Shown: positions 1 to 64,000 of the stretch, one piece after another | How positions within the stretch are numbered: the stretch's first letter is position 1 | How the letters are laid out: the number at the start of each line of letters is the position of its first letter | NCBI GenBank assembly: GCA_963844715.1 | Contig: CAWJPJ010000006.1 | Coordinates: forward strand, 1,120,001-1,184,000 | Direction of reading: 5' to 3' | Length of the DNA stretch: 64,000 nucleotides | DNA from: an uncultured Phycisphaerales bacterium | Lineage (GTDB): Bacteria; Planctomycetota; Phycisphaerae; Tepidisphaerales; Tepidisphaeraceae | Translations under genes and position numbers: made by a program | The notes under the pieces: generated by a model | Told to the model about the DNA's origin: nothing | The model's input: only the letters and a program-made list of their open reading frames with translations | Databases searched by the model: none

Positions 1-298
1 CGATGATTTCCCCCGCCCATTGCGCCGCGACGAAAATCATGCTGAGGATGGTCCCCATCGCCAGTCCGAACATGATTTCCCCGCCGATCGCGATCGACAA
101 TCCCCAGATCGTGCTCGGCATGTCGATGGGAGGCGGGATGCTCGGCGTCAGCGATGCCGCCAGAACAATCGCCAATAATCCTTTGACCCGCTTTGGCACA
201 CGCGCGCTTCCCAAAAGCGGCGCGAACACCATCATCCCCGCCACGCGGAACAGAACCAGCAGGTAAACCCCGGCGAAGTTGATCAGTGCGTCGAGCAT
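1..298 (-). CDS. fliR: Flagellar export protein FliR (5' part; runs off window start)
   Basis: Hand translation from ATG at 298: MLDALINFAGVYLLVLFRVAGMMVFAPLLG...GEIMFGLAMG...AAQWAGEII; directly downstream of fliQ. Confidence 0.9.
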   Translation of the reverse strand, partial: MLDALINFAGVYLLVLFRVAGMMVFAPLLGSARVPKRVKGLLAIVLAASLTPSIPPPIDMPSTIWGLSIAIGGEIMFGLAMGTILSMIFVAAQWAGEII

Positions 299-313
299 GA
301 CGATGCAAGCCGA

Positions 314-577
314 TCATCTTGCCTGGCCCGTGACGAACATGGTCGCCGCGTAAATCATCAGCCGGTGGCTCATCCACGGCATCAGCGCGATCGCCGCTAC
401 CACCATCGCCAGAATCTTGGGAATGAACGACAGCGTCTGCTCCTGAATCTGCGTCACCGCCTGAAGCAGCGAAACGAAGATGCCGACGCACAGGCCGATC
501 AGCAGCATCGGCGCTGAGATCGTCAGCGCCAAAAGCAGCGTGTTACGAATAAGTTCTGTTGCCTGATCCAGAGACAT
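314..577 (-). CDS. fliQ: Flagellar export protein FliQ
   Basis: MSLDQ...VSLLQAVTQIQEQTLSFIPKI signature. Confidence 0.95.
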   Translation of the reverse strand: MSLDQATELIRNTLLLALTISAPMLLIGLCVGIFVSLLQAVTQIQEQTLSFIPKILAMVVAAIALMPWMSHRLMIYAATMFVTGQAR

Positions 578-652
578 GCGAAACACCCTTCCTTGAGTGT
601 TGTCGATCGCCGCGGCGTTCCATCCATGGTCCGCCCAGGTACTGAACGGCGA

Positions 653-1495
653 TCAAGTCACGAAGCTACCCATCAAACTCCCGGCAATCAAGCGCCACCC
701 GTCCACCAACACGAACAAAAGCAGTTTGAACGGCAGCGAAATAAGCACCGGCGGCAGCATCATCATCCCCATGCTGACCAGAACCGTCGAGATCACCATG
801 TCAATAATCACAAAAGGGAGATAGACCTTGAACCCCAGCAAAAACGCCGTCTTCAGCTCGCTGATCATGAACGCCGGAATCAGCGTCGTGGTCGTCACCT
901 GGTCCCAGCGGGTGGCCCGCGGCTCATGGTTGAACTCCATGAACAGATCGACGTCCGTCTCGTTGTGGCTCTGCGTGATCTGCTTCTCCATGAATTGCCG
1001 CACCGGACCCTCGGCGCGGACCAGCGCCTCCTGCTGCGATATTTGCCCGTTTAGATACGGCTGCAGCGCCTGGGAATTCACGCGCCCCCACGTCGGACCC
1101 ATCACCAGAAACGTCATGAACAGCGCCAGGCCGATCATTATCTGATTCGGCGGCAATTGCTGCGTGCCCAGCGCCTGGCGCATCAGCGACAACACGATGA
1201 TGATGCGCGTGAAGCTCGTCATCATCAGCAATATCGCCGGCGCCAGCGACAGCACCGTCAGCAAAATGATGATCTGCATCGCGGCGGAAAAATTGTCTTT
1301 TTGAGTTAGATCGGGCAACTGCCGCAGCGGCGACAGCGCGGTCTCGACCGCGGGCACTGGCGCGCCCGCCTGTGATGAAACGGCATCATCCGCGCGGACA
1401 AAACTCGGCGCACGAAAGAACACCGACAGAAGTAAGAGATAATATCCCCAACGGCGTGGACTCAGGTGAGCATCCTTTCTCATCGAGCGTCCCAA
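653..1495 (-). CDS. fliP: Flagellar export protein FliP
   Basis: TSFTRIIIVLSLMRQALGTQQLPPNQ; PAFMISELKTAF; MGMMMLPP...LPFKLLLFVLVDGW. Confidence 0.97.
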   Translation of the reverse strand: MGRSMRKDAHLSPRRWGYYLLLLSVFFRAPSFVRADDAVSSQAGAPVPAVETALSPLRQLPDLTQKDNFSAAMQIIILLTVLSLAPAILLMMTSFTRIIIVLSLMRQALGTQQLPPNQIMIGLALFMTFLVMGPTWGRVNSQALQPYLNGQISQQEALVRAEGPVRQFMEKQITQSHNETDVDLFMEFNHEPRATRWDQVTTTTLIPAFMISELKTAFLLGFKVYLPFVIIDMVISTVLVSMGMMMLPPVLISLPFKLLLFVLVDGWRLIAGSLMGSFVT

Positions 1496-1592
1496 TAAAA
1501 CCGAGCGCGTTTATAACGCGCCAAACAGCGCAATGGTAGCGCCTCGTAAATATTTCTTTGAATTTTTGCCGGAAATTTACAAACGCCGTCGG

Positions 1593-2331
1593 TCAGGATC
1601 GCCCGAGTTGCTTGGCGAGATCGCGCACTTTCTGCGACAGCCCGGACAACTCGTCGCGCGTTTGCGCGATCGCCGGATCGACTATCTCGTGCGTTGGATC
1701 GAACGGCACATCCGCCCCCTCTGTCGATTCCGTTCGTCCCGCCGGGTCGGCCGTTTGCTCGGCCGTCCGCTCGATCTCCTCCTGGGCCGGCTCCTCGGCG
1801 TAAGGCTTGCGCGCCTTCCCGAAGAACATTTCAAATCGTTTCAACGATGTAGCTGATTCCTCGCGCACCTGGGCGACGATCGCCTCGACTTCATCTTGCG
1901 AAGTGATCTCACACAATGGATTGAGTTGCGCCCCGCCGTCTCCCACCACAATTAGCCGTTTCCCGACCTGGACGAGGAGAAGATGTTGCCGCGGCGAGAT
2001 CGTGAATCGGCACAAAACCTGCATCGCCCGGGTCGATCTCTGCGGGACCGCCCCGGGAAACACCCGCCGCAGCCCGAATCGAAGCACAAAGATCAACCCG
2101 ATCACCACTGTCAACGCAATTGCCACCCGAGCCGAATCAAATCCACCCGACGGAGCACGCGCCGTTGGTCTTGGCACTCGCCGCCGGTGAATTTGCAGGA
2201 TTTGCCGCGGAATCGCGATGAATCGACTGATTATCCAGCGTAGCTTCCGGTGTATCGGCGTCAGTCGGCGGCGCAGCGAATGCCCGGCCCATTCCGCCAA
2301 GGATAAAACCGGCAAAAATTGCCGCTGCCAT
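1593..2331 (-). CDS. fliO: FliO/FliZ family protein (frameshifted)
   Basis: Signal-like N-terminus in 2137..2331, then TM helix and ISPRQHLLLVQVGKRLIVVG motif in 1593..2387; between fliN and fliP. Confidence 0.8.
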
Positions 2332-2349
2332 CTATGCGCAGGACCGCGA

Positions 2350-2972
2350 TCACAACCCCTCCTCTTTGACCCCCGACACGATCTCATTCACGCGCACGCA
2401 GAAATTATCGTTGAGTACCAGCACTTCCCCTCGCGCGACGAGCCGCTCGTTGACAAACACATCCACCGGGTCGCCCGCCAATTTGTCCAGCTCGACGACG
2501 CTTCCCTCGCTGAGCTTCAGGACGTCCTCGACCATCATCCGGCTGCGTCCCAGCTCGATCTTCACGTTCAATTCGACGTCGCGCAGAAGATCGATGCTCG
2601 AGACCTGGGCATCGGTAATCACCTGCTGGAAACTCGGGAGCTTGAAGACCTCCGCATCGGGAGCCGCCCCGCCCGGCACGACGGCGGCCGCGTCCTCAAA
2701 ACTCGCCTGCGACAAGACATCCTCGCTCCCGGCGTCGGCTCCCGCCGGACCCGGCTCGCCGGATGGGACCGCCGCGGACATTCCCGCATCGGCGGAAGAT
2801 GCGACCGCAGCCGCGACCTCCCCCGGCGCGACTTCCGCCGCGACATCCGCCGCCGCTTCCGCGGCCGGCGCGGCGCAGCGGCAGGCGACGCCGCTTCAGC
2901 CGGCGCGGCGGCTTCTGGCTTAATCGTGGGTTCGGGCGTGGGACTTGCGGGAGGGGGCGCTTCTTCGGCCAT
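2350..2972 (-). CDS. fliN: Flagellar motor switch protein FliN with Ala/Pro-rich N-terminal extension (frameshifted)
   Basis: [20 protein letters not shown]...[39 protein letters not shown]. Confidence 0.9.
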
Positions 2973-3024
2973 ATGTCACCATCCTTGGCGATCAAACCGC
3001 GCCTTCATGCGCGGCCGGCGGCGG

Positions 3025-3658
3025 TTAGTAATCCGTTCGGAACGATAGGCACTTCGGCACCAGCACCTCGTCGATCATCCCGTCGCCGAGGATTTCGTCC
3101 AACTGGTACTTCACCTGCCGTCGCAACGTTTCGAGCCCCGGTTCCGAGCCGCCGCCCAGTTTTTCCGGGTCTAACTCGGCGATTATCGTACGCACCCGGT
3201 CCCTGATCAAGGCGTCGTGCTCCGAAATTCCTTTTTTCACCTTGTCAGCGAATTCCGTCTTTACGGACAGGGATATCGCCACGTCATACAAATAGGTCCG
3301 CCCGCTCAACCGGTTGGGAAATTTGTCGTCGAGAAGCTGAATTTCGACCGTCTGATCCGCCGTCGCGCCCGACGCGTCGGTGGAAGCGGTGTCCTGTTTC
3401 AATTCGTTGGTTAGATCCGCGTTGGCGCTCTTCGCTCCGGCGCCAAGGAACTTGAACCCAGCGAACAGAACCACCGCCTCGATGAGCATGACCGCGCCCA
3501 GGATCACCGGGGTCTTGGCCAGCAAGCCGCCAATTCCACCCCCGCCGCCCTTTGGCTCGGCTGCTTCCGCCGGCGCCGCGGCGCGCGGCGCCCTTGCCGG
3601 CGTCCTTCTCCTTCTTTTCACCACCCGCTTCCGCTTTTTTTTCCGCTTTCTCGGCCAT
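3025..3658 (-). CDS. fliL: FliL family flagellar basal body protein (frameshift near the N-terminus)
   Basis: Charged N-terminus MAEKAEKK, single TM helix, IRDRVRTII...LRRQVKYQLDEILG...IDEVLV; position upstream of fliN. Confidence 0.75.
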
Positions 3659-3782
3659 GACGGACTACCAACCCTTTCTTACGTCCGATAACGGTCAACA
3701 CCGGCTACCCCGGTCATAAACTGTATCGGCTCAAGAAAGGGCATGCTCGACGCTTTACCGCCCAGAACATGCTATTTTCACC

Positions 3783-3977
3783 TTATTCGGTCACCGGCTT
3801 TCGGATCACCCGGGCGTAATCAATGGCCCTTCGCATCACTTCCGCCAGAGTTTCCTTGACCATCAGCTTCTCGCCGCTCTCGCAGCAGACCACCGTATCC
3901 GGCGTCGATTCGACGTAACGGATTTTTTCGGCGTTGACCACGAACTGCTGCCCATTCAAACGCGTCAATGCGATCAT
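3783..3977 (-). CDS. flbD: Flagellar FlbD family protein
   Basis: MIALTRLNGQQFVVNAEKIRYVESTPDTVV...GEKLMVKE. Confidence 0.92.
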   Translation of the reverse strand: MIALTRLNGQQFVVNAEKIRYVESTPDTVVCCESGEKLMVKETLAEVMRRAIDYARVIRKPVTE

Positions 3978-4008
3978 GACAGGTCCCTTCCTGGGAAAAA
4001 AAGTGCTC

Positions 4009-4058
4009 AAAAAAAAATTGGCCCCCGCGACAGCAGAATAAACACCTGTCGCGAGGGC
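4009..4058 (-). terminator. Possible intrinsic terminator/attenuator after flgE
   Basis: GCCC-CGCGACAG / CTGTCGCG-GGGC stem with long loop, next to an A-run on the plus strand (U-tract on the minus strand). Confidence 0.4.
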
Positions 4059-4112
4059 TCGAATTATCTTCGCGATCCGCCACAGCTCCGCCGGGTTGGA
4101 TCGGTTCCGTTT

Positions 4113-5841
4113 TCATCCGTTTGCCGAGTTTAGCAGGTTCGTTAACAACTCATTGCTCGTGCTGATCACATGGCTCGATCGCGCTGAATCCCGTCGAGGC
4201 AATGATCATGTTGATGAACTCCTTGGAAATGTCCACGTTGCTCTCTTCCAGCGATCCCGAAAGAACGGTGCCCGTGCTGTCGCTTCCCGGCGTGGTGATC
4301 TGGGCCGCGCCGCTGTCGGCGCCGGCTTGGAAAAGATTTCCGCCTTCGTTGTTCAATCCGTCCGGATTATTGAAGTTCGCCAGCGCGACCTGTCCGAGCG
4401 TGCGGGTCAGGCCGTTGCTGAACGCGCCGGTGATGGTCCCGTCCGTTCCGATCGAATAGCTGGTCAACGTCCCGATCGGCGAACCATCCTGGTCGCTCAT
4501 CACCAGCGACGAACTGGTGCTCGCCAGCGAAGACGTGCCGCTGAAATCCAGATTCATCACCACGGGAGTTCCCGCCCCCGTGCCCGTCCGGTCCACCGTG
4601 ATCGTCGTCCCGGTGGTGCTCGCCAATTGACCTTCGCTATTAAACGTCAACGTTCCCGTCCCGACGACGGGGCCGTTTCCGCCCGTGTTGTCCGGACTCG
4701 TTGCGTAAAAACGCCAGGTATTGCCCGTATCCGCCGTGCTCTCCAGTACCGCGGTGACATCAACCGTGACCGGTGTTCCCAGCGAATCGTACGCGGTGAT
4801 CGCGGTTGTCGTGCTTTCGCCGACCGGATCGTCCTGATAGACCGTGCCCGACACCGGATCGGTATAAGTTCCGCTGGTAAACGCCAGAGGCGTGCCGCCC
4901 TGCGTGGTATCGTCAAGACCGGTCGTGCCCAGCGTCAGAGCGTTGGCGGTGCCGCTGTTGCCGATGATCGTGAGCTGCGCGTCGGCGCCATTGGTGACCA
5001 GCGCGGCGCCGGGCGGCGGATTGCCGGGCTCCGAGACCGTCGTGTTGATCCCCAGCGACTCGTTGATGAAATTCTGAAGATCGCCGACCGTCGTCGTGGA
5101 CGTCACGGTGAGCGAACTGCTGGGCAGCGTCGCCGACCCGCGCGTCCCCGCCATGGTCAGGACATCGCCGGCGTTGTAGACGGCGGCGGGAGGAGTGTCC
5201 GTCGTGGTCAGATCCACCAGGTCCGTCGCCGCCGTCGGGTCGCCGGCTGCCGTCGTGAACGCGGTGCTGGTAAGAATGGACGCCCCCGCGGCGACGTTCC
5301 CGGCCGCGTTGAGGTTCCCCTGCATATCGACGTTCTGAGTCGCCTTGGCCTGGGTCGACTGGCCCAGCGGAATCGTCAGGTTCGTCAACGCGCCGGTCAG
5401 AATATTTCCGTTCTGATCGGCGTTGTATCCCTGCACGAACGCGCCCTGGCTGTTCACCAGCGCATTGCTCGAATTCAGACTGAAGTCGCCGTCCCGCGTG
5501 AATTGCTGCCCGGCGGGGGAGTTCAGGACGAAAAAACCCGACCCGTCGATCGCAAGATTGCTGTTGACTCCCGTCGAATCAATCGCCCCAGGCGTGAAGT
5601 CCGTGCTGATCGAACCGATCTGCGTTCCCAAACCGATCTGGCTGGGATTGGTCCCGCCAAAATTCGAATCCGGCGCTGTTCCCGCCAATTGTGTCACATA
5701 AAACTGCGGCGTGAATTCGACCGAACTCGACTTGAAAGCGACCGTATTGACGTTCGCGATGTTGTTTCCAATGACATTCAGCCACTGCTGATTGGCGTCG
5801 AGACCCGACAGTCCGGTGAATAGCGTACTGGTCAGTGCCAT
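4113..5841 (-). CDS. flgE: Flagellar hook protein FlgE (frameshift near the C-terminus)
   Basis: TGLSGLDANQQWLNVIGNNIANVNTVAFK; TRDGDFSLN; LEESNVDISKEFINMI; alternate frame ends SHVISTSNELLTNLLNSANG* at 4113. Confidence 0.95.
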
Positions 5842-5930
5842 AACAAACGCTCGATGCTGTTGCGAAGACTTCCTGTAATGGAAAAGATCGGCGGCGGCTC
5901 AGCCGCGGCCGTGGGCGATCCTTCGCCGCA

Positions 5931-6419
5931 TCAAGACCCGGTGCCTGTTCCTGTGGTGGTGGTCGTGGTTCCCGTCGTGGGATTGGTGATGCTGGTCACG
6001 TTGCCCAGCCCGACTGTCGAGCCGTTACTGAGTGAAAGGTTCACGCCGTTGGTCGTCACCTGAACCGCGGTGACGGTTCCCTGCTGCTGATTGTTGAACT
6101 GATCCGTCCCGGTAATGTCCTTCCCGATCATGTTCGCCGCCGACGAAACGGAGTTCTGCTGAACCATGCCGCTCAGGCTGGTTTGCAGATCGCTCGACGA
6201 TTCCAACTGTCCGATTTGGCTCAGCTGTGACAGCATTTGATCGCTGCTGGTCGGATTGAGCGGATCCTGGTTTTGCAATTCGGTGATGAGAAACTGCACG
6301 AAATCGCCGCCGTTGAGCGACGACAGTGGATCGCCCGCCGACGAGCCCGTCGAGGAGTTCGTCGCCGACGCCGGAATCTGATCGGTCAGCCCGGGAAGCG
6401 ATGAGTTGATCGCGGACAT
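5931..6419 (-). CDS. flgD: Hook capping protein FlgD
   Basis: DFVQFLITELQNQDPLNP...MLSQLSQIGQLE...AANMIGK; ATG at 6419 with a purine-rich SD. Confidence 0.93.
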   Translation of the reverse strand: MSAINSSLPGLTDQIPASATNSSTGSSAGDPLSSLNGGDFVQFLITELQNQDPLNPTSSDQMLSQLSQIGQLESSSDLQTSLSGMVQQNSVSSAANMIGKDITGTDQFNNQQQGTVTAVQVTTNGVNLSLSNGSTVGLGNVTSITNPTTGTTTTTTGTGTGS

Positions 6420-6492
6420 GTATCCCCTTTCGGCTCTCCCTGCAATGCGGTTTAAAAATCCGACTGGGTAATTTCCCCCCGCGCCGTTCCTG

Positions 6493-6509
6493 CGCCGACT
6501 TTGCGCCAA
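6493..6509 (-). promoter_or_regulatory. Candidate sigma54 -24/-12 site upstream of flgD
   Basis: TTGGCGCAAAGTCGGCG has GG-N10-GC spacing; imperfect match to TGGCACG-N4-TTGC. Confidence 0.3.
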
Positions 6510-6632
6510 TCTTCGCGGCCCCCTCATTTCCGCTCGCGCGCTATTCGAACCGGCGGACAGAAAAAGATCGCCCACAAAACGCCCGGATCAACTCAATGAT
6601 TGAAATGATTGAAAAGCCCAAACGAAATGAAT

Positions 6633-8082
6633 CTACGCGACCAGATCGAGCGGATCGCGCCCACCCGAAGCCCGCCGCCACATCCGACGCAGCACTTCCC
6701 TTCGCTGCTCCTCGCGTTGGCTGCTCTGCTGATCCCCCGCATCCTGTTTCCCGTCCCCATCCCGCTGATCCGACTTGCGCCCGAATTCTCCGACCGCGAA
6801 GACTGCTGCACGTGCAGCCGATCCACACCGATCCCCTGCGCTTCCAGCGATTGCTTCAATTGGCTCAGGCTATGGCTGAGCAGCTTCGTCGCGTCATCCG
6901 TTGACGTTTCAAACGTCGCCGAGATCACGCCATTCTGAACCTTCACGCTCACCTGCAACGGCCCCAATTCGGGCGGATCGAGCCGAATCTGCATTGTCCC
7001 GCCGTTGGGAAGCAATTGCCCCCCAATGACCGTGACGATTTTCGCAACATTGGCGCCGGCCGTCGTATCCGCGGGCGGCTCGGGCGTCGCAACCGCCGCC
7101 CCCGCGGACGAAACCGCCGGCGCTTTGGTCGGGCTCGCGTCTCCGGTGAGCAATCCGCTCACCTGCGTCGTCAATGGCGTAACCGGGGTCACCACCGCCT
7201 TGGAATTTGTTCCAACCGTGGATTGAACGGAATCACTTGTCGCAACGGGATTTTGCGCCGTCGCAGCCGCATTTCCCTGCGAATTGTCGGACTGATCCGA
7301 CTCTACGTCGGCCCCAGCGGAACCATGCCCCGCCCCCTTTCCGACTGCAACGCCCGAACATCGCGCATTCGTCCCCGCGGGCGAATCGCCGCCATCCAGC
7401 GCAATCCCCCCGGCAATCGCCGCCGTCGGCGCCGCTGTCGGCGCAGTCGTCGGCGTAACCGCCGGCGCTGCCGCCACCTCCACCACCGGATTCGTCGAAT
7501 CGTCCTTCGAGTCGGAATTCTGATTCTTCTGCTGGCGCTGCTTCGACCCGTTCCATTTGGACTGCTCATCCACCGGTGGGACGGCCGGCTGCTGCGCCGA
7601 GGTATTCGGTTTTGTCGGAGCCGCATGCTGGGGCGCACTCGACTCCGCCTGATTCGACTCCTCGACCGGACCATCCGCTTTGACCGGAGTTTCGCCTTGG
7701 CCTGTGCTTCCTCCTCCGCCACCGTCTCCTGGGCATTTTCCGGCTGATTTTCCTGATTTTCCTCCTGCGGATTCTCGTTTTCCGCGTCGGTCGGCTGCGC
7801 CGGCGCCTTCGCCTGCGTGGCCGGCTTGGACGACGTCGCCGCTTGCGAAGCTGTCTGCCGGGCCGAACTCGACCCCGCTGCCTTTCCGGATTTCGACGAC
7901 TTACCCGTCTGTGCCGCCACCGGAGCCGACTTAGCCGCCGCCTGGCTGGACTTGGCGTGCGCCCTCTTCAAATGCGTGGGAAACTGGCTCTGGTTATCCG
8001 TCTGGGATGGGGCCGAAGACGCAGAACTCTTGGGCGCCGCCGGCGGATTCAAGGGCAATAAGTTGGCTATCGTCGTGTTCAT
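6633..8082 (-). CDS. fliK: Hook-length control protein FliK (several frameshifts)
   Basis: Low-complexity A/S/T/P N-terminal region; MQIRLDPPELGPLQVSV...LSQLKQSLEAQGIGVDRLHV C-terminal domain; alternate frame ends RDPLDLVA* at 6633. Confidence 0.88.
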
Positions 8083-8084
8083 GG

Positions 8085-8747
8085 CTATTTACCATCGGCC
8101 GAAGCGAGTCGCATTCTTTCCAAAACCTGTTGAATGAACGCCGTCTCGTCCGGCGTTTTGAATTCCTTGATGATCTTCGCGGCGTCCCGGGGATCCATCG
8201 CGTCGAGGTAATGCTCCACTGTCACTTCGTCCAGCGTCATGAAAATTGTCTTCACCTGTTTGCTGGGCATCGCGGTGTACAAAGCGAGGCTGTCCTGGAA
8301 ACCCTTGTCGGCGGCCAATTTCGCGGATTCGTCCTCCCGGCTATTGAGGGCGGCCTGATCTTTTTCGAACGCCGCGCGGTCCGCCGCGAGTTTTTGTTTC
8401 GCCAGATCGACCTGCTTCTCTAAATCCATCAGTTCGCGTTGCCGCCGATCGAGGATGAGCATCTGCGCATCGAAAGTTTGCTGGATCAATTCCACCTGCT
8501 CGCCCGCCGGCCGGCCCGACATTTTCGCCAACAGCTCATCCAGACGCACCGTCGGCCGCGTGGCCGCTTCGTCGGCGAGCGATTCCTTCTGCTCCGCGGG
8601 AGCCGGCGGCGGGAAGACGATCTCGCGAATCTGCTTGAATTTCGCTTTGTCCACATGCCCGGACCTGACCAGCCACCCCACCCCCCCCGCCAGGGCCAGA
8701 AAATTCATGGCCAGGGTCAGCATGATTACGGTGAATATCTTTTTCAT
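8085..8747 (-). CDS. YlxF/MotE-like flagellar coiled-coil protein
   Basis: N-terminal TM helix, coiled coil, LYTAMPSKQVKTIF...AMDPRDAAKII repeats; between fliJ and fliK. Confidence 0.7.
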   Translation of the reverse strand: MKKIFTVIMLTLAMNFLALAGGVGWLVRSGHVDKAKFKQIREIVFPPPAPAEQKESLADEAATRPTVRLDELLAKMSGRPAGEQVELIQQTFDAQMLILDRRQRELMDLEKQVDLAKQKLAADRAAFEKDQAALNSREDESAKLAADKGFQDSLALYTAMPSKQVKTIFMTLDEVTVEHYLDAMDPRDAAKIIKEFKTPDETAFIQQVLERMRLASADGK

Positions 8748-9214
8748 GACGAACGAGCCTCCTGCTCAGTCCGCTCCAGGCGTCCCATCTGCATCGCCAC
8801 TTCGTCCATCTCATGCAACTCGTATCGCGCCAGGTCCTCGCGCCATCTTTCGAACTGTTTTTCCCGCAATTTTTCGATCGCTTTACGCCGTTTCATCGCC
8901 TCGGTCAGCTTCTTTTGCGCTTCATCCACCTTGACCTGCACCTGGGCCATTTGTTCCGCCAGCGCCAGGGCCTTTCGCTGCATCGAGAACGCGAACCGCC
9001 GATGCGCCGCCAGAAACCGCAAATCCAGTTTCCCGATCAGGCGATTTTCGCGCAAATCCTTGTCCGCGTCGCGCACGGTCTGATCGAGCGCCCGGAGTTG
9101 TTCCTTGAGCGCCGTCATATCTTTTTGAATGACGCCCAGCTCCAGCAGCCGCTGCCGCTCGGCGTTTTTGCGCTCCTTCAGGACGCCCTCGAGTTTGAAA
9201 ACAAACTTGGCCAT
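8744..9214 (-). CDS. fliJ: Flagellar export protein FliJ
   Basis: MAKFVFKLEGVLKER...RRKAIEKLREK...HEMDEVA; follows fliI. Confidence 0.9.
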   Translation of the reverse strand: MAKFVFKLEGVLKERKNAERQRLLELGVIQKDMTALKEQLRALDQTVRDADKDLRENRLIGKLDLRFLAAHRRFAFSMQRKALALAEQMAQVQVKVDEAQKKLTEAMKRRKAIEKLREKQFERWREDLARYELHEMDEVAMQMGRLERTEQEARSS

Positions 9215-9234
9215 GAGGTCCGACTCTTATTTCC

Positions 9235-10629
9235 TTATTTCGCGGCCGCAGCCGGAGCCGGGGCAGGCGCCCCGCCCCCGCGCGGTTTCGCCGGCGCTTT
9301 CAGCGCCTTCTCCAACTGATCGATCCAGGTGTTCAACTCGCTCAGCATTTTTTGCGATTGCTCCAAGGTCTGAGGGGAATCCGACGATTGGCGCAAAAAT
9401 TGCACGATCCTCGGCCGAGTTTGCACCGCCAAATCAACTTCCAGATTCGCGCCCGGCACGTAGGCACCGATATTGTAGATATCCTCGATATCCTGATACG
9501 CCGCCGTCAGGGACAGCAAACGCCGCGCCCGGCGCGTCTGATCCTCGGGGACAACGTCCTTGCTCACGCGGCTGATGCTTTGCAAAACATCGATGGCGGG
9601 AAAGTGCCCGCGATTGGCCAGCGACCGGCTCAGCCAGATATGTCCGTCGCCGATCCCCTTGATCGCGTCCGGAATCGGCTCGTTGAAATCGTCCCCCTCG
9701 ACGAGCACCGTATAAAACCCCGTGATCGATCCGGTCTGCGTCTTTCCCGCACGTTCCAAAATCTCCGGGAGCAGCGCAAACACGCTGGGCGGATAACCCT
9801 TCGTGGCCGGCGGCTCCTTGGCCGACAATCCAATCTGCCGCTGCGCCTGGCAAAGGCGCGTCAGTGAATCCATCAGCAGCAGCACGTTCTTCCCCTGATC
9901 GCGGAAAAATTCCGCCACCGTACAGGCGGTCTTCGCCGCACGCACCCGCAGCAGCGGCGCGTCGTCGCTGGTGCTGACCACGACCACGCAGCGCTTCATC
10001 CCCTCCTCCCCCAAATTTCGTTGCAGAAATTCCTGCACTTCGCGGCCGCGCTCGCCGATCAGCGCGACCACCGACACTTCCCGCGCTGGTATGTTTGGCG
10101 ATCTGCGCCATCAGCGTGCTCTTCCCGACGCCGGGCCCGGAGAAAATCCCCATGCGCTGCCCCAGCCCGCACGTGTGAATCGCGTCGATGGCCCGCACGC
10201 TGGTCGCGATCGGCTCGTTGATATTCCGCCTCTGCAACGGCATGGCCGCGCGAGTCAATCCGCCGAAACTGCCCCATCGGAAGCGCCTGCTTCCCGTCGA
10301 TCGGCCTTCCAAATCCGTCCAGAACCCGCCCCAGCATGCCGCTCGGTGCAGTTAATCGTCGGCGCAGCCGTGATGTTTTCCACGCGATCCCCCCGGCTGA
10401 TCCCCGCCGTCGCTCCCAGCGACATCAGCAGAGTCCGGTCCTGCTGAAACCCGATCACTTCCGCGATCGTTTTGCGCCCCCCGAAACTTTCGATCCGGCA
10501 AAGCGACCCGACCGGCAGCGCCAAATCCGTCGCTTCGATCGTCAGCCCGCCAATCGCCTGAATCTGCCCGATCACACGGTAAGGCATCGCCCCCTCGGCG
10601 GCCTCAAGCTGCCCCGACAGATGCCTCAT
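9235..10629 (-). CDS. fliI: Flagellum-specific ATPase FliI (frameshifted)
   Basis: GQRMGIFSGPGVGKSTL Walker A; VALIGERGREV; LLLMDSLTR; GYPPSVF; GHFPAIDVLQSISR. Confidence 0.95.
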
Positions 10630-11329
10630 ACGTTCTCCACGACATTCTGCGGCATCAGTTCGGCGGCAATTCGATCAAGCTGCGTCTCCAGTTCCCCGTC
10701 CACTTGTCCATGCAATGTCTTGATCCGCACGCCCCCGGGCGAAATACCCGCCTCGCGCGCAACTCCACATGCTTCAATTGCGGCCAGGTCAGCCTCAAGC
10801 GCGGCAGTTCCGCCTCCAGCGTCTTCACCTGCGAGGGATGCAATTCGATCCTCACATCGGCCGCGTGCACCGCCAGCGACATCGCCTCCTTGAGATTCTC
10901 CGTCAGCACCGCCGGATCGATTATCCCCTGCCGCTTCGTCACCCGCTTGGCGATCGCGCACGCCAGAGCCGTCACCTCGATCAGTCCCTGCGTCAATAGC
11001 TCGTCGCGCCTGTGCTCCAGTTCCGTCGCGGCTTTGTTCATCGCCTCGATCAGTTGCTTCATCGTCGGGCCGTGCTCCGCCAGCGCGGCGGCATGGCCCG
11101 TCTTCTTCCCCTCGGCAAAACCTTCCAATTGCCCCTGCTTCCGCCCCTCCACGAGCCCCTGCATATGCGCCGCCCGGCGCATCGACAGCGACTCCCCTTG
11201 CGCGTCGACAATAATCGCCGACGCCTTCTCCTTCGCCCGCTGCAAAATCGCCGCCGCCTGCGCCTCGATGTCTTTCAACGAAAACACCGTGGTAGCGAGC
11301 GGAACATGGGAAGCTTTAACCAATGGCAT
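10626..11329 (-). CDS. fliH: Flagellar assembly protein FliH (frameshift near the C-terminus)
   Basis: GxxxG repeats (GLVEGRKQGQLEGFAEGKKTG); ISPGGVRIKTLHGQVDGELETQL C-terminus. Confidence 0.88.
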
Positions 11330-11332
11330 AAT

Positions 11333-11418
11333 AGTTGCCAGCTGCCAGTTGCCAGTTGCCAGTTGCCAGTCGTCAGTTGCCGCTTTGAACCGGCAACTGG
11401 CAATTAACAACCGGCAAC
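11333..11418. repeat. Tandem heptamer (GTTGCCA)n with inverted degenerate copies
   Basis: agttgccagctgccagttgccagttgccagttgccag...cggcaactggcaat...cggcaac between fliG and fliH. Confidence 0.85.
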
Positions 11419-11423
11419 GATTC

Positions 11424-12435
11424 CTAAACCACCATTTCCTTTTCGCCGCCGCGGCCGGCGATGATGATCTCGCCCGCATCTTCCAGCCGCCGCACCACGT
11501 CCACGATCTTCTGTTGCGCCGATTCCACGTCGCTGACGCGCACCGGCCCCATGTACTGCATGTCTTCCTGAATGAGTTGCGCCGCCCGCTCCGACATGTT
11601 CTTGAAAATCTTCTGCTTCAGTTCGTCGCTGGCGGTCTTCAGGGCCAGAGACAGCTCGTCGTTGTCCACTTCCTTGAGAACCGACTGAATGCCCTTGTCG
11701 TTGACCAGCAGGATGTCTTCGAACACGAACATGAGCCGCCGAATCTGCTCGACCAGGTCCGGATCCTCGGCCTCGAGGCCTTCCATGATCCCTTTTTCCG
11801 TCGAACGATCCGCCAGGTTCAGAATTTCCGCCACGGTGTCCACGCCGCCGGCTTTTTCGAACGTCTGGCTCACGATGTCCGACAAACGATGCTCCAGGCC
11901 TGCGCTCCACTTCATGAATCACTTCCGGATTGGTCTGCTCCATGTTGGCGATGCGCTTCACCACCTCGATCTGCTTCTGGCTGGCCAAACCCACGAGAAT
12001 TTCGCTCGCCTTTTGCGGCGGGAGATGCGCCAGGATCAGCGCGATCGTCTGCGGATGCTCGTCCTGAATGAATGTCAGCAGGTTTTCGCTCTCCGCCTTC
12101 TGCAAAAACGAAAACGGCGTGGTCTGCACCTGCTGCGTCACCTGCTTGATCACGCGCGAGGCGTCCGACTCGCTCAAAGACTTCCGCAATAGGGCCTTGG
12201 CATGCTCCAGGCCGCCCTCGCTCAGGTACGAATTCGCCAGGGCCAGGTTGTAGAACTCCCCGAAAACTTCCTTCCGGATATTCATCGAAATATCGCCGAG
12301 GCTGGCGATTTCGCGGCTGACTTCCTCCATCGACTCCGGAGACAGGCGCTTCAGAATCTCCGCCGCCTGGTCCTGCTCCATCGACAGCAGCAGGATCGCC
12401 GCCTTTTTCACTCCGTTTGCATCAGCACCTGGCAT
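11424..12435 (-). CDS. fliG: Flagellar motor switch protein FliG (frameshifted)
   Basis: GVKKAAILLLSM; EHPQTIALILAHL; MFVFEDI; NMSERAA; GPVRVSDVESAQQKIV. Confidence 0.96.
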
Positions 12436-12459
12436 GGTTCACCGTCGCCTTCCAAAACA

Positions 12460-14112
12460 TTATCGTTGGCTCATCCATCGCTTGACGAGATTCGCCGCTC
12501 CGTCGGGATTCGCTTTGACCAGTTCCTGTACCTGCTCGATCATCTGTTGAGCCTTGACCGACTCCTCATCCAATTCGATTCCATCGAGCGTGGCTCCTCC
12601 TTCACCAACCTCGCCGGCCACGCCGTCCCCCGCCACCAGTTTCCGAGACTCCGTCTCCTCGACCGCCTCTCCAACCCCCGTCGCCACCACGGGCGCGGGG
12701 GCGGTTTTCTTCACCATCGTCGAAACCATGAACATGCTCACCAAAGCCAGGGCCCCAACGCCGATCTCTTTCACGTGCCCAGTTAGCATCATCGACATCG
12801 GCGAGCCGGCGCTTGCGGACGCCGTCATCGGCGGCGGCGGCGCGTCGTTGTAAGCCAGGACAACGACCGCGTCATCGGTGGTTAAATTCGTGCACGCCTT
12901 GACGCTTTGCCGAATTCCCGCGATCTGCTCGTCCTCATAAGCGGAAAGCGCCGCATCATCCGGATCCTTGCCCCCGTTGTTATTCTTGTAGGAGTCCACA
13001 AAATAGCTCCGCGGCACCCGCACCGACGCCGCCACCACCGTCGCCTCGCCCGGCGACTGCTTGATGAACGTATCCTCATGCGAATTGTCGGTCTGGAATT
13101 CGCTCTTGGAATCCGTGCTGCTGCTGGTGTTGGCGCCCCCGGGTGCGCTGCTGACCGACCCCCCGATGTTGGCCACCGCGCCCGCTTCCTGCGCGCTGCT
13201 GGCGTCCGCCGAGGTCGTCTGGTCGTCTTGCTCCTCCGTTTTGCTCGGGATCGACACCACGCTCTTCGGGTCGATCTTGTGGCTGCGCGTCTCGGTATAC
13301 GCGGTATTCAGCTTCACCGTCACCGCGACCAGGAGCCCGTTCACGTCGCCAAATAGATCGCGAATCTTGCTGCGATAAAAATCCTCGTTCTGCCGCATCG
13401 CGTCGACCATGGTGTCGTCGTTGCCCATCGAGTCGTCGCCGGGATCGGGCACGTAGCACGGCATCCCGTCCACCACGATGTTGATCCGGCTTCGCACCAG
13501 CCCCGCCTCCGCGCCGCTGACGACGCTGGCCGCCGCTTCGGCAAGCTGCTTCGATCCGCTGCGCGTCGAGCGATTGGTGGTGATCTCCACCATCGCCGAC
13601 GGCTGGACCGCGTTTCCGTCAAAGCTGCGCTCGTTGGTCGGATCGATCACCACCACCGCGTTCGACACGCCGGGGAACTGCGCGATCACCATCGAAAGCG
13701 TCCGCTGCTTCGCCTCCAGGTACATCCGGTCGGATTTTTCCGGGCTATCCAGCCAGTTGATGTTCTTGATGATGTCGTCGAAGCCTGTCGTGAAATTCCG
13801 CGGCAAGACCTGCGAATAACCTAGCTCCGCCAGCACTTCCAGCTTCTGATCCGCCGGCACCAGCACCTTGTCCCCGACGACCTTGTGCGCGATTCCCTTC
13901 CCGTCGAGGTTCGCCACGATCGTCGTGATGTCGTCCTGGCTCAGCGACTGATTCAGCACCGGCTCCATGTCCGGCTCGGCGGCCCAGTACGACCACCAGA
14001 CGATCGTCATCACCATGATCGCGACCAGACACATCGACAGCATCTTCTGGCTCGCGGACAGGGCGCCGATTTGTTCTTGGATGCGCGCGAATTGCGCTTT
14101 GAGGAATTCCAT
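12460..14112 (-). CDS. fliF: Flagellar M-ring protein FliF
   Basis: Two TM helices flanking a large periplasmic domain; C-terminal VKANPDGAANLVKRWM; between fliE and fliG. Confidence 0.9.
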   Translation of the reverse strand: MEFLKAQFARIQEQIGALSASQKMLSMCLVAIMVMTIVWWSYWAAEPDMEPVLNQSLSQDDITTIVANLDGKGIAHKVVGDKVLVPADQKLEVLAELGYSQVLPRNFTTGFDDIIKNINWLDSPEKSDRMYLEAKQRTLSMVIAQFPGVSNAVVVIDPTNERSFDGNAVQPSAMVEITTNRSTRSGSKQLAEAAASVVSGAEAGLVRSRINIVVDGMPCYVPDPGDDSMGNDDTMVDAMRQNEDFYRSKIRDLFGDVNGLLVAVTVKLNTAYTETRSHKIDPKSVVSIPSKTEEQDDQTTSADASSAQEAGAVANIGGSVSSAPGGANTSSSTDSKSEFQTDNSHEDTFIKQSPGEATVVAASVRVPRSYFVDSYKNNNGGKDPDDAALSAYEDEQIAGIRQSVKACTNLTTDDAVVVLAYNDAPPPPMTASASAGSPMSMMLTGHVKEIGVGALALVSMFMVSTMVKKTAPAPVVATGVGEAVEETESRKLVAGDGVAGEVGEGGATLDGIELDEESVKAQQMIEQVQELVKANPDGAANLVKRWMSQR

Positions 14113-14236
14113 CGCTCAGCCCTCCCTGGCCGAGGAGAAATCTTTCTCGGACATGACAATTGTCGATCCGTCCCGGCCTTCCTTGCCGGGAAACTTAATC
14201 ACATCTTAAAAACGCGCCGAGAGATTGCAATCGTTT

Positions 14237-14553
14237 TTAAACCGAAATTCCTTTGATTTCGTCGTACGCGTCCATCAGTTTGGTCCGGATCGCCAAAAGC
14301 GTTTTGAAGGCCAGGTCGGCTTTCTCGACCGCCGTCATCACCCCCGTCACGTTCTGCGTCTGCCCCGTGGCCACGTCGTCCACGGCCTGGGTCGCGTCCT
14401 GCTGTAGCTTGGAGACTTCGTCGATGCTCTTCTGCAAGACGTCGGAAAAACTGGTCTCCCCGGCGCCCCGGCCGGCGCCGCCGGCGCGCCCGTACCGGCG
14501 GAAGTTGCGCTACGGATACCCGATGCGAGATTGGCGGCGGCTGGGTCAATCAC
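14237..14553 (-). CDS. fliE: Hook-basal body protein FliE (frameshifted)
   Basis: SIDEVSKLQ...VMTAVEKADLAFKTLLAIRTKLMDAYDEI. Confidence 0.93.
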
Positions 14554-14566
14554 TTTTCAATCCCAC

Positions 14567-14971
14567 TTAGGCCAGCAAACGCAGGCTCGAATTGAACATC
14601 GCCTTGGCGGTATCCATCATGGTGATGTTCGCCTCATATGCCCGCGATGCCTCGAGCGCGTTCACGTACTCGATCGACAAATCGATGTTCGGATAAAGGA
14701 CGTACCCGTCCTTGTCAGCGTCGGGATTTCCCGGCTCATATCGCCGGGCCAGCGGCGATTGATCGATCCCCACCGTCTGCACATGCACGCCCGGCTTCGA
14801 CGGATCATCGGCCTGACCCGGCGCCAAAACCACGAACCGACGCCGATACGGATTGAGCTTGCCCGCCGGATCGCGCGTCGTATTGATATTGGCTATATTT
14901 CCGGCGATCGTGTCCAGCCGTGCGCGCTGCGCCATCAAACCGCTGGCGCCTGTATCCAGAACATCAAACAT
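14567..14971 (-). CDS. flgC: Basal body rod protein FlgC
   Basis: ASGLMAQRARLDTIAGNIANINTT...PYRRR...YEPGNPDADKDGYVLYPNI...ASRAYEAN. Confidence 0.97.
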   Translation of the reverse strand: MFDVLDTGASGLMAQRARLDTIAGNIANINTTRDPAGKLNPYRRRFVVLAPGQADDPSKPGVHVQTVGIDQSPLARRYEPGNPDADKDGYVLYPNIDLSIEYVNALEASRAYEANITMMDTAKAMFNSSLRLLA

Positions 14972-15017
14972 AAGCCTGACTCCTCAGGGTAAACCGCCTC
15001 TGCCAAACCGGCAGCGA

Positions 15018-15416
15018 TTAGCTCACTCTCTCACGCAGCGCCATCTCCATGACGCTGTACTGCTGCCGCAGCAACTCCACTGCAAGCTGATGCATCAGGG
15101 CATTTTTCGCCTGATCCGTCATCAATTGTTCCATCGACCGGTTATTCCCGTCATGAAAAAGCAGGGACCGAGGCTGCTGAACGTCCATCGAAATATCGTC
15201 AAAGCTCACCGTTCCCGGCGCACTGCTGTCCCGCTCCTGCAGCCGGTCCTTCAGCACGCTTTGAAACCGCGCCAGCGACAAATCCTTTTGTCGATACCCC
15301 GGCGTCGAGGCGTTCGCCACATTATCTGCAAGCAATCGCTCGCGCGCTTCGGTGAATTGCAGCCACTGTTCCAGCAGCGGCGAACTGTCTTGATTGAGCA
15401 TCCGGTCTAGAAACAT
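15018..15416 (-). CDS. flgB: Basal body rod protein FlgB
   Basis: RERLLADNVANASTPGYRQKDL...DGNNRSME...KNALMH. Confidence 0.93.
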   Translation of the reverse strand: MFLDRMLNQDSSPLLEQWLQFTEARERLLADNVANASTPGYRQKDLSLARFQSVLKDRLQERDSSAPGTVSFDDISMDVQQPRSLLFHDGNNRSMEQLMTDQAKNALMHQLAVELLRQQYSVMEMALRERVS

Positions 15417-15429
15417 TCAGGCCTCCGAT

Positions 15430-15446
15430 ATCAAACCGCGTGCCAA
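15430..15446 (-). promoter_or_regulatory. Candidate sigma54 promoter for flgB
   Basis: TTGGCACGCGGTTTGAT: perfect TGGCACG -24 box, N4, then TTGA in place of TTGC. Confidence 0.5.
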
Positions 15447-15532
15447 TAAAACTCCCCTCTCCAGATAGTCTCAAAGAGGTTCCGGATGACGGCCGAGCGC
15501 AATACTCGCCGCACCCGCGCAAGACCTGCGCT

Positions 15533-16912
15533 TCAGGTTCCCGTCGCCACCGGCTCGACCAATTCGCCTTCATCGCGCCAGCGTTTGAGCTTCATGCCCA
15601 GCGTTCGCACGCCGATTCCCAGCGCCGTCGCCGTCCGAACACGATGTCCCTTGAACTGCTGAAGCGTGCTTAGGATCACTTGCTTCTCGATATCCGCCAG
15701 CGGACGCCCCGCCAATCCTTCGGCGATCGGCGCCGCCGCCGTGTGCTTCAGCCACGGCTCGATCGTTCCCGCCGTGATCACGCCCGGCTGCGTCTCCAGC
15801 ACCACCGCCCGCTCGAGAATATTCTGCAATTCGCGCACGTTCCCTGGCCAATCGTATTTCTGCAGCAGCCGCAGCGCCTCCGGCTCGATATGCCGGAACG
15901 CCGCCTTCTCGCGCTGGCTCGCCTGATGCAGAAAATGCCGGCACAGCTCCGGCATATCCTCCATGCCGGTTCCGCAGCGGCGGAATTTCAATCGGCACCA
16001 CGTTCAAGCCGATAAAACAGATCGCGCCGAAAATCCCCCTCTTCGACGCATCGCTCCAGATTCCGATTCGTCGTCGCGATCACCCGCACGTCCACCTGCT
16101 GCGTCAGGCTGCTTCCCACTCGCTCAAAACAGTTCTCCTGCAATACGCGCAGCAGCTTCGCCTGTAGCGCCGGCGCGATTTCGCTGATTTCATCCAGCAG
16201 CAGCGTCCCGCCATCGGCCAATTCAAATCGCCCGCGACGAAGCTTGATCGGCCCCGGTAAACGCCCCCTTTTCATGCCCGAACAATTCCGATTCCAGCAG
16301 ATTTTCGGAAAGCGCCGCGCAATTCACCGCCAGCATCGGCCTCTCCCGCCGCGCCGACGTCACATGAATCTGCCGCGCAACCACTTCCTTGCCCGTGCCG
16401 CTTTCACCGCGGATCAGCACCGTCGCGTTGCTGCGCGACACCATTTCGATCTTCTGCCTCACCTGCTCCATCGCCGCGCTCGTTCCGATCAGCGGCCGCG
16501 GCGATCCGATCTCCGTCATGCTGCGAAACGCCTGGTTTTCCAGCTTCAGCCGGCTATGCTCCAGCGTCCGATCCACCAGCAGCTTGATCTCCTCCCCGTC
16601 AAACGGCTTTTGAATGTAGTCATACGCCCCCAGCTTCATCGCCTCGACGGCCGTGCTCACCGTCGCGAACGCCGTCATCAACACCACCGGCATCTCGGGC
16701 CGCACGCCTCTTCGCCTCGGCGAGCAATTCCAGCCCGGTCATCTTCGGCATCTTCAAATCGGTGATGAGCAGATCGAATCGCGCCGACGCCAGCCGCGCC
16801 ACCGCGGCCGGCCCGTCGTTGGCGGCGATCACTTCGTGCCCCTCGCGCCAGCGTCGCCGGCAAGCGAGTCTCGCATCATGTCCTGATCATCGACGATCAA
16901 TATTCGAGCCAT
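15533..16912 (-). CDS. NtrC-family sigma54-dependent response regulator (FlgR/FleR-like; frameshifted)
   Basis: MARILIVDD receiver with [36 protein letters not shown]-terminal Fis-type HTH. Confidence 0.93.
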
Positions 16913-16925
16913 GGGTTCTCCGAGT

Positions 16926-17790
16926 TTAAATCCTGATTTCGAACACGGCCCCGCCTTCGGGATGATTACCCGCGGTAATCGCCCCATCGTGCGCCTCCAC
17001 GATGCGGTGCACGATCGCCAAACCCAGCCCCGTCCCCGTCTCCTTGGTGCTGAAAAATGGATGGAAAATCCTTTCCAGCGCCGAAGCCGATATTCCCGGC
17101 CCGCTGTCGCGGATTCTCAGCAGCCAGTGCCCGCCGTCGATTTCGCCCCACTCGATCCGCACTTCTCCGCCGCCCGCCGAGCGCTTCCACCGCGTTAATG
17201 AGCAAATTCAAAACCGCCTGCCCCATCATCAGCGGATCGACGCGCACCACCATCGGCCGCGGCCCCTCGGCCAGGCACTCGGTCCCGCGCGGCCCGATGC
17301 GCTCCCCCGCCAGCTCAATCGCCTGCTCGATGATCTGCGCCAAATCACTTTCGACGGGATGCGCCTGCATTTCCCGCGTGAATTGCAATACCTGCCCCAC
17401 CAGCGATTCCAGCCTCTTCACGCCCGCCGTGATCTTTTGCGCCAATTCCAGCGCTTCGGGCATGTCCTGCAAATCGTCGGCCAGCATCGACGCGTACAAC
17501 TGAATCCCCCCCAGCGGATTGCGGATTTCGTGCGCCATCCCCGCCGCCATTTCCCCCAAGGCGGCCATTCTTTCCCGCCGGGACAGCTCGCGATTTTTCG
17601 CCGACAGTTCCTCGCGGAGCGTCTGCACGGTCTGCTCGAGCTGCACGTGCGATTTCTGGAGCTTGTCCGTGACGTCGCTGTAAGCCAGGATGATCCGCCC
17701 GAGATCCTCGATACGCTTGGCGTGCGCGGCCGACGGAGCTTGCGTGTCGTGATGTCCGGCGGGCGAGGGTTTTTCGGCAACGGTTTCCAT
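16926..17790 (-). CDS. Cytoplasmic sensor histidine kinase (FlgS/FleS-like; frameshifted)
   Basis: ALGEMAAGMAHEIRNPLGGI H-box; NLLINAVEA; DSGPGI; FHPFFSTKETGTGLGL; coiled-coil N-terminus with no TM helix. Confidence 0.92.
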
Positions 17791-17800
17791 CGGTCTCGCT

Positions 17801-18246
17801 TTAGCTTTGCAAATCCAGGGCCGCCGGGCGATTCCCATATGCCGCCGCGGCGTACGCGCGCATTCACGCGCCGCGCCGTCGTGGCATTTTCGATCTGCCG
17901 GCCCAGATTCAGTTTCCTTTGCTGCAAAACCATCGTGTCGTTGCGATCCGCGGTCGTGATGTCGGCCAGCAACTGCCTGGCCTGCCCCATCATCGCTTCC
18001 GCTCTCGTCCGCTGCGCCGCCGGAAGCTTGGAGAGATACTGCCCCCACGCCTTTTTCGCCGGCGCGATGCACTGTTCCAGGTCGGCCGCCTGGTCGAGCA
18101 ATTCCTGCCGCTTGCGTCAGAACCATCAGCAATTCTTCCGTGCGATTGTTCTTCACGTGCTCGTGCTGCACCGCCGCCAGCTTGGACAGGCGCCGGTAGC
18201 ACTCCACCTGCCGCGTCAGCGCCTCAAGGATCGGATCATCTGCCAT
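17801..18246 (-). CDS. FlgN-like helical flagellar protein (frameshifted)
   Basis: MADDPILEALTRQVECYRRLSKLA...EELLMVL..., amphipathic helices, ends ...ALDLQS*; flagellar context. Confidence 0.55.
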
Positions 18247-18274
18247 GTTTAAAACTCGACTTTCTTTCTGCAAA

Positions 18275-20684
18275 TCACCACATTCCCGCATTGCTCGTCC
18301 ATTGAAGCCACTGATCCCAATACTTCTTCGGCATCGAAAAGCTGTCGTCCTGAAACGCCTCGGACGGCATGTGCTGGAGCATCCACTTGGCCCGGTTGTT
18401 TGCTGCCTTGGCCTCCTCCGGCTTCCCCAGGGCGATGTAGGCGTTGACGATCTGCACATACGCCGCGACCGACGACGGATCGTTCTGATAGCTGAACGCC
18501 GCCGAATCGTAGAGTTTGATCGCCTCTTCGTAATTCCCCAGGTCGTACATGCAATCGGCGCGATAAAAGTACGCCAGCTTCAGATCGAGCTTGTCGAGAT
18601 CGGTCTGTGTCCCCGTCGCTCGGTAAAGATCGATCGCCTGGTCGTAGAGCGCCCGTGCCTTGGCGAGCCGATCGCGCTTCGCCGCCACGACTTCCGCCAC
18701 ATCGATGGCGCCGCCCGGCGTTTCGCTCGCCGCGGCGGTCACCGCCGCGCCCGGCGTCGCGCTCGCGCCCGCCGATTGCGCCGATGCCAGCTTGATATCC
18801 AAAAGTCCCGCGCTCTTTCGATAGCTGTCCGCCATCAGGAAGACCATCTGCGGCTTCTGTTCGTCCTGCGGATATCGATCCGTCAATTCCTGAGCCCGGG
18901 CGACGGCCTCCTCGTACCGCCCGGTCCGGTAGTAAAGCAACGCCAGATCGTGCAGGGATTCCTTGAATTCCTCGGCCGACGGGTCGATGCGCGGATTATT
19001 CTCGACCACGCTCAGCAGAGTCTTTTCGGCTTTGCCGTAAAAGTTCGGGCCCTTGGCGATATACGCCTGCGCCAGCGGCACCGACGATTTATCCGCCGCC
19101 AGGCTGTTGGGGTAAAAGAGGGCATTACGCTGATAAGCGTCGATCGCCTTGTCGAACAGCCCCGCCGCCTGGCACGCCTGGCCCAGCGCGCAGCAGCGCA
19201 TCGGGCGCCAGCCGATCCTCCGGCCTTTCCGCGACGAACAAATCCAGCGTTGAGATCACCGCCGGCAGATTGCCGGCCCGGTCGTACAGATCCACTCCGT
19301 GCCACAGCGCCTCGGCGTATCCAGCATCGTCCTGAATCGTCAGCTGGCGCGAATAAATGAGGTACGCGTCTCCCGACTTGTTCCGAAGATCGCGAACCTG
19401 CTGGGTCCGGCGGATTTGATCGGCCGGGTTCGCGTCGGGAATCGTCGCCTCGACCTGATCCGCGCGCTTCTCGTAAACCCTGCCCAGCCGGGCATAAAAT
19501 CCCGCGTGCGGGTTCGGATCGAGCGTCTGCTCCAGCGCCAGGATTTCTATCGCCGATTGGTAATCCTCCCGATCGACGATCAGGTCCTCCGCCTGATGCA
19601 ATCCATCCAGCGCCTCTGCCTTCACGCGCGGCTCCGTCTCGTGTCTTTGCATCTCGACCGTCAGCTCGTGCAAATCCTCCATGCCCGCGTCGGTATCGTT
19701 ATTCGACAGGCGGCAGATTCCCCTCCCCAATTTCGCCAGCGGCGCCATCGACGATTCCGGGTGGCTCTCCAGCACCGAATTGTAAAAGGAGAGCGCGGTC
19801 GCGGCGTCCCCCCGATCCTGATAGATGCGGCCCAGATAGTACGCCGCATCCGCATCCAGCGGATGACGCACGCGCAGCTCGTCGCGCGCCAGGCGCAAAT
19901 ACCTCTCGGCGTCGTTGGGCTCACCCTCTCGATACGCGCAATACCCCAGCTGAAAATTGAAGACCCCCTGATTCTCCGGGTCGGAATCCAGCCGCAGCGC
20001 GTCATTCAAAAGTTTGCGCGCCTCGGCGAATTTTCGTTGATCGATCAAAATCCCCGCCCGCTGACCCAGGGCCCAGGCCCGCTCCGCGTCCGACAGTTCC
20101 GGGCGGCGCAGATATTCGTCCAATGTCACGTCGGCATTGGCCAGGTCGTTTTCGCTGATCTGTAATTCGATCAGCTTGCGGTAGAGGCTCAGGGCATGGT
20201 CGCTGTCCATCGCGATCGCTTGGCGGTAATGCTCGATCGCCTCATCGTTGCGCCCCAGGGCGGCGTCGCTGTCGGCCAGACGCCGATGCACGTTCGCGTC
20301 GGGAACCGCCCCCAAATCCATCGCCAATTCCGTCTGCTCGATGATGCGCTCGTGATTGGCGGGAATGCTGATCTTTTCCTGGTTTTGCAAATCCTCCAGA
20401 GACTCTGCGAGCATCAGGTGTATTTGCGCTTCCTTATCCTTGGGCGGTTTTTCCGATTCCAGAATGCGGACAAGCTGCTGCCACGCCGCGTCGGGGCGCT
20501 GCAAATCCAGATAGTGCCGTGCCACCGCGATCTTTTGATCGATGGATGCACCGGGGCCCGGATTGATGAACAGATACCCCGCAAAAATAAACAGGGCGAT
20601 GGAAACGATCAGAAGGGGAAGTTGCCAGAGTTGGGAAAGACGACCGACGGTCTCGCGAAAGGAAGGCGCGCGCGATTGAGCCAT
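18275..20684 (-). CDS. Large membrane-anchored TPR protein (about 800 aa; one frameshift)
   Basis: N-terminal TM helix LWQLPLLIVSIALFIFAGYLF; many TPR-like helices (AYYLGRIY, ALLYYRTGRYEEA, ADCMYDLGNYEEAIKLY). Confidence 0.85.
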
Positions 20685-20800
20685 GGCATCCCTGCCTTTT
20701 TACACAACCGGTCCTCGGTCATCCTGACCGACGGTTCGCGAGTATATCCGGTGCATCGGCAAAAACAACAGCCATTAGTCCCTATCCGAGGCAAAAAATG

Positions 20801-20917
20801 CAACCGCGGAGACACAGAGACGCGGAGACAGACGCGGAGAAAACAAAATGCAATTCTTTCAAAAGAAGCATTTCAATTCTCTGCGTCTGTCTCCGCGTCT
20901 CTGTGTCTCCGCGGTTG
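20801..20917. repeat. Long palindromic REP/MITE-like element (41-bp arms)
   Basis: caaccgcggagacacagagacgcggagacagacgcggagaa is the reverse complement of 20877-20917 with one mismatch. Confidence 0.92.
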
Positions 20918-20927
20918 AATTTAGGAC

Positions 20928-20963
20928 AAAAAAATCGCTCCGCCCGGCTGAAGGGCGGAGCGA
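20928..20963 (-). terminator. Intrinsic terminator of the OmpA-domain lipoprotein gene
   Basis: TCGCTCCGCCC/GGGCGGAGCGA stem followed by a U-tract on the minus strand. Confidence 0.75.
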
Positions 20964-21033
20964 GGAGGGAAAGAGTCAACGACCGTGAAGGCCTGCCCCG
21001 GCTAATGGGTTTAGCCGGGACAGACCGGGATAA

Positions 21034-21952
21034 TTACTTGTTTAGCAACGAGCGATCGTCGGCGCTGGAGGTGGTGTCCTTATCCAGCCGGGACCGTGCC
21101 GAGGCGTGCCGCGGATCGGTGCTCATGTCCGAGCTGTCGCCGGCCAATGAGGAACGGGACGACGTCGGGAGAATCAGAATCTCGACGCGTCGATTCTGCG
21201 CCCGGCCTGCCTCGGTATTGTTGCTGGCGATGGGGCGCTGATCGGCATAACCCGCCACGCCCAGGCGCCGCTTGCTGACGCCGTCGCGGACGAGTTCCGC
21301 CGCAACCGCTATGGCGCGATGCGCCGAGAGATACCAGTTATCGAAATGGCCCTGCTCGATGGTCGATTGCCGCGACACGCGGGTGTTGTCGGTGTGGCCG
21401 GCGACCATGAGTTCATATCCGCTGGCGCCGGTAGAATTGAGAATCTCGGCGAAGCGCTGGATCGCCGCCTTCGCCTTGTCGCTGACATCCGCGCTTCCCA
21501 GCGCGAAGGTCACGTCGCTCTTGAACTTCACCACGCCCCGCGCCGCGTCGAAATCGACGACGTCGGGATTCGCGGCCGCGAAGTCGTTCAGCGCGTTGGT
21601 CAGCAGGCGCCGGAAGCGCCGAGCCGGTCGCTAGAACCTGCGGCGGACGCGAGAGTTCGTCCTCATACTTCGCCTGAATCGACGCGAGCTGCGCTCTCAT
21701 GTCGGAGATCTGCTGCTGATCGTTCAGCAGCATCGCGTCCTTGGTGTTGCCGGAATTGGCGATCGCGTCCAGTTGCGACTTGTAGGCGTCGGCCTGGGCG
21801 CGCTTGCGCTGTGAGTCAGCGTCGGACTGGCTGGCCTGCTCGGCAAGCGAGTCCGCACGCAACTTCATCGCATTGTATTTTTCCTGGGAAACGCAGCCTG
21901 TGAGCATCAGGCCGATTGCGGCTAGACCTAGCCACTTGTGCATCCGTGCCAT
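21034..21952 (-). CDS. OmpA/MotB-domain lipoprotein (frameshifted)
   Basis: Lipobox LTGC, coiled coil, then FALGSA...VAGHTDN...NWYLSAHRA...AGYADQRP...GRAQNRRVEI. Confidence 0.88.
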
Positions 21953-22120
21953 ACGTGGGCCTCCGTGCAGGTTGAATTGTCTTGCGGAAGGCGGCAGATG
22001 TTCTCAACCCATCTCGCCCGCATGCCGCACAAAACTGAATCTTTCAGTTTTCAATTACCCGACGATCGGAGCCGACCCCATTGCAGTCAAGGCGGCTCCG
22101 CCGCCGAAACTTCGCGCGCA

Positions 22121-22148
22121 TATTGACACAAAATTAAATATTTGCAAG
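22121..22148 (-). promoter_or_regulatory. Candidate sigma70-type promoter for the OmpA-domain lipoprotein gene
   Basis: TTGCAA-N16-CAATAT with TG extended -10 in an AT-rich patch. Confidence 0.3.
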
Positions 22149-22167
22149 TGGGGTGGGGAGAAAAAAG

Positions 22168-22612
22168 TAGAAACTTGAGACTAGAAACTTGAGGCTAGAG
22201 GCTAGGCACGAAGGCACGAAGGGTGGAAAATTCAGATGCAAGAAAAAGGGTGGAGGGAGGTCGCCGCGGCGACCTGGAGGAGTAGAGGAGTGGAGCAGTT
22301 GAGCAGTGGAGCGGCGCGCCCTTCGACTTGGCTCAGGGCGGGGGAAAAATAAATCATTTTCGAAAAAAGAGTGGGGTTAGGTCGCGGGACGACCTGGAGG
22401 GTAGAAGGTTGAGAGTAGAAGGGAGAGCTAGAGGGAGAAAAATAAATCGAATTCGGAAAAATAGGTGGGTAGAGGCTGCACAGCGGATTTTCGGTTCGAA
22501 CGGTGATTGGCGGATTTTTTGGGGGAAGTCTTTTGGGGGGCTGGGGTTGGGGTGTTTGATTAATGTTAAAAAGACATGAGTTGCCAGTTGCGAGTTGCCA
22601 GTTGCCAGTTGG
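22168..22612. repeat. Cluster of short tandem repeats and degenerate direct repeats
   Basis: tagaaacttgagac/tagaaacttgaggc, gcacgaag x2, GAAAAATAAATC...GAAAAA...GTGGG at 22344 and 22437, GGTCG...CGACCTGGAGG x2, (GTTGCCA)n at 22578. Confidence 0.7.
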
Positions 22613-23582
22613 TCAGGGGAGAAGAGGGGCCACTTGGGGGCTGAAAAGGGCGGTGGGAGAAAGAATAAAAGAAAATGCATATGTTGATAGCAAGAAGATT
22701 TAATTTCTTGGGTGGGCGCAAAAGATGGCAGAATAAAGAGATAAGAATGCGATGATAAATATCAAAAAATCGATATTTGAATTTTCGGGGAATTATTTTG
22801 GTGGGTTGTTCTGTTGGGAGAATTCGCGCGGCGCCAGGTGTTGGCCGCGGGGAATACCTGGGGGGTCGCAGCGCTGCGGCGGTGGGGAACCGACTGATGA
22901 GCCTCGTCGCCTCAATCGTAGTCCTTATCGATGCTTTTTTTTCGTACTTGTCGGTGACGACATTCGTGTCGATCGGGTCGATCGGCTCGTATATCAAAGT
23001 CCCTCTCCGATGTGAGAACTGTTGGCTGGCCGGTTTTGAATTCGGGTGACCCGTTTGCGAATTGGGGAATCATGGGAGTCGTCGCCTGCGGCGGCGGGTG
23101 CTGAGGCGTTTCGCCTTCACGGCGACCTCGGTTCGACAGCGCTCGCCGGAGCCAAACGCGTCCTTCATAGCCCCGGCTTGAATGGTGTGCGATGGATCAT
23201 GAGACTTGCGGTCAAGGGGATTAGCGGTTTGCGCTTTTGGGAGATTTTTTGGCGGGGGTTTTGCGGTTCTTGGCGGGGGATTTAGATTTGGGTGGGTACG
23301 AATCTTTTTTGGCGGAAGACTTTTGCGCGGCAGCGCCGGAGTAGTTGAGGGCGGCGCTGCGGGAGGCGTGCGCGTGCGGAAGCGGGGGTACCAATACCCC
23401 AACGGATGGCTATCCGCTGGCTTTGGCAGAGGGAGGGAGGGATGATCCGGGGCAACAAGTTACCCCGGCTTCGGGGGGAATTTTGCGTGGTGGCGCGGTT
23501 CGAGCGCGCTGATCGCGGTCCGTGGGCGTTTGGGGGGGGACGCGCGGTGCTTTGCACGCGCGGCTAAATATGGGGGTGGTGG

Positions 23583-24655
23583 TTAGCTTTTTCCGGTGGC
23601 TTTTCCCAGGACGAAACCGACGAGGAAGAAGACTACTGAGACGGCTACGCCTGCGCCGGCGAGGACGAGGAAGCCGTAGGTGGCGACCTGTTGCATGATT
23701 GTGGGGGCCGTATCCAAGACTCCGGTGATTAGGGCGAAGGCGCCGAAGATTACGAAGATCGTCGCGCCGAGGGCCGCGGCGCCGAAGGCGGCGGACATGG
23801 GGTCGGGCTTTTCGACGTAAGTCAGGATCACGGGCGGCGCCGCCTTGCGCTTGGCGGCCGACGCCTGCGACTCCTGCGACGCTTCTCGTTCCGCTCATTC
23901 CTGCCAGGCTGCCGCTCATACTTCCGCCGAGGCTTCCGGCCATGCTGCCGGCCATGCTCCCACCGACGGATGCCGTTCCGCTTCGGCTCTTTTGGATATT
24001 GGTGCCGCTGGCGCTGGGGGCAATTTCATCGAGCAGTTCCGCGCCGAGGCTGGTGTCGTCGCTTTCCTTGGTGAGATCGAGAAGGCCGGAACCTGAGCCG
24101 ACGGCTTCGATATTCATCTGATCCGCATGGCTTGGGGAGACGGATGTCTGCGCGGCCGGATCGACTCGATCCACTTCATCGTTCTGGAAAACGTCGATGC
24201 CGGCCTTGCTTCCCTGCGCCATTCCGGCGCCGGTTGCGCTGGGTCCGCTGGGCATGCCGGAGGCCGATTTTGCGGGGGAGGGCATTCCGCCGACCGATCC
24301 GCTCAAGCCTAAATCCTGCCGCCAGGGCCGTGTCTTCCTTCAGGGTCATTCCCGCGCCGGGGCTGCGGCCGCTTTCATCGACGAGGGTCAGGCCGGTTCC
24401 GCTCATTCCCTTGCTGCTGTCCGCCAAGCCGATTGCCATGGCGCTTCCGCTGTCCGATGGGCCCAAATCCTTCGCGTCGACATTTCCTTCGGCAATTTCC
24501 GCGCGCAGGGACTCGACCTGGTCCGCCTTGAACATCAATCGCTGTCCGTCGCGGAATTCCCGCAGCCGCCCTTCCCTGGCGAACTGCTTAATCTCTTCGT
24601 CATTTTTCCCGAGCGCGGCTTTCGCCTCGTCGAGCGTGTAAAACATCTTGGCCAT
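23583..24655 (-). CDS. Protein with N-terminal excisionase-like HTH, low-complexity linker and two C-terminal TM helices (frameshifted)
   Basis: MAKMFYTLDEAKAALGKNDEEIKQFAREGRLREFRDGQRLMFKADQV; SGSGLLDLTKESDDTSLGAELLDEI; hydrophobic C-terminus in 23583..23831. Confidence 0.75.
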
Positions 24656-24723
24656 GCTAGATCCTAGAAGTTTGAGGCTAGAGACTAGAGTGTCACCGAT
24701 ACCATTTTAGCAAATCTGCCGCG

Positions 24724-25155
24724 TTACTTTCCATCGGGAGGGGACGAATCCTCGCCGGTCTGGGTTTGTTTGCCGTTGTTTTGATCTTCCACCAGTTTTT
24801 TCACGTCATAAGCCGGGGGAAACGTGTCGTAGTTCTTCAGTTGCAGGTCATACTGGTAGTCCCGCGCTGCGGTGAGCACGAGGGCTTTGTCTCCCGAGCG
24901 ATATTCATATACGCACATGGTTCCATGCTCGACGTCCACCAGAAAGCACCCCCACACGTTGGGATGCAACTGGCAGGGCATGACGAACACGCCATTCCCG
25001 CCGGTGATCGGCAGCTGCGGCGGCATGTCGGCCAGGGCCGGCGCGTCCATCCCTCGACCCTTGCCCAGAAGCACGATCAGAATTCCCAACAACAACGCCG
25101 CATTGGCATACAATGCCACGGCTACGACGCTGGGAGTGCGGGGATGGCTCATCAA
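24724..25155 (-). CDS. Hypothetical membrane-anchored protein
   Basis: 143-aa ORF with N-terminal TM helix and non-repetitive C-terminal domain. Confidence 0.7.
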   Translation of the reverse strand: MMSHPRTPSVVAVALYANAALLLGILIVLLGKGRGMDAPALADMPPQLPITGGNGVFVMPCQLHPNVWGCFLVDVEHGTMCVYEYRSGDKALVLTAARDYQYDLQLKNYDTFPPAYDVKKLVEDQNNGKQTQTGEDSSPPDGK

Positions 25156-25282
25156 ACGAACGTCGACCCTAAATATCTGACCAGGAATTCGGGGGCTGGG
25201 CAGTCGCCCAATTCTGCCGTATCTTAGCCGACTGCACGTTCGCCGAGCAAGGAATTCTTAAGCTATAGAGACCCGATAAATA

Positions 25283-26157
25283 GTGCTCAATGCCGCCGAT
25301 ACATCCGCCCCACGCCATTCCGCCCCCGCGGCCCGGCGGGGCCATGCCCTACCGCCAGATGTCCAACCCCAAATCCGCGTCGAAAAACCCGGCCCCTGGC
25401 TGCAATTGGGCTCGTCGGCGGGCTTTGAATGGACGGTTCTGGACCTCCCCATCCCCAATCTCCCGGAAGACCTCGTTGGCCTGCGGCTCCTGCACCTCAG
25501 CGATTTCCACGCTCGGAACCTCTGGGACCCGGCGTATGACCACCTCATCGAGCGGGTCACGCAGAATCGCCCCGACTTGATCGTCTTTACCGGCGATTTC
25601 GTCGACAACAAGCGCGACCATCGCCCGGGGCTGCCGACGGCGAGAAAGCTAATCAATTCGCTCCACGGCCGCCTGGGGACGGTTGCGATTCTCGGCAATC
25701 ATGATGGCGCCGTCGCGCCGGCCATGCACACGAACTGGATGTCAATCTCATCGACCATCGCCGCGTGCTCGTGCCCGTGGGCAATTCCAATATCGAACTG
25801 ATCGGACTTGGCGGGCTTGACCGGCTGGATCTTGATCTCGCATTCATCGGGTCCATCGAGGAAAAGTCGCCTGGCAATCTGCGCATCATCCTTTCGCATT
25901 TCCCTGATTTGATCCGCCGGTGCCTACCTTTGAGCCCCGATATTTATCTGTGCGGCCATAGTCACGGCGGACAAGTCTGTTTTCCGAATCGTCGGCCGAT
26001 CCTCCGGCACGATTCGCTCCCCCACCATCTTTGCACGGGCATCCACCGGGCCTATGGCACGTGGATGATCGCCAACCGGGGGCTGGGGTTTTCGTCGTTT
26101 CGAATTCGCGTTTTCTGCCCGGCCGAGGTAATTGAAATCCGGTTGGCTAAACTGTAA
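25283..26157 (+). CDS. Calcineurin-like metallophosphoesterase (YkuE-like; frameshifted)
   Basis: HLSDFH; FTGDFVD; LGNHD; LSHFPD; CGHSHGGQV; NRGLG motifs. Confidence 0.92.
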
Positions 26158-26168
26158 TGGGAAGGTGA

Positions 26169-26582
26169 ATGCCAAAAACCGAATCGCGCAGCAAACCCGA
26201 AGCCCCACCCGCCACCCCCACTGAGCAGGAAGCCGCGCGCATCGCCGCCAGCCGCGAGTTTGCGATCGAGATCGCGCGGCTCGCGCAGAACACGCGCTGC
26301 CATAACATTCTGATCCTCGAGATGGCATCCGTCTGCCCGGTGACCGATTATTTCGTCATCGCCACAGGGACCAGCGCCCGGCAGATGCGCACGGTGTGCG
26401 ATCAGATCGACGAGATGGCGGAAAAGATGAATTTCAAATGCTTCCGCCGCAGCGGGTACGAAGCGTCAACATGGATCGCGGCGGATTATGTGGATGTGGT
26501 GGTGCATATTTTCGATGGGGAGGCCAGGGCGTATTACGATCTGGAAAATCTTTGGGGGGACGCGAAGAGGATTGGGTTTTAA
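26169..26582 (+). CDS. rsfS: Ribosome silencing factor RsfS
   Basis: TDYFVIATGTSARQ...WIAADYVDVVVHIF...RAYYDLENLWGDA. Confidence 0.95.
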   Translation: MPKTESRSKPEAPPATPTEQEAARIAASREFAIEIARLAQNTRCHNILILEMASVCPVTDYFVIATGTSARQMRTVCDQIDEMAEKMNFKCFRRSGYEASTWIAADYVDVVVHIFDGEARAYYDLENLWGDAKRIGF

Positions 26583-26732
26583 GGCGCTGCGGGTTGATTT
26601 GGCTGCCTCGATGTCTTTCGTGATTGGATCACAGCAGTCACCAGCCCGAGCAATACCAAATCCCTCACCAATCCGAATCGGTTGCTCGCCGCGGCGTCCG
26701 CCGTTCGTTTCATGTTTCCGAAACATTCATAC

Positions 26733-29700
26733 TCACGCCGCGTTGGCGCCGCAGCATTTCTTGTACTTCTTCCCGCTTCCGCAGGGGCATAGATCGTTGC
26801 GTCCGACCTTGGGGGCATCGCGCACGATCGGCTTCACGGCGCCGGCTCCCTGGGTGCGATCGGAGGCTTCCTGCATTTCTCCTTTGGCTCCCACCGCGCC
26901 GACCGGTCCGACGGCCGCGGCGGTGGCGGCGACATTTTCCTTGACGCCGTAACCTCCGGTTGATTCGTGCACGGCGGCGGTTTCCTTGTAGGCGCTGCGG
27001 GTTTCGGCAGCCCCGACCACGCGGGCGCGGAAGATCAGGTCGGTCACTTTGTCGCGCACGGAGGCCATCATTTCCTGGAAGAATCGATACCCTTCTTTTT
27101 TGTACTGAACGCGCGGGTCCTCTTCGGCGAACGCCATCAGGCCGATGCCGGCCTTGAGCATGTCCATCGCGTAGAGATGGTCTTTCCAGGTCTGGTCGAA
27201 GATCTGGATGAGGACGAACTGTTCCAGATCCGTGAGTTCGCCGCGGATGAACTGGCGGCCGCGATTCAGGACGATTTCCCGAACCTGCTCGGGCGTGCCC
27301 GGGACGGCGAGCACCGGGCCGTCGTTGTCGTCGGGATTGAGGCGGATCAGAAAATCCTTATCGGTGAGTTTCAGCCCGAACCGTTCGTTGACGGCGCGGC
27401 GCAGCGATTCCTTTTCCGGATTTTGCGCGATCAGGTCGTCGACCGTCTTTTCGAGTTTCCCGCCGGTGAGGAATTCTCGCTGGGACGCGATGAGTTCCTC
27501 GCGCGAGCTTGGGAATTCCGACAGTTCGCACGTGGTCGAGGGACATCTGCACGCCGAATTTCTTCATGGCCCAGTCACGGATGTACTCGGCGATGTAGGG
27601 ATTATCCGCCGACGCCTCGACCCCGCCGAAGGCGAGCGTCAGGGCGTGATCCACGGGGTACTCGATTTCGCGCTGCGAATAGGCGGCCCGCGCCTTGGTC
27701 TCGATGAACGCCGCGATATCCTCGGAATTCTTGGGCGTGCGGCTTTTCACGTCGAGCATGAAGTCCTCGGCCGAAATCTTCAGCCCGAATTTCTCGTTGG
27801 CCCAGTTCGCCAGTTCGCGTTCGGCGTAGAGCGGCTCGAGGTATTTGAGCAAACCCGCGCAGCTGCGCTGCTCGATCTGCTCGACCGCAGCGAGCCGAAG
27901 CTTCTCCTCCAGTTCCCGCACATTGAGCTGCCGAACCTGGTTCTGAGATAGATGGACGTGAAAACGGCTCATCGCCCAGCTTTGCAGGCCCTTGGTATCC
28001 CACTGCTTGGTGTCCTCGGCGTCCTCTCCGGTGAACTCCGCGAGGGTCGCGGTCAGATTGGTTTCGGCCTCGGAGCGGGCCTGCGATTTGATGTACGACT
28101 CGAGTTCGTCGATCGACCTGCGGCCGATGAAGTCGGACGAATCGAGCGAGGTGGTGTCGAAATTCACGCGCGACCACTCGGCGATCGTCGCCGCCACGAA
28201 ATCCTTGGTGATATATTTCTCGACGGCGTCGTCGATCGACTCGCCGATCATGTCCCAGATGACCTGGTCCACGGCGGTCCCGACCAGCACGCGCTGCCGC
28301 ATTCCGTAGAACGTGTTCCGCTGATGATTGATCACCTCGTCGTATTCCAGGAGATTCTTGCGCGCCAGGTAGTTTCGCTCCTCGACCTTTTTCTGGGCGC
28401 GCAGGATTCCCTTTGAGATTCGCTTGTCCTCGATGGCCATCCCCTCTCCCATGCCAAGCCAGCCGAGGACCTTGATCGTCCACTCGCCGGCGAACATCTT
28501 CATCAGGTCGTCCTGAAGGCTGACGTAGAACCGCGACGACCCCGGGTCTCCCTGGCGTCCGCCGCGGCCGCGAAGCTGGTTGTCGATTCGCCGCGCCGTA
28601 TGCCGTTCCGTGCCGATGACGTGGAGGCCACCGGCCTTTTTCGTCTCGTCGATGAGTTTGATGTCCGTGCCGCGGCCGGCCATGTTCGTCGCGATCGTCA
28701 CGTTTCCGACGATCTGCCCGTGGGCGTTCTTATGACTGCTGTCCCGCCACGCCCACGATCTGCGCCTCGCGCTCGTGGTGCTTGGCGTTGAGGACCTCGT
28801 GCTCGATCCCGTACTTCCGCTTCAGCATGGTCGAGAGCATTTCGCTGTTTTCGACGCTGGTCGTGCCCACCAGGATCGGGCGGCCCTTCTCGTGCTCGGC
28901 CTTGATCTCCTCGATGATGGCTTCCCATTTCTCCTTTGCGGTTCGGTAAACGCGATCCTCGTGATCCGCGCGGGCGACCGGGCGGTTGGTCGGGATGGTC
29001 ACCACGTCCAGACTGTAAATCTTGCCGAATTCCTCGGCCTCGGTCTGCGCCGTTCCGGTCATCCCGGAAAGGGACTTGTACATCTTGAAGAAATTCTGGA
29101 GCGTGACGGTCGCCAGGGTTTGCGTTTCTTCCTTGATCGGCACGTGCTTCCTTGGCCTCGGTCGCCTGGTGCAGGCCGTCCGACCATTGCCGGCCGACCA
29201 TTTTCCGCCCCGTATATTCGTCGACGATGACGACTTCCATCTCCCCCTTCTGGCCGCGCTCGACGACGTAATCCTTGTCCCGCTCGTAAACCACATGGGC
29301 TTGCATGGACTGTTCCATCAGATGCGGCCATTCCATGTTGTTCCCGACGATAGAAGCTGCCGACACCGGCCGCTTCCTGCGCCGCGGCGATTCCTTCGTG
29401 AGTGAGATGCACGCTTTTGCGGTCCAACTCAACTTCGTAGTATTGGGTCAATCCGTCCTGGCGCTTCTGGGCATCCTCGAGCTGGCGTTCCGCCTCGGCG
29501 TGGCGTTTCCGGGCCGCGGCGGCATCGGCGCTGTTCTTCGCGTTCGATTCATCCCCTTCCGCCGCCTTGATCGAGCGCACTGCGCCGCCTGGACGATTTC
29601 CTCCGCCGCGTTCCAGGGCTTGTTCAGCTCAATCACCTTCCGCGCCACGGCGTCGGCGGCTCGATATTTCCCCGCATCGTCGTGCGCGGCACCGCTGATG

Positions 29701-30579
29701 ATCAGCGGCGTGCGCGCCTCGTCGATCAGGATCGAGTCCACTTCGTCCACGACGACGAATTCCAGCGGCCCCTGCACCTGAAGCGCGGCCCGTTCCTTCA
29801 TGTTGTCGCGCAGATAATCGAAGCCGAATTCCGCGTTGGTTCCGTAGGTCACATCCGAACCATACGCCGCTCGGCGCGCATCGCCGCCCGGGGCCATTTC
29901 GGTCTGGATGAATCCGACGGTTAGTCCCAGATTCTCAAAGGCCGGCCGAACCCACATCGCGTCGCGCCGGACCAGGTAATCGTTCACCGTGACCACGTGG
30001 CAATGATTCCCCTCCAGCACGCGCATGAAACATGCCAGCGGAGCGACGAAGGTTTTGCCCTCGCCCGTGGCCATTTCGGCGATCTTGCCTTCGTATAGAA
30101 CCAGACCCCCGATGAACTGCACGTCAAAGCAGCGGCACCGGAACGGCGGGCGGCTTTCGGGATAAATCTTGCGAACCGCATCGTAAATCTTCAGCGGAAT
30201 CGGCACCGTGCCGCCAGGATTGCCCCGTCCCGATCAGGGTCTGCTGCACCTGGTCGTAAACCTCCAGCATCTTGTCGTCGAACTGATCGGGATCGAAATG
30301 ATTCTCCGGATCGAAGATGGCCCGGATGCCGATGTTGCGGTCCATCGACTCGCGAATGATCCCGAACACCTCCGGCAGGACTTCGCTGCGCCGGATTTTT
30401 CCGCTGGTGAGCTGCTGGCGAATCTCCGCGGTGCGCTCGCGCAACTGCTGATCCGTCTTGACGCGAACTTGCGGTTCGATCGCGTTGATCTGATCCACGA
30501 CGCGGTGATACCGCTTCAAAAGCCGTTCATTGCGGCTGCCGAAAACTTTGGTCAGCGTCTTGCTAAAATTAATTGCCAT
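26733..30579 (-). CDS. secA: Preprotein translocase ATPase SecA (about 1280 codons; several frameshifts)
   Basis: [81 protein letters not shown]-terminal [18 protein letters not shown]. Confidence 0.97.
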
Positions 30580-30653
30580 GACACCCCTCCCTATCGGGGG
30601 ATTAAGAAAAGGGACGAATCGATTAAACTAGAAACTGAAAAGCGCCGGCCGAA

Positions 30654-30946
30654 TCAGCACAGCGGGGGAGGGAGGCGGAAATCAAAGGGGGAGAGATGAA
30701 TCGCCGAGGCGATTCGAACCGTCCTGGCGACGGAGACGGGGATGGCGGCGGGCTTGAGGTTGGTCACTCGCGGCTGGTACATCCGCAGGGGCGGCATGGC
30801 CCGCCGGAGCGACACTTCCAGGCGCTGAAAATCCGCCCCGCGACTTCCATTGCCGGCCGCTCGACGGGGGCGGCCATGCTAACGCGATCGGCGCATAAGG
30901 CCGTCGCCAAAAGAGTTACCGCGATGAAGTGCCTGGAACGTCGCAT
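30654..30946 (-). CDS. Secreted uORF upstream of secA ending in RLPPP (putative SecM-like arrest peptide; one homopolymer frameshift)
   Basis: Signal peptide MRRSRHFIAVTLLATALCADRVSMA; restoring one T at 30828-30831 gives a 97-aa ORF ending HLSPFDFRLPPPLC*, 74 nt before the secA ATG. Confidence 0.65.
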
Positions 30947-31074
30947 AGCTTCAGTGCCGCTAGCAATATCCCCCCATCCGCCGGAAGCGTCAAGTCCGGC
31001 CATTGCGTTAGAATTTTAGGCCTATTATCCTGCGGTTTCCGCCGCTTTTGGGCGCGTTGCGTCTGGAGGTTGTT

Positions 31075-31946
31075 ATGTTTCATCGTCCATCAAAGCTGGG
31101 CTGGATGAGATTCGCCGCCTTCTCGATGGCCTGCCTGGCCGCCGCGGCCGTCGTAAAAGCCGACGATTGGCAACCCTGGTCCGGCGCCGGAGCGCCGGTA
31201 GCGGGATCCTCAACGCCCGATAACCGAGGCACCTCGCAGCCCCTCGTTTACGATGTCGCTCCGGCTTTTGCCCGAGCCGCGACTGCCCAGGCCCAGTTCG
31301 ACCTTGCCTGGACGAACATGACCGCCGCCCAGATTCGCGCTCGCGCTCAGTTTGAGCATTCGCCCGAATACGTCGCCGCCCAGCGCGAATTGGCTGATGC
31401 GCAATCCGCGTACGACGGCGCCTGCGAGGCCGTCATCGCGGACCTCCTCAAAGACCCGGCGTATCACAAGCTCATCGAAAAGCGCACGCAGGTTCAAATC
31501 GCTTTGGATCAGCACCCGGCTGACAGCGCCGACGTGCAGGCCATCGCGCATTTGAAAATGGAATACAGCGCCGCCGCCAGCCGCATGGAAGCGGATGCGC
31601 TGGCCGGCGATTCACAAGTTCAAAACGCGAAAACCCGGCTCCTTGCCGGTCAGCAAGTCGTCGATAGCATGATCCAGCGATTCGAGGACGCCTTCGCCAA
31701 CCAGCCGGCCGTGGCATTCGCTTGGAGGAATTATCAGAACGCGATCGTCAACCAGGCCGGGCGCAAGGATATCTCCAGGGCGCACTGATCACGCGCGACG
31801 ACGTGAATAACGTGAACTATCTGCGTTACTCCCCCGCGCCTAACAACGTTTACTGCGGCGCGCCGTACTACCCGACCTGGTCGTATGGGTGCGGAATCAA
31901 TCCTTACTTTTTTGGGTACTATGGGATTGTGGTGAGACGATTCTAA
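31075..31946 (+). CDS. Secreted coiled-coil protein with Tyr/Gly-rich C-terminus (frameshifted)
   Basis: Signal peptide (MRFAAFSMACLAAAAVVKA), Ala/Gln-rich helices, tail in 31722..31946. Confidence 0.65.
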
Positions 31947-31973
31947 GGCGATCCATGGCTTTGGTCTCCGGGG

Positions 31974-32032
31974 ATTATAGCTAAATTAGCGAGTTTATCG
32001 AAATTCGATAAACTCGCTAATTTTGTTATAAT
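31974..32032. promoter_or_regulatory. Palindromic operator overlapping an extended -10 promoter (leaderless ATPase transcript)
   Basis: Perfect 20-1-20 inverted repeat 31983-32023; TGnTATAAT at 32024-32032, 7 nt before the ATG at 32040. Confidence 0.75.
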
Positions 32033-32039
32033 TCGATTC

Positions 32040-33233
32040 ATGAATCGTGTAACCAATCCTTTTGCGCCCGGGGCAGGGACTCCCCCACCTGAACTTGCCG
32101 GTCGCGATGACGTGCGCGAAACATTCCGCGTTGCCCTTGAGCGCGTGCGTCGAAGGCTGCCGACCAGGAGCGGTCTGATGGTCGGGTTGCGCGGGGTCGG
32201 AAAGACGGTCCTTTTGGACCGCATGCGAACGGACGCCGAAGCGGTTGGAATCCATACTTTGCGAATCGAGGCGCCGGAAGATCGTTCACTGCCAGCCCTC
32301 TTGGCTCCCGAAATCCGCAAAGCGCTGCTGAGGCTGTCCAGAAATAAAGCAGCGGCCGAACTCGCCAAGCGGTCGCTCAGCGCCCTCGCGGGATTCGCAA
32401 AGAGTCTCAAGGTTAAATACAAGGACATCGAAGTCGGATTCGACGCCGAGCCTCAGCCGGGCTTGGCCGATAACGGCGACCTCGAGCACGACTTGCAGGA
32501 TTTGTTTGCCTCTGCCGGGGAAGCCGCAGTTAAAGCCGACACTGCGCTGGCTATCTTTGCCGACGAATTGCAATACGTTAGGGAAGACGAACTGGCTGCT
32601 TTAATCACCTCCCTTCACCGTACAGCGCAACAACGTCTTCCGGTGGTCTTAATCGGTGCTGGACTACCGCAGTTGAGGGGAAGAATGGGTCGAGCAAAAT
32701 CCTATGCGGAACGGATGTTTGACTTCCCGGAGATTGGTCCGCTTTCGGCCGATTCAGCGCGACTTGCCATTGAAAAACCGCTTCGTGACAACAAAGTGGA
32801 TATATATCCAAATGCGCGTGAGCGCATCGTAGTCCAGACGCGCGGATATCCCTATTTCTTGCAGGAATGGGGGAAACACTCATGGAATGTAGCTGCCAAG
32901 TCTCCAATCATGGAAAGCGATGTGAAGGCAGCATCGAAGGAAGCGATAGCGGCTCTTGACGAAAGCTTTTTTAGCGTACGGTATGATCGCCTTACTCCGG
33001 CGGAAAAAAGATATCTGCGGGCAATGGCAGAATTGGGCCCCGGCCCACATCGCTCTGGAGATATTGCTGACCAATTGGATAGCGCCGTGACAGCGCTCGG
33101 ACCGGTAAGGGGCAAGCTCATTTCGAAAGGCATGATCTGGAGTCCAACTCACTGCGATACGGCCTTTACTGTTCCCCTCTTCGATGAATTTATGCGGCGG
33201 AAGATGCCGGGCATGGAATGGAAAACTTCGTAG
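32040..33233 (+). CDS. AAA/STAND-like ATPase with C-terminal winged helix
   Basis: NPFAPGAGTPPPELAGRD; GLRGVGKT Walker A; IFADELQ Walker B; GYPYFLQ; LTPAEKRYLRAMA...RGKLISKGMI...FTVPLFDEF. Confidence 0.9.
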   Translation: MNRVTNPFAPGAGTPPPELAGRDDVRETFRVALERVRRRLPTRSGLMVGLRGVGKTVLLDRMRTDAEAVGIHTLRIEAPEDRSLPALLAPEIRKALLRLSRNKAAAELAKRSLSALAGFAKSLKVKYKDIEVGFDAEPQPGLADNGDLEHDLQDLFASAGEAAVKADTALAIFADELQYVREDELAALITSLHRTAQQRLPVVLIGAGLPQLRGRMGRAKSYAERMFDFPEIGPLSADSARLAIEKPLRDNKVDIYPNARERIVVQTRGYPYFLQEWGKHSWNVAAKSPIMESDVKAASKEAIAALDESFFSVRYDRLTPAEKRYLRAMAELGPGPHRSGDIADQLDSAVTALGPVRGKLISKGMIWSPTHCDTAFTVPLFDEFMRRKMPGMEWKTS

Positions 33234-33248
33234 GTCGATTGATCCGCG

Positions 33249-34292
33249 TTACTTACTGCGGGCCGAGCTAACTGAAACAGTTTTGCCTTGTGCCGCCGAT
33301 TCATACGCCGCCACCACCACCGCCAAATCCCGGCGGCCCATTTCGCCGTCCATCATCGGGTTCTTCCCGGCTCGGACCGCCTCGATGAACATTCTTTGCG
33401 GATTGATCGGACTGGCCGCGTCATCGAGCACGCGCGGCGGCATGTAGCACACCTTCTTCTTCCCCGGCGTGTCGTATTCAATCCAATCGCTCGAATACGC
33501 CCGATCCAGATTTAATTCGATTTCGTTCTCCCTCTCGAGCATTTTCACCCAGCCGGCGGTTCCGAAAATCTCCCGGCTCATTCCCTCCGATGCATATCCG
33601 CTGTCAAACGTCCCCAACACTCCGTCTCCAAACTTCGCGAGGCAAACCGTGACGTCGTCTCCGCCAATGTTTGGCGAAAACTGATTTGCGCTGAAGGCGC
33701 TGACCTCCGTGATCGGCGAATCCAGCCACCATTGCATCAGATTGATCGCATGGATTGAAAGTTGGATGAAGCTCCCGCCGCCGGTCTGATCCCGGCTGCT
33801 TCGCCAGGACGGCGCGGAGGGATGCCGCATCCCGCCGCGGTGCGAATCCCGGGCCCGGATGCTCTGGATTTTTCCGAGATATCCCTCTTCGACCAATCGC
33901 TTGATCTCCCAGACCATGGGGTTTGCGAAGCTGCTGAGATAAATCCCCAGCCGCCCCTTGCTCCCTGCCGCGGCGAGCAAAATGCGATCGGCGGCCTCTA
34001 ATGTATTGGCGATCGGCTTTTGCAGGAGGACATGCTTTCCAGCCACCAGCGCGGCGACCGCCTGCTCCTCGTGCAGATGGTTTGGGGTGGAGATGTCGAC
34101 CATGTCGATCCCCTCCGCGAGCGAATCCGCGAAATTCGCGGTGGTGTGCTTCGCCCCCTCGGCCCGGCAAAGCTCCAACTGCTCGGGATTCAGATCAATG
34201 GCCAGCGACCATTCCACATCCGGCAACGCCGCATAAACCTTGCGGTAATTCTTCGCCATCCCCCCGGCTCCAACCAACGCAACATGGAACAT
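33249..34292 (-). CDS. Gfo/Idh/MocA family oxidoreductase
   Basis: VALVGAGGMA; ISTPNHLH; GKHVLLQKP; GGGSFIQLSIHAIN. Confidence 0.93.
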   Translation of the reverse strand: MFHVALVGAGGMAKNYRKVYAALPDVEWSLAIDLNPEQLELCRAEGAKHTTANFADSLAEGIDMVDISTPNHLHEEQAVAALVAGKHVLLQKPIANTLEAADRILLAAAGSKGRLGIYLSSFANPMVWEIKRLVEEGYLGKIQSIRARDSHRGGMRHPSAPSWRSSRDQTGGGSFIQLSIHAINLMQWWLDSPITEVSAFSANQFSPNIGGDDVTVCLAKFGDGVLGTFDSGYASEGMSREIFGTAGWVKMLERENEIELNLDRAYSSDWIEYDTPGKKKVCYMPPRVLDDAASPINPQRMFIEAVRAGKNPMMDGEMGRRDLAVVVAAYESAAQGKTVSVSSARSK

Positions 34293-34324
34293 GCTGAACC
34301 TTCCGCTAGAATTCTCTTACCGCG

Positions 34325-36416
34325 ATGAATCTCCCAGACGGTCGCATCTTCCATCATATTCGCTCCGCTCTGGTTCGCTATCTGTCAATCCTTCTCATCG
34401 TCGCCAGTCTGAGTTCCACCGCGGAGGCCCAGACCACGCTCAAAGCGGTTTATGGATGGGGCACCGCTGCGCGCCTTGGCCGGTGGACGCCGCTGTTGGC
34501 CACCGTCCGGGTTCCCGACCCCGATCCCATCGAAGCCATCCTGCAAATCGAAGGCACCTACGGCACCGGGGCGGCTCTCTGCATCAGTCAGCCCATGGTC
34601 GTCGAATCCCGGCCTAGAACCTATCTCCTCCTTTTTCCTCTGAATGCCGACCCGACAAAACTCGCCGTCACCCTCCGGCGAGAATCCGACAATAGAATTC
34701 TCGCCACTAAGGTCCTGCTCGACCCGCAGGTGTTCACGCCCGCGGGGCACATCCCGCCGACGATTCTCGCCGCCAACGGACCATTGATCGGCATCGGCGG
34801 AAACGTCGCCGACGCGTTGCTGCTTCAATCGCAATTGTCGCAGACAGGACTAACCGCTGGAATTTTGAGTGAAATGAAACTTCCCGCCGCGTCCGTCGGA
34901 TACGAAAGTGCCGCCGCCCTTCTTCTGGCCGAGCCGGATTTCCAGGAGTTGGACGCCGATCAGCAGCGCGCCATCGTCGATTGGGTCGCCGCCGGCGGTA
35001 ATCTCGTGGTCATCCCTCCGGCCAATTCCCTGCCGCAGCAGCTTCCGCTGGACATCCTGCTTCCGTGCGACATCGGCGTAGACCAATCCGTCCCGCTTCC
35101 CCCGGGCGTCGCCCAGATCTCCCCCGCGGCCGGGGCCGGCGGCCAGAGCGGAATCGCAATCGAGCCGACAACTGAACCGACAACCGGGCCGGCAACTGTC
35201 CCCGTCGAAGTCAACGGCCGCCAGCTTCGCCCGTGTGACGGCGCGATCCCAATCGAATTGTTAAATGGCGGCCGTCCCTGGACCGCCTGGTCGCGGCGCT
35301 GGGGCCTGGGCCGCGTCGTGGTTCTTCCCGCCGACGTCTCGGCGCTCCAATTCGCCGACTCTGATCAAACGATCGCCTTCTGGCGGAAGATCTTCGCGGG
35401 AATGCTCGAGGTTCCGGGCCACAAAACGATCACCGAAAACCCGGTCAGCGATTCCGAGGAAGACATCATGCCCGTCGGCCCGAAAATGGCGGACGCCATC
35501 GGCCGCGGTCCCCGGGAAACGCTCGCTATCCGCCATCTTCTGGATTTCCTCGACGCCTCGACATTGCAGCCCGGCGCGAGCTGGAAAACTTTCTTCCTCT
35601 GGCTGGCCGGAATCGGAGCGCTTCTTGGCCCATTCGATTGGATCGTCTCCGTGCGCACTGGCGCATTCCCCTCGCCATTGGGCCACTATCCTGGGTTTTG
35701 TCGCGATGCTGACCGGCGCGACGGGTTACGGGGTCACGTCGCTCCAATCCCCTGAACTCGAAGTCTCCTCGATCCGCCTGATCGACCAGGCCGATGGCAA
35801 AACCGTCGCCACCACCGACCTGCTGGCGGTGCGCTCCACGCATGGCCAGACCCTCCCCGTCCAGCTTGACCCGGCCGAGTGGTGGGAGCCGGCCAATCAA
35901 TCGGCGGCCAATTTTTCCGCGAATCGATTTCTGGAATTTGATTGCCAGGAGGATCAATCCGGCTGCCGCCCCGTTCAACTCAAGCTTCGCGCCGGCGATC
36001 CGCAATCCCTCCGCGGCCAAACGATGTCCACCTCACCGCCTGTCTTCGACGTCTCGCTGAAACTCCAAGACGGGTCCGCCGTTGGGACCCTCACCAATCT
36101 TTCCAATAGCACCATCGAAAATATTCAAATTGCCGGGGCCGCCGGCGTCGGCGAAATCGACGGCTCCCTGCGCTCCGGCGCGACCATCGTCGTGAATTGT
36201 CCGCTGAAAGGGTCCGCGATCAACCTGGAAGGACTTTCCCCCGACGCTCTGGACATCACGCCCGATCGCACCGACCGCATCTCGGCTCTGATTGCCGATG
36301 GCTCGGTCCTATGCGTCTACGGCCAACTCCCCGAAGCCCCCGCCCCCCACACGATCGACGCTGCGGCAACTTACACGCACAGGGAAATCATCCGCGCGGT
36401 CGCCGCCCCCGACTGA
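34325..36416 (+). CDS. Secreted/membrane protein with glutamine-amidotransferase-like domain (frameshifted)
   Basis: Signal peptide; QQRAIVDWVAAGGNLVVI; GLGRVVV; TM pair LLGPFDWI.../WATILGFVAML. Confidence 0.7.
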
Positions 36417-36438
36417 TCCCCCGTTCGCAGAATCCTAT

Positions 36439-36482
36439 CCCCTCTCCCCGTGTAATCGCGGGGAGAGGGCCAGGGTGAGGGG
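36439..36482. repeat. CCCCTCTCCC/GGGAGAGGG REP-like palindrome
   Basis: cccctctccccgtgtaatcgcggggagagggccagggtgagggg; related copies at 58164 and 59191. Confidence 0.8.
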
Positions 36483-36557
36483 CGGTTTTCGACCGTAGAG
36501 CCGCGCCCCTCCCCGTCCCGCGGAAACTGGCCGAGGGCGAGGGAGAGGCGATGGCGC

Positions 36558-36603
36558 AAAAAAAAGGAGGCGGGCGGAGTCGTGGTGACTCCGCCCGCCT
36601 CCT
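36558..36603 (-). terminator. Intrinsic terminator of the tad operon
   Basis: 16-bp stem GGAGGCGGGCGGAGTC/GACTCCGCCCGCCTCC followed by 8 U on the minus strand. Confidence 0.9.
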
Positions 36604-36642
36604 GGAGTAGTCCAGGGCCTTCATCCCTCCGGAAGACCCCGT

Positions 36643-37142
36643 TTAGTGGCCTGAGGAGGAACCCGAGCCGCCGCCGACGTCAGAGGCGGTGTCGGTCTTG
36701 CCATAGTTCTGCGCCGAATCGCCGATGGTGTTGGTGTTATCCGGATTCGCGCCCAGCGTGATCAGGATTTGCGACGCCTTCAGGCCGCCCTTGTCCATCA
36801 GGTAATGGCTCACCGACGTCTGCCGGGCAGCGCCTGCGAGTCATTGGGAATGTCCAGATAAACGGCCATCGGATTCTTCGAGTGCGAATCCGCGAGCATC
36901 AGGTCCAGCTTCGCCTTGCCCAGCGAGCTGAGCGCGGCGGCGTCAAAGTGGTCCGCATACAGGGTGGCGTCGCTTTGAGCGCCCGCCTCCTTCTGCGTAT
37001 CCAGGAGCTGTCCCTGCTCCTGCTTTTCAACATCGGGGTTGAAGTTGATGGCATAATTCCGGCCGGTCTGCTGTTCGCAGGCCGTCACCAGCGCCAAGGC
37101 CGCCAGCAAATTCACCGCTCCGATGCGTTTGAGATTGAGCAT
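36643..37142 (-). CDS. Tad-associated lipoprotein (possible pilotin/CpaD-like; frameshifted)
   Basis: MLNLKRIGAVNLLAALALVTAC lipobox; last gene of the tad operon; alternate frame ends GGGSGSSSGH*. Confidence 0.6.
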
Positions 37143-37218
37143 AAGGTTCTCCAAAATCTTCCATCGACCGTTTACACGCCGTATTTGAGCTTTACAGGCA
37201 TTTTCGACCATTTCCGAG

Positions 37219-38126
37219 TTATTTCATCAGCGGGCTGTTCATCAGTTCGATAACTGTCGGACCCAGCAAAACGATAAACGTCGCGGGGAAGATGAACAGC
37301 ACCAGCGGGAAGCTGAGCTTGACCGCGCTCTTCGCCGCCATCTCCTCGGCCCGGTGGTGCCGCGCCAATCGCAGCGATTCGGCGTGAATTCGCAGCGCCT
37401 GCGCGATACTGGTTCCGAATCGATCCGCCTGGTTCAACATCGCCGACAGCGAAATCAGCGAGGCATTGCCGGTTCGCAAACCGAGGTTCTTGAGCGCCTC
37501 CTGCCGCGCAGGCCCACGCGCGTTTCCATGTGGGCGATGCCGAATTCGCGGCTGATCGCCGGGTGCACCAGGGCCAATTCCTCGCCGACCCTCTGCATCG
37601 CGGCGTCCATCGTCAGACCGGCTTCGACGCAGACGACCATGAGGTCCATCGCGTCGGCCAGGCCCAGCTCGAGCGCCTGCTGGTTTCCCTTGACCTTGAA
37701 TCGCAACCACATCGTCGGCGACAGATATCCGATCAGGCCCATCACCGAGACGAACGCCATCATGTTCCCCATGAACAGGCTGGCGACGTAACCCAGGATC
37801 ACGCCGCTGGAAATTCCGATGAACTTCAGACCCTGGATGGTACGCAGGGCGGAAGTCGAATAGATGCCCGCCTTGCGCAGTTCGCTCTGAAGCTTGGACG
37901 CTTTCTCGCGCGTGCTGGGCATGAACGGCTTGGACGCCGCCTGCCCGAGCTGCTGCAAGAGCGGGGTCACCGAGGTCTTCTTCTCGATCGACGTCTTGCC
38001 CCTGCCCTGAAGACGAGAACGCAGTTTTCCCTGGTCCTCGTCGCCCAGCAGCAGCGTCGAAATCCAATACGTCAGCGCCGCTATCGAGGCGAACGCGCTG
38101 GTCAGTAGTATGACTGTCTGGTTCAT
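37219..38126 (-). CDS. tadC: Tad pilus platform protein TadC (T2SS-F family; frameshifted)
   Basis: [72 protein letters not shown]. Confidence 0.93.
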
Positions 38127-38147
38127 GGCTAATTCCTTACGACAAAA

Positions 38148-39114
38148 TCACACCTTTAGCGTGGTGATTTTCTGAATCGCCACGGTTCCAATCACGAGCA
38201 TCGATCCGGCAACCACCAGCAGCCAGATGCCCGTCGTCGTATGCAGAAGCATCTGGGCGTAATGCGGGTTGAGGAAATAGACAATAAAGAACATCACGAT
38301 CGGGAAGCAGACCAGGATGTACCCGGTGAAACGTCCCTCTGCGGTCTTCGCCTTGACGTGCTGTTGCAGCCGGATTCGGGCGCGGATCATGCCGCTGATA
38401 TTGTTGAGCACTTCCGACAGATCGCCGCCGGTTTGCCGCTGAATCAGGACCGCCGTGACGAAGAATCCGAAGTCCGGGTTGTCCACGCGAATGGCCGCGT
38501 CCTTCAGCGCCTCTTCCAGCGACTGGCCCAGACTGTGCTGGTCGTAGCAACGGCGGAATTCGTTCGACAACGGCTGGGGCAATTCCTCGGCCATCATCTG
38601 CAAGCCCGTGCTCAAGCTGTGCCCGGCACGCAAAATTCGTGAAAGAAAGTCCAAGGCCTCGGGAAGCTGGTCCATCATCAGCCGATCCAGCCGATTTCGC
38701 CGATTCGCCAGGTACAGGAACGGCGCAGGCCAATGCAGCGGCCGCGCAAAATCCGATAAACGGCTCGCCGGACACCACGGTTCCAACCACCCCGCCGAAT
38801 ACCGCCATCGCGACAACGATGAAGATGAATTTGGCAAGATTCATCGAAGGCCAGGTCTGTTGAACCTTCCGGGCCACGCCGTACATCAGCGGCAGTTTGG
38901 CGAGCACGCCGGAAAACCCCTGGATCTCGGTCTGGCGGCGAACCACGGTGAGCGTCGCGGGATCGAACCCGTCGCTCTTCCCTTCGCCGCTCAAACGCTG
39001 TTCCAGACGACGTTTTCCTTCGCTCAGGCCGCCGACCAATTGAACGATCCCGAATAACAGCATCGAGACCGTTACGGCAGCAAGTATGGGCAGCATGAAC
39101 TGTTGCATAACCAT
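38148..39114 (-). CDS. tadB: Tad pilus platform protein TadB (frameshifted)
   Basis: QLPEALDFLSRILRAGHS; FFVTAVLIQRQTGGDLSEVLNNI; KAKTAEGR. Confidence 0.93.
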
Positions 39115-39153
39115 CCGCGGTCTTAGTCCCGCGTCCTCTAAAACACACCCGTC

Positions 39154-40605
39154 CTAATGAATCTCGATTTTTCTCCGCGCAAAAAGTTCGGTGGGCAGCG
39201 AGATGCCGCGCGACTCGATGCGTTCGGCGACGCGCGGCCTGATCCCGGTCACGAGAAAATGTCCGACCGCGTGACCGTCAACGTCCACGCCGGTCTGCTC
39301 GTACACGAACAGATCGTGCGTCTGTAGATTGTCCCCTTCCATTCCGGTTATTTCGCTGACGCGCGTGACGCGGCGTTTTCCGCCCGGGAGTCGCGCCGCC
39401 TGCACGATCAATTGGATCGCGCTGGCCGCCTGGTTTCTCAAGGCGCGCAGCGGGATGTCGTACCCCGCCATCGCGATCATCACTTCCAGACGCGCGATCG
39501 CGTCGCGCGTGGTATTGGCGTGAATCGTCGTCATCGATCCTTCGTGACCCGTGTTCATCGCCTGGAGCATGTCCAGCGCCTCGGCGGATCGCACTTCGCC
39601 GATGATGATCCGATCCGGACGCATACGCAGACAGTTCTTCACGAGGTCGCGCTGCGTCACTTCGCCGCGACCTTCGATGTTCGGCGGACGCGTTTCCAAT
39701 CGAACCACGTGCGGCTGCTGAAGCTGAAGTTCCGCGGCGTCCTCGATCGTCACGACGCGCTCGCCGGATGGAATGTAACGCGACAGGCAGTTCAGCAATG
39801 TCGTTTTGCCCGAACCGGTGCCGCCGCTGATCAAAATATTGCAACGCGCCTGCACCGCCGAGGAGAGAAAATCCATGACCGCCGGCGGAAACGCGCCGTG
39901 CCGGATCAGGTCTTCCAGTTGCAGCGGCTTGGCGCCGAATCGGCGAATGCTCATCGCCGGTCCATCCAGCGCCAGCGGGGGGATGATCGCGTTCACGCGG
40001 CTTCCGTCCGCGAGGCGGGCGTCCACCATCGGGCTGGTTTCGTCCACACGCCGTCCGACCAGGGCGACGATGCGGTCGATGATCTGCCGCAAATGCTGAT
40101 TGTCCCGGAACCGGACCTCCACGCGCTCGAGCCGACCCTGGCGTTCCACGTAAACCTTGTCGAATCGGTTGACCAGAATATCCGTGATGGTCGGATCCTT
40201 AAGGAGGATTTCCAGCGGTCCAAGTCCGAAGGTCTCATCCATGACCTCGTCCATCAGCCGTTCCTGCTCCTGGCTGGTCAGCAGGCTGCGCTCGTTTTGG
40301 CACAAATCCTTGATGACCACGCGAACCTCGGCGCGAACCGTGTCCGGGGGCAGCGTCCGCAGATTTTGTACGTCCAAACGCTCCACCAGTTGCTGGTGGA
40401 TGCGAACCTTCAACTGATCAAAGTGCTGGGTTCGCTCGGTGACGATCGGCGCGATATTCACCGGGCGCGGAGGCGGCGCATGCAGCGGGGCAACGACCGC
40501 GGGCCGCGGCACGTCCGCGGCTTTGGGGTTCGCTTGCAGACCCACTGCGTCCGCCGGCCCTGCCGGTGGAGCGTGCTGCTGGCTGCCTCGTGTAAACAAT
40601 CCCAT
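39154..40605 (-). CDS. cpaF: Tad pilus assembly ATPase CpaF/TadA
   Basis: [61 protein letters not shown]. Confidence 0.97.
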
Positions 40606-40645
40606 ATCGCCAACTCACAATGCAAAAGCTTCCACGCGCCGGCAT

Positions 40646-41806
40646 TTACGCCGCCACGATTGATCCTCCGGATCCGGACGCCGTAGCCGCCGGCTTGTTC
40701 GTCAGTTTCGCCGCCAGCTCCATGAGGCTCTCGCTGATTTCCGTCTTCGGCGACCGCAAAACCACCGGCTCGCCGAAATTGATGGCTCCAATCGCCGTCT
40801 TGAAATCGTTGGGAACCTGCCAGAAGACCTTCAGACCCAGCAAGCGTTCCAATTCGTCCGGCTCAATGTCGTTCCCCTTCTTCACGAACCGGTTCACGAC
40901 CGTCCGGATCTTCACCGATTCCACGCCCATTCGACGCAGCGCACCGACGAACCGCTCGGCGTTTTTCGCGCTGGGCACGTTCAGTTGCATGGTCAGCACG
41001 TGAAGGTCCGACTGCTGGATGATCGCCGCATACATCGGCGAAATACTCATGATCGAGTCGATGACCACGTAATCGAATACGCGGCTCAGCACGTTCAGCA
41101 GGCGGAGCAACCCCGCCTGGTTCACGCGCTGCGTGTCTTCGGGCAATTCGGGCCTGGCCAGAATCGCCAGGTTGCTCTTCTTGTGGATCACCAGGGCGTT
41201 GTCCAAAAGCTGTTTGTCGAGCTTCTCGCCCGCGTCCATCACGTCGGCGATCGTGTAGCGCGCCCGCGTGTCGAAATAGCTCGCCACGCCGCCGCGCATC
41301 AGATCCAGATCGATCAGCACGGTCTTCCCGCTCTGGGCCAGCGATGCGGCGACGTTGCAGGCGATCGTCGTCGATCCGCAACCGCCCACCGTGGGGACCA
41401 CCTGGATGATCCGAGCCCGTTTTCCCATGCCGTGCATTTGCGCGACGCGCTCGACGGCGGAGGAAAACTTCTGCTCGCTGATCGGAAGCGGAATGAATTC
41501 CCGAATGCCAAGGTGCATCGCCTCCATGAGGAGGTTCGGATCCACCGTCTGGCTCATCAGGAAAAAGCTGACGCCCGGGAACTGCCGCGGAAAGCCCGAA
41601 ATCTTTCGGAGCGTTTCCTGCGGCATGGGGTCGAGATTGACGATCGCCAGGGTCGGCGCCTCCGGCCGACCCAGCAATTCGCTCAGGTGATCCACGGTGT
41701 TCAGTTGAGCCACCGGTTGAGCGCCGAAGTGCGTGAGGAACGCGGCCAATTCTTCCCGATTGGCCTGGTCGGCATCAACGATGACACAAGTCAGCTGAAC
41801 ATACAT
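40646..41806 (-). CDS. cpaE: CpaE/TadZ pilus localisation protein (receiver-like plus ParA/MinD domain)
   Basis: N-terminal receiver-like fold; GGCGSTTIACNVA; VLIDLDL; FDYVVID; AINFGEP. Confidence 0.9.
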   Translation of the reverse strand: MYVQLTCVIVDADQANREELAAFLTHFGAQPVAQLNTVDHLSELLGRPEAPTLAIVNLDPMPQETLRKISGFPRQFPGVSFFLMSQTVDPNLLMEAMHLGIREFIPLPISEQKFSSAVERVAQMHGMGKRARIIQVVPTVGGCGSTTIACNVAASLAQSGKTVLIDLDLMRGGVASYFDTRARYTIADVMDAGEKLDKQLLDNALVIHKKSNLAILARPELPEDTQRVNQAGLLRLLNVLSRVFDYVVIDSIMSISPMYAAIIQQSDLHVLTMQLNVPSAKNAERFVGALRRMGVESVKIRTVVNRFVKKGNDIEPDELERLLGLKVFWQVPNDFKTAIGAINFGEPVVLRSPKTEISESLMELAAKLTNKPAATASGSGGSIVAA

Positions 41807-41861
41807 GGCGATGACTCTTCCTTAAGACAGACACTGGATCCACCCGTGCCACCTTCTTCTC

Positions 41862-43761
41862 TTATTTCAGAGAATCCGAGGCTCCGGCCGTCTGCTGCGG
41901 ATTGCTGTTGGCCGGACTGAATCCATATTGACCCTGGAACAGCGGCGGAGGCGCACTGGGATCGGCGGTCGGTTGCGCCTTCTTCGCCGGCGCCGGGGCG
42001 GAAGCCGTCGGCGTCGTCGGAGTACTCGGAGTTGCCGGGGCAATGACCAGTGGCGTTTCGACCGCCGGCTTCGCAGGCGTCGGAGCCGCAGCCGCTGGGG
42101 CCGCGGGTATCGGGGCCGCAGCTATCGGGGCCGGGGTCGCCGCCTTCACGGGCGCTGGCGCGCTTGGCGGGCACTACCGCCTGCACGGGCGTTGCCGGCG
42201 CTTCTGGAGCCGCAGCTATAGGAGCCACCGGTCGGATCGGTGCCAAAGCCGCCGCGGGCGTTGGCGGAATCTGCCGCACCTGGGCCGGCTCGACTTCCGC
42301 CGCCATCGGCGCCACGGGGGCACCCGGAGGCGCGGCGCTCAGGTCTTCGCCGCCAAGGTCCTTGAACAGGTACAATTCATACGGTTTCGGATCACGCCAC
42401 TTCTCGCCCGGAACGGTGGTCACATCGCCCGGATCCATCGGGTGAACCAGAACCGGCGTCACCAGGATCACGACTTCCGTTTCGTTGCGCTGATATTGCA
42501 CCGAGCGGAAGAGCGGCCCAATGATCGGCAGATCGCCCAATATGGGGAACTGCGAATTCGCCGCAGAGATGTTGTCCTGAAGGAGCCCGGCCAGTGCCAG
42601 CGTCTGCCCTTCGCCCATCTCGACCGTTGTTTCAACTTCACGCTGGGTCAGGCCGGGAACCGTGGTCCCGTTCACGCTGATCGAATGCGCAAAGTCCAGT
42701 TCGCTCACGTTCGGCTCGACCTTCAGGCGGATATGCCCGTTGCCCAGCACGATGGGCACGAACTTCAGGTCCACGCCGTAAGGCTGGAACTGAATCGTGA
42801 TCGTCGAGCCGCCGTTGCCCGGTTGGGGCACCGGATACGGGAATTGGCCGCCGGCAAGAAAGTGAGCTTCCTGACCGCTGGTCGTCACCAGGTTCGGTTC
42901 GGCAAGCAGCCTCAGCACGTTGTTTGTTTCAAGAGCATTGACGAAGTACGCGAACGCGACACTTCCGAACTGGCCGGTTCCGAACGTCTCCGCCGACGAA
43001 AGCGCGCCGGTGGGAATCGCCAGCAGGTTCGGCGTGCCCGCTCCACCCGGGGTGATGCCCAGGGGATTGGCGCCGAGGTTTGAACCCCAGATCGAGATGC
43101 CGTCTTGCCCGCCGAAGTTGAAACCAAGCTCCTGTTCGGCTTGTTTGCTGACCTCGGCGATCTTCACTTGAAGCATGATCTGCTCGCCGCCAGCAACTTC
43201 CAGAAGGTTTAGCACCTTGCCGTAGTTCGAGGCGACTTCGCCAGCCTCTTCGGCGTCTTTGAACGATGTCACGCGCCCGCGGAGGGTCAGAGCCCCGCCG
43301 GTCTCATCGACGGTGATGTCCGCGTTGGGGAACATCTCCTTGAGATGTTTGCGAAGCATCTCGATGTCCGAGGCCACGACGACGTTGATAATCGAGGTAT
43401 GGTCCGCGTCGTCCCAGATGATGAGCTGGGTCTGGCCCGCCTTCTTGCCGGTCACCAGCAGGTCGTTCGGACCCAGCGGAACGACGTCCGCGATATCCGG
43501 AATGAGGATGTTCGCTCGCTTGATCCTCTGGCTGATCGAAACCTTCTGCGCGTTGCCGGGCTGAAGAACGATCTTTTCAAAGCCGTCGGGCGTCGTCACG
43601 GCGCCGGCGTCCTGATCGGGGACGCTGGCCGCCTGATCGTCGGCGGTCGCCAACGTCCGCAGCGCCAGCAACGCCGTCAGCGCCGCCGTCACATAACCAA
43701 TTCGACGCCCCAATTTCACACACCGCTTTGTTTCAACGCTCGTCTCGGATGTAAATCGCAT
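41862..43761 (-). CDS. cpaC: Tad secretin CpaC/RcpA with Pro/Ala-rich tail (frameshift in the tail)
   Basis: GKKAGQTQLIIWD; QIMLQVKIAEVS; LAEPNLVTTSGQEAHFLAGGQFP; PILGDLPIIGPLFRS; ETEVVILVTP. Confidence 0.95.
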
Positions 43762-43823
43762 GATCGGACCCTTTGGGGTTAATGGACCTTCCTGTCCCTC
43801 CTGACCAGAATCATTCCCTTGCG

Positions 43824-44774
43824 TCAGTTTCCGCCCGACCCGGAGATCGGAGCGGAGTCCTGCCCGGCGGATTTATTGTGGATGGCAAATCGGACTTGCT
43901 GTTCATTGTTTCCGCGGACCACTTGCATGATCCACGAATCCTGCCCGCCCGAACCCTGACCGGACCCACCCATCGCTGAACTGGCCAGCGAGGTCAGGCT
44001 CGGCTGAGTCGACGGGGCCGCCGCGGCGGCAACGCCAGGATCAACCGTGTTGTAGCTGTCTCGCTGACCGCTTTGATGCCCGCGCAGATCGGCGAGCGTC
44101 ATGTCCGGCGTGTCAACCAGCGAAAGGTCGTTGCCGCTACGCAGAGAGAGCCGCGGCCGGCCCGTCGCGCTGGCAAGTTCAAGCATCTCCGCCTGCACGG
44201 GAGTCACCAGGACGGTCACGCTGTGACCGCCGCCGTCGCTTCCGTCGCCCGGATTGTGCCGCATTCCCACCGCCGTGACCAAAACGTTCTGGGCGATGGT
44301 CCGCGCGATGCTCCCGCCGGTCGCGTCGTCACGCAAAGTCTGAATGATGTCGACGTGGCATCCCGGCAGAACGTTGCCGGCCACGCCGCTGATCTCGTTG
44401 ATCTCCAGCGTGATGGCTCGCATGCCCATGGGGACCACGGCCTGAAGGCCCGCGCCAACGCCCTTGGGCGCCAGCAGGGTCTTGGTGATGACCTGGCCCT
44501 GCACGATCAGCACGCTGGCCACGCGGCCCAGGAGTTCGCCCGGATCAGAGAAGACCGTGTCCGGAACAATTTCCGTCGACAGTTCTCCCTTGGTCAGGTT
44601 GTCCTCCGTCAACACCGCTCCAGCGTCGATGTTGTCCTTCGCCATGACCACCTGCGGCCGCTTAGGCTGCGCGCTGGCGGACTGCTGGTTATTGATAAAG
44701 CGCATGGTCATGTATAACGTGACCAGGCCCAACCCCAACGCCAAGATGAGCGGACCAAACTTTTTAACGTTCAT
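43824..44774 (-). CDS. cpaB: Flp pilus assembly protein CpaB/RcpC
   Basis: SAF-like domain; PMGMRAITL...GVAGNVLPGCHVDI; QNVLVTAVG; VTVLVTPVQAEML. Confidence 0.93.
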   Translation of the reverse strand: MNVKKFGPLILALGLGLVTLYMTMRFINNQQSASAQPKRPQVVMAKDNIDAGAVLTEDNLTKGELSTEIVPDTVFSDPGELLGRVASVLIVQGQVITKTLLAPKGVGAGLQAVVPMGMRAITLEINEISGVAGNVLPGCHVDIIQTLRDDATGGSIARTIAQNVLVTAVGMRHNPGDGSDGGGHSVTVLVTPVQAEMLELASATGRPRLSLRSGNDLSLVDTPDMTLADLRGHQSGQRDSYNTVDPGVAAAAAPSTQPSLTSLASSAMGGSGQGSGGQDSWIMQVVRGNNEQQVRFAIHNKSAGQDSAPISGSGGN

Positions 44775-44990
44775 AAGATATCTCCCAAGGACATTCGCCT
44801 TCGAAGTTGTTGTCGGAAAGATCGGATTTGTGGTTTAGGACGTTCGCGGTAACTTTTATGTTTTGTCACGCCCGGTATTATCTGACGCCCCCAACACGCG
44901 CGGATTGTCCCCGGCTGGCCCATCCATCCTGATCCGCACTCTTTTATTGGCTCCCACTCCCGGACACGAAAACTGCCGGCATACTGACGA

Positions 44991-45586
44991 TTATTGGGCT
45001 TCCTTGCGCATCACGCATGAAGTCGTGAGCAGGTGCCCGTTTTGTGCCAAGGGCCCATTCAATAGATTAAGCGCCGACTCATGGAAGGGTCCGCCCTCGA
45101 TGCTCCAGTTACAGGAGATGGTCACCATCAAGCCATCGCCCACCGTCATCGTATTCATAGCCGCAGTAGTCATCGCCGTGTGCGTGGCATAAGTGCTGCC
45201 CGAGCAATCGAAAAACGTCACCGTGAAATTCCCGACCGTGAACGGCGACGTGGTCGTGTAGCTCGTTCCGGTCGGAACCAACTGAGCGGCGATCAGTTCG
45301 TTGGCAACGACCCCCATCACGCTGGCGTAGCTCCCCTGCGGGCCGTTCACTCCGCTGCCGGTTCCGGCCTGATACGCCAGAATTCCGTTTCGGCATCCAT
45401 CCCGCGCGGCGTCGGTCATGACGCTTTTCACGTAAAAGTATTGCCCGCCCTCGATCGCTCCGTAAAGAATCATGCAAAGCAATAGACCGCAGACGGCGAG
45501 TTCCAGAACCGCCCCGCCGCGCCGACGGCGCAGGGACCCGCGCCGAACTAATCGATCCGTCCGCAACAAAACTGCTCCTGATTTCA
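44991..45586 (-). CDS. TadE-like pseudopilin
   Basis: RRRRGGAVLELAV...AARDGCR. Confidence 0.85.
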
Positions 45587-45628
45587 TGGTCATCTCGCAG
45601 CTAATGAGCCAAATAAGACCGCGCCAAT

Positions 45629-46188
45629 TTACTGGGCTTCCTTTCGGAGGATGCACGTCGCGACGATGTCTCCGCCGTTATGCGTGGGATTAAGATAACC
45701 GCCGCCGTGACTGCTTCGCGCGAAACCGCCGATCGTCGCCCAGGTCGCGCTGATTTGCACTTCCAGTCCATCCCCCACCACGACGGTCTGCGGATCTTTG
45801 TAAGCCGTAGCCCCCCCATTGGTTCCCGTGTCAAAGTTGTAGTCGTAGTAGTTGACGGTGTAGTTTCCGATCGTGTAATTCCCCCCGCTGCCGGTGGTCG
45901 TTGTTCCGTGAGGGACCAATCCGGCATTTCCCAGATAGCCGGCGATCACCGCATTACAGCTGGTGGCATTCCCTGTCCCCGACGAGCTTTGCAGAATCCC
46001 GTTTCGGCATCCTTCGCGCGCCGCCCCGTTCATCATGTTTCTGCAATAGAAAAACCAGCTCGCTTCGACGGTGCCGAATGTGAACGCCATCAGAACGATT
46101 CCGCACAGCGCCGTCTCGACCAGCGTACCCCCCCGCCGACGCGCGGCATGCCTTGCTTCCGGCTTACACGATCCCGATATATCTGCAT
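45629..46188 (-). CDS. TadE-like pseudopilin (start uncertain, probable frameshift)
   Basis: Frame extends upstream of the listed ORF: RRRGGTLVETALCGIVLMAFTFG...AAREGCR. Confidence 0.82.
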
Positions 46189-46213
46189 CAGCGATCTCAC
46201 GGCATTCTCCCGG

Positions 46214-46765
46214 TTACGTGCAAAACGCCAAAACCAATACCGTCGCCACCAGCGCCGGGACCGCATACGGCAGCGGCCTCGCCACGCTCTTCATGGATCG
46301 GCCGCTCTCGACCGCATGTTCAATCCCCGTCTCCGGCGCGTAGGCGAATCCCGCCACGATCAGCGCGCTGTTGCGGAACAGCGTCCCAATGCGCCGTTGC
46401 GCCGTCGCCTGGACCAAAACGATCACCAGCCCGACCAGCGCTTCGGCCATGAACACAAGAAAGACCCCTTTGGGTCCGAGCCACGATCCGATTGCGGCCA
46501 AAAGTTTCACGTCCCCCCCGCCCAGGGCGGAGATGGCAAACAGCGCGAATCCGAGCCCTCCACCGACGAAGAGGCCCGAGACTGAATTCCCCAGGCCGGA
46601 CAGTCCGTGCATCCATGACGCACGGGCCACGCCTGCCGTCATCAGGCTCAGCGTCAGCCAGTTGGGAATCCGGCGCCACTTGATATCCGTCCACGCCGCG
46701 GTCACCAGACACGCGATCAGCGGCGCCAGTCGGATCCACATGGCCAGGTTAATGTTCGCACCCAT
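46214..46765 (-). CDS. cpaA: Prepilin peptidase CpaA/TadV (A24 family)
   Basis: AAWTDIKWRRIPNWL; LGGGDVKLLAAIG; LPYAVP. Confidence 0.95.
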   Translation of the reverse strand: MGANINLAMWIRLAPLIACLVTAAWTDIKWRRIPNWLTLSLMTAGVARASWMHGLSGLGNSVSGLFVGGGLGFALFAISALGGGDVKLLAAIGSWLGPKGVFLVFMAEALVGLVIVLVQATAQRRIGTLFRNSALIVAGFAYAPETGIEHAVESGRSMKSVARPLPYAVPALVATVLVLAFCT

Positions 46766-46773
46766 TCAATTTC

Positions 46774-46944
46774 TCACAACGACGAGTTCAGGCTCGACCA
46801 TTTCGCGGCGACTTTTACGCCGACCTTCCCGATCACCGAAATTGCGCCGACGATAATCAGCCCGGCGACCAGGGCGTATTCCAACGTCTCCCCACCCGTC
46901 TCGTCGCGGAACAGCCGCGACAGCACCACTGCCAAACCTCGCAT
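46774..46944 (-). CDS. flp: Flp pilin 1
   Basis: MRGLAVVLSRLFRDETG|GETLEYALVAGLI... 56 aa. Confidence 0.9.
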   Translation of the reverse strand: MRGLAVVLSRLFRDETGGETLEYALVAGLIIVGAISVIGKVGVKVAAKWSSLNSSL

Positions 46945-47019
46945 GACACATCTCCCGAATCCCCCACAAAGCGATCCGGAAGGCTTGGGCCCAAGCCCCG
47001 ATGCCCGGGCCCGAGCCAT

Positions 47020-47190
47020 TTAAAGTGAACTGTTCACCGACGACCATTTCGCGGCGACTTTCGTCCCGATGGCGCCGATGACGGCGAGCGCGGCCACCGT
47101 GATCAATCCCGCGATGAGCACGTACTCGAGGACTTCGCCGCCCTGCTCGTCCGCGATCATCGAACGCAATCGCCCTGAAAACCGTTTCAT
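47020..47190 (-). CDS. flp: Flp pilin 2
   Basis: MKRFSGRLRSMIADEQG|GEVLEYVLIAGLI... 56 aa; AAGGAG SD. Confidence 0.92.
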   Translation of the reverse strand: MKRFSGRLRSMIADEQGGEVLEYVLIAGLITVAALAVIGAIGTKVAAKWSSVNSSL

Positions 47191-47484
47191 GATATTCTCC
47201 TTGATAGCGGCCAAGGTATCTCCGTGCCGCTTCAAAGCTGCTTCTTTCATCGGTTTTACCGGCAAGCTGGTTAACCTTTGCCGGATGCGCCGGATGAAAA
47301 TCAACTTCACCCAAAAGCGAAAGTGGTGGAATCCTCGGCACTGAGTCCGGGCTTCCACCACTTTCGGCTTGCGCGGCATCTGCCGCTGATGGGCTGCTTG
47401 GAACAACACCTTCGGCATGAACGGCGCCGGCCGGTAGCCGCGCCTGTCGTCAGTGTGTCCAATGCTTCGTGCCCGTCGGTTCGC

Positions 47485-47655
47485 TTACATCGAGCTGTTC
47501 AGCGAACTCCACTTGGCAGCGACCTTGGTGCCGACCGAACCAATGACGGTAATGGCGGCGACCACGATCAGACCGGCAATGAGAGCGTATTCCAACACCT
47601 CACCACCCTGCTCATCACGGACAAGCTTACCCACGAGATTCACAATCGCCTTCAT
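47485..47655 (-). CDS. flp: Flp pilin 3
   Basis: MKAIVNLVGKLVRDEQG|GEVLEYALIAGLI... 56 aa; GGAG SD. Confidence 0.92.
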   Translation of the reverse strand: MKAIVNLVGKLVRDEQGGEVLEYALIAGLIVVAAITVIGSVGTKVAAKWSSLNSSM

Positions 47656-47991
47656 AATGTTCTCCCAGTAAGGCGACCCGTTGTTCCGCGTCGGCCCTCG
47701 GCCCTCACAGGCCGGCACCTTCAGCCCCAAACGTCTGTTCGGACTTAACGCGCGCAGGCGTTGTTGCGCCAGAGGCATCGTTACCCATATGTAACGCGCC
47801 TCTCCAAGCCCGGCCGCTGTTGATGACTCGAATAGTCCCCGCATACGGCCGGACCTGCATGCAGGATTCTCATCGTCTGTGAGGAGCCTCCGCTTAACAT
47901 CGAACCGGCAATTTTTGCCGGACGATCCCGCGAGGCAGAAAAGGCAGGAGCATTCCGTTTATCGGACGCAAGAATTCCGATTTTTGACAAG

Positions 47992-49304
47992 CTATTGATC
48001 GGAGGAAAGCTTCACCGGCGTAAGCCGCGGCGCCAGAAGATGGAGGCAAATCACCGCAAGCAGATAAACCGTCCCGGCGATGCAGAACATGATGAGATAG
48101 CTCCCCGTGACCTGTTTGATCCAGCCGCTTCCGTAATTCATGAGAATCCCGCCCACCCCGCCGCAGAATCCCGCCAGTCCGACAACCGATCCGACGGCGC
48201 TTTTGCGAAACATATCGGACGTGAGCGTGAAGATATTGGCCGAGAATCCCTGGTGCGCCGCCGCCGCCAATCCAATTAGTAACGCCGCCGTCCATTTTTG
48301 CGCCACCAGGGGCGCTCCGCAAACGGGAAGCACGGCCACCGCGCAGGTGAACATCGCCGTTTTTCGCGCCGCGTTGGGCGTCCAGCCCCGGCGGATCAGC
48401 GCCGAGGAAAACCACCCCCCCGCCAGCGATCCGACATCCGCCATCACATATATAAGGATAAGCGGACCCGCCAGGCCCTTGAGCTGGACGCCGAATTTGT
48501 CGTAGAAAAATTTACCGGACCAGAAGAGATAGAACCACCAGATCGGATCGGTGAGAAACTTCCCGACCATGATCGCCCAGGTCTGCCGATGGGGGAGCAA
48601 TTCGCGCCAGCGCACCGGCGCTTCGGATGTGATCGGGGTGTCCGCCTGAATCAGCTCCAGCTCGGCGCGATTGACGTGCTTTTCCTCGCCAGGCCGGCGA
48701 TAGATCGTCACCCAGCAGATAATCCAGATCGTCGCCAGGCAGGGTGTGATAAGAAAAGCGGCGGGCCATCCCCAGCGAAGCACCACGATCGGCACCGCCA
48801 GCGGCGCCAGGATCGCCCCGACGTTGGACCCGGCGTTGAATATGCCCGTCGCCGTCGCGCGCTCGCGCTGCGGGAACCATTCCGCGGTGGTTTTGATGGC
48901 CGCGGGAAAGTTACCGGACTCGCCGAGCCCGAGCAGAAATCGGCAAAGACCGAACTGAAACGCCGTTCGCGCAGCGCATGAGTCGCCGACGCCAGTGTCC
49001 AGAACGACAGCGCGATTGCGTAACCCAGCCGGGTCCCGACCGCGTCGATCAACCGACCCATGAAGATGAAACCCAGCGCGTACGCGGCGTTAAACGCCGC
49101 GTTGATTGCGCCGAATTCTTCGTCGGTCCAATGGATCTTCTGCTGGAGCGTGGGGGCCAAAACGCCCAGGATGCTCCGGTCGACGTAGTTGACCGTCGTG
49201 GCGTAGAACAGCAAGCCGCAGATGACCCAACGGAAGCGCGTCGGACGGTCGGGCTGATGCGCCGACGGCGTCTGCGCTGTCGTCAAACCAGTCTGAGCCG
49301 CCAT
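47992..49304 (-). CDS. MFS transporter, ExuT/hexuronate (ACS) type (frameshifted)
   Basis: FRWVICGLLFYATTVNYVDRSILGVL; GKFLTDPIWWFYLFW; AAAAHQGFSAN. Confidence 0.9.
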
Positions 49305-49362
49305 GACGCCTCGCTCCGCGACGAACTTACCCCCCGACCGCTTTATGGTAAGCGGTTGCGGA

Positions 49363-49378
49363 TTGGCACGCCAGTGGC
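49363..49378 (+). promoter_or_regulatory. Candidate sigma54 site pointing into the palindromic element
   Basis: TTGGCACGCCAGTGGC, GG-N10-GC with perfect TGGCACG. Confidence 0.35.
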
Positions 49379-49381
49379 GTA

Positions 49382-49660
49382 TAGAGCAACTTCATCTGTT
49401 TTGTAGCGTCTGCGTTGCGTCCAGACGGGCCGGGCGCTAGGCAGAGCGACGAGTCATATCAGGTGAAGCGATATGGCGAGGAGCGATAACGCCGCGAACG
49501 GCCCGTCTGGACGCAACCCGGAGGGTCGTCGCCTTTTGCGGCCCATGCGTCGTTGCTCCTTCTCGCCGTATCGTTTCACCTGATACGACTCGTCGTCGCG
49601 CCTAGCCTGTGCCGCAAAAGGCGGCGACGCAGACGCTACAAAACAGATGAAGCTGCTCTA
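49382..49660. mobile_element. 279-bp non-coding MITE-like palindromic element with TA ends
   Basis: 34-bp terminal inverted repeats (33/34 identical) starting TAGAGC; three further internal inverted-repeat pairs. Confidence 0.75.
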
Positions 49661-49934
49661 ATCCCCAATTCGGGAAGCGACATGCACGGCGCATTCCGAG
49701 GCGGCGGGGCGTTTAGCCCGCGCCGCGCTCGGATTGTCCGTTACGCCGCCTTGGTTCGGCAAGCACGCCGCGGAACCGCCTTTCGGCGGGCGCGACTTCC
49801 CTGCGATGTGAAACAAAGACAACCGCAACTTCGGGGACTGCACCGATCACGCTTTCGGCATTGAATGCCGATCAGCCCCGCGTGCCGGCGCAGTCGCGCC
49901 GTCCACAATCCGGTCGCCTCTGAACTGCCTGCTA

Positions 49935-50105
49935 TTACAGGCTGCTGTTCAGCGAGTTCCATCGCGCAAGGACCTTGCCGCCGACGCCACCGATGGTCAG
50001 GATAGCCAGGACGACGATCAGGCCGGCAACCAGTGCGTATTCCAGCACTTCGCCGCCCTCTTCACTGCACCACATGCTCACAACAAGATTCCGAAAGCCT
50101 TTCAT
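49935..50105 (-). CDS. flp: Flp pilin 4 (absent from the ORF track)
   Basis: Hand translation MKGFRNLVVSMWCSEEG|GEVLEYALVAGLIVVLAILTIGGVGGKVLARWNSLNSSL*; AAGGAGG SD. Confidence 0.9.
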   Translation of the reverse strand: MKGFRNLVVSMWCSEEGGEVLEYALVAGLIVVLAILTIGGVGGKVLARWNSLNSSL

Positions 50106-50414
50106 AAGGCCCTCCTTATAGAGACTACAACTTCAATACAATTCGGATCGCCCGTCTCTAAAACGTCCTATTGTCTACAAGTTGCGCGGCTGCAAAGGGC
50201 CGCGGTTCCCACTGCTGACGCCGCAAGGGCGCCGGCATTTTCTTAGACCTGTCGTCTCAATATTCACCACGTTTTTACCCCCGTCAAATCAGCCCGACCG
50301 TTTGGAATCGTGGGTAAACATTGAGTTTATGCACGCCTTGCACCGCACCGACGACACAAATAGTTGTATTCGCTACATTCGATATAGACGCTTCGCATGC
50401 CGTGATATGGCGGC

Positions 50415-50579
50415 TTACTGCATGCCGCTGTTCAGCGAGGTCCAGTCCGCGCTGACCTTGCTGCCCACGCCGATGATGATCACCAGCGCCCCCACCACGA
50501 TCAACCCGGCGACGATCGCGTATTCCAGAACTTCGCCGCCCTGGTCGTCGCGAACCAGGCGCGTAAGCAATTGTTTCAT
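50415..50579 (-). CDS. flp: Flp pilin 5
   Basis: MKQLLTRLVRDDQG|GEVLEYAIVAGLIVVGALV... 54 aa. Confidence 0.9.
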   Translation of the reverse strand: MKQLLTRLVRDDQGGEVLEYAIVAGLIVVGALVIIIGVGSKVSADWTSLNSGMQ

Positions 50580-50812
50580 CACGATGCACCTCTTCCCTCG
50601 ACAGCGCGAAGATGGATGGCCCCGTACTCCAGCACGCCGAGTATTCACCAGATTCCCGCTAAATCAACGGCGTATTCCGCCGCCGGCGTCCCTTTGGCCC
50701 GCGTGGGAGTCCGCGGAATCTGGCATATCCGGGTCAGACGGATTAAACCCACTCAAATTGGGTGCTATAACTATCTTTCGAGTAGAATGCCGTTAAAGCA
50801 AAGGACTCAAAA

Positions 50813-51859
50813 ATGAACTTGCCAACCCCGCTTCTTGCCGACGGCGATATGCCGACTTTCCTGATCATCTGCGCCGTCGCCGGCATCATCGTCTTCCTGG
50901 TGCTCTTTGCGATCATGGCGCAATTCGTGGGGCTGTACATCCGCGCCCGCGTCAGCGGCGCGCCCGTGGGATGGTTCGAACTCCTCGGCATGCGCTTCCG
51001 GAAAGTCAACGCCTTGGTCATCGTCAACAGCCGCATCCAGGCGAGCCGCGCCGGACTTGAAATCAGCCAGGCGGAAATGGAAAGCCATCTTCTCGCCGGC
51101 GGCGACGTCCCCCGCGTCATCAACGCGATGATCGCCGCCAGCAAGGCGGGCATCGAACTCCCCTGGCGGATCGCCACCGCGATCGATCTCGCGGGCCGCG
51201 ATATTCTCGGCGCCGTTCAGACCAGCGTGAATCCCAAAGTCATCGACGTGCCTAATCCGCAATTCGGACAGCCGACCATCGACGGCGTCTCCAAGGACGG
51301 CATCCAACTCAAAGTCAAAGCGCGCGTCACCGTGCGCACCAACATTCGCTCACTGGTCGGCGGGGCGACGGAGGAAACCGTCGTGGCCCGCGTAGGCGAA
51401 GGCATCGTGAACGCCATCGGCTCCGCCGATGACTACAAACACGTTCTGCAAAACCCCGACAACATCTCCAAGGCGGTTCTGGGCAAAGGCCTCGACGCCA
51501 ACACGGCGTTCGAGATTCTTTCCATCGACATCGCGGAGATCACCGTTGGCACCAACATCGGCGCCAAGCTCGCCGCCGACCGCGCCGACTCCGACACCCG
51601 GCGTTTCCAGGCCGAGGCCGAGCAGCGCCGCGCCATGGCCATCGCTCAGGAACGCGAAAACGTCGCGAAACAAGCCGAGAACCGCGCCCAGGTCGTGCTC
51701 GCCGAAGCGGAAATCCCCAAAGCCATCGCCGAGGCACTCCGCAGCGGAAATCTCGGCGTCATGGACTATTACAAATTCCAAAATATCCAAGCCGACACCG
51801 CCATGCGGGAATCCATTGCCAAGCCCCCCGAGGCCCCAACGAACAAACCCGAAACCTAA
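50813..51859 (+). CDS. floA: Flotillin-like protein FloA (YqfA/UPF0365)
   Basis: [17 protein letters not shown]...[52 protein letters not shown]. Confidence 0.95.
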
Positions 51860-51910
51860 TCGCAATAATATTTAGCGGCGGAGCGCAGCGCCGCGAGGAT
51901 TGAACTTCTC

Positions 51911-52234
51911 ATGGAAATCCTGATCCGAGCAATCATCGAGCAGATGGCCAAGAATAAATCCGGTCCTGCGGCTCCGCGCGGCGATCCGCATCTGACCCCC
52001 AAGCCGCCACCGCGCGTTCGCCGTCCTGGCGTCAATCCCGGCGCCCGGCCGGCTCCACCTCCGCTCCCCCCGACGCCCGCTCGCGCGGCCGTGAAGCCCG
52101 CGCCGCCGCCCGCTCCGCGCCCTCAATTGACCGGCAACAGAATCCGCCAGCTTCTCCACTCGCGCCCGGCGACGATGCGCACGATCTTCGTCTTGTCTGA
52201 AGTCCTGCAACCCCCCATAAGCCTTCGCCGTTGA
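51911..52234 (+). CDS. Small Pro-rich protein (YqfB-like position)
   Basis: Follows floA; C-terminal RTIFVLSEVLQPPISLR motif. Confidence 0.6.
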   Translation: MEILIRAIIEQMAKNKSGPAAPRGDPHLTPKPPPRVRRPGVNPGARPAPPPLPPTPARAAVKPAPPPAPRPQLTGNRIRQLLHSRPATMRTIFVLSEVLQPPISLRR

Positions 52235-52236
52235 AA

Positions 52237-53526
52237 TCAAAGATCGGCAAACAGCCCTTCAGCGATGAAGTGTCCCTCGGCAACGCCCGGCGGACATGCG
52301 AACACGCCGCTGGCCGTATGCGTCAGGAATTGATTGAGCATGTCGATCTTCGACATCTGCTGGAAGATTTTTACAAACCCTGTACGCACATCCCGCTGGT
52401 AGCAAAGGAAAAATAATCCCGCATCGTATTCCATTCCCTGCCGCCAAGGCGGCCAGCGCTCGGAAGTGAAGTTGACGCCGTCATTGTACGAATAAGGCCG
52501 CCGAAGGATGCGGGCGCCGTCGTTGCTCGCGGGCATCCCCAGCCGCACATGGGCGTTATCCGGCACGATCGGATTTCCATCGCCGTCCACGGCATTCAGA
52601 TCGACCGCGTCGAATTCATTTTTTTCGCCCAGCCCCGCTCCGGAATATTTTTTTCTTCCGATGGTCTGCTCCTGAAACGCCACCGGCATCCGGTCCCAAT
52701 GCTCCAGCGCCATCCGAATGCGGCGTACGACGGCATACGTCCCGCCTTGCATCCACCCGGGCCCTTCTCGTCCCGACCAAATGAACTTGTCCATCAGCGC
52801 CGCGTCGTCCACCGAAGGATTCCCCGTTCCATCCTTAAATCCCATCAGATTGCGCGGCGTTTCGCCAGCGCCATACTCGGGAAGGAACCCGCTCTGGGCC
52901 CATCGAACTTCCGCCACACCATAGGCAAGCCGCGCCAATTGCCTGACCGCATGGAATGCGACCTGGGGATCGTCGGCACAAGCCTGCACCGAAAGATCCC
53001 CCCCGCTTCGAGCCGCCACGAGTTGATCGCCGTTGAATCGCGGAAGATCGATCAAAGCCGCGGGTCTGCGGGCGGCAAGTCCGAACCGATCCTTGCCGTC
53101 CTTAACGAATATTCCCGCTCCCAGCCCAAACGTCAGCGTAAGTCTCGCCGGCGACAGACCGACGGCTTCGCCTGAATCCGCCGCCGGAACCGAAAGGTCT
53201 TTATTCATCGCTTCCGCCGGTTGACCCGCAGCGAGCCGCGCCGCGGCAGCCGTCCAGCGACGAAAGAGATCCACCAGATCCTTGCGATTGCCGGCGCTGA
53301 CATCAAACGCCGCAAAATAAGTGTGCCGCTGCGCGGGGGTGAGAATTCCCGCCTGATGATTCCCCCAAAACGGAACCGTTGGATCGGAAGATGCGATCGG
53401 CGCGCGAGAGGTCACCCCCGTTGACTCCGCCAACGCCGACGCGCCGGCCGCCGCAAGGGCCCCGCCCGTGATGGCGAGGAACCGCCTCCGGCTCACCGCC
53501 AGTTTTTTTGATTCGTCGCCGCTCAT
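52237..53526 (-). CDS. efeB: Tat-exported Dyp-type peroxidase (EfeB-like)
   Basis: SRRRFL Tat motif; HQAGILTP; GGDLSVQACADD; RNLMGFKDGTGN; AHVRL; ILRRPYSY. Confidence 0.9.
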   Translation of the reverse strand: MSGDESKKLAVSRRRFLAITGGALAAAGASALAESTGVTSRAPIASSDPTVPFWGNHQAGILTPAQRHTYFAAFDVSAGNRKDLVDLFRRWTAAAARLAAGQPAEAMNKDLSVPAADSGEAVGLSPARLTLTFGLGAGIFVKDGKDRFGLAARRPAALIDLPRFNGDQLVAARSGGDLSVQACADDPQVAFHAVRQLARLAYGVAEVRWAQSGFLPEYGAGETPRNLMGFKDGTGNPSVDDAALMDKFIWSGREGPGWMQGGTYAVVRRIRMALEHWDRMPVAFQEQTIGRKKYSGAGLGEKNEFDAVDLNAVDGDGNPIVPDNAHVRLGMPASNDGARILRRPYSYNDGVNFTSERWPPWRQGMEYDAGLFFLCYQRDVRTGFVKIFQQMSKIDMLNQFLTHTASGVFACPPGVAEGHFIAEGLFADL

Positions 53527-54676
53527 TTCGCCTCGACCAGCGTGTTCATGTCGTCCTCAACATAATAGAACCCTTTGCCGTCCGGCGCAACCGCGAGCCC
53601 AAAGAGGTCGCCGTTCCCCGGCGGAGATTGCACCTGGTCGGTATCGACCCACTGCGGCACAAAGTTGCCGCCCTTGCACAGGATCAATTTCGACAACCTG
53701 TCCATTCTGCCGCATTGCACGTAAGCAGGTGGCCGTTAGCGGCCATTACCAGGGCCAGCGGCCTCCGCAGCAATCCGCCTTGGGTTACAACCCGGCCGGT
53801 TCCCGCGCTATCCGTGCGCGTCGCCGCATCGGCGATCGCGACGATCCGATTCCCAATCGCATCCGAAACGAACAGCGTACCATCCGGCCCGAGCGCCAGT
53901 CCGGTAGGTCCAACCAAAAACGCATCTTTGTCCGCGCGGGCACCAAAACCGTCCGCGATAACCGTCTGGCTCACGATCATCGGCGGCTTCCCGTCCGGGA
54001 TCGACAGCTCAAGCCGCAGCACCGTCGCGCGATTGACGACGATCGGATCGCCCGTCTTTGGATCGCACACCTCCGGCCCCGGCACGCCGAATCCGGCCAT
54101 GCTGACAAATAACGTCGCGGTGGAACCGTGATCGATGAGCGCGACGTTTCCCCACGGCCCGTTGATATTGGGTCCGCTCCAGACCGTGTTCAGTTGCCCA
54201 TTCGAGTCCAGCACGATCAATCCCCCGTCGCCTTTCGTGCGCGTGGTGCCGTCCGTGCTTGGCATGCTGCCGACGATGATCCATCCGCTTTTCAGCATCA
54301 CCATCGCGGTAGTCAGCCCCACTCCCCCGGGACACCCGGCCAGATTTCGAGGAAGCGACGCAAACAAGCTGGTCTTTCGAGTCGAGGGATCGTAGTCGAC
54401 GATCGTGGTGCCGGTTCCCTGAAGATTCGAAAGGTTATTGAAGTTGTCCACCAGAACGTCCCCCTGGTGAATGCGGCCTGCGGAGATCGGGGCGACAACG
54501 ACCGCGTACGGATTCGTATCGCCGTTGTCGCCGACTGTCGAAGTCCGGGTCACGTGGTGGTGGGTGCCCTGAAGCAACGCCGAAGGCTCGTCGCCCAACG
54601 CCGCGCACCCAGGAATTGCCGCCGCAACCATCGCCGCCAGAATTGCGGCCGCTCGATGAATGTTTTTATGGATCAT
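53523..54676 (-). CDS. Secreted beta-propeller (NHL-like) protein (frameshifted)
   Basis: Signal peptide; NGDTNPYAV; NGPWG; GPTGLALGPDGTLFVSD; GDLFGLAVAPDGKGFYYV. Confidence 0.8.
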
Positions 54677-54689
54677 GGCGCCCTCGAGT

Positions 54690-56156
54690 TCAAAAAGTAA
54701 TGATAGCGCGCACACCGAGAACCGCCTCGTTTTTAATGCGCTGATCGGGGGCGTTCGGATTCAGAATACCGGCGCCGGATTGAAGACGTACTGAAAATCC
54801 GGCTGCAATTGCCACCACGGCGTAACCTGATATTGGTAAGTCAGTTCCAGAAACGTCTCCTGCGTCCGGACGGGAAAAAACGTCGTTGAACCGGCCGCGG
54901 TGTCCTGATCGAGCGCCGAGACGCTTCCGCTTACTTTCGCGTACCCCATGCCGAAGCCCGCGGTATCGTCATCGCGGTGCGGCAAAGGATTGTGCATCGT
55001 CAGCCCCAGGTTGAGACTGAAGTCGATCAAGTTGCGATCCGACTGCGGCGTTCCCATCGCGCGCGTAAAGAAACTGACGTTTCGACCGGGATCGTCGTCC
55101 GAAGCCCAAAGCATTTGATCGATCACGCCGTAGACTCCCCAGTCCCCCGCATGCTGCATCGGAATCCCCGTCGTCCCAATCGAGGCGAGGGAATTCCCCT
55201 CGTTGTCGAAATGCTGATCGCTGAAATCTTCGCTGTCGTACCAAAACCCCAGCCGATACACGCCCGCGAGCGGCTGCGGTTGATCCGCATACACCATCCC
55301 GCCTGAGGGCGGATTAGCGAATTGAATTTCCGCGATCGCGAGAATCCGGCCATTGAGCGGGAAGCTCGTCCCCGACGAATTCTGCCGCCTGGGGATCGCC
55401 GGCGTTAAAGGAATTGTTTTCGACGGGACTGCCGTTGAAGACGCCCGCCAGCACGGTAATGGAATCCGTGGGCCGGGCCGCGACGCGCACCCCCAGCGCT
55501 GACAACGGATACGCCGGCCCCCCGCCGGGCAAATCCGCCGATGGAACCATCGGCCAGCCGAACATCGTGTTCACGAAAAGCAGGGCGTTCTGGCTCACCA
55601 TGAATTCCTGATCCAGGCTCTGCTGCCCGATCTTGATGTCGAGCCGGTCTTCGTCCAGAAGTTCCTGCTGATACCACAATTCCCAAAGCCGCGTCGACGG
55701 GTCCGCTTCGATGCCGCTGGCGGTTTGAAGGGTGAACAGATTGTCGGCGCTCAAGTTTTTACCGTGAATCTGCAACCCGCTGACATTAAAAGTTCCGCCA
55801 TGGAGCCCAAAGGCGCGTTGCGTGTCCAGGCGCAGAGCCATCTGGGTTAGGCCATCGTATTCAAAACCCGTCTTCACGCCGCCGCTGACGTTGCCGAGCA
55901 CTTCGCTGGTTTCCGAGAGGCTGAGGTCCATCCCGTATTTGCTGAGCAGTTCACGGAACCCGAACATGTCCCCCAGGAGATTGCTGCTTCGGGAAAGTCC
56001 CGAAAGCCATCCCGAGCTGGTCGAGGTTTCCGCGGGCTCAGTCGTCGCGGTCGGAGTTACCGACTCCGGCTCCATGACCGGCGGGGACGCCGGACAAGAA
56101 TCCACCAGCACAACCATCACCCCTGCCATGAAAATAAATATGCCGACTCGACCCAT
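54690..56156 (-). CDS. OprB family carbohydrate-selective porin (frameshifted)
   Basis: NLLGDMFG; RLWELWYQQ; IKIGQQSLDQEF; GGPAYPLSALG; ELTYQYQVTPWWQLQPDFQY; alternate frame ends VLGVRAIITF*. Confidence 0.92.
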
Positions 56157-56363
56157 CGAATGCCCTGGCGGTGACACAGTGATCGCTCCTTCTCGGAAAA
56201 TCAGGCAAAGATCAGGTAGCGAGCACCCGAATCGCGCTTGCGAAAGACCATTCCGGGCGGAATAATCCGTGCAGCGGCGATCGATTCCGGTTGTCGCGCC
56301 ATCGGGCGATCAGGCGACTTTTCCAGAGGCTCCTGATTGCCCGCTTTTTTATCTATATACCAA

Positions 56364-56416
56364 TTGAGACTGAGTCTCAACAACGGAGAATTTAGCTCCG
56401 GCGCAAATATTGTCAA
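56364..56416 (-). promoter_or_regulatory. Sigma70-type promoter with perfect 8-1-8 operator-like palindrome
   Basis: TTGACA-N16-TAAATT on the minus strand, followed by TTGAGACT-C-AGTCTCAA (56364-56380). Confidence 0.6.
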
Positions 56417-56432
56417 GTGGTATGCGAGAAAC

Positions 56433-58157
56433 TCAGGGTAAGGTTTTCCGCCCTCGGCTGAGATGGATCGCCAGCACCGTCACATCCGCCGGCGTGATCC
56501 CGCTGACGCGCAGCGCCTGCCCCAAGCTCCGCGGCGTAAACTTCGCCAGCTTCTGTTTCGCTTCATTCCGTAATCCGACGACACGCGAATAATCCACCGA
56601 CGACGGAATCAGCTTCTCTTCCATCTGCGCCATGCGTTCGATCTGCCGATCCTGCCGCGCGATGTACCCCTTGTATTTCAAACGGATCGCCAGGAGCTTT
56701 TGCGTCTCGGCGTCGTCTTGCCCGCTTTCCAGCACTCGCGCCGCCGGGAAAATTGCTCCCATCGCGCATCATCCGCCAATCCCAGTTCCCGCCCCAGCGG
56801 CGTCAGTCTTTCATCCGCGTTGTCATTGCGAAGATGCAGCCGATGCTCGGCCCGGCTGGTGAACATCCGGTAGGGCTCCGTCGGCGGCTTGGTTACCAGA
56901 TCGTCAATCAAAACCCCGATGTACGCCTGATCGCGCCGCAAAACAAAATCCGCGGCTTTCCCGCCGGCGAGTCGCGCCGCGTTGATCCCCGCCATGATTC
57001 CCTGCCCCGCCGCCTCCTCGTACCCGCTCGTCCCATTGATCTGCCCGGCTAGAAACAGCCCCGAAATCTTTTTGGTCTGAAGCGCGCTATCGATCTGCGT
57101 GGGCCAGACCATGTCATATTCCACGGCGTAGCCGAAACGCAGAATCTCCGCTCCCTCCAGGCCCGGAATCATCCGCACCATCTTTTCCTGCACATCCGCC
57201 GGGAGTGAGGTGCTGATCCCGTTGCAATAAATCTCCTCCGTATCGAGTCCCTCCGGCTCGAGGAAAATCTGATGCCGATCCTTGTCCGCGAACCGCACGA
57301 CCTTGTCCTCGATGCTCGGACAATATCGCGGCCCCACGCTTTGAATCTGCCCGCTGTACATCGGGGCCCGATGCAGATTGGTGCGGATCAAATCATGAAT
57401 CGCCGCATGCGTCCCACCGATCCAGCAATAGACCTGCTGCAGCGGCGGCGACCACTTTCCCGCATATTCATTCAAATAAGAAAACGGCGACGGCGTCTCA
57501 TCTCCCGCCTGCGGATCGAATTTTGAAAAATCGATGGTCTGCTTCCGCAACCGCGGCGGCGTGCCGGTCTTCAATCTCCCCATCTCGAGTCCCAACTCCG
57601 CCAAACATCCCGACAATCCCTTCGCCGCAGCCTCGCCGACGCGGCCGCCTTCCGTCTTCCTCTCCCCCGTATGCATGAGCCCGCGCAAGAAAGTCCCCGT
57701 CGTCACAATCGCACACCGGCAAGTAAATAGCGTTCCATCCGACAAGAGCACCGCCGTCACTTTCCCGCCCACGGTCTCAATCCGCGCCACTTCTCCCTGA
57801 TGAATCGTCAGATTCGGACATGTAGCCAGCAGCCTCTGCACTTCCTTCGCGTATTTATATTTATCCGCCTGAGCGCGAGGCCCCCACACGGCCGGACCCT
57901 TCGACCGGTTCAACATGCGAAACTGAATCCCCGTATTATCGGTGGCGATTCCCATCAATCCCCCCAGCGCATCCACCTCCCGCACCATCTGCCCCTTGGC
58001 CAATCCCCCAATCGCCGGATTGCACGACATCTGCCCAATCCGGGAAGGATCCATGCTCACGAGAACTGTGCCGCACCCCCATCCGCGAAGCCGCCCACCC
58101 AGCTTCAGCGCCGGCGTGCCCGCCGCCAATCACCACAATGTCAAAATCGTTCGTCAT
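56433..58157 (-). CDS. mnmG: tRNA uridine-5-carboxymethylaminomethyl modification enzyme MnmG (frameshifted)
   Basis: [71 protein letters not shown]. Confidence 0.97.
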
Positions 58158-58163
58158 GTATTT

Positions 58164-58208
58164 CCCCCTCTCCCTGTGTACCCACGGGGAGAGGGCTGGG
58201 GTGAGGGG
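58164..58208. repeat. CCCCTCTCCC/GGGAGAGGG REP-like palindrome directly upstream of mnmG
   Basis: ccccctctccctgtgtacccacggggagagggctggggtgagggg. Confidence 0.8.
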
Positions 58209-58230
58209 CCGCTTTCGAACGTACGAAGTC

Positions 58231-60024
58231 TCACCTCGGCCAAAGCTGAATCACCATCAATCCCGTCTCATCCTTCCAAAGCACACCGCTAGGATCATAA
58301 TCTCCCCCCCGCACAATTTGCACTACATACAACCCCGCCTCGGCGGGCTCCTTGCCCGAAAAAACCCCCATTAAATGCAGCGCCCGAGCCTGCGGATCGC
58401 GAATTGGCTCGGAAATCGGAATCGGCGTCAAAATCGTCCGCCGCCAGGTGAGATAGCTCGTCCACGTCTCCACATTCGCCACGATCGCATCGGCGGGCGT
58501 GTTCCCCTTGATCCACCCGCACGCCGCCACGAAATCCTCCGGCACGTCCGGCATCGTGGCGATGTCGCGCCAGGTACCCAAAACACTCGTCCCCAATCCC
58601 AGCAAAATCACGCACATCACCCCCACTCGAAACCCAAACGCCCGCCGCAAACGCGCCGCCGCGACCCCCGCCGCCGCGGCAAGAAAATAAACCGCATCGG
58701 CCAAAATCGCGACGCCGTGAAAACCGTCGAATTCTTCTCCCCGAAAACCCCCGGCAGCACATAATCGCAAATCACAAACAAAAAAATCAGCGTCCCCGCC
58801 GCCCAGATCATCCGCCCATCCATCTTCCCGCCGCGCCGCAGAGCCAGCAGCGCCAGCCCCACGATCGACGCCAGTGTGAACACATACCCCAGCCGCTCCC
58901 CAGGAATCGCCAGCGGATTCACTGGCTGCTCCCCGTCATAAAACACATGCGTCGAAGTGATCCTCCCCGCATGCGCAAAAAACGGCACCAGAAAAAACCC
59001 ATCCAAAACCCCCGCGATAACCAGCGCCGCCAATAAACTCTTCCACTCCACTCCGCGCCCCCGCAAGATCGACCAGACTAGACAAACCCAAAGCACCAAG
59101 GCGCTACTCACCATCACATGATGATGAACCAGCACCACCCCCGCATAAAGCAGCCCCATCGCCGCCACGCGCCTCACCACCCGCTCTGATCCCCTCTCCC
59201 TGTACTCAGGGGGAGGGCAAGGGAGCGGGTTCCCCCCGTCCTTGGTCATTCGAATCTCGTCATTCCCTCTCCCCCCGATCTCCATCCAAACCGCGAACAT
59301 CGCGATAAAAAACAGCATCCCCAATTCATTAGGCATCCCCCCCCACAGCCGCATATCCAATACTCCCATCAATCGCCCAAAACCCATAAGCGATGGCTGC
59401 GAACAATCCCGCCGCCGCGTCGTCGGTAAATCGGCGGCTCAGGATATAAACCTCCGCCGTCGACAAAACCCCGGTCAGCGGAATCAAATCCTTGAACACG
59501 GTCTGAAGCGGCCGCCCCGACAACCACGACATCACCACCACCAGCACATGGCTCCCGGTCGGATAATCCAGCGCCGCCGATTCAAAAGGCGACCAGTCAT
59601 AAATCGCATGATGCGTCAGGCGAATCTTCTGGGCCAAAATCATGTGAAACGCCGGATCCCACCCGCGCGGAAAGCTCTCCGGCAGCGCAAACGCAAACCG
59701 GATAATCCCAACAAGGATGAGTACCAACACCACCCAAAACTCAACATCGCGATGAGAATGATCCAACCCCGCGCGCCCGCGCCGCGCCTTCAAATAGCCG
59801 ACCAGCACGACGACAAAAAAAATCCCCCAGACAGGAAAAAACCACCGCAAATCAAAATGACTGACCAGAGACCCCAGATAGCAAGCCGCCGCCAGGCCGA
59901 GGACTCCGCCGTGGCTCGCCCTCTCCACCAGAGACTCCCCCAGCCCCAGCCAGCCCGCCAACAACACCCCCGGCAGCATGATGACCAACGCCGCCAATAA
60001 AAAGCAGCCGAGTTCCCAAACCAT
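58231..60024 (-). CDS. Polytopic membrane protein, GT-C glycosyltransferase-like (frameshifted)
   Basis: Many TM helices; GWDPAFH and DYPTGSH motifs; WIKGNTPADAIV C-terminal domain. Confidence 0.65.
59191..59265. repeat. REP-like palindrome plus GTCATTC repeats inside a coding sequence
   Basis: cccctctccctgtactcagggggagggcaagggagcggg and ggtcattcgaatctcgtcattc; read in frame as NDEIRMTKDGGNPLPCPPPEYRERG. Confidence 0.65.
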
Positions 60025-60072
60025 CGATGTCTAAGTGAATGCGAAAGGCAGAACAATTGCAACAAAAAGAGA

Positions 60073-60145
60073 GTCGCCAGTTGCGGGTTGCCTCTTGCCG
60101 GTGAAGAATTTCACCGCCAACGGGCAACTCGCAACTGGCAACTGT
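60073..60145. repeat. Degenerate inverted (GTTGCCA)-type heptamer palindrome
   Basis: gtcgccagttgcgggttgcc...gggcaactcgcaactggcaactg. Confidence 0.7.
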
Positions 60146-60184
60146 TTTCCGCCCCTGCGGCAGCTTCGCTTTTGCAGCGTCCTG

Positions 60185-60448
60185 CTACGCATCCGCCGAA
60201 GCGTCCGCCGAATGCCGAGACATTTCATCCAGCACTCCAGCCAGATGCCCTTGCAGGCTCAGCACCATGTTGACGGCCTCGACGCACAGCCTCAGGCACT
60301 GTCCATCCGTGCCCACCCCCACCGGCGATGTCCCCGCCGGAGCATTCATGCGCGCGATCAGATCATCGAACTTCTTCCCGTACGCCCCCGCGAAGCGTTG
60401 GATCAACTCGACCTCATCTTGAATCCGCTGGTGAAGTTGGGTTGCCAT
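60185..60448 (-). CDS. Small hypothetical helical protein
   Basis: 87-aa ORF with GGAGG upstream, filling the gap between the flanking genes. Confidence 0.55.
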   Translation of the reverse strand: MATQLHQRIQDEVELIQRFAGAYGKKFDDLIARMNAPAGTSPVGVGTDGQCLRLCVEAVNMVLSLQGHLAGVLDEMSRHSADASADA

Positions 60449-60558
60449 GATGCCACTGCCTCCCTTGGAAACCGGCGAGGTATTCCTGTGCCATTTATTA
60501 TCGGAAGCCCCGCGGCAAAAACTTTAAAAGTAGAAGTGCTCCAAAAATTGGGCCCAAG

Positions 60559-61160
60559 ATTTTTAACCGCGGATTTCGCGGATGGGCGCGGATAAATGCG
60601 GCGTATGGCGTTGACCTTCCCTTTGGGCTTCCCCCGTTCAGTGAGGCAACTCACATTTCTTATCCGTGTAATCCGCGTAATCCGTGGTTAGATTCTTCCC
60701 ATGCTTCAAGAGGAGATTACGCAAGATATCATCGGGGCGGCTATGGAGTTGCTGAATAAACTCAAGCCGGGCTTGGACGAGAAGCTTTATGAAAATGCGC
60801 TGGTGATCGAGTTACGGACGCGGCGCCATGTCGTCGAGCAGCAGCGGCAATTTCCTGTTTACTATCGCGAACAACTCATCGGGGTTCTCATTCCAGATCT
60901 CATTGTCGACGGCAAAGTCATCGTAGACGCGAAAGTGGTGACGGCTTTTAATGAAACCCATCTGGCCCAGATGCTCGGTTATCTGAACATTACCCGCCTC
61001 GAGGTCGCGCTCTTGCTCAGTTTCAAGGAATCTAAACTAAGTTGGAAGCGGATCGTGAATTCTCCCAAAACCGATTCAGAAATTGCCCAGATGGAAGGGG
61101 ACAGCCGGTAAGTTCAAAGGAATTTATCCGCGCCCATCCGCGAAATCCGCGGTTAAAAAT
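60559..61160. mobile_element. GxxExxY gene unit bounded by perfect 39-bp inverted repeats
   Basis: ATTTTTAACCGCGGATTTCGCGGATGGGCGCGGATAAAT (60559-60597) is the exact reverse complement of 61122-61160. Confidence 0.7.
60701..61111 (+). CDS. GxxExxY protein (PD-(D/E)XK nuclease fold)
   Basis: IIGAAMELLNKLKPGLDEKLYENAL; PDLIVDGKVIVDAK; AQMLGYL. Confidence 0.95.
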   Translation: MLQEEITQDIIGAAMELLNKLKPGLDEKLYENALVIELRTRRHVVEQQRQFPVYYREQLIGVLIPDLIVDGKVIVDAKVVTAFNETHLAQMLGYLNITRLEVALLLSFKESKLSWKRIVNSPKTDSEIAQMEGDSR

Positions 61161-61174
61161 TAGAGCGGAGAAAG

Positions 61175-61846
61175 CTATCCATTCGGATTAGTCGTCGGCG
61201 ACCCCGCCTGGAAGCTCCACGGATCCTGAAAACCCGGCTTCGCCTGTCCGGGCAAATCCGTCTCCACGTGCATATCCAGATAAAGGTAATTCGATCCCAA
61301 AAACTGCCCGTGCCGGTATTGCTGCACCACCCGGGGGAAATCCCCGTACTCCATGTAATAGTCCGTCACTGTCGTGTTCTTCTCCCCCATCAAAATCACG
61401 CTCGCGTGGCTGATCCCCGGCGGCAGGCCGGTGCTGTATTTGATGTTCCAATACGAAACGTACTCATTCAGCACATAGGAATGCTGCCCCGCCGGCTGGT
61501 CATCCGACGGACAAATCAGCCAGGGCGGATTCCACGAACTCCAAACCCGCGTCGGCCAGGTGGTGTAAACCCACTGGTTTGTCGTCGGATCGAATTTTAC
61601 GTGCTCGCTGTCCCACCCCATCTGCGATGGATAGAGCCATCCATCGTGCTGATCGGCGTAGCTGAGCAGCGACATCCCGATCTGCCTCATATTGCTCTGG
61701 CAGACCACGCAATTCGCCTGCTGCCGGGCCCGGCTTACCGCCGGGAGGAGCAAGCTGATCAGGATCGCCATCACCCCGATGACTACCAGCAGTTCCACCA
61801 GCGTGAAACCGGCCCGCCGCCCGTCTGGAAATCTTCGCTCGACCAT
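61175..61846 (-). CDS. Prepilin-type N-terminal cleavage/methylation protein (DUF1559-like)
   Basis: AG|FTLVELLVVIGVMAILISLLLPAVSRARQQA...CQSNMRQIG; ICPSD; RH...NYLYLDMHV. Confidence 0.92.
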   Translation of the reverse strand: MVERRFPDGRRAGFTLVELLVVIGVMAILISLLLPAVSRARQQANCVVCQSNMRQIGMSLLSYADQHDGWLYPSQMGWDSEHVKFDPTTNQWVYTTWPTRVWSSWNPPWLICPSDDQPAGQHSYVLNEYVSYWNIKYSTGLPPGISHASVILMGEKNTTVTDYYMEYGDFPRVVQQYRHGQFLGSNYLYLDMHVETDLPGQAKPGFQDPWSFQAGSPTTNPNG

Positions 61847-61893
61847 AACGCGCCCCACCTCAAAATCGTCGATTCCGGCCTCTGTACAATATA

Positions 61894-63461
61894 ATGTCCG
61901 CCGGCGTGAATAACACGACAACTTCCAAAATTACCCCCTCCACGGCCAAAAACCCGCACCATTGCATCCCCGCGGCCGCCGGCGCCATTGCCGCCATCGC
62001 CCTCTACGCGATCACATTATTTGCCCCGATCAATATTTACGATGATGCCTTCCTGGTCGCCGGCCTCGACCCCCGCGTGCACAGCCCACGCCTCTGGACA
62101 CAGTTCTGGACCCGCGACTATTTCTATAACGGCATCGACAACCTCTACCGCCCGCTGGCCTCCCAAACCCTGGGCCTGCAATGGCTCCTCACCGGCGACC
62201 GCGCGTGGCCCTTTCACCTGGTCAACATCCTCCTGAACGCCGGCGTCTGCGCCGCCGTCGGAGAACTCGCCCGCCGCATCGCCGGCTGGCGCACCGGGCT
62301 CTTCGCCGCTCTGCTTTTCGCGGTCCATTCGGTCCACGTCGAAGCCGTCGCGGAAATCATCGGGCGAACCGAACTCCTCTGCGCCCTGGGCATTCTCTGC
62401 TCGATCATCCTCTTCGTCCGCGCCCCCCTGACTCTGGCCAGAACCTTCGCCATCGCCGCCCTGGCTCTTCTGGCGATGCTCAGCAAAGAACCCGGAATGC
62501 TCCTGCCGCTGCTTCTCCTGGCGGCGCTGCCGGTTCGAAGACAAATCTCCGGCCCATGGATGAAACAAGAACGCGAGCCTGCCAAATGGCTCACGGTCCT
62601 GCTCGTCTGGTCCGTCAGCGCCTTCATTGTCCTTAGAGAAGAAATACTCCATCTCAAATTCGAATGGGACCGCTTCTCCCTCGACTGGACCATCCAGCCC
62701 CTCATCAAATCCCCCTTCCCCGACCGCTGGCTCATCCCCATCGCGCTGGTCGGACGTTACGCCCGCCTCCTCGTCTGGCCCAGCCGACTTTCCATCGACT
62801 ACGGCGTCGCCATCATCAACCCCACAATTCCGCGCGACAATCCCTATCTCTGGCTGGGCGCCGCCACGCTTCTCTTCTTTTCAATTCTCACGATCGTCTT
62901 ATTGGCAAGAAAAAACTGGCCCGCCCTCCTGTGCGTGCTGGGCGCTGCCATTACTTACCTCATGGCGTCCAATCTCGTCATCATCGGAACCGTGTTTGGC
63001 GAGCGCCTTGTCTATCTCCCCAGCGCGTTCCTCCTGATTCTTCTGGCCATCCCCCTGCGCGCCTCCCCATAAAACTCGCCGCGCCCCTCATGGCCATCCT
63101 TCTCTCCCTCGGCTGTGTCCGCACCTTCACCTACGCCAACGAATGGCGCAACCGCGATTCGTTGTATGCATACAGCCTCGCCAACCAGCCCAGATCGGCG
63201 CGCATAATGCTCCTGGTCGCCGAGATCGACCGCCAGGAAGGCCATCTCGACCAGGCCCGCGCCATCCTCAAAATAGGCCAGCAAATTTTGCCCGATTACT
63301 GGGAATTCTGGATGCACAACGGCAAGGTCGAGGAAGACGCCAAAAATTGGTTCGCCGCCGCCGCTTATTACCAGCGCGCTTTCGATATGCATCCTTCCAA
63401 CGCCCTGGCCAACCGAATCACGTATGTCCAGCGCATGGGGATGTCATCCACCCGCCGCTGA
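61894..63461 (+). CDS. TMTC-like membrane glycosyltransferase with C-terminal TPRs (frameshifted)
   Basis: YDD; LYRPL; FHLVNILL; LFAVHSVHVEAVAEIIGRTELL; LSKE; LSIDY; GERLVYLPS; TPR tail. Confidence 0.85.
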
Positions 63462-64000
63462 TTTCTGAGATTCAATCCGCCCCCCGCGGCGTCTCACCCG
63501 CACGCGCCCGGCGAATTCCGCGCGTGCTGCCCCCGCGGCATCGATCGCCATCTGTCTCAATCTCTCCGCCGCCTCCCGATCCACAAGTTCCGCCGGCGAC
63601 CCGCGCCAACCAGCCACCGCCGCGCCGACTCCCTCCCCAACACGCCGGGCAAGCGCGCCAGCGCCCGGCAATAAAAACGCTCATCCAACTCCGGCGCATT
63701 TTTCCGAACCCACTTCGCATAATTCCCGCACGCCCGGCCAAGTTCCAGAATCGGCTCATGCAGCGCGGGCCGCTCGCCCAAAAATCGGCGCACCCGATTC
63801 CGCAAATATCGATCCGATTGATTGCTCTGGTCCTCGCGCCAACTCTGCCCCACCCCGGCGAGAAATTCCCGCAGCGCCTCCCGCCGCACAGGCAGCAGCG
63901 GCCGAATCATCGTTAATCCGCCGAAACGCGAAACCGCCGACATCCCCGCCACCGCCCCCGCCGACGTCGGCCCCTTTCCCCTCAGCAGCCGCATGAAAAT
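63444..64000 (-). CDS. tilS: tRNA(Ile)-lysidine synthetase TilS (3' part; frameshifted)
   Basis: MRLLRG...GM...IRPLL...WREDQSNQSDRYLRNRVR. Confidence 0.88.

Follow-up and report, generated by a model that had tools for sequence, protein, structure and literature searches.

Known secretion monitors such as SecM, VemP and MifM combine an export signal with a C-terminal, proline-containing arrest motif upstream of a translocation gene, and unmasking of the Shine-Dalgarno (SD) sequence is their demonstrated mechanism according to the introduction of PMC10987492 (Fujiwara, Tsuji, Yoshida, Takada and Chiba, 2024, Nat Commun 15:2711). This publication, of which main-text sections and 12 readable supplements are considered here, is the only one found in a literature search that describes the family of our locus. 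It defines the class uA_LPPP as secA uORFs with an N-terminal signal or transmembrane segment and, among the last 15 residues, LPPP or XPPP, and lists 50 sequences, of which 48 belong to the Phycisphaerales, one to UBA1161 and one to WQYP01. A 115-aa homolog tested there showed full arrest on B. subtilis ribosomes (fAP 1 in PURE), which was lowered by the exchanges L110A, P111A and P111/113A, and a toeprint placed Pro112 of L110PPP in the P site. In B. subtilis cells the TAI was 22.4, in E. coli cells 1.59; on E. coli ribosomes the stall was weak (fAP 0.51), for which the authors suggest a possible artefact of missing EF-P. The downstream induction assay covers another peptide only, and in the main-text sections covered neither mRNA structure nor secA induction is given for uA_LPPP.

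The window analyzed here is a stretch of 64,000 nucleotides from a genome of the Tepidisphaeraceae. Its minus strand carries a uORF directly upstream of a gene that matches the SecA families. By its sequence, the uORF is a uA_LPPP member in every trait of the published definition, and the family to which it belongs is uA_LPPP itself and not a new one. In the preliminary description the peptide had been treated as undescribed, which can no longer be upheld: the family was named in 2024, and the lone UBA1161 member of the published list, as far as the source was available, is letter for letter the uORF of our family locus L154 with the same 92-nt spacer. For this member SignalP-6 assigns residues 1-24 (PMC10987492). 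With a published family and one homolog shown to stall, the locus itself changes little. The 2024 list has one member from Tepidisphaeraceae, to which about 130 are added here, together with a longer conserved motif and a conserved promoter-like site. We regard it as quite probable that the uORF, which a single-base error of the assembly has probably interrupted, is a uA_LPPP peptide that likely serves as a secretion monitor, in which self-stalling at LPPP would raise secA translation when export is slow. The features of the locus are the following, L002 being the intact same-genus orthologue from genome G001:

30965..30993, minus strand: sigma70-like promoter, TTGACG, 17 nt, GATATT (9/12 matches; 0.4 expected in shuffles)
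30654..30946, minus strand: uORF of the uA_LPPP family, 97 aa across the frameshift (intact orthologues and profile)
30872..30946, minus strand: predicted Sec signal peptide, residues 1-25 (hydropathy and pattern; putative cleavage site)
30826..30831, minus strand: frame break with one base missing, likely an assembly error (orthologue alignments and A1 profile)
30657..30692, minus strand: C-terminal arrest motif SPFxFR-LPPP-xx-stop (family column counts and published homolog)
30666..30672, minus strand: CCCTCCC, anti-SD in the Leu-Pro-Pro codons, predicted SD partner (minimum-energy and centroid folds)
30634..30664, minus strand: hairpin resembling a terminator that spans the stop codon of the uORF, with T-rich sequence behind it (-10.7 kcal/mol)
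30583..30602, minus strand: local hairpin, alternative SD sequestration (-9.6 kcal/mol; -8.4 in L002)
30585..30591, minus strand: secA Shine-Dalgarno GGGAGGG (16S tail of the genome: GAUCACCUCCUUU)
26733..30579, minus strand: secA, fragmented into several frames here, unbroken in the majority of relatives (SecA family matches)

The first frame of the uORF runs from the ATG at 30946 to an unshifted stop at 30764. The second frame contains the C-terminal end HLSPFDFRLPPPLC followed by the TGA at 30656-30654, which lies 74 nt ahead of the secA ATG (30579). From ATG to stop the uORF spans 98 codons minus one base. The 97-aa ORF that was proposed to result from one added base is supported by the intact orthologues L002 and L003 (G002), both of the same genus and both 97 aa long. 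The N-terminal piece is identical to residues 1-40 of L002 in 27 of 40 positions (E 3e-17), the C-terminal piece to residues 41-96 in 32 of 56 (E 1e-18). A profile built from 84 intact relatives (A1) matched the genome with its positions 1-41 in one frame and 41-98 in another, the junction being at 30827-30830. Three intact members were searched against Pfam and NCBIfam and matched no family above the cut-off; one sub-threshold match to TrbC was obtained (E 0.07). As to a second copy of the uORF in this genome, a single weak match interrupted by stops was obtained (E 0.03).

For the comparison across the family, 141 family genomes were searched with the secA N-terminus and 138 of them matched. 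Left out were the three genomes without a secA match and three with weak or partial matches only; used were 136 loci from 135 genomes, the window's own locus counted in. The unpublished genome G004 (L004) enters the counts as one row, and no claim is based on L004 alone. An ORF with [L/M/Q]PPP no more than 15 residues from its stop was found upstream of secA in 131 of the 136 loci. In 126 of these 131 the motif was accompanied by an N-terminal hydrophobic stretch 40-130 residues upstream; five loci have the motif only, namely that of the window, two further copies that are likewise broken and two truncated at the 5' end. The expectation that relatives would retain a signal-like N-terminus together with LPPP close to the stop was thus borne out in 126/136 loci. 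The remaining five comprise L055, whose intact N-terminal half runs into an N gap, L095 with a displaced stop, L135 with IPPP, as well as L131 and L156, which reach contig ends. The median uORF length was 99 aa within a narrow range (117 family loci with a called start), and the spacers between uORF and secA measured 54-311 nt. From profile A1 the family consensus reads M-x-x-x-R-x-x-LAVxxVATALCADR...RL...RR...SPFQFRLPPPxx. The closest named secA relatives bear the title Tepidisphaeraceae. UBA1161 is presumably the order that was later renamed Tepidisphaerales. Both named Phycisphaerales secA loci (2/2) carried a motif ORF, in other families of the class an LPPP ORF was present in 3/16 genomes and an LSPP-ending variant in 1/16, and the motif was absent at 8/8 named non-planctomycete secA loci.

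The window's uORF ends in RLPPPLC-stop, which places the motif within the last 15 residues, and its LPPP codons (30674-30663) are CTC CCT CCC CCG. Among the 131 motif loci, for which PPP was the selection rule, the preceding columns are conserved as well: P at -5 in 95, F at -4 in 85, F at -2 in 88, R at -1 in 103 and L in 123. LPPP is separated from the stop by two residues in 99/131 loci and by one to five residues in 130/131. The C-terminal LPPP put forward in the preliminary description is thus conserved, as the 131/136 loci show, and stalling is on record for the published homolog (PMC10987492). From this one homolog on B. subtilis ribosomes we transfer the register of the arrest: the ribosome would likely stall with the second Pro of LPPP, i.e., codon 30668-30666, in the predicted P site. 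The homolog assayed there does not belong to the FR-LPPP type. The uORF shares with published uA_LPPP the position upstream of secA in Phycisphaerae, the N-terminal signal, LPPP in the last 15 residues and a length of about 100 aa. It differs in that the subtype ALCADR...SPFxFR-LPPP, which dominates the Tepidisphaeraceae loci, was not found in the 12 readable supplements: neither RLPPP nor ALCADR gave a match there, and since 48 of the entries belong to the Phycisphaerales, the FR-LPPP subtype appears to be new to the published list. The conserved motif positions are ready mutants for the question of whether and how uA_LPPP arrest induces secA.

The uORF can be compared with two further groups of arrest peptides. 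Like the RAPP-type peptides ApdA and ApdP and the RQH family, it would stall while Pro occupies the P and A sites, and through the Arg that precedes the motif in 103/131 loci R-L-P-P recalls R-x-P-P. However, in the register published for uA_LPPP, as far as the source was available, it is Leu and not Arg which stands two residues before the P site. Membership in RAPP/RQH, with the motif (R/Q/H)-(A/G/D)-(P/G/S)-(P/G), was rejected, Leu following the Arg. According to the parts of PMC12992588 covered, which contain no mention of LPPP or RLPP, the second residue in ApdA/ApdP can only be a small one such as Gly, Ser, Asp or Pro. The architecture of export signal, C-terminal Pro-containing motif and downstream translocation gene is common to SecM, VemP, MifM and our uORF; compared with SecM the motif is a different one, the uORF has 97 aa and the SD unmasking is a predicted one. 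The SecM motif FxxxxWIxxxxGIRAGP is absent from the uORF, and the Pfam and NCBIfam searches gave no match that would indicate homology to SecM.

Upstream of the uORF, the promoter-like site ends 18 nt ahead of the ATG. Of 110 family loci, 84 have TTGAC in the 80 nt before the uORF start codon; the corresponding counts for three control windows are 6, 11 and 10. The conserved site likely drives a transcript on which the uORF and secA are joined. The signal peptide claimed for this secA uORF was recovered by hydropathy and pattern, in agreement with the N-terminal hydrophobic stretch of 126/136 loci. It comprises a basic n-region, a hydrophobic h-region, the conserved ALCADR and an AxA-like site; the respective columns of A1 are A16 75/84, L17 66/84, C18 59/84, A19 75/84, D20 68/84 and R21 64/84. 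Export via Tat is unlikely, the twin Arg being poorly kept (R 27/84 and 38/84), and a lipoprotein signal is unlikely as well, T-A-L before the conserved Cys being a misfit to the lipobox.

The spacer between signal and motif has about 69 aa in the window, above the more than 30 aa that define uA_LPPP. With about 69 residues between it and the stall, the signal peptide would have emerged from the exit tunnel, so that pulling by the Sec machinery could release the arrest as in SecM and VemP. The distance from the end of the hydrophobic core to the P site has a median of 78 and a minimum of 72 (117 loci). The sensing of export and the induction of secA are attributed to the uORF by analogy with SecM, VemP and MifM. 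Within the spacer a segment RL..x.RR is conserved (window 30820-30800, uORF residues 42-49; R42 70/84, L43 74/84). It could form a helix that tunes the release of the arrest, analogous to the spacer elements of SecM and VemP mentioned in the sections of PMC10987492 covered.

The last step of the proposed mechanism is the access of ribosomes to secA. The 16S tail of this genome carries the usual CCUCCU, and among 132 family loci, most of which have short SDs with 3-5 matches, only one has a stronger SD than the window. On recheck of the coordinates CCCTCCC (30672-30666) within the LPPP codons indeed proved to be the exact complement of GGGAGGG (30591-30585). A ribosome stalled at LPPP would cover CCCTCCC and thereby weaken the structure over the secA SD, with a predicted gain of 0.06 to 3.8 kcal/mol. 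With regard to the fold of the region, the SD:LPPP helix is present in both the minimum-energy and the centroid fold, but the z-score of the region is just -0.8 and the local hairpin at 30602-30583 competes. In the model for this genome the SD remains in this hairpin when the ribosome footprint on the LPPP codons is blocked. When 75 nt of upstream sequence were included in the fold, the ribosome binding site (RBS) was easiest to open for a ribosome whose P site lay on motif codons 2-3, which is the published stall register; the cost fell from 17.9 to 14.1 kcal/mol here and from 23.1 to 16.5 kcal/mol in L002. The modelled gain in the window depends on the context (0.06, 1.9 and 3.8 kcal/mol), because the local hairpin re-pairs the SD.

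Across the family the picture is less uniform. An exact match of at least 7 nt between LPPP codons and SD zone occurs in 5 of 132 loci, with about one expected by permutation, which makes this genome one of the strongest cases and not a typical one; in L002 the exact complement even extends over 10 nt. Folding of 123 loci (those of the 132 with spacers up to 200 nt) paired at least three RBS bases with motif codons in 18 loci, with a median gain of 0.25 kcal/mol. Exchanging the cognate 5' part for a swapped one made no difference to unmasking in the 68 of 76 genera with spacers up to 160 nt (Wilcoxon p 0.90; the cognate value was the higher one in 28), a setting in which the gain of the window is 0.06 kcal/mol. 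One anti-SD hairpin conserved throughout the family was rejected on account of these 18/123 loci and the swap test. The partner of the SD in the RNA appears to vary across the family, so that unmasking would not proceed through one conserved hairpin. The anti-SD unmasking suggested in the preliminary description thus holds as a predicted pairing in the window and in L002, but not in the same-genus L003, for which the model gave no gain in RBS opening, and not as a rule for the family. As a part of the mechanism it is plausible here and in G001, whereas the models hint only faintly at SD unmasking as a family trait. Six loci (L098, L118, L123, L125, L129 and L151, five of them from one genus) have an intact LPPP uORF and no recognizable SD before secA, and SD unmasking can accordingly not be the link there.

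A modest sign that Pro codons are chosen for RNA pairing comes from binding energies and codon use. The cognate RBS bound the motif window with -7.55 kcal/mol, compared with -7.06 for permuted ones (132 loci, p 0.0008, uncorrected for kinship). With one locus per genus z was -2.3 to -2.9, and downstream decoy windows gave z of similar size and opposite sign (+2 to +3.4). Cognate binding exceeded that of synonymous recodings in 89/132 loci, and the window's own codons were unexceptional in this respect, 4 of 60 recodings being equally good. Some complementarity to the SD comes free, since Pro codons are C-rich by the code. CCU is used at P1 and P2 of the motif in 43 and 35 of 131 loci. In secA of these loci it makes up 53 of 1089 Pro codons, and outside the motif the uORFs use it for 53 of 731; weighted by genus the motif counts are 21/76 at P1 and 19/76 at P2. 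In PPP runs of this one genome CCU accounts for 29 and 34 of 252. The enrichment could also reflect a decoding effect at the stall site. It is conceivable, if doubtful, that in Tepidisphaeraceae the 12 CCU-rich bases of LPPP are in addition a tuned anti-SD of secA, the stall site being the RNA switch, and that the conserved Arg links LPPP to RAPP chemistry.

The same arrest peptide might instead control secA by transcription attenuation, if the stalled ribosome hides the 5' half of a terminator stem or else a pyrimidine-rich site at which Rho loads. The hairpin at 30634..30664, with 9 bp, starts in the last Pro codon and is followed by T-rich sequence, and L002 has one with another stem sequence (-13.1 kcal/mol); the motif and the next 20 nt are pyrimidine-rich across the family, and this genome encodes rho. 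Yet such hairpins are not enriched, with 10 of 76 genera compared with 9.75 in shuffled spacers (-6 kcal/mol), and no terminator-like hairpin was found in L003. Without an excess over the shuffles a family-wide terminator was rejected, and we keep attenuation as a minor and rather unlikely alternative to SD unmasking by the stalled ribosome.

A further reading takes LPPP as a generic, EF-P-sensitive polyproline pause; the product would then be a small secreted or membrane peptide of an ordinary kind, without regulatory influence on secA. This would agree with the published homolog, which barely stalls E. coli ribosomes in vivo in the sections covered, and with a modelled unmasking that is no better than in the swapped controls; the conserved RL..RR in the middle of the protein could likewise indicate a function of the product. 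The fixed place upstream of secA in 131/136 loci, the narrow length and the position of the motif 1-5 residues before the stop argue against it, as does the published arrest of B. subtilis ribosomes, which is Leu-dependent and strong in vitro and also strong in vivo. We consider a generic pause improbable.

With respect to the frame break, all coordinates of the preliminary description proved correct, including the T-run at 30831-30828 that had been said to lack one T. According to orthologues and profile one base is indeed missing at 30826-30831, but it need not be a T: the orthologue has IMKRL at the break, and Q and K both fit. Four public soil runs, with no RNA data set listed among them, matched parts of 29800-31600 and their contigs leave 30715-30836 uncovered, so that the case for an assembly error is drawn from the orthologues. 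A genuine frameshift, which would make the uORF of this strain a pseudogene, would be compatible with the uncovered break site and is nevertheless very improbable, as the same assembly breaks secA by six single-base extra positions relative to G001 in the first 1.9 kb and splits both rho copies by frameshifts, a contig assembled from one of the public runs, 97% alike, is without the extra base of secA at 30211, and both halves of the uORF retain the family pattern with the fewest changes at second codon positions. Judged by its sequence, the uORF is a real gene that is most likely intact in the organism. G001, with its intact gene and the 10-nt complement, is a better test subject than the error-rich assembly of the window.

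Several observations were made beside the main subject. The two frameshift-split rho-like genes of this genome are located at G000:C7:483775-485009 and C7:748832-749736. A second SecA_DEAD gene (G000:C7:368961) is without such a uORF and directly follows an ORF that looks, by eye, like an HlyD-type adaptor. Within the window a divergent ORF of 246 aa (31048-31788, plus strand) has a signal-like N-terminus and no match in Pfam or NCBIfam. The product of efp is the factor that relieves polyproline stalling, and this genome encodes efp. In four genomes of the class, L162, L164, L169 and L172 (G029, G038, G031 and G033), which have no LPPP uORF, secA is immediately preceded by a gene that is presumably efp-like, judged by its motifs. 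Upstream of secA in L027 (G028) a signal-peptide ORF ends in ALHAALSPPIA-stop, possibly a degenerate variant of LPPP. In L170 (G027) and L171 (G036), which belong to one other family of the class, the ORF upstream of secA ends in RLGGLYGP-stop or RRGGRIGP-stop and not in LPPP; it has two hydrophobic-looking segments and may be an arrest peptide with a Gly-Pro-stop end, which recalls the NSP-stop and NAP-stop classes.
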